Both the position numbers and the translations under genes were made by a program. Of a stretch of DNA of 18,977 bases, positions 1 to 18,977 are shown in pieces; the first letter of the stretch is position 1; every line of letters starts with the position of its first letter. The stretch is from an uncultured candidatus Porisulfidus sp. (GTDB lineage: Bacteria > Pseudomonadota > Gammaproteobacteria > Poriferisulfidales > Poriferisulfidaceae): the NCBI GenBank assembly GCA_965199755.1, contig CBDASZ010000004.1, positions 1-18,977 of the forward strand, written 5' to 3'. Under the pieces are notes generated by a model. That model did no database searches. It was not told where the DNA came from and saw nothing but the letters and a program-made list of their open reading frames with translations.

Positions 1-179
1 ATAAGCGAATGGATAAATTCGAGGTGCGAATGGACAAGATGGAAGACCGCATAGATAAGCGGATGGATACGCGGCTTAAGGAATTCAGCCGCAGTATATA
101 TGTGCAGACTATTTCCATTGCGATTGTCGCAGCAGGCGCTGCCGCAGTATTTTCGCAAGTCTTTTTGAGTTCTGAATAA
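1..179 (+). CDS. 3' end of a coiled-coil protein with C-terminal transmembrane anchor (DUF1640/CCDC90-like architecture); 5'-truncated by window edge
   Basis: Not in ORF track. Frame starting at nt 3 reads KRMDKFEVRMDKMEDRIDKRMDTRLKEFSRSIYVQTISIAIVAAGAAAVFSQVFLSSE-TAA(177-179): repeated R(M/I)DK coiled-coil motif followed by a hydrophobic helix. Confidence 0.7.
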   Translation, partial: KRMDKFEVRMDKMEDRIDKRMDTRLKEFSRSIYVQTISIAIVAAGAAAVFSQVFLSSE

Positions 180-325
180 AACACCGCATGTCTGGCGCTG
201 ACCAGGTATACGGACCTGTGCGTACAAAAACAAGAAAAGTCCTGCTTCATTCTCATTCTGTGTGAGACAAGGCTTCTCATTCACTCTACCCATTAAAATA
301 GTGTGCCTCACAGCCGTTTCATCCC

Positions 326-1999
<1,674 letters not shown>

Positions 2000-2003
2000 T
2001 CAT

Positions 2004-2774
2004 TCAGTCAAACTCGGTATCTTTCCAGCGGCGAATCTCGCCAAACACCTGATACGGTTCCAGCACCTGATCTGGTAGGCGGCATTGCGCCGCGGCGATC
2101 ACATCAGGCTTATCAAAGCGCAAAAACGGATTGCACTGCTTCTCATTGCCAAGCGCGGACGGCACCGTCGGCTCGCCACGCTGGCGCATCTCTATAGCCC
2201 GTGCGCGGAAATCCTGCAGCGCCGCGTTGTCTGGCTCCACCCAAGTGGCGAACTCCAGATTGTCCAGCGTGTATTCATGTGCGCAATACACCTGTGTGTC
2301 GTCCGGCAATGCGCGAATCTTTGACAGGGAGGCGTGCATTTGTTGCGGGGTTCCCTCAAACAGCCGTCCGCAGCCTCCAATGAACAGGGTATCGCCGCAG
2401 TACAACTCACCGGGCGCATAGTAGGCAATGTGGCTGCGGGTATGCCCCGGCACCTCCATGACTGTGAAGCACGGCAAGCCGGGCACGCCCGTATCCACCT
2501 GCATAGCTTCCGAAAGGCGAATATCCGCCGTGATACGTTCATCGTGCGGTCCAAAGACGCGCGCCTCAGGCCACTGCTGACACAGTGCGTCCACGCCGCC
2601 GATATGATCGGCATGATGATGTGTTATCAGGATCGCGACCAGTTCGAGACCGCGCAGTTGCAAGGCGTTCGCAATGACCTCGGCATCACCGGGGTCGACC
2701 ACCACGGCGCGTGTACCTGCGGACAGCAGCCACAGATAGTTGTCTTGAAATGCAGGAAGAGCGTCAGCCGGCAT
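2004..2774 (-). CDS. gloB: hydroxyacylglutathione hydrolase (glyoxalase II)
   Basis: DNYLWL, THHHADH metallo-beta-lactamase motif, GHT, GDTLFIGGCGRLFEG, CAHEYT, NPFLR. Confidence 0.95.
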   Translation of the reverse strand: MPADALPAFQDNYLWLLSAGTRAVVVDPGDAEVIANALQLRGLELVAILITHHHADHIGGVDALCQQWPEARVFGPHDERITADIRLSEAMQVDTGVPGLPCFTVMEVPGHTRSHIAYYAPGELYCGDTLFIGGCGRLFEGTPQQMHASLSKIRALPDDTQVYCAHEYTLDNLEFATWVEPDNAALQDFRARAIEMRQRGEPTVPSALGNEKQCNPFLRFDKPDVIAAAQCRLPDQVLEPYQVFGEIRRWKDTEFD

Positions 2775-2863
2775 CGCTGCGCGCTACAGTAGAGAGAACG
2801 CGGCACTGTTGTGGCCGCGGCCAGAAGGCAGCGCAATACGGCTGCCCAATCCGGCTGGGAAGA

Positions 2864-3085
2864 TCAGGAATCTGACTTTTCGAACCAGACCCAAGGGCTT
2901 TCCTTGGCAATTGCGAAGAAGATCGCGACGCCCACCACGATGATGATCAGCAGCGCGATTCCCGCGCCGATGCTCCACACCCAATCGTGCATATGGGCTG
3001 TAAATCCAAACGAGTTCATCGCCCATACGCCCAAGGCGACCCATGCCGCCATGACGATTATGCCCAATACTTCTTTGATCCGCAT
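2864..3085 (-). CDS. small hypothetical membrane protein (2 predicted TM helices)
   Basis: 73 aa, two hydrophobic segments flanking AHMHDW; GGAG ribosome binding site just upstream of the ATG; 41 nt downstream of the reductase on the same strand. Confidence 0.75.
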   Translation of the reverse strand: MRIKEVLGIIVMAAWVALGVWAMNSFGFTAHMHDWVWSIGAGIALLIIIVVGVAIFFAIAKESPWVWFEKSDS

Positions 3086-3126
3086 TGTTTTCTCCAGTGT
3101 CAGTGTGAACAGAAAGGCATTTTACA

Positions 3127-4218
3127 TTAGCCGCCCGGTCGCCCGCCAGGAATACTGCTGGCGTCCAGAAACTTGTCGAAGAAGATTTGATCGGAGCTCA
3201 TGCCTTCAGCTTCAAGCACCGCGATCGCGGCATCAATCATCGGGGGCGGACCGCACAAGTAACCCTGCGCGCTACCAATGTCCAGTGCCTGGGTTTCCAC
3301 ATAGGCGGCCTTCAGGTGGTCCGTGACCATCCCGCGCGCGCCTCCCCAATCGCTGTCTTCCGGCTCCATGTTGAGCACTTCAACATACTCAAAGCGATGC
3401 TCCGGGTGCCAGGACTGACGAATGGCTTCCATGGCCTCCCGGCCGTATAAATCCTGTTGGGTGCGCGCGCCAAACAAAAACAGCGCGTCGCGACGCACCT
3501 GATCGAGCGCTGCCTGCTCCAGCACCGCCTTGATCGCACTCATGCCGGAACCGCCAGCAATGCAGATCATGGCCGACTCGCCCTCGTGGTAGCGGAACCC
3601 GCCATACGGCAGCGACACTTTCAGCGACGTGCCCGCCCGCTCTTCGGCGAACAGCCATTCGGTGAACTCGCCATTCGGCACTTTGCGAATGTAGAAGGTC
3701 AATTCGTCAGCGTCCTCGTGCGCCGGGGCCTTGGCGAAGGAGTAGGAGCGCGGCACCGCCAACCCCTCGAAACTCAACTCCGCATACTGTCCGGCCAAAC
3801 CGTTGTGCTGCAGTTGCGGCACGGCCACCACCAGTTCCACAATGTCATGGGTCAGAGGATTCGCGGCGGTGATGGTGCCGCTATAGTGGGCGAGCGGGGT
3901 CGCCAGCAGGTCGTTATCCAGAACAACCTCAATGGTGACATCACTGCGCGGCTCGCTCTGGCAGGCCAGAATGATGCCCTCTTCCAGTTGGTTGGGGGTC
4001 AGCACCGTCTCGAAATCGGTGCGTCGGCGCACCCGCCCGGAGATCAGTTTGCATTCACAGGTAGCGCAATTGCCTTGACGGCAATCGTGCGGCCACGGCA
4101 GGCCGGCTTCAAGTCCCGCGGACAGAAGATCCTGTCCGGGTGCGACGATCAGCGTGTGTTCACCATTATTGATGCGCGCCTGACGCGCACGCTTACCGCC
4201 GAAGAGACCCCACAGCAT
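3127..4218 (-). CDS. 2Fe-2S ferredoxin/FAD/NAD(P)H oxidoreductase (XylA/DmpP/MmoC-type oxygenase reductase family)
   Basis: N-terminal CRQGNCATC...LACQ plant-type 2Fe-2S motif; RSYS flavin motif; GGSGMS NAD-binding; YLCGPPPM; terminal FDKF. Confidence 0.9.
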   Translation of the reverse strand: MLWGLFGGKRARQARINNGEHTLIVAPGQDLLSAGLEAGLPWPHDCRQGNCATCECKLISGRVRRRTDFETVLTPNQLEEGIILACQSEPRSDVTIEVVLDNDLLATPLAHYSGTITAANPLTHDIVELVVAVPQLQHNGLAGQYAELSFEGLAVPRSYSFAKAPAHEDADELTFYIRKVPNGEFTEWLFAEERAGTSLKVSLPYGGFRYHEGESAMICIAGGSGMSAIKAVLEQAALDQVRRDALFLFGARTQQDLYGREAMEAIRQSWHPEHRFEYVEVLNMEPEDSDWGGARGMVTDHLKAAYVETQALDIGSAQGYLCGPPPMIDAAIAVLEAEGMSSDQIFFDKFLDASSIPGGRPGG

Positions 4219-4277
4219 TGGAAACGCCCGCGGACTGGCCGTCTCCCTCAGAACGTTCCCAATGCGGGCGTTCTGAT

Positions 4278-4937
4278 TTACAGAACGTTGATTGCGACGT
4301 TGCGCAACGTTCCCGAATCCATATCTTCTTTAGTCGGAAGATTCGAGAACGGGGTCAGTCGTTCTTTGCTGGTGCTGGGATGCTGCTTCACGGCTTCCCA
4401 CCAGTTCTTGACCGCTGCGCGGGAATCCACCAGATCAGAGGCTCCGGCGCTGACTAGAACATTGACACAGGCGCTCCAGTGAATATCGGCCAGTGAGAAC
4501 TCACCGACCAGATAATCCCCACGTTTGGAGGATTGCAACTGCGCGTCCATCACATCGAACAACTTGGCCAGCAGAGCGCGGTCACCGCCGCCTCCACGGG
4601 TTGCGGCCGCCTCAGCCTGAACGTAGTCCGTCGCCAGATGCGCGAACTGATACATTTGCGCCCGGGCCACTCCGTTTCTGGGAACCAGTGAAGGGCCAAA
4701 GCCCTTGTCGTCCAGATAAGACAGAATCGCTCCCGTGCCGTAGACCACATTTTCCAGGTCCTTGAGCACCGGGGCGCTGCCTAGTGGAGACATCGACGTG
4801 ACTTCGTCGCCTCCCTGAATGACGTGCGTTTCAATATCCACACCCTTCTCGCCAGCGGTCTGCAGACACTTCGCAGTATCAATGCAGGTGGGGTGGCCGT
4901 AAAGGTGCATGGCGCTTGCGAGCTTGTCGCCAATCAT
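4278..4937 (-). CDS. glutathione S-transferase fold protein, divergent
   Basis: 219 aa; PLGSAPVLKD cis-Pro loop, AILSYLDDK helix, YLVGEFSLADI C-terminal GST motif; GAGGAG RBS upstream. Confidence 0.85.
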   Translation of the reverse strand: MIGDKLASAMHLYGHPTCIDTAKCLQTAGEKGVDIETHVIQGGDEVTSMSPLGSAPVLKDLENVVYGTGAILSYLDDKGFGPSLVPRNGVARAQMYQFAHLATDYVQAEAAATRGGGGDRALLAKLFDVMDAQLQSSKRGDYLVGEFSLADIHWSACVNVLVSAGASDLVDSRAAVKNWWEAVKQHPSTSKERLTPFSNLPTKEDMDSGTLRNVAINVL

Positions 4938-4971
4938 AATTGCTCCTCTCGATTTTGAGCTTTAGCGTTGA

Positions 4972-5151
4972 TTAGTCTTCAATCTTCAAAGCGCCGGACG
5001 GACATTGCGCGACCACATCCCGCACCTTGTCCTCCGGTGCCGCGGTCACATCAATAACGAATTGCCCGTCTTCAACTTTGAAAACTTCCGGGGCACCCGA
5101 CACACACTTGCCAGCGTGAATACAGGTGTTCTCATCCCAAGTTACTTGCAT
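4972..5151 (-). CDS. small Fe-S protein, YjdI/Fer4_19-type divergent 4Fe-4S mono-cluster ferredoxin (59 aa)
   Basis: Absent from the ORF track. Translates as MQVTWDENTCIHAGKCVSGAPEVFKVEDGQFVIDVTAAPEDKVRDVVAQCPSGALKIED, with CxHxxxC and CPSGAL motifs; AGGAG RBS at 5161-5165. Confidence 0.9.
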   Translation of the reverse strand: MQVTWDENTCIHAGKCVSGAPEVFKVEDGQFVIDVTAAPEDKVRDVVAQCPSGALKIED

Positions 5152-5230
5152 GGTTATTCTCTCCTGCAGTTAAAAATTACATCCCGCCGCATGAAGCCAA
5201 AAGATGTTTTCAGTTTCTCTTTGCGGCCGT

Positions 5231-5246
5231 CTGTATATTATCACAG
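5231..5246. promoter_or_regulatory. LexA/SOS-box-like operator CTGT-N8-ACAG overlapping a candidate extended -10 (minus strand TGTGATAATAT)
   Basis: CTGTATATTATCACAG matches the gammaproteobacterial LexA consensus with an AT-rich spacer; about 80 nt upstream of the ferredoxin ATG. Confidence 0.55.
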
Positions 5247-5253
5247 GATGGCG

Positions 5254-7341
5254 TCAATCTTGCACCGGCTGCTCGATCTCTTTCATGGTTAGTTTGACGC
5301 GCCCAAGTTTGTCCACATCCAGCACCTTCACACAGACCTCCTGACCTTCGGACAACTCCGAATCCACGCTCTTGACGCGGTGGGTGGAAATCTGCGAGAT
5401 ATGCACCAGCCCGTCCTTGCCTGGCAACAGGCTGACAAAGGCACCGAAGTCCATGATGCGCACCACGCGACCGGTGTAGATCTTGCCAATCTCGACCTCG
5501 CTGGTGAGCAGTTCAATATGCGCGCGGGCCTTCTCCGCCTGTGCGCTTTCGGTTGAGGCGATTTTCACCAGGCCGTCATCGTCAATGTCAATGGTGGTGC
5601 CCGTCTCTTCGGTCAGCGCGCGGATGGTTGCCCCGCCCTTGCCAATCACATCGCGGATCTTGTCCGGATTGATGCGGATGGTCAAAAAGCGCGGCGCGTA
5701 GTCCGACATGTTCTCGCGCGGCTCCGCCAGCGCCTGATTCATCTCGCCGAGGATATGCAACCGACCGTCGCGGGCTTGCGCCAGCGCCTGCTCCATGATC
5801 TCGCGCGTAATGCCGTCAATCTTGATGTCCATTTGCAGCGCGGTGATGCCGTCGTTTGTGCCAGCCACCTTGAAGTCCATGTCGCCTAAGTGATCCTCGT
5901 CGCCCAGAATGTCGCTCAGTACGGCGAAGGCGTCACCCTCTTTGATCAGGCCCATGGCGATACCTGCAACAGGTGCCTTGATCGGCACGCCGGCATCCAT
6001 CAACGACAGACTGCTGCCGCACACAGTGGCCATGGAACTGGAGCCGTTCGACTCGGTGATCTCGGATACCACGCGCAGCACATAAGGAAAATCCTCCGGG
6101 TCCGGCATCACCGCCATCATCGCGCGCTTGGCCAGTTTGCCGTGCCCGATTTCGCGCCGCTTCGGTGCCAGCATCATGCTGATCTCGCCCACTGAAAACG
6201 GCGGAAAATTGTAATGTAGCAGGAACGGATCGCGATATTCACCTTCCAGCGCGTCGATAATCTGCGCATCGCGCGTGGTGCCCAGCGTGGTCATCACCAG
6301 TGCCTGCGTCTCACCGCGTGTAAACAAAGCACTGCCGTGCGTGCGCGGGAACAGTCCGGTGCGAATAAAGATGGGTCGTACATCGGACTTGCTGCGTCCG
6401 TCAATACGTGGATTGCCGTCCAGCACACGCGCCCGCACCAGTTGTTTCTCCAGATCCTTGAACGCGCCCGTGACAGCTTCTTCCGTGGTGTCGTCTCCGG
6501 CCAGTTCGGTCACGGCGACTGCCTTGATTTCGGCGACGCGATTCTGGCGTTCCATTTTCTCGCCAATCTGATAGGCCGCGGCCAGATCATCCTGACACTG
6601 CGCCTGTACGCGCTCCGCCAGCGCCGCATCCACTTCCGGCGCATTCCAACCCCATGCCGCAGGCGCGACCTCATCGCGCAGAGCTTCGATGGCGTCAATC
6701 GCCACCTGCATGCCTTCGTGTCCGAACATCACCGCGTCCAGCATTACCTGCTCAGACAGGAATTCGGCTTCCGACTCCACCATCAGCACCGCGCCGCGCG
6801 TACCGGCCACGACCAGATCCAGCTGGCTTTCCCGCACCTGGCTCACAGTCGGGTTGAGCACATACTCGCCGTCGCAATAACCCACCCGTGCGCCGGCGAT
6901 TGGGCCTTGGAACGGCATTCCTGACACCGCCAGCGCCGCGGAAGCGCCGAGCATGGCCGGAATATCCGGGTTCAGATCCTTGTTTAAGCACAGCACATTG
7001 GCGATGATCTGCACGTCCTGGCGATAGCCTTTCGGAAACAGCGGGCGAATCGGGCGGTCAATCAGCCGCGAGGTCAGAATCTCTTTTTCGCTGGGGCGAC
7101 CTTCGCGCTTGAAGAAACCACCGGGAATGCGCCCGGCGGCGTAGGTCTTTTCCTGATAGTTGACCGTCAGCGGGAAGAAGTCCCGCGACGGATCAGCCTG
7201 TTTGCTACCTACCGCGGTGACCAACACCACGGTCTCGTTCATATGCACTAGCACAGAGCCGGAGGCTTGTCGGGCGATTTCGCCGGTTTCGAGGGTCACG
7301 GCATGCTCGCCGTATTGAAAGCTTTGTGTGATCGGTTTCAT
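5254..7341 (-). CDS. pnp: polyribonucleotide nucleotidyltransferase (PNPase)
   Basis: [51 protein letters not shown]-terminal KH and S1 domains. Confidence 0.99.
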
Positions 7342-7348
7342 GTGTTTC

Positions 7349-7391
7349 GGTCAGGGGTGCAAGAATAAAACAAACCGCCAGGCACCCCACC
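7349..7391 (-). promoter_or_regulatory. stem-loop in pnp leader (possible RNase III/PNPase autoregulation structure)
   Basis: GGGGTGC(7354-7360)/GCACCCC(7382-7388) inverted repeat with GGT/ACC extension, ending 7 nt before the pnp start; function inferred by analogy to the E. coli pnp leader. Confidence 0.4.
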
Positions 7392-7446
7392 GGCCTGATG
7401 CGGATAAGGAAAATGCGTCAACGAGAGAATAGGAAGTGGTCCGCAA

Positions 7447-7716
7447 TCAGCGGCGCAGACCCAGCGACTCAATCAACGTCGCGTAACGCGCGTGATTTCG
7501 TTTGCGCAAGTGTTGCAGCAAACCGCGGCGCGCGTGAACCATTTTCATCAGTCCATGCCGAGAATGCTGATCTTTGGGGTGCGACTGAAAATGCCGCATC
7601 ATCTGGTTGATTCGGGACGTCAGCAACGCCACCTGAACTTCAGGCGAGCCGACATCATCCGGCGCGCGCTGATATTTCTCGATGATTTCTGACTTTTCTG
7701 GTGCAGAAAGTGGCAT
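7447..7716 (-). CDS. rpsO: 30S ribosomal protein S15
   Basis: DVGSPEVQVALLT, HPKDQHSRHGL, LGLRR; 89 aa; directly upstream of pnp. Confidence 0.98.
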   Translation of the reverse strand: MPLSAPEKSEIIEKYQRAPDDVGSPEVQVALLTSRINQMMRHFQSHPKDQHSRHGLMKMVHARRGLLQHLRKRNHARYATLIESLGLRR

Positions 7717-7770
7717 GGATGCTCAATAATCCCGGTTGCAAACAATGAGGCCCGAAAGCCCCTCAAATTC

Positions 7771-7786
7771 GGCGCGCATTGTAGCA
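7771..7786 (-). promoter_or_regulatory. rpsO promoter: extended -10 TGcTACAAT followed by GC-rich discriminator GCGCGCC
   Basis: Minus strand reads TGCTACAATGCGCGCC, typical of stringently controlled ribosomal-protein promoters. Confidence 0.6.
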
Positions 7787-7792
7787 CACGGC

Positions 7793-8353
7793 TCAACTCG
7801 GAGGCATCGCGTCGCGCAAGGCTAGGCGCAAGTAATACAGCATTGAGATCAGCGTCATCGCCGCAGCAAGGCCGAGCAGGCTCAACCCCCACAGGTACAG
7901 CGGCGCGTCAAACTGCGGCGAGGCCCACAACAACAACAGCAGCGCCACCAGCTGCAGCAGCGTCTTCAGCTTGCCGAGCCACGACACCGCCAGCCGGCGC
8001 GGCTTCGCCGCATTGGCCAGCCATTCGCGCAGTGCGGAGATCGCGATCTCCCGACCGATGATGATGCAGGCCGCCGCCAGCAACAGCAGACTGCTGTCGC
8101 GCCACACCAGCAACACCAGCGCCACTGATACCAGCAACTTGTCGGCGACCGGATCGAGAAACTCGCCGAACGCTGACTGCTGTCCCAGCCGCCGCGCCAG
8201 AAATCCGTCCGCCCAATCCGTCAGCGAGGCCAGCGCAAACACCAAGGCGGCTGCCTGCGAGCCCCAGCCGGGCACAAAAAACATGGCGGTGAACACCGGA
8301 ATCAGCGCGAGGCGCAGTCCGGTCAGCAGATTCGGTATCGTCACAACGGTCAT
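7793..8353 (-). CDS. pgsA: CDP-diacylglycerol--glycerol-3-phosphate 3-phosphatidyltransferase
   Basis: IPNLLT, TDWADGFLARR...FGEFLDPVADK CDP-alcohol phosphotransferase motif; ATGA overlap with uvrC. Confidence 0.96.
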   Translation of the reverse strand: MTVVTIPNLLTGLRLALIPVFTAMFFVPGWGSQAAALVFALASLTDWADGFLARRLGQQSAFGEFLDPVADKLLVSVALVLLVWRDSSLLLLAAACIIIGREIAISALREWLANAAKPRRLAVSWLGKLKTLLQLVALLLLLWASPQFDAPLYLWGLSLLGLAAAMTLISMLYYLRLALRDAMPPS

Positions 8354-10185
8354 GGCCCACTCTCATGCAGATAATCATAAATCTCCTGCGCCAGCACGGT
8401 GCCGACGCCAGAGACGCGCGCCAGTTCCCGCGCGGTGGCGTCACGCACGCCTTGCCAGCCACCGAAGTGGCGCAGCAGGGCCTGACGGCGCTTGCTGCCA
8501 ATGCCCGGAATTTCTTCCAGCGGCGACGCCGCGCGGCGGCGGGCGCGGCGCTTGCGGTGACCAGTAATGGCGAAGCGATGCGCCTCATCGCGAATCTGCT
8601 GCACCAAATGCGAGGCGACCGATTGTTTCGGCAGGCGCAGCGGGTCTTCCAGCGTGTCCGCATACAGCGTCTCATGTCCCGGCTTGCGCCCGGCACCTTT
8701 GGCGACCGCGACCAGCACCACGCCCGGCACGTCCAGTTCGTCCAGCACCGCGCGCGCGGCATGCCATTGTCCGACCCCGCCATCCACGAACAGCACGTCC
8801 GGGGCCGGGTATTCTCCACGCTTGATGCGCGCGTAGCGCCGCGTCAAGGCGGCGCGCATGGCTCCGTAATCGTCTCCGGGAGTCACACCTTTAATGTTAA
8901 AGCGACGGTATTCCTGACGGCACGCCCCTTCCGCGTCAAACACCACACAGGAGGCCACCGGCGCCTCACCGCGCGTGTGGCTGATGTCGAAACATTCCAG
9001 CCGAACGGGCACGCTGTCGAGCAGCAACGCTTGCGCCAACGCCTCCAGCCGCTCTCCTATGCCGGCGCGCGACTGTGCGCGTACAGCGATGGCCTGCTGC
9101 GCGTTGCGCAACGCCAGATCCACTTGCGCCCGACGGCGTCCGCGTACCCGCGCATACAAGCGCACTTTGGCCTGCGTGCGCTCACTCAGCCACTCCTCCA
9201 GCAGAGATTGCTCGGAAACCGGATGGCTGAGCAGGACCTCCGGCGGGGCCGCGCGATCCAGATAGTACTGGCCGATAAAGGCGCGCAGCAATTGAGAAGC
9301 TTCTGCCTTTGGTTCCAGTCCCTGCGGGAAATAACTGCGGTGACCGTGGCTCGCGCCTTCGCGAAAACTGCCAACATCCACACAGTGCCAACCGCCCTCG
9401 CACACCGCCGCCAGCACATCGAAGTGACGCCCGCCCACGCCAGTGCGGTATTGACTTTGGATCGCTTGCAGCGACTGCACGCGATCGCGCCACTCACCGG
9501 CCTCCTCATAGTCCAGCCGCGCAGCAGCAGCGTCCATGCGCCCGGTCAGATCCGCCAGCACTTCCTCATTGCGCCCTTCCAGAAAGCGCAGCGCCAGTGT
9601 GACATCGGCGCGATAGGCTTCCGGTTCGATATAACCGACGCACGGGGCGGTGCAACGCTTGATCTGGTATTGCAGGCAGGGGCGCGAGCGGTTGCGAAAG
9701 AAACTGTCGGAACACTGTCGAACGCGGAACAGCTTCTGCAGCACGCTTAAGGTGTCGCGCAGCGGGCCCACTCCGGCGTAGGGTCCGAAGGTGCGGCCTT
9801 GACGGCGGCGACGACCGCGATAGAACGACAGACCGGGATAGGTCTGGTGCGTTGAGGCGTACAGATAGGGATAACTCTTGTCGTCGCGCAGCAGGATGTT
9901 GTAGTGCGGGTGATGCTGCTTGATCAAGGTATTCTCCAGCAGCAGCGCATCCGCCTCGGTAGCGGTGACGGTGACCTCAACCCGCGCCATAGCATCCATC
10001 ATCTGTCGCGTACGCGGTCCCAGCGAGCGGCTGCCGAAGTAGGTGGAGACGCGCTTTTTCAGATCGCGCGCCTTGCCGACGTACAGGATCTCATCGTGTG
10101 TATCCAGCATCCGGTAGACGCCCGGCGCATGCGTCAGGGTGCGCAAAAAGTCCTGCGCTGCAAACGGTTCGGAGGGCGCAGTCAT
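8350..10185 (-). CDS. uvrC: excinuclease ABC subunit C
   Basis: GIY-YIG (PGVYRM...YVGKARDL), LLRDDKSYPY, ECFDISH, DGG, RDEAHRFAI, HhH. Start moved to ATG 10185 (GAGGGAG RBS; avoids overlap with fabH). Confidence 0.97.
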   Translation of the reverse strand: MTAPSEPFAAQDFLRTLTHAPGVYRMLDTHDEILYVGKARDLKKRVSTYFGSRSLGPRTRQMMDAMARVEVTVTATEADALLLENTLIKQHHPHYNILLRDDKSYPYLYASTHQTYPGLSFYRGRRRRQGRTFGPYAGVGPLRDTLSVLQKLFRVRQCSDSFFRNRSRPCLQYQIKRCTAPCVGYIEPEAYRADVTLALRFLEGRNEEVLADLTGRMDAAAARLDYEEAGEWRDRVQSLQAIQSQYRTGVGGRHFDVLAAVCEGGWHCVDVGSFREGASHGHRSYFPQGLEPKAEASQLLRAFIGQYYLDRAAPPEVLLSHPVSEQSLLEEWLSERTQAKVRLYARVRGRRRAQVDLALRNAQQAIAVRAQSRAGIGERLEALAQALLLDSVPVRLECFDISHTRGEAPVASCVVFDAEGACRQEYRRFNIKGVTPGDDYGAMRAALTRRYARIKRGEYPAPDVLFVDGGVGQWHAARAVLDELDVPGVVLVAVAKGAGRKPGHETLYADTLEDPLRLPKQSVASHLVQQIRDEAHRFAITGHRKRRARRRAASPLEEIPGIGSKRRQALLRHFGGWQGVRDATARELARVSGVGTVLAQEIYDYLHESGP

Positions 10186-10198
10186 TGTGGGCGCTCCC

Positions 10199-11164
10199 TC
10201 AGGCCAGGTAGCGCACCAGCGCAGACCCCCAGGTGAACCCGCCACCGAAGGCCTCCAGCATTAGAATATCCCGGTCGCGGATGCGGCCCTCCCGGATCGC
10301 CGTATCCAGCGCCAGCGGCACCGAGGCCGCCGAGGTGTTGCCGTGGCGATCGACCGTGATCACCACCTGCTCCAGCGACAAGTCAAGTTTGCGGGCGGTC
10401 GCCGCGATAATGCGGAGATTGGCCTGATGCGGCACCAGCCAGTTGACCTCATGGCGGTCCATGCCGTTGGCTTCCAGTGTCTCCTCAACGATCCGCTCAA
10501 GCGTGGTCACCGCCATGCGGAACACTTCGTTGCCCTGCATCTCAATGTACTGGCCGATGTCGCGCTCGCCGTCGCCCGGCGGCACCTGCAACAAATGGTT
10601 GTAACTGCCGTCCGCGTGCAGATGCGTCGACAGAATGCCTGGCTCCTCGCTCTCCTGCAGCACGATGGCACCTGCGCCATCGCCGAATAGCACACAGGTG
10701 GTGCGGTCGGTCCAGTTGACCAGTCGCGACAGCACTTCTGAGCCGATCACCAGCGCCACCCGCGCACCGCCGGTGAGAATGTGACGGTGGGCGATGTCCA
10801 GTCCGTAGACAAAGCCGCTGCAGACCGCCTGCACGTCAAATGCCGGTCCGCCGTGAATGTCGAGCAGGCGCTGCACCTGACAGGCGGTGCTGGGGAATTT
10901 CTGATCAGGCGTGGTGGTCGCCAGCACAATCAGGTCGACCGCGTCGGCCTCGAGACCGGCCATGTCCAGCGCCTCTTGCGCTGCCTGCGCCCCCATGTAA
11001 GCGGTAGTTTCGCCCTTGTGCGGGTCGGCGATGTGGCGCTGCAGAATGCCGGTACGCTCACGGATCCACTGATCAGTGGTGTCGACGAAGTCTTCCAGTT
11101 CCTCGTTGCGCACAATCTGCTCAGGCAGAAAGGAGCCGGTGCCGGAGATTTTCGTGTAGGTCAT
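10199..11164 (-). CDS. fabH: 3-oxoacyl-ACP synthase III
   Basis: AVCSGF catalytic Cys, PHQAN His, GNTSAAS Asn, FGGGFTWG. Confidence 0.97.
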
Positions 11165-12195
11165 GAGTCTTGTGTCTGGCGGGTGTTCAAAAGCGGCTCG
11201 ATATGTTGCTGAATGTGCGTCGGCACATTGCGCCGCGCCGCCTGTTGGGCAGCGCGAATCGCTTGCGCGAAAGCCGTCGCATCTGCTCCTCCATGACTTT
11301 TGATGACCACGTGACGCAAACCCAGTAGATGTGCACCATCATACTGCCGCGGGTCCACGCGGTGGCGAAAACGGCGCAGCAATGGTGCGGAAGCCAGTAG
11401 CGCCAGACGCGGATACAGGCCGCGTTTGAACTCGCCTTGCAGAAAGCGGCTGAGCATACGGGCCACGCCTTCCGTGGTCTTGAGCGCGATGTTGCCAACA
11501 AAACCGTCACATACCACCACATCCACTTCTCCGCAATAAATGTCGTCGCCCTCGACATACCCAATATAGTTGAGGTCCGTGTCGCGCAACAAGGCATCCG
11601 CCTGTTGCACTTGCCGGTTGCCCTTGATCGCCTCCTGTCCAACATTCAGCAAGCCGATGCGCGGACGCGCAATGCCTTCGAGTTCCGCCGCCAGCACCGA
11701 ACCCATTACCGCGAATTGCAGCAACCGCTCCGCGCGGCAGTCGACGTTGGCCCCCAAATCCAGAATATGCGTGCGTCCGTTCAGCGAGGGCATCGTGGTT
11801 TCAAGGGCCGGACGATCAATGCCGGGGAGCATGCCCACCACCGAATGCGACAGCGCCACCAGTGCGCCGGTATTGCCAGAACTGACAAAGGCTTGCGCCT
11901 GGCCCTGCGCGACCATCTCCAGGCCGCGGCGCATGGAGGAGTCCTGCTTGCCGCGCAGCGCGTTGAGCGGCGACTCGGCCATTTCGATGCGTTCGGAGGC
12001 ATGCTGCACCAGCAGATGCGCATGATCGACCGCGCCCAGCGTCTGCAGGCGCTCGCAAATGAGCGGCTCATCGCCGACCAGTAACAGACGTAGCGAGGCG
12101 TCTTCGTTGATGCAATTGACCGCGGCCGGCAGTACGCTGTCGATCCCGTGATCGCCACCCATCACGTCCAGCGCGATTGTCAGGGGATCGGTCAT
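11161..12195 (-). CDS. plsX: phosphate acyltransferase
   Basis: [37 protein letters not shown]; lies between rpmF and fabH. Confidence 0.97.
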
Positions 12196-12229
12196 GCGGG
12201 GAATCCGCAGTCAAGCGGAGCGGCTGTGT

Positions 12230-12439
12230 TCAGCCGTCGGTTTCGGAGTTCTCTTCCGGTTCCGGCTGCTTGATGTCGAAGATCTGGCGACCGCGATAGA
12301 AACCATCGGCGGCGACGTGATGACGCCGGTGCCAGGTCCCGGTGGTGGGATCCTCAGAGAGAGTGGCGCTGCTAATCGCATGGTGCGCACGGCGCATGTC
12401 CCGCTTCGAGCGGCTTTTGCGGCTTTTCTGAACAGCCAT
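12230..12439 (-). CDS. rpmF: 50S ribosomal protein L32 (69 aa, no Zn-binding cysteines, acidic C-terminal tail)
   Basis: [19 protein letters not shown]...HRRHHV..DGFYRGR; start at ATG 12439 inside the longer track ORF, with AGGAAGAG upstream. Confidence 0.95.
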
Positions 12440-12617
12440 GATGATGCTCTTCCTGTTGCTCTGCCAGCCAGCGCGCCACAGCGCGCCTGTTGCGAGGCTT
12501 GTTGTAAATCGGAATGCTATTGTACGGGATACGGTTGAGGCGCTTGTCACGGTGTGCGGTGTTGGGCGTTATGGGATTTGGCGGATCAGCGGTGCGGGGA
12601 GCCATGTTGCGCATCAT

Positions 12618-12808
12618 GTCACCCACGCGGGTAACGGTGACGGTCTGTGGTGCGCTCCAGGTGGTCGCGGTGAACGTCAGCGCACCAGAGGCCGTGGCGG
12701 CATCCGTGTCATCACTTGATGGCGTGATGGTGACCGGACCGTCGGCTCGGTGTCCAGCACCACCGTGTAGGTGGCGGTGTTGCTTTCTTCCACCTCCAGC
12801 ATCAGGGG
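12618..12808 (-). pseudogene. frameshifted remnant of one Calx-beta/Ig-like surface-adhesin repeat
   Basis: Two frames join as PLMLEVEESNTATYTVVLDTEP(T)/GPVTITPSSDDTDAATASGALTFTATTWSAPQTVTVTRVGD, with a 1-nt frameshift near 12741. TYTVVL and LTFT..W..PQTVTVT are typical of this repeat type. Confidence 0.75.
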
Positions 12809-12865
12809 GGCTATGAGCCGAATAAGCCCCAAATATCAGGCTCAAATCGCCTGCCAGTGCACGCT

Positions 12866-13115
12866 GTTGCTGCCGAAACACAACTCAGGCATCAGAATGC
12901 TCCGACTGTTCGCGGCGGCAACCCGGGTCGGGCAAGCCCGACGGGACTCGCGTTTGAAGTAGCGAAACAGATTGCTGCGGTGCCGCGAGGAGAACCTTCC
13001 TCTAACTGCATGGGCCACAGCGTGAGCCATGTTGGCCGACATTTGCAACTCACAGCGCCAATATAGAAATGCCAAGGATTTCTGCACAACCGGAACACCC
13101 TGATGCCTGAATCTT
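12866..13115 (-). ncRNA. putative IS110-associated structured RNA (bridge/seek-RNA-like) downstream of the recombinase
   Basis: Uninterrupted 24-bp closing helix 13087-13110/12885-12908 (19 Watson-Crick plus 5 G-U pairs, complete only on the minus strand), enclosing two sub-domains; followed by a UUCG hairpin at 12866-12884. Confidence 0.7.
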
Positions 13116-13120
13116 GTAAT

Positions 13121-14293
13121 TTACAAAGGCGTCGTTCCCACCTCCGCATCCCCGCAACGCGGAATTTCGTGGCACACAATATCCCAGACAAAGCCGGTCA
13201 ACTCCCGCGCGATCGCGACGCATACGACCTTCTGACTCTTGCCGGCGTCCAGCAATTCCTGATAGCGTCGACACAGGCGCTGCTGCGCCTTCCAGGCTAC
13301 CGCCTGTGCGTGCGCCGAAGAGCGCGCATCATCCGTCTTTTGCGCCATATAAGCCGTCTGGCGCGCCGGGAAGCGATAGCACCAGCCCGCCTCCACTAGC
13401 ACCCGCCGGGCGTGCTGGTTGCCCGCCTGCGTCACCCCGCCGGTGCGGCGACGCTCACCGGAACTGTAAATGCTCGGCACTAGACCCAAATACCCCATCA
13501 GACGGGTGGGCGACTCAAAGCGCGTCAGATCGCCTAACTCTGACAGCAGCGTGGTGGATGACAACTGATCAAAACCGCGCAAGGCCATCAGGCTGTTCAC
13601 CACCGGGGCCCAAGACCACTCTCCGACCAGCAGGCGCAACTTGCGATCAATTTCCGAAATGCGGGAGTTCGACAGGCGCACCGCCGCAATGTATTCGTCA
13701 CGCGCTTCATTTTGCGCGGCGTATGGAAAGGACAACGATTCCAGCCAGCTGAAGTGCTTGTGCGTCCAGCGTTTGCGGTTGCTCGGCCAGTGATGCCCAT
13801 GACGCAAGGCGAAGGCATTCAGTTGCTGGCGCACAATCTGCCCCTGCATCTTGAAGTCGCTGCGACAACGGCACAAGTCCCGAATCGCCTCCTGCTCCTG
13901 ATCAGGGATCCACACCGGGCGCAATTCACCAGCGCGCAACAGGCGCGCCAGACGCAACGCATCTCTAGGGTCGGTCTTGATGCGGGCGTGCCGCGGCGGC
14001 ACCACCACCTGGCATTCAAAGCCCAGCGCCGTCAGCGTCTTGTATAGCGCATATCCGGTGGGACTCGCCTCATAACAATACAGACACGGCTGCGCCAAGG
14101 CGCTCAACCGCTCGGTCATATCAGTGACCGCCTCGGTGTTATTCGCGATGGTGTCGAAAAATTCCGGCTCCTCGCGCCCCGCCGCCGCGGTCGCCACCGC
14201 AATGCTGTTCTTGTGGACATCCATGCCCACATACAACGCATACTGCTGGAGAGACGATGCGGCCTGCACTTGCGTGCCCTCGCGCGGCGGCAT
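13121..14293 (-). mobile_element. IS110-family DEDD transposase/recombinase (390 aa)
   Basis: YVGMDVHK (D25), CYEASP (E75), IKTDPRDA (D108, D111); C-terminal domain ELGDLTRF...YLGLVPSIYSSG (S278)...GNQHARRVLVEA...VAIAREL. Confidence 0.93.
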
Positions 14294-15120
14294 TAGTCCA
14301 TCGACTGCTTCGCCGCAGAGTCCAGCCGAAGGAGCGTCTCCAGAAGGGCGCGCATGCGCTGCAGAGGCCAGGCATTGGGGCCATCACTGCGCGCTTCGTC
14401 AGGACGCGGATGAGTTTCCATAAACAGCCCCGCCACCCCAACGGCGACAGCCGCACGCGCCAGTGCCGGCACGAATTCACGTTGTCCGCCAGACGCATTG
14501 CCCTGCCCGCCGGGCAGTTGCACCGAATGCGTCGCGTCGAACACGACTGGACAGCCTGTCTCGCGCAGCACCATCAGCGCGCGCATATCAGACACCAGAT
14601 TGTTGTAACCAAAACTCGCACCGCGCTCACACACCATCAGGCGCTCACCACCACCCGCGCGCGCTTTCTCCACCACCGGCAACATCTCCCAGGGCGACAG
14701 AAACTGTCCTTTCTTCAGATTCACCGGACGACCGCTTGCCGCGACCCGCGCAATGAAATCCGTCTGCCTGCACAAGAATGCCGGCGTCTGCAACACATCC
14801 ACCACCGACGCCACCTCATCCACCGGCGTGTCTTCATGCACATCGGTCAGCACCGGCACCGAGAACTGTTCCCGCACTCGCTGCAGGATGCGCAAGCCTT
14901 CCTCAATCCCAGGACCGCGAAAACTTTGGCCGCTGGTTCGGTTCGCCTTGTCAAAAGAGGCCTTGAAAACATAGCGCAGGCTCAACTCTTGAGTCAACTC
15001 ACTCAGGTGTTGTGCGACTTCCATCACCAGCGCCTCATCTTCAATCACGCATGGCCCGGCGATCAGAAACAGCGGCTGCTTGCAGCCGGCCGTGAAGTCA
15101 CAGAACTCAACGGCGCTCAT
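14293..15120 (-). CDS. kdsA: 3-deoxy-8-phosphooctulonate (KDO8P) synthase
   Basis: [42 protein letters not shown]; ATGA overlap with pyrG. Confidence 0.98.
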
Positions 15121-16736
15121 GCGACCGTCCGCGCCGCCTCAATCAGGCTGTTGAACAGCGGGTGTCCGCGCCGTGGCGTGGAGGTGAACTCCGGGTGGAA
15201 CTGGCAGCCAATAAACCACGGATGATCACGCAACTCAATGGCTTCCACCAGTTGATCGTCGTGTGACCGCCCGACCACCGCCAGACCATTGTCGGTCAGA
15301 CGCGCGACATAGTTCGCGTTGATCTCATAGCGGTGCCGATGCCGTTCGTGAATCAGCGCCCCATCGTAAATCCCGTGCAATTGCGAGCCTTCCTGAAGCA
15401 GGCAAGGCTGCTCGCCCAGACGCATGGTGCCGCCCAGATCCGCGTGTGCGTCGCGAAATTCCCGCTCCCCTTCAGGCGTCATCCATTCGGTGATCAGCGC
15501 CACCACCGGATGCGGCGTGTCGGGATTGAACTCAGTACTGTGCGCGCCCTCAAGACTCAAGCACTGACGCGCGTAATCAATCACCGCGACTTGCATGCCC
15601 AGACAAATGCCAAGGTACGGAATCTTCTTCTCACGCGCGTAACGCGCCGCTAGAATCTTGCCCTCAATGCCGCGCTCGCCAAACCCGCCCGGTACCAGAA
15701 TCACATGCGCACCCTCCAGTTGCGCGACGCCTTCCTGTTCGATCTGCTCGGAATCCACATAGCGAATAGTCACCCGCACCCGATGACACAGCCCGGCGTG
15801 CTGCAGCGCTTCGTTCAGCGACTTGTAGGATTCGGTCAGATTGACGTACTTGCCCACCATTGCCACCACCACCTCGTCTTTTTGCGCCTTACGCGCCGCC
15901 ACCACCGACTGCCATTCAGACAAGTTCGCCGCCGGCAACTCCAGACCGAAACGACGCACCACGATTTCATCGAGGTGCTGCGCGTGCAGCGCCAGCGGAA
16001 TCGCGTGAATGTCATCCTGATTCAGCACTTCGATCACGGACTCAGGCGCGACGTTGGTAAACAGGGCGATCTTGTCGCGCTGCTCTTGCGGAATCGGCAT
16101 ATCGGTGCGACATAGCAAGATGTCCGGCTGAATGCCGATCGAGCGCAACTCCTTGACCGAATGCTGGGTCGGCTTGGTCTTGATCTCGCCCGACACCTGA
16201 ATGTACGGCACCAGCGTCAGATGCAGATAGGCCGCCTGCGTCGGCCCCATCTCCCCGCCCATCTGGCGGATCGCCTCAATAAACGGCTGTGACTCAATAT
16301 CGCCGACGGTGCCGCCGATCTCAACAATGCACACGTCCGCGCCGGCCGCACCCATTTCAACACAGCGTTTGATCTCGTCAGTGACGTGCGGGATCACCTG
16401 CACAGTAGCGCCTTCATAACCGCCCTTGCGCTCACGCGCAATCACCCGCTCATAGATCTGTCCGGTGGTCCAGTTGCTCGCCTTGCTGGCGCGAAAATTA
16501 ACGAAACGTTCGTAATGGCCCAGATCCAGATCAGTCTCGGCCCCGTCCGCAGTGACGAACACCTCACCGTGCTGAAACGGACTCATGGTGCCCGGATCAA
16601 CATTGATGTACGGATCCAGTTTGATCATGGAAACGCTAAGCTCACGCGCCTCCAGAAGCGCGCCGAGCGACGCCGCCGACAAACCCTTGCCCAGCGAAGA
16701 TACCACCCCACCCGTGATGAAAATGTATCGCGTCAT
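15117..16736 (-). CDS. pyrG: CTP synthase
   Basis: [50 protein letters not shown]. Confidence 0.99.
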
Positions 16737-16776
16737 GTCGCGGGGATGAAGTTCGCCATGATTAAGACGGAGTAGA

Positions 16777-16803
16777 AGGTTATCACACTCGCATCACCGT
16801 CAA
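16777..16803 (-). promoter_or_regulatory. candidate sigma70 promoter for pyrG-kdsA-(IS110 recombinase)
   Basis: TTGACG (16803-16798), 15-nt spacer ending TGa, TAACCT (16782-16777); spacer is shorter than optimal. Confidence 0.4.
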
Positions 16804-16918
16804 TCGCGCGAGGCGCAGGCGGGAACCCTCTCCGCACGCGCGAAACCGCATCGCCTCCTCTCCTCAAAGTCCCCTCGCTGACCATGTTCCCTGCGCTATG
16901 AAATCGCCCCTGCAGACT

Positions 16919-18193
16919 TCAAGCCGCCCGTGATTCGCATTCGAAATGATCCCACACCAGTCTGAGCTGGTCGTGCCGATAAATCAACGGAATGCGCCCG
17001 CGTTGCCACGGTGGCACGCCGGCTTCCTGCAGCAGTTTCTTCAGCGGCCGATGATGTGCGGCTCCCGCCACCCGACAACGCTCACCGCCCAGACGCAACC
17101 GCACCTCCACATCTCCCGCAGGGACATGCACCATCTGCGTGCGCAATTCATCCCAGCACAGCCGTCTCCCCAGTTCCGGCAATTCCAGCGTCTCGCCACG
17201 CCGCCAGTGCCACACCTGATCGACCTCCACCAGCGGCGCGATGGCGGACACATACAGCCGCCCGCGCCAGCGATGCAGCGTGCAGGTTCCGAACGACTCT
17301 GACGGCACTCGGTCCGCGCCCGCAGTGCGCACCACGCGCCACCAGTGATGCAGCCGCCGTTCGCTCGGCACTTCATGTCCGTGTTGCGCGATCCAGAACC
17401 GCAACAGGTTAAATACACGATCCTCCGACAAGTCCTCCAGAACACGCACGGACATCCCGTCGGAATACGCCAGATCTTCTTGCGCCCGCTCACGCAGCAG
17501 ACGCGCCGCATGCGCCTGATGTCGCGCGGCACGGGACAGGTTCGCAGCAAATGCAGGCCAGCGCTTGCGCAACACCGGCGCGACCTCATGGCGCAGAAAG
17601 TTGCGGTTATAACGCAACTCCTGATTGCTCGGATCCTCAACAAAGGCCAATTCATACCGCGTCGCGTACGCCTCAAGCACCTCGCGAGGAAGATGTAGCA
17701 AAGGTCGCGCCAGTTGCGCCTCACCCCAGTCCCGCACCGACGGCATGGCACCCGCGCCTGCCGGGCCAGCACCGCGCAACATCTGCAGCAGCAGCGTTTC
17801 AGCCTGATCATCCTGGTGATGCGCAAGCAGCACCAGAGCGCCTGCCGTCGCATAATCACGCAGCACCTGATAACGCGCCTCACGGGCCTGCGCCTCCAGA
17901 CTGCTCCCCTTCTCACGCGCCACCGTGCACACCCGCCGTTCCAGTGCAATACCCCACTGCGCGCATACCGCGGCGCAATGCTGCTCGAACTCAGCCGCCG
18001 CATCCTGCACGCCATGATTGACATGCACCGCGCGCAGTTCAATGCCGTGTGTACGCGCCGCGCGAGACGCGGCATGCAACAGCACCGTCGAATCCACGCC
18101 ACCGCTGTACGCGACGCACCACTCCCGCGTATGCGGGGGGCGGATGGCCAAGGCGTTCAGAGCTGCCGCAATCTCACAGTCGCGCATGTTCAC
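16919..18193 (-). CDS. tilS: tRNA(Ile)-lysidine synthetase
   Basis: [10 protein letters not shown]-loop, [49 protein letters not shown]. Confidence 0.96.
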
Positions 18194-18977
18194 GGCAAAT
18201 ACACGCCAACGCCCAGCAGCCGCTCCTGCCGCTGACGCACCAGCGTCTCAGGAGATAACTCGCCCAACTCGTTCAACCGACGCACCAATGATGCCTGCAG
18301 ACTGGACGCCATCGCCTCCACGTCGCGATGCGCACCACCCAAAGGCTCGTCAACCCGCTCGTCAATCAATTCCAGTTCCTGCAACCGCTCGGACGTCAGA
18401 CCCAGCGTCTCCGCCGCGTCCTTGGCACGCTCCGCACTCTTCCACAAGATCGACGCGCAGCCTTCCGGCGAGATCACCGAATACACGCTGTACTGCAACA
18501 TCATCAGATGATCGCACACCCCGACCGCCAGTGCGCCACCGGAACCACCCTCGCCAATCACCACGCTGACGACCGGCACCTTCAGTCGCGCCATGATCTC
18601 AAGGTTGCTGGCGATCGCCTCACTCTGGCCGCGTTCCTCCGCGCCAATGCCCGGATAGGCCCCCGGCGTGTCAATCAAAGTGACGATCGGCAGGCCCAGA
18701 CGTTCCGCCATTTGCATAACCCGACGCGCCTTACGGTAGCCTTCCGGGCGCGGCATGCCAAAGTTGCGTTCCACTTTCTCGCGCGTGTCACGGCCTTTCT
18801 GATGCCCGACCAGCACCACCGATTGCCCTTCCAGACGCGCCAGCCCGGCCACGATGGCCTGATCATCGGCATACAGACGGTCCCCGTGCAATTCGTGGAA
18901 CTCCTGAAACAGCAGCGGGATGTAATCCAGCGTATACGGGCGCTGCGGATGACGCGCCAGTTGGGTGATCTGCCATG
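18190..18977 (-). CDS. accA: acetyl-CoA carboxylase carboxyltransferase alpha subunit (5'-truncated by window edge)
   Basis: Frame is open to the edge: [18 protein letters not shown]...[37 protein letters not shown]. Confidence 0.98.

Follow-up and report, generated by a model that had tools for sequence, protein, structure and literature searches.

An IS110-family recombinase with a conserved guide RNA and no insertion-sequence ends in Candidatus Porisulfidus, a candidate invertase for porin switching

What would keep an intact recombinase of a transposon family, together with a structured RNA, in the genome of an uncultured sponge symbiont? The question is raised by an 18,977-nt stretch of DNA (the window) from a Candidatus Porisulfidus sp., in which an IS110-family gene directly follows kdsA. 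In the parts of PMC11187229 and PMC11208160 drawn on here, bridge or seek RNAs figure as components of selfish insertion sequences (ISs) and as engineered tools, and Piv invertases as known co-opted relatives that are treated as protein-only. An initial annotation of the window proposed an immobilised recombinase plus guide RNA with a host function. Here the window's genome (G000, 1.39 Mb) is considered within a comparison set of 16 genomes of Ca. Porisulfidus, all sponge symbionts, that includes G000. With a probability of roughly 0.6, and judging from sequence comparison, the unit would be a domesticated bridge-RNA IS110-family recombinase, vertically inherited and devoid of IS ends, that works as an invertase for porin switching.

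The recombinase gene is closely joined to kdsA (Table 1). Indeed, the ORF coordinates on the minus strand bear out the TAATG overlap of the kdsA stop and the recombinase ATG that had been proposed, where the letters read ...GGACTAATGCCG. A second in-frame start, a GTG at codon 9 (14269-14267) with GAGGG upstream, implies that the true start lies either 0 or 24 nt past the kdsA stop. No promoter-like site was found between kdsA and the recombinase ORF, and the terminator-like matches in this span fall inside the coding sequences of the two genes, with none at their junction. In G000 the recombinase would probably be read from the pyrG-kdsA transcript, by way of the TAATG overlap or of the GTG 24 nt later. 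Within the window an Rfam search at gathering thresholds returned no family and no tRNAs were found, while a 169-aa ORF at 12372-12881, which overlaps rpmF (12230-12439), was rejected as spurious. The short fragment next to the RNA had been taken for a decayed adhesin; its frame break is real, no Pfam family matched the stretch at about 12579-12805, and the adhesin identity is no more than putative.

Table 1. Features of the kdsA-recombinase locus, in window positions
Feature	Position	Strand	Basis or remark
pyrG (CTP synthase)	15117..16736	-	Pfam CTP_synth_N + GATase; first gene of the upstream operon
kdsA	14293..15120	-	Pfam DAHP_synth_1; ends in TAA (14295-14293), which shares a letter with the recombinase ATG
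IS110-family DEDD/Ser recombinase, 390 aa	13121..14293	-	Pfam PF01548 + PF02371, NCBIfam NF033542; ATG 14293-14291
Bridge/seek-type RNA (long closing stem, arm A, arm B)	12879..13116	-	Alignment, RNAalifold, covariation, covariance model
Arm A internal loop, 5' side: CUUG-GCAUUU-CUA	13058..13076	-	Predicted antisense guide for the right flank of the target
Arm A internal loop, 3' side: CCAUG-CAGU-UAG-AG	12995..13013	-	Predicted guide, sense of the target's left flank and core
Arm B (donor-arm equivalent)	12912..12986	-	Stems retained, loops unconserved
Repeat-like short fragment with frame break (earlier 'adhesin fragment')	~12579..12805	-	Translations
rpmF (L32)	12230..12439	-	Translation; followed by plsX
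plsX	11161-12195		Pfam FA_synthesis; downstream of rpmF

The coupling to kdsA is real in G000, but it is a derived placement that is confined to the lineage of G000 and G014. In G014, whose kdsA C-terminus aligns with that of G000, a gap of ~60 nt separates the two genes in place of the overlap. The expectation that eno usually follows kdsA does not hold within the genus: in three of the four relatives translated here (G001, G015 and G009, not G005) the gene after kdsA is a convergent mgtE. In the other 11 species the recombinase orthologue sits elsewhere, within 6 kb of porin genes in 9 of the 11, while in G000, G014 and G015 no porin genes adjoin it. Formally, empty sites do exist in relatives, with kdsA standing without an adjoining recombinase in 14 of the 16 genomes; this is no proof of an ordinary insertion, because the orthologue sits elsewhere in those genomes. 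Moreover, kdsA and plsX lie ~150 kb apart in G001 and G007, which marks the G000 location as a rearrangement junction and not a simple insertion. Such a rearrangement in G000 and G014 would have put the gene-RNA unit between kdsA and rpmF-plsX.

The protein belongs to the IS110 family. With curated cut-offs, PF01548 (DEDD_Tnp_IS110) matches residues 22-157 at 58.3 bits (cut-off 29) and PF02371 (Transposase_20) residues 234-305 at 63.6 bits (cut-off 21.3), and the NCBIfam model NF033542, 'IS110 family RNA-guided transposase', scores 225 bits (cut-off 140). The YVGMD motif begins at codon 21. In an alignment of 12 sequences D25, E75, D108, D111 and S278 occupy invariant or near-invariant columns, G279 of the SG motif is conserved as well, and the exception at D25 is P0078, not the window's protein; intact catalytic residues in an uninterrupted 390-aa frame, as first noted, are thus confirmed. 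A PDB search with the single recombinase sequence gave no match, while a profile of the recombinase alignment reached 9t56 (E 6e-8) and 8wt6 (E 2e-7).

The gene is also single-copy and under selection. DNA and protein searches found one copy in G000, with no additional near-identical ones, and 13 of the 16 genomes carry one orthologue each; amino-acid identity to G000 is 66-74% in 12 of the 15 others, whereas no orthologue was found in G005 or G010 and G011 holds distant matches only. A further protein, P0001, is 89% identical and comes from the lineage of G000 and G014. The genus clade is monophyletic (support 100/100), G000 and G014 are sisters in the recombinase tree (100/99) as in the kdsA tree (90/95), and the two trees agree where both are resolved. 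Recombinase dN/dS is 0.02-0.10 in the 30 closest pairs and 0.137 between G000 and G014, compared with 0.02-0.17 in closest pairs and 0.10 between G000 and G014 for kdsA. The dN/dS check thus points to strong purifying selection on the protein, with values (0.02-0.14) as low as those of kdsA and not neutral. The gene has been retained in G000 and G014 after its relocation, across a dS of ~1.3. In close pairs its dS exceeds that of kdsA (for example 0.64 vs 0.08 for G001-G006), so that strict vertical descent of the recombinase is not proven.

The structured RNA that had been noticed right after the recombinase is real, spans ~230 nt and is supported by covariation. It is closed by a stem in which 13090-13109 pair with 12886-12904 and is conserved in 13 species, with 65 pairs predicted by RNAalifold. 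Compensatory changes occur in 28 of these 65 pairs, as against 10.6 +/- 2.2 in shuffled alignments, none of which reached 28 in 500 trials, and slid-alignment controls gave only 2-8 such pairs. Of 77 loci of mobile relatives, 61 have a match to a covariance model of the genus RNA on the 3' side of the recombinase gene (E 7e-24 to 6e-7). Covariation and this homology together indicate that the element carries its own guide RNA. The two arms have fared differently: mean pairwise identity among the 13 species is 0.96 and 0.86 for the 5' and 3' loops of arm A, compared with 0.34 and 0.20 for the loops of arm B, which has an extra hairpin in G000. The unpaired target loops are in fact the most conserved part of the RNA. 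A donor guide was sought in arm B and none conserved across the 13 species was found, nor did any donor guide match the element's own ends; the genus loci have no such ends and their arm B loops are degenerate. The right-end word TATCAG, present in 40 of 56 distinct mobile RNAs, occurs in none of the 13 genus RNAs. The seekRNA and bridge-RNA folds drawn for IS1111-type elements in the supplements to PMC11187229 and PMC11208160 may bear on the loop assignments.

The loss extends from the donor arm to the ends of the element. Multi-copy mobile relatives measure 1.54-1.83 kb, start with (T)TAGAC and carry subterminal repeats such as ATGTTTTGACCTG / CAGGTCAAAACAT; the canonical repeat was recovered with 0-1 mismatch in 5 of 7 control mobile loci, and likewise in many loci in another analysis. 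A shared or positioned subterminal repeat was found in 0 of 13 genus loci, and in 8 of them a convergent gene ends ~25 nt past the RNA, at the position expected for the right end. A single copy and the absence of IS ends from all 13 loci sustain the view that the element is immobilised. The missing left end, which had been regarded as the anomaly, is none, as mobile relatives share the short left end and the 3' RNA; such a left end is normal for IS1111-type elements and typical of IS110 elements with a 3' guide RNA in the parts of PMC11208160 and PMC11187229 used here. What is unusual instead is that subterminal inverted repeats are lacking, on the left as well as on the right.

What the retained loops recognise can be predicted from the relatives that still move. 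A guide rule was derived and tested on 23 distinct mobile loci, with matches compared to permuted pairings. Between the right flank and the reverse complement of the 5' loop, 4.09 of 6 positions agree on average, vs 1.70 when permuted; for the left flank the agreement is 1.9 of 4 positions vs 1.22. Neither value was reached in 2000 permutations. This rule supersedes a crude 8-mer search of the RNA against its own flanks, which had given nothing consistent. Applied to the genus-consensus target loop, it gives CAATTAGAAATGC as the expected site, and codons 4-8 of multi-copy porin genes contain CAATTAGAAATGG. The predicted site comprises 13 nt within the signal-peptide codons of these genes. The loop and the DNA are complementary in sequence, and the pairing is predicted on that ground. 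In G001, G007, G012, G003, G008 and G009 the recombinase has C[A/G]ATTAGAAATGG to its left and to its right, each time at the 5' end of a porin gene, and in the same six genomes all matches to the 19-mer (0-1 mismatch) lie no more than 4 kb from the recombinase; the reversed-pattern control of the 19-mer gave 0 matches in 16 of 16 genomes. The site is absent from G005 and G011, both without a recombinase orthologue. When the 13-mer derived from the RNA was searched for in an unbiased way across the genus, it gave 15 matches vs 12 for the reversed control and hence no excess in total; only placement is telling, with 10 matches at porin 5' ends. Two observations count against porins as the target, namely that the outermost guide base mismatches the porin site (C predicted, G found) and that the G013 guide matches at only 9 of 13 positions.

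These predicted sites beside the recombinase are not interrupted by the element, which bears on the possibility that mobility persists, in a highly target-specific IS with unconventional ends that is single-copy for want of targets in each genome and given to occasional moves or exchange between species. We consider this unlikely. The varied locations (beside kdsA in G000 and G014, flanked by porin genes in most other genomes, at a third place in G015) and the raised dS of the recombinase relative to kdsA would suit it, as would the RNA-guided, site-specific habit of the family described in the consulted parts of PMC11187229 and PMC11208160, but they have to be set against a unit that lacks the subterminal repeats and TAGAC start of its mobile relatives, that is not inserted in its predicted target, and whose donor-arm loops are unconserved and without TATCAG. 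The agreement of the recombinase and kdsA trees and the rearrangement junction in G000 also count against it.

The arrangement of the porin genes resembles that of a switch. In most species they stand on either side of the recombinase and face opposite ways, one copy with an ATG and the other or others without a start; in particular, G001, G007, G012 and G003 have two inverted sites in the 5' coding region, with one ATG-bearing and one silent body. In G008 and G009 two porin copies bear an ATG, which counts against a single-start switch. The DNA between the porin copies is inverted from one species to another: the outer flanks are swapped in G003 (in G008 on the left side) relative to G001, G007 and G012. 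Across the flipped species the ATG end remains on the upstream side of the recombinase, and the first letters of the gene body, which are polymorphic (AATTG-CTTTGG or AATCG-CCATGG), move with the outer flank. The crossover between species maps to ~17 nt at the porin site, on the basis of three genomes (G012 vs G003 and G008). Homologous recombination between the ~900-nt inverted porin repeats could in principle also produce this species-level inversion. Within a population no inversion was observed; the reads over the G000 porin locus come from two raw DNA runs at a depth of only ~1-5x. Logan contigs from two other runs end ~20 nt inside each site, as they would at any entry into a repeat at k=31, and their two 'opposite strands' joints lie inside gene bodies and are represented by a single contig each.

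In G000 itself the sites persist at two porin 5' ends, as CAATTAGAAATCC at C1:332718 and as the reverse complement of CAATTTCTAATTG at C1:329464. The two porin copies are convergent, with inverted sites, have no ATG and contain frameshifts or stops, and an expression-type porin 5' end was not found in the G000 assembly, which is rated 98.9% complete. Contigs derived from Illumina reads depart from the G000 sequence by indels of 1, 1 and 10 nt (at L131:3108, 3124 and 3192), which bears on whether the frameshifts are real. Better matches to G000's own predicted target, at C1:873832 and C2:40881, have unremarkable contexts and are probably due to chance. As the porin copies look silent and broken, present activity in G000 is uncertain; action in trans on these copies is one possibility, and a recently orphaned system that is still intact is another.

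This state of G000 lends some colour to the idea that the locus is a relic of an ordinary IS insertion whose ends were lost and which decays neutrally, the intact frame and the kdsA overlap being accidents of genome reduction. G000 is indeed the smallest genome of the genus, its intergenic DNA is compacted (TAATG where G014 has ~60 nt), the IS ends are absent and nothing obvious is left there for the unit to do. Yet a relic is an improbable reading of a gene with intact orthologues in 13 genomes, a dN/dS as low as that of kdsA and all its catalytic residues, kept after its move in G000 and G014, with an RNA whose stems are held by compensatory changes, G000 included, and whose unpaired target loops are its best-conserved part.

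The favoured reading, a domesticated RNA-guided invertase, can be put as a mechanism. The recombinase-RNA complex would pair with CAATT-AG-AAATG in the 5' ends of two porin genes and invert the DNA between them; the inversion would put the sole promoter and start codon on another porin body and so generate surface variation. Since the donor guides are lost, the second site would probably be read by another copy of the same target loop. No donor-type guide or second recognition mode was identified in this analysis, which counts against the invertase reading. More tentatively, donor function may have been discarded altogether, with two target-loop RNA-protein complexes synapsing and inverting between identical 13-nt sites in an RNA-programmed porin phase variation, perhaps with a BRCT-domain neighbour as an accessory. 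The original suggestion that the unit serves its host by inverting surface-protein genes is favoured by the comparative data, with the porin site and not the adhesin-like fragment as the likely target. That the unit is instead a Piv-like host invertase without RNA guiding, its RNA kept for another purpose such as regulating the recombinase and its loop match a vestige of the ancestral IS target, is unlikely: protein-only pilin-inverting relatives are reported, with mention of Piv, in the parts of PMC11187229 and PMC11208160 used, and a donor guide is not identifiable here, but guide nucleotides that are near-invariant in 13 species while neighbouring loops drift are expected only if site pairing matters, and the same loop tracks the target in 23 mobile relatives.

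Among known systems the closest architecture is that of IS1111-type elements (IS110-family, with a 3' non-coding region (NCR) and subterminal inverted repeats), which share with the genus unit the protein family, the 3' RNA fold and the target-loop logic. The genus unit differs in lacking subterminal repeats and TAGAC, in being single-copy with genus-wide orthologues, in its degenerate donor loops and in a predicted target that lies intact beside it instead of being split by insertion. Its protein is longer as well, with 390 aa vs 330-350 aa for IS1111 transposases in the consulted part of PMC11187229, and this length may place the clade in another subgroup mentioned there, IS110 elements whose NCR lies downstream. 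IS621 and ISCro4, whose structures are solved, are remote homologues, as the profile matches to 9t56 and 8wt6 show, with a two-arm RNA and internal-loop guides around a core dinucleotide; unlike the genus unit, they carry the RNA in the left end, use both target and donor loops, and are mobile. Piv/MooV inverts a pilin gene in Moraxella. It resembles the switch proposed here in being an IS110-related DEDD recombinase that inverts within the 5' coding part of a surface-protein gene, with an expressed and a silent gene body and with its own gene next to the inverting segment or within it. Its targets are pilins, whereas those of the genus unit would be porins, with a conserved guide RNA that matches the site; literature searches found no guide RNA for Piv. 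Hin/Gin and the Rci shufflons are surface-gene switches run by serine and tyrosine recombinases, respectively, with protein-only site recognition; they share the logic of inverted sites, alternative bodies and one fixed promoter and start, and their enzyme chemistry is unrelated. The Piv group forms another branch of the family, at 315-330 aa in the part of PMC11187229 drawn on, compared with 390 aa here.

A full-text literature search turned up no case of an IS110 recombinase that a host has domesticated with its guide RNA retained, and no description of recombination between two target-loop complexes was found. The prediction can be tested from three components, the 390-aa protein, the 230-nt RNA and the 13-nt site. 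If it is true, RNA-guided recombination would have been adopted for a cellular function, and target-target recombination would occur in nature, which bears on how IS110 enzymes set direction. It would also provide a concrete mechanism of surface variation in uncultured sponge symbionts.

The recombinase lies in the minus-strand gene series of the window, which is all of contig C4 of a 1.39-Mb genome (G000; 58% GC, 4 contigs, completeness rating 98.9%). It belongs to the IS110 family by both Pfam and NCBIfam, residues D25, E75, D108, D111 and S278 are conserved, and the profile of its clade matches two bridge recombinases of solved structure, ISCro4 (E 6e-8) and IS621 (E 2e-7). The kdsA stop and the recombinase ATG overlap in TAATG, and the overlap and the intact enzyme described in the initial annotation are borne out; an alternative start is the GTG at codon 9, with GAGGG upstream. 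A search of the kdsA-to-recombinase span found no promoter-like site between both genes, and its terminator-like matches fall within the two coding sequences, none at their junction. A repeat-like peptide fragment (…TYTVVLDTEPT / GPVTITPSSDD…TFTATTWSAPQTVTVT…), interrupted by a frame break, is placed between the RNA and rpmF; a Pfam scan of it gave no family, and G014, another genome of the genus, has no such fragment at the same place.

Positions of the features in the window (contig C4), on contig C1 and in related genomes
Feature	Position	Strand	Remark
accA, tilS		minus	upstream of pyrG
pyrG	15117-16736	minus	
kdsA	14293-15120	minus	
recombinase ORF, 390 aa	13121-14293	minus	
stretch without long gene, ~680 nt			between recombinase ORF and rpmF
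structured RNA, ~230 nt	12879-13116		immediately past recombinase stop
peptide fragment	12579-12805	minus	
rpmF	12230-12439	minus	
plsX, fabH, uvrC, pnp		minus	in that order after rpmF
porin copy 1	C1:329464	plus	carries site; convergent with copy 2
porin copy 2	C1:332730	minus	carries site; convergent with copy 1
porin pair	C1:329461-332736 (L131:2960-6240)		
312-aa gene	L024:9568-10503 (G001)		
second IS110-family copy	G015 C1:1562327-1563376 (L019)		
second IS110-family copy	G006 C39 (L018)		

The order pyrG-kdsA-recombinase-RNA-rpmF-plsX is common to G000 and G014, where ~60 nt separate kdsA from the recombinase ATG. Since kdsA and plsX are ~150 kb apart in G001 and G007, and a convergent mgtE follows kdsA in three of four translated relatives, gene order identifies the location in G000 as the junction of a rearrangement rather than an intact site that received an insertion. 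The coupling to kdsA proposed earlier came about by a late relocation specific to this lineage.

DNA and protein searches both find a single copy of the recombinase in G000, which answers the question of copy number raised initially, and 12 of the 15 other genomes of the genus carry exactly one orthologue each (identity 66-74%). The search found none in G005 or G010 and only 26%-identical matches in G011; an assembly gap may explain the missing gene in the draft genomes G010 and G011. The genus clade is monophyletic (support 100/100) and contains a subclade of G000, the database protein P0001 (89% identical) and G014, in agreement with the kdsA tree, in which G000 and G014 are sisters. The dN/dS ratio, another check suggested at the outset, is 0.02-0.10 in the 30 closest pairs and 0.137 between G000 and G014, as low as for kdsA. 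Synonymous divergence between G001 and G006 is 0.64 for the recombinase and 0.08 for kdsA, with the same trend in close species pairs; this excess may reflect exchange, older alleles at the locus or recently shared kdsA. Second, more distant IS110-family copies (~50% identity) occur in G015, where the copy is broken across several frames, and in G006.

The RNA is conserved as well. The fold shared by 13 species is a long closing stem with two arms (65 predicted pairs), and compensatory changes affect 28 of these pairs, as compared with 10.6 +/- 2.2 in shuffles (0/500 reach the observed value) and 2-8 when partners are slid. Among 77 loci of relatives from many phyla (protein identity 42-55%), 61 have this RNA immediately 3' of their recombinase gene, according to a covariance model built on the 13 genus sequences. 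Multi-copy identical relatives show what a mobile form looks like: elements of 1.54-1.83 kb that begin with (T)TAGAC ~110-170 nt ahead of the conserved protein core and carry subterminal inverted repeats (e.g. ATGTTTTGACCTG / CAGGTCAAAACAT), the right one 25-45 nt past the RNA. They match the layout of short left end, long right end and long subterminal repeats described for IS1111-type elements and some IS110 subgroups (PMC11208160; PMC11187229). The short left end, initially regarded as an anomaly, is therefore ordinary by itself. Among these mobile relatives, L090 (a Ca. Azophilus MAG) has tandem copies, with 1.5 kb between its two RNAs, and in L077/L078 (Halomonas sp. HK25) the right end has a 166-nt internal duplication. 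Subterminal repeats were found in none of the 13 genus loci, where the best-matching 12-mers carry 1-2 mismatches and agree neither in position nor in sequence, while five of seven control loci gave the canonical repeat; in eight genus loci a convergent gene ends ~25 nt past the RNA, where the right end would be. Single copy, lack of ends and selection make domestication itself highly probable, and the idea of an immobilised recombinase and guide RNA with a host function gains support for the genus.

The mobile relatives also yield a guide rule. The internal loop of arm A, one of the two RNA arms, has two stretches that vary between elements: on the 5' side the 6 nt that precede a constant CUA, on the 3' side the 4 nt that precede a constant UAG(A). 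In 23 distinct mobile loci, with ends placed by the subterminal repeats, the 6 nt past the terminal AG were compared with the reverse complement of the 5' loop and agree on average at 4.09/6 positions (1.70 under permuted pairings, 0/2000 reaching 4.09; at least five positions in 12 loci); agreement between the 4 nt ahead of the left TAG and the 3' loop is 1.9/4 (permuted 1.22, 0/2000). Because these matches exceed permuted pairings, arm A is assigned as the target-binding loop. Arm B, the equivalent of the donor arm, contains in mobile RNAs a word equal to the right end of the element (TATCAG in 40 of 56 distinct RNAs). The genus shows the reverse pattern: within the RNA, conservation peaks in the unpaired target loops (mean pairwise identity 0.96 and 0.86) and is lowest in the arm B loops (0.34 and 0.20), where none of the 13 RNAs has TATCAG.

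The target predicted by this rule is CAAT-TAG-AAATGC for eight species, with close variants for others, and CAGT-TAG-AAATGC for G000. In G001, G007, G012, G003, G008 and G009, C[A/G]ATTAGAAATGG flanks the recombinase on both sides in inverted orientation. In the genes concerned, which encode a 630-aa member of the Gram-negative porin family, it occupies signal-peptide codons 4-8 (P-F-L-I-A); the protein is conserved in its N- and C-terminal parts and hypervariable between them. In these same six genomes, all matches to a 19-mer spanning the site with 0-1 mismatch lie at most 4 kb from the recombinase, and the reversed pattern gave no match across all 16 genomes. When the RNA-derived 13-mer was searched for without bias, 15 matches came up, 10 of them at porin 5' ends; since the reversed control gave 12, it is the placement that counts and not the number. 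No site was found in G005 and G011, which lack the orthologue; porin genes occur in 16/16 genomes, thus including these two. In the draft genomes G002, G004, G006, G010 and G011 many contigs start or stop within porin-family genes, the porin family being a main cause of assembly breaks.

In most loci, a ribosome-binding site and ATGAAAAAA stand immediately 5' of the site in one porin copy, while the other copy or copies read ...GTAGAAAACA... at that place, without a start codon; identity between copies starts a few bases ahead of CCATTT. The ATG-bearing end is always on the upstream side of the recombinase, and the central segment runs from expression end through recombinase, RNA and BRCT-domain gene to silent end; G008 and G009 have an ATG on two porin copies. 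Relative to the outer flanking genes, this segment has one orientation in G001, G007 and G012 and the opposite one in G003, as also in G008 on the left flank. Gene bodies start in two forms, AATTG-CTTTGG and AATCG-CCATGG, and in G012, G003 and G008 the first polymorphic bases are linked to the outer flank and not to the ATG. This between-species comparison of three genomes thus indirectly places the exchange point at the predicted site, within ~17 nt (AAAANACCATTTCTAAT). Homologous recombination within the long porin repeats retains some probability as the source of the species-level flips.

The 312-aa gene of the central segment, conserved with orthologues in eight genus loci, is convergent with the recombinase and ends ~25 nt past the RNA. 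Its product carries repeated LIADGKI-type motifs in the N-terminal part and a weak BRCT-like domain at the C-terminus (Pfam E 0.0011, under the cut-off); NCBIfam gives partial matches to BRCT ends, those of LigA and DnaQ. The protein may act as an accessory factor, and tblastn found no such gene in G000. Defence or toxin-antitoxin-like genes lie in or beside the porin-recombinase locus in L025 (G006), L027 (G012), L028 (G004) and L030 (G002): an AbiEi antitoxin domain protein, a putative small antitoxin-like ORF, a further small ORF located upstream of the recombinase, and a putative ATPase-like gene.

In G000, the sites of the two porin copies read, in the sense of the guide, CAATTAGAAATTG and CAATTAGAAATCC, and fit the genome's own guide at 11/13 positions, a G-T pair being allowed. 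Over the first 416 nt past the site the copies share 94.5% identity, and beyond it 87%. Both 5' ends look silent, without ATG, both bodies have frameshifts or in-frame stops, and no expression-type 5' end was found in the G000 assembly. Some breaks may be assembly or strain effects, since sponge-metagenome short-read contigs lack 1, 1 and 10 nt at L131:3108, 3124 and 3192 in one copy. Current activity of the system in G000 is accordingly somewhat doubtful. For the genus, the likely reading (probability about 0.55-0.6), built on guide, site and locus comparisons, is that the domesticated recombinase and its RNA would form an RNA-guided inversion switch of porin genes.

What the first reader, a model, noticed from the sequence alone, without database searches (positions are those of the whole stretch)
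12885..13110. Strand-specific ~225-nt multi-domain RNA immediately 3' of the recombinase
Seen: 10 nt after the stop, UCAGGCAUCAGGGUGUUCCGGUUG (13110-13087) pairs over 24 contiguous bp with CAGUCGGAGCAUUCUGAUGCCUGA (12908-12885). All 5 non-Watson-Crick positions are G-U on the minus strand and would be A-C on plus, which points to selection on RNA structure rather than a DNA inverted repeat. Domain 1: AGAA-AU-CCUU/AAGG-UUCU closes a large internal loop capped by the GUGAGUU/GGCUCAC hairpin (13053-13022). Domain 2: UCGCGGC/GCCGCGA and GCAAUCUG/CGGGUUGC lead to a junction with hairpins UUCGC/GCGAG and GUCGGGC/GCCCGAC. Inference: a bridge-RNA-like guide whose second domain is a three-way junction rather than the simple internal loop described for IS621.
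Basis: partly seen in the sequence, partly recalled or inferred. Interest (0 to 1): 0.8.

Follow-up and report, generated by a model that had tools for sequence, protein, structure and literature searches.

The report
Bridge RNA of an immobilised IS1111-type element
The folded stretch after the recombinase gene is a real guide ("bridge") RNA of a known type, but here the pair sits as one fixed, inherited copy that selection keeps intact, so the host may have taken it over.

Summary
12885-13110 (minus strand) folds as described. The closing stem is 24 contiguous pairs, 19 Watson-Crick plus 5 G-U, and those 5 would be A-C on the plus strand. The fold is conserved: 28 of 65 pairs show compensatory changes in 13 genus homologs, and 35 of 49 pairs in 22 sequences that include distant relatives.

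It lies 3' of an IS110-family gene. Multi-copy relatives of that gene carry IS1111-type subterminal inverted repeats. This is therefore the 3'-encoded bridge RNA/seekRNA already described for IS1111 elements, multi-loop second domain included (Durrant 2024). It is a known kind.

What is unusual:
- There is one copy per genome, and most sister species hold it at the same locus.
- The gene is under strong purifying selection (dN/dS 0.02-0.15).
- The element ends are lost or decayed.
- The putative target loop is almost invariant, while the donor segment drifts.

In seven sister genomes the loop-predicted site lies at the 5' ends of inverted porin genes on either side of the gene. The flanked cassette is inverted in two species. 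A domesticated RNA-guided invertase is possible but unproven, and the window's own copy is not next to porins.

The parts
12885..13110 (-). Whole structured RNA (bridge RNA/seekRNA homolog), 226 nt, starting 10 nt after the recombinase stop codon
   Evidence: Fold. Covariation. Strand from G-U against A-C counts. RNA-library contigs at 12886-13124 (run X6) and 12859-13080 (run X7).
13087..13110 (-). 5' arm of the closing stem
   Evidence: 24 bp with 12885-12908. In the genus the stem runs to 29 pairs, 13 of them with compensatory changes (helix 1). Distant relatives have it too.
12885..12908 (-). 3' arm of the closing stem. Conservation among homologs ends a few bases beyond it.
12991..13083 (-). 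Domain 1: helices AGAA/UUCU and CCUU/AAGG close a large internal loop with an apical hairpin. This is the putative target-binding loop.
   Evidence: Helices 2-5. The loop letters are nearly invariant in the genus. Assigned by analogy with relatives.
13061..13072 (-). 5' side of the domain-1 loop (GCAUUUCUAUAU), the putative right-target guide. Its reverse complement reads TAG-AAATGC.
   Evidence: Position. In 10 of 14 relatives the equivalent segment complements 4 or more nt of the right flank beyond the AG core, against 10% of 138 non-cognate pairs.
12999..13010 (-). 3' side of the domain-1 loop (UGCAGUUAGAGG), the putative left-target guide plus core
   Evidence: L041 and L042 differ by one base here and by the same base at their left junction. 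Support from contiguous matches in relatives is weak.
12910..12988 (-). Domain 2: helices UCGCGGC/GCCGCGA and GCAAUCUG/CGGGUUGC, hairpin UUCGC/GCGAG, and the window-only hairpin GUCGGGC/GCCCGAC. It corresponds to the donor-binding multi-loop of relatives, but its guide segment is not conserved here.
   Evidence: Helices 6-8. The segment varies in the genus. In relatives a segment here repeats the last bases of the right end (by eye).
13121..14293 (-). IS110-family (IS1111-type) recombinase gene, 390 aa from the ATG at 14293. Conservation with homologs begins near residue 18.
   Evidence: Profile match to solved bridge recombinases ISCro4 and IS621. dN/dS 0.02-0.15.
14293..14297 (-). TAATG: the kdsA stop codon overlaps the recombinase ATG, which leaves no room for a non-coding left end

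Best explanation
The 226-nt element is the bridge RNA (seekRNA) of an IS1111-type member of the IS110 family, encoded 3' of its recombinase on the same (minus) strand.

Inferred route of synthesis: it is transcribed as the tail of the kdsA-recombinase message and released or stabilised by its long closing stem, which could be an RNase III-type substrate.

Inferred mechanism: the RNA binds the recombinase. Domain 1 presents two single-stranded guide segments that read both strands of a DNA site around an AG core. For the window that site is about ...GCAGTT-AG-AAATGC. Domain 2 corresponds to the donor-binding multi-loop.

Unlike a working insertion sequence, this copy has no recognisable left end, no subterminal inverted repeats and a drifting donor segment. 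It is single-copy, vertically inherited and under purifying selection. The recombinase-RNA pair is therefore immobilised yet maintained, and most likely still acts on DNA sites matching the domain-1 loop.

Shown: the structure, its strand, its conservation, family membership of the protein, loss of the ends, and selection.

Inferred: RNA processing, protein binding, guide assignment in this genus, and present activity.
For: Protein family.

RNA fold and covariation: 28 of 65 pairs compensatory; 0 of 500 shuffles; 35 of 49 pairs across 22 sequences.

Strand.

Spread of the RNA: its core is found by nhmmer 3' of the gene in 30 of 80 loci fetched from other genomes.

IS1111 features in relatives: multi-copy relatives define elements of 1.5-1.8 kb. 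16 of 23 loci tested have 12-15-nt subterminal inverted repeats.

Guides in relatives: the right-flank guide match is 4 nt or more in 10 of 14 cognate pairs, against 10% of non-cognate pairs. L041 and L042 show a matching change in loop and junction.

Literature: IS1111 bridge RNAs lie in the right end, often with a multi-loop donor domain (PMC11208160, passages). seekRNA lies downstream of tnp in the IS1111 family (PMC11187229, sections 6, 8, 9). Recombination at an AG core in ISPpu9 (PMC12288879, passages).

Immobilised and maintained:
- Single copy in G000.
- One close ortholog in 13 of 15 other genus genomes.
- Shared flanks in most of them.
- All 13 ORFs intact; median dN/dS 0.062 over the 54 of 78 pairs with usable dS.
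- Recombinase dS is at least as large as kdsA dS in all 5 genome pairs where both could be computed.
- No left-end space and no terminal repeats.

Expression: RNA-library contigs cover the RNA region in 2 runs of one study.
Against:
- The left-target guide assignment rests on weak contiguous matches in relatives: mean 2.4 nt cognate against 1.6 nt non-cognate.
- Rfam 15 has no matching family, so membership rests on my own alignments.
- The RNA evidence is unstranded contigs from an RNA library that may hold DNA.
- No promoter-like site was found at 12500-14600, so co-transcription with kdsA is only inferred.
- The protein is 373-390 aa, longer than the 330-350 aa given for IS1111-family transposases (PMC11187229, section 6).
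- In the window's genome the porin genes that carry the best candidate sites are frameshifted pseudogenes, so the pair may have no present substrate there.
Confidence: 0.85

Rival explanations
1. Domesticated RNA-guided invertase. The recombinase and its RNA have been taken over by the host to recombine the 14-nt site TGCAATTAG-AAATG at codons 4-7 of paralogous porin genes. This inverts the ~3-kb cassette (or porin-bearing segments) and so switches which porin body is joined to which promoter and start. The window's copy would be the same system moved away from the porins and acting in trans, or now idle.
For: - The site predicted from the genus domain-1 loop, before any search, occurs with 1 mismatch at the start of both inverted porin genes flanking the gene in G001. 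Roughly 0.03 such hits are expected within +/-3 kb.
- In 5 genomes the (A/G)ATTAGAAATGG form lies almost only beside the gene, 2-3 sites per genome, the one exception being a single site far from the gene in G001. The other 1-mismatch hits are scattered, and the reversed-pattern control gives 1-2 hits per genome.
- An inverted site pair flanks the gene in 7 of 8 genus loci.
- G001 has a 939-nt, 97% inverted repeat around a 3-kb cassette.
- Relative to the outer flanks the cassette is inverted in G003 and G008 compared with G001, G007 and G012.
- The loop is invariant while the ends and donor segment decay.
- Strong purifying selection without transposition.
- From recall, not from a call: Piv of Moraxella is an IS110-family invertase that acts inside pilin genes. 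PMC11187229 section 6 does place Piv among the relatives.
Against: - Homologous recombination between the 939-nt repeats would explain the inversions without any site-specific enzyme. The breakpoints cannot be placed inside the near-identical arms.
- Domain 2 does not match the porin site, and no bridge reaction using two target loops was looked up or shown.
- G000, G014 and G015 hold the gene far from porins.
- G005 has four porin copies and no recombinase found with this query.
- G000's porins are pseudogenes.
- The variable position of the left guide does not track the sites: G009 and G013 have U where the sites have G.
- The genus genomes are kin, so the repeated pattern is essentially one observation.
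Confidence: 0.3
2. Decaying fossil. An IS1111-type element inserted at a porin-like site in the genus ancestor, lost its ends, and now merely persists. The RNA and gene have no present function.
For: - Ends are lost or degenerate.
- The donor segment drifts.
- The left junction in G001 still reads ...ATT-AG followed by a decayed repeat-like stretch.
- The gene was not found in 2 of 15 genus genomes.
- Porins in G000 are dead.
Against: - 13 of 13 ORFs are intact, with dS of 0.6 up to saturation and dN/dS 0.02-0.15.
- RNA helices are kept by compensatory changes.
- The domain-1 loop letters are nearly invariant over the same span.
- A neutral fossil would have accumulated stops and broken pairs.
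Confidence: 0.1
3. A structured 3' untranslated region with no guide role, such as an mRNA stabiliser, a terminator, or an RNase III site that regulates the recombinase message.
For: - The stem is 24-30 bp long and lies directly after the stop codon.
- No separate promoter was found.
- The closing stem may well be a processing or stability element in addition to its other roles.
Against: - This does not explain two conserved internal domains with invariant single-stranded loops.
- It does not explain the loop-to-flank matches in active relatives.
- It does not explain why the same architecture follows IS110-family genes in 30 of 80 loci from other genomes.
- No terminator-like site was called at the RNA's end.
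Confidence: 0.04
4. A DNA-level inverted repeat (a recombination site or element end) rather than an RNA.
For: The arms form a 32-nt, 75% inverted repeat at the DNA level (I1). IS1111 elements do have inverted repeats.
Against: - All 5 non-Watson-Crick positions are G-U on one strand only.
- Across the genus there are 109 G-U cells against 14 A-C cells.
- In relatives the true subterminal repeats lie elsewhere, one in the left end and one 70-250 nt beyond the stem.
Confidence: 0.01

Closest known systems
Bridge RNA / seekRNA of IS1111-group elements of the IS110 family (ISEc11, ISPa11, ISKpn4; Siddiquee et al. 2024; Durrant et al. 2024)
   Same: - Encoded in the non-coding region 3' of a DEDD recombinase on the same strand.
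- Two structured domains with single-stranded guide segments that read both strands of the flanking DNA around a short core.
- Second domain is a multi-loop.
- Relatives of this element have 12-15-nt subterminal inverted repeats.
   Different: - The window's copy has no left end, no subterminal repeats and no conserved donor segment.
- It is a single, vertically inherited copy under purifying selection.
- The RNA is wholly enclosed by a 24-30-bp stem. I could not see the figures or supplements, so I cannot say whether that stem has been described.
- The protein is about 40 aa longer than the stated IS1111 range.
IS621 bridge RNA and recombinase (IS110 group; structures 8wt6 and others)
   Same: Distant protein homology: profile E-value 6.5e-8 to IS621 and 1.2e-8 to ISCro4. 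Same two-loop logic of target and donor recognition.
   Different: - The IS621 RNA is 5' of the gene, about 177 nt (recalled), with two simple internal loops and a CT core (recalled).
- Here the RNA is 3' of the gene, 226 nt, with an inferred AG core and the guide order reversed, as reported for the IS1111 type (abstract of PMC11187229).
- A single-sequence search finds no PDB match.
Piv invertase of Moraxella (a domesticated IS110-family recombinase that inverts a pilin segment)
   Same: If the novel reading is right, both are immobile IS110-family recombinases acting on inverted sites inside the 5' parts of surface-protein genes next to them. Piv is listed as a relative in PMC11187229 section 6. 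Its biology is recalled.
   Different: No guide RNA is reported for Piv in what I read. Here a conserved bridge RNA is retained. Inversion by this enzyme is not shown.
ISPpu9 with the Ssr9 small RNA (Pseudomonas putida; PMC12288879)
   Same: An IS110-family element with a small-RNA gene downstream of tnp and recombination at an AG dinucleotide.
   Different: ISPpu9 is placed in the IS110 group, is multi-copy and mobile, and its bridge RNA is not Ssr9. Ssr9 is reported as not essential.

Membership tests
IS110-family bridge RNA (IS1111-group seekRNA) | Lies next to, and on the same strand as, a DEDD IS110-family recombinase gene | tested here: met
   Pfam PF01548 plus PF02371. NF033542 at 225 bits, cut-off 140. 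Profile hits to ISCro4 and IS621. The RNA starts 10 nt after the stop codon.
IS110-family bridge RNA (IS1111-group seekRNA) | Located in the long non-coding region 3' of the gene (IS1111 type) | tested here: met
   Literature.
IS110-family bridge RNA (IS1111-group seekRNA) | Conserved secondary structure with two loop-bearing domains, supported by covariation | tested here: met
IS110-family bridge RNA (IS1111-group seekRNA) | Loop nucleotides complementary to the target DNA flanking the element | tested here: inconclusive
   Met in relatives for the right flank (10 of 14) and by the L041/L042 change. The window's copy has no recognisable insertion junctions. The best candidate sites lie elsewhere: C1:329464 and C1:332719 in G000, each with 2 mismatches to the window's predicted 12-mer.
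IS110-family bridge RNA (IS1111-group seekRNA) | Loop nucleotides matching the donor (the element's own ends) | tested here: not met
   In relatives a domain-2 segment repeats the right end (by eye). In the window and genus that segment is variable and no ends exist to match. This counts against 'a working insertion sequence'. It does not count against homology of the RNA.
IS110-family bridge RNA (IS1111-group seekRNA) | RNA is made and binds the recombinase | tested here: inconclusive
   Contigs from 2 RNA libraries of one study cover 12886-13124 and 12859-13080. They carry no strand information, and DNA carry-over is not excluded. Binding cannot be tested with these tools.
IS1111 group of insertion sequences (the element as a whole) | Subterminal inverted repeats of 7-17 bp at both ends | tested here: not met
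   Present in 16 of 23 relatives tested. Absent in the window: no credible repeat pair brackets the element, and kdsA abuts the start codon.
IS1111 group of insertion sequences (the element as a whole) | Conserved GL-P----S(t)G motif in the C-terminal domain | tested here: met
   The translated protein reads GLVPSIYSSG. The motif is as given in PMC11187229 section 6.
IS1111 group of insertion sequences (the element as a whole) | Mobile: several copies, or copies at unrelated sites with intact junctions | tested here: not met
   Single copy in G000. One ortholog per genus genome, mostly at a shared locus.
Rfam families | Match to a curated covariance model | tested here: not met
   No hit at gathering score in the whole window. 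Only chance-level hits at E above 5 in 12600-14600.

The most novel reading that the evidence does not exclude
A bridge recombinase and its bridge RNA have been domesticated in a genus of small-genome bacteria whose relatives' records are titled as sponge-metagenome MAGs. The pair no longer moves. Instead the conserved target loop directs recombination at a 14-nt site in the signal-peptide codons of paralogous porin genes, inverting DNA segments to switch porin variants. That would be a natural RNA-guided phase- or antigenic-variation switch. The window holds the same system, translationally coupled to kdsA and separated from its now decayed porin substrates.
Probability: 0.3. Interest if true: 0.85.

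Novelty: new variant of a known kind. Interest (0 to 1): 0.6.

Why it matters
The RNA itself is a further member of a class described in 2024, so the structure alone is not news.

The context may be. In the papers I read, bridge recombinases appear as parts of mobile insertion sequences and as engineering tools. Here the recombinase-RNA pair has lost the element ends, is inherited vertically as one copy across species whose synonymous sites are near saturation, and is still under strong purifying selection with an almost invariant guide loop. That pattern points to a host function.

If that function is RNA-guided inversion at porin genes, it would be a natural example of programmable recombination used for surface variation. 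It would also show how a guide RNA survives domestication, and it would supply a compact two-site inversion system whose cognate site is already known. The hypothesis can be tested directly with long reads and a two-plasmid assay.

Tried and rejected
Rfam: gathering-score scan of the whole window gave 0 hits. A permissive scan of 12600-14600 gave 3 hits at E 5.7-7.6, which is chance level.

Single-sequence z-scores do not separate the strands: -3.58 against -3.18. I relied on covariation and G-U counts instead.

PDB single-sequence search: 0 hits. The profile search worked.

The plasmid protein search gave only generic 'IS110 family transposase' labels and no ISfinder name.

Terminal repeats in the window: the only pair that brackets the element (12763-12785 with 14422-14444, 23 nt, 74%) lies inside kdsA on one side. 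I take it as chance.

Donor-type matches between the genus domain-2 segment and either the stem's 3' arm or the porin site: none convincing, by eye.

I looked for reciprocal breakpoints that would tie G000's kdsA/rpmF position to the porin sites. G000 is rearranged relative to G001 at many places, so nothing could be concluded.

In both porin remnants of G000, homology to the G001 porin start is lost a few bases upstream of the site. Because this is also the natural start of the coding region, I do not count it as evidence.

Read laying:
- The RNA runs show no contigs over the kdsA part (14288-14800) or most of the recombinase gene.
- The two RNA contigs end at different places, so no RNA end can be inferred.
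- The high depth at 12722-12808 comes from a repeat shared with other organisms.

Literature search for a natural domesticated bridge recombinase (terms 'bridge RNA', 'domesticated', 'IS110', 'phase variation', 'invertible', at least 3 of 5): 18 papers, 13 listed, none on this by title or abstract. This one search does not show that it is not in print.

The supplements and figures of PMC11208160 and PMC11187229 (consensus structures, Extended Data Fig. 10, Supplementary Figs 6-7) were not visible. They may already show this subfamily's RNA and its long stem.

Rows left out:
- A2 omits L018, the 50%-identity paralog of G006.
- A3 uses 10 of the 13 genus rows (L006, L008, L011 left out as near-duplicates).
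- A3 uses 12 of the 15 relatives (L059 and L047 are identical copies; L036 was also left out).
- One search uses the 14 relatives in which both junctions could be set from the inverted repeats.
- dN/dS: 24 of 78 pairs had saturated or undefined dS and were left out of the median.

Full report
**1. What is in the window**

The minus strand carries pyrG (15117-16736), kdsA (14293-15120), a 390-aa ORF (13121-14293), a 226-nt non-coding stretch, about 330 nt of gene debris, then rpmF and plsX. The 390-aa ORF matches Pfam DEDD_Tnp_IS110 and Transposase_20. It also matches NCBIfam NF033542, 'IS110 family RNA-guided transposase', at 225 bits against a cut-off of 140. A profile of 20 homologs (A1) reaches the solved bridge recombinases ISCro4 (E 1.2e-8) and IS621 (E 6.5e-8). 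The single sequence reaches nothing in the PDB. The kdsA stop overlaps the ORF's ATG as TAATG.

**2. The observation**

- The 24-bp closing stem is exactly as described: 19 Watson-Crick pairs and 5 G-U on the minus strand, with the same 5 positions A-C on the plus strand. Every helix word is at the stated coordinates.
- Folding energy alone does not separate the strands (z -3.58 against -3.18).
- Rfam has no match.

**3. Conservation**

- The gene is single-copy in its 1.39-Mb genome.
- 13 of 15 other genomes of the genus hold one ortholog at 66-74% identity. A database search lists thousands of homologs.
- The roughly 235 nt after the stop align in all 13 genus sequences, and conservation ends a few bases beyond the stem's 3' arm.
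- RNAalifold predicts 65 pairs, 28 of them with compensatory changes.
- On that structure 96.1% of 842 cells pair, against 35-45% for slid partners, and 0 of 500 shuffles reach any measure. The sequences are kin, so the shuffle control overstates. The slid control and the many pair types per column do not depend on that.
- G-U cells outnumber A-C cells 109 to 14, so the RNA strand is the recombinase strand.
- An HMM of the alignment finds the RNA core 3' of the gene in 30 of 80 loci fetched from other genomes. These include Alcanivorax, Halomonas, Marinobacter, Chromatiaceae and others by record title.
- An alignment of 10 genus and 12 distant sequences keeps 49 pairs, 35 with compensatory changes. 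The long closing stem is among them, with up to five pair types at one position.
- The three-way junction in domain 2 comes from a hairpin inserted only in the window's sequence.

**4. What family it belongs to**

Identical or near-identical copies within single genomes delimit relatives of 1.5-1.8 kb. Their left ends begin about 100 nt before the ORF. Their right ends extend 70-250 nt beyond the RNA's closing stem. 16 of 23 relatives tested carry 12-15-nt subterminal inverted repeats, each separated from an AG by 3-5 nt. These are the defining marks of the IS1111 group.

What the papers say:
- Durrant et al. 2024 (passages read) place the IS1111 bridge RNA in the right end. They note that in many IS1111 orthologues the donor-binding nucleotides sit in a multi-loop.
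- Siddiquee et al. 2024 (abstract and sections 6, 8, 9) show seekRNAs of 82-154 nt from the 3' non-coding region that co-purify with the transposase. They suggest the short form is processed from a longer transcript.
- The ISPpu9 study reports recombination at an invariant AG.

**5. Guide assignment in relatives**

I set the junctions from the repeats and the AG. The reverse complement of the 5' side of the domain-1 loop then matches the right flank for 4 or more nt beyond AG in 10 of 14 elements. The same is true of 10% of 138 non-cognate pairings.

The 3' side of the loop carries the left flank plus AG, but contiguous matches are short: mean 2.4 nt against 1.6 nt.

Two 98%-identical copies in one genome, L041 and L042, differ by C/A at the left junction and by the same C/A in the 3' loop side. 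They also differ by three bases in the 5' loop side, which their right flanks do not explain.

A domain-2 segment repeats the last 6-9 nt of the right end and is followed by a complement of the left end. I read this by eye and did not score it.

So domain 1 behaves as the target loop and domain 2 as the donor multi-loop.

**6. What is odd about this copy and its genus**

- There is no room for a left end, and no repeat pair brackets the element.
- In the genus the left-end region is decayed and differs from species to species.
- The domain-2 guide segment varies freely.
- The domain-1 loop letters, by contrast, are nearly invariant.
- All 13 ORFs are intact. dN/dS is 0.020-0.145, median 0.062, over the 54 of 78 pairs with usable dS.
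- The recombinase's dS is at least that of kdsA in each of the 5 genome pairs where both could be computed, for example 1.29 against 1.09 for G000-G014. There is therefore no sign of recent transfer.
- Most genus members hold the gene at the same locus. G000 and G014 share a different one, between kdsA and rpmF, while other genomes have kdsA next to mgtE. G015 has a third.

A single, end-less, vertically inherited copy cannot be kept intact by selection for transposition. That points to a host-level function.

**7. The porin lead**

In G001 the gene, the RNA and a 306-aa gene with no Pfam match lie in a 3-kb segment between two inverted Porin_4 genes. The repeat arms are 939 nt long and 97% identical.

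Using the rules from section 5, the genus loop predicts the site AATTAG-AAATGC. AATTAGAAATGG occurs at codons 4-7 of both porin genes, in inverted orientation. Counting three further matching bases, the match is 14 contiguous nt.

In five genomes the (A/G)ATTAGAAATGG form lies almost only beside the gene, with one exception, a single such site far from the gene in G001. An inverted pair flanks the gene in 7 of 8 loci. Relative to the outer flanks, the cassette is inverted in G003 and G008 compared with G001, G007 and G012.

This fits a domesticated RNA-guided invertase. It also fits homologous recombination between long repeats combined with an ancestral target preference. Several facts weigh against the invertase reading:
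- Domain 2 does not match the site.
- The variable guide position does not track the sites.
- G005 has porins but no recombinase found.
- G000, G014 and G015 hold the gene away from porins.
- G000's two porins are frameshifted pseudogenes that keep near-cognate sites.

I put this reading at about 0.3.

**8. Expression**

Two metatranscriptome runs of one study hold contigs that match without any difference at 12886-13124 (239 nt) and 12859-13080 (222 nt). One of the runs also has contigs on rpmF and on two parts of the recombinase gene. Contigs carry no strand, and DNA carry-over cannot be excluded, so this is a weak positive. No promoter-like site lies in 12500-14600. Co-transcription from kdsA and later processing at the long stem is an inference.

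**9. Verdict**

The structure is real, strand-specific and conserved. It is a bridge RNA/seekRNA of the IS1111 type, which is a known kind. The element around it is not a working insertion sequence. It is an immobilised recombinase-RNA pair kept by selection. That is the part worth following up, and the porin-inversion hypothesis is its most testable form.

Noticed in passing
L108 (G001) 4560-11560; also L109, L110, L117-L119, L121: Paralogous ~630-aa Porin_4 genes stand in inverted pairs (or 3-4 copies). Their 5' and 3' parts are near-identical, the middle about 650 nt differs, and the terminator region is a perfect 53-nt inverted repeat. This is the pattern expected for a variable surface-protein family homogenised by gene conversion.
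   Followed up: partly
window 12372-12881 (minus strand), especially 12677-12832: Between the RNA and rpmF lie frameshifted fragments resembling a repeat domain of a large surface or adhesin-type protein (TYTVVLDTEPT...). The stretch 12739-12773 is a repeat present at very high depth in all four runs laid, from other loci or organisms.
   Followed up: no
window 14293-14297: The kdsA stop and the recombinase start overlap (TAATG), which suggests translational coupling to an essential LPS gene. The closest relative, G014, has about 60 nt between them.
   Followed up: partly
G000 C1:329461-332730: Two convergent porin pseudogenes with several frameshifts each. Both keep the near-cognate site at their 5' ends, and both lack the usual start codon region.
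   Followed up: partly
L108 8565-9485 (minus): A 306-aa gene with no Pfam match shares the cassette with the recombinase in G001, G007, G004, G003, G002, G008 and G013. It was not found in G000 with this query. By eye its C-terminus looks BRCT-like.
   Followed up: no
L044/L045 (Halomonas sp. HK25 record) 2756-3085: A perfect 166-nt tandem duplication covers the second RNA domain and the right end of a related element, giving two donor-type domains in one copy.
   Followed up: no
L059 and L055: Related elements occur as head-to-tail tandem or nested copies in two genomes: a second copy begins right after, or within, the right end of the first.
   Followed up: no
window as a whole: The window is an entire 18,977-bp contig (C4) of a 4-contig, 1.39-Mb assembly. 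Gene order around kdsA, mgtE and the porin locus differs widely from sister genomes, so the genome is heavily rearranged.
   Followed up: partly
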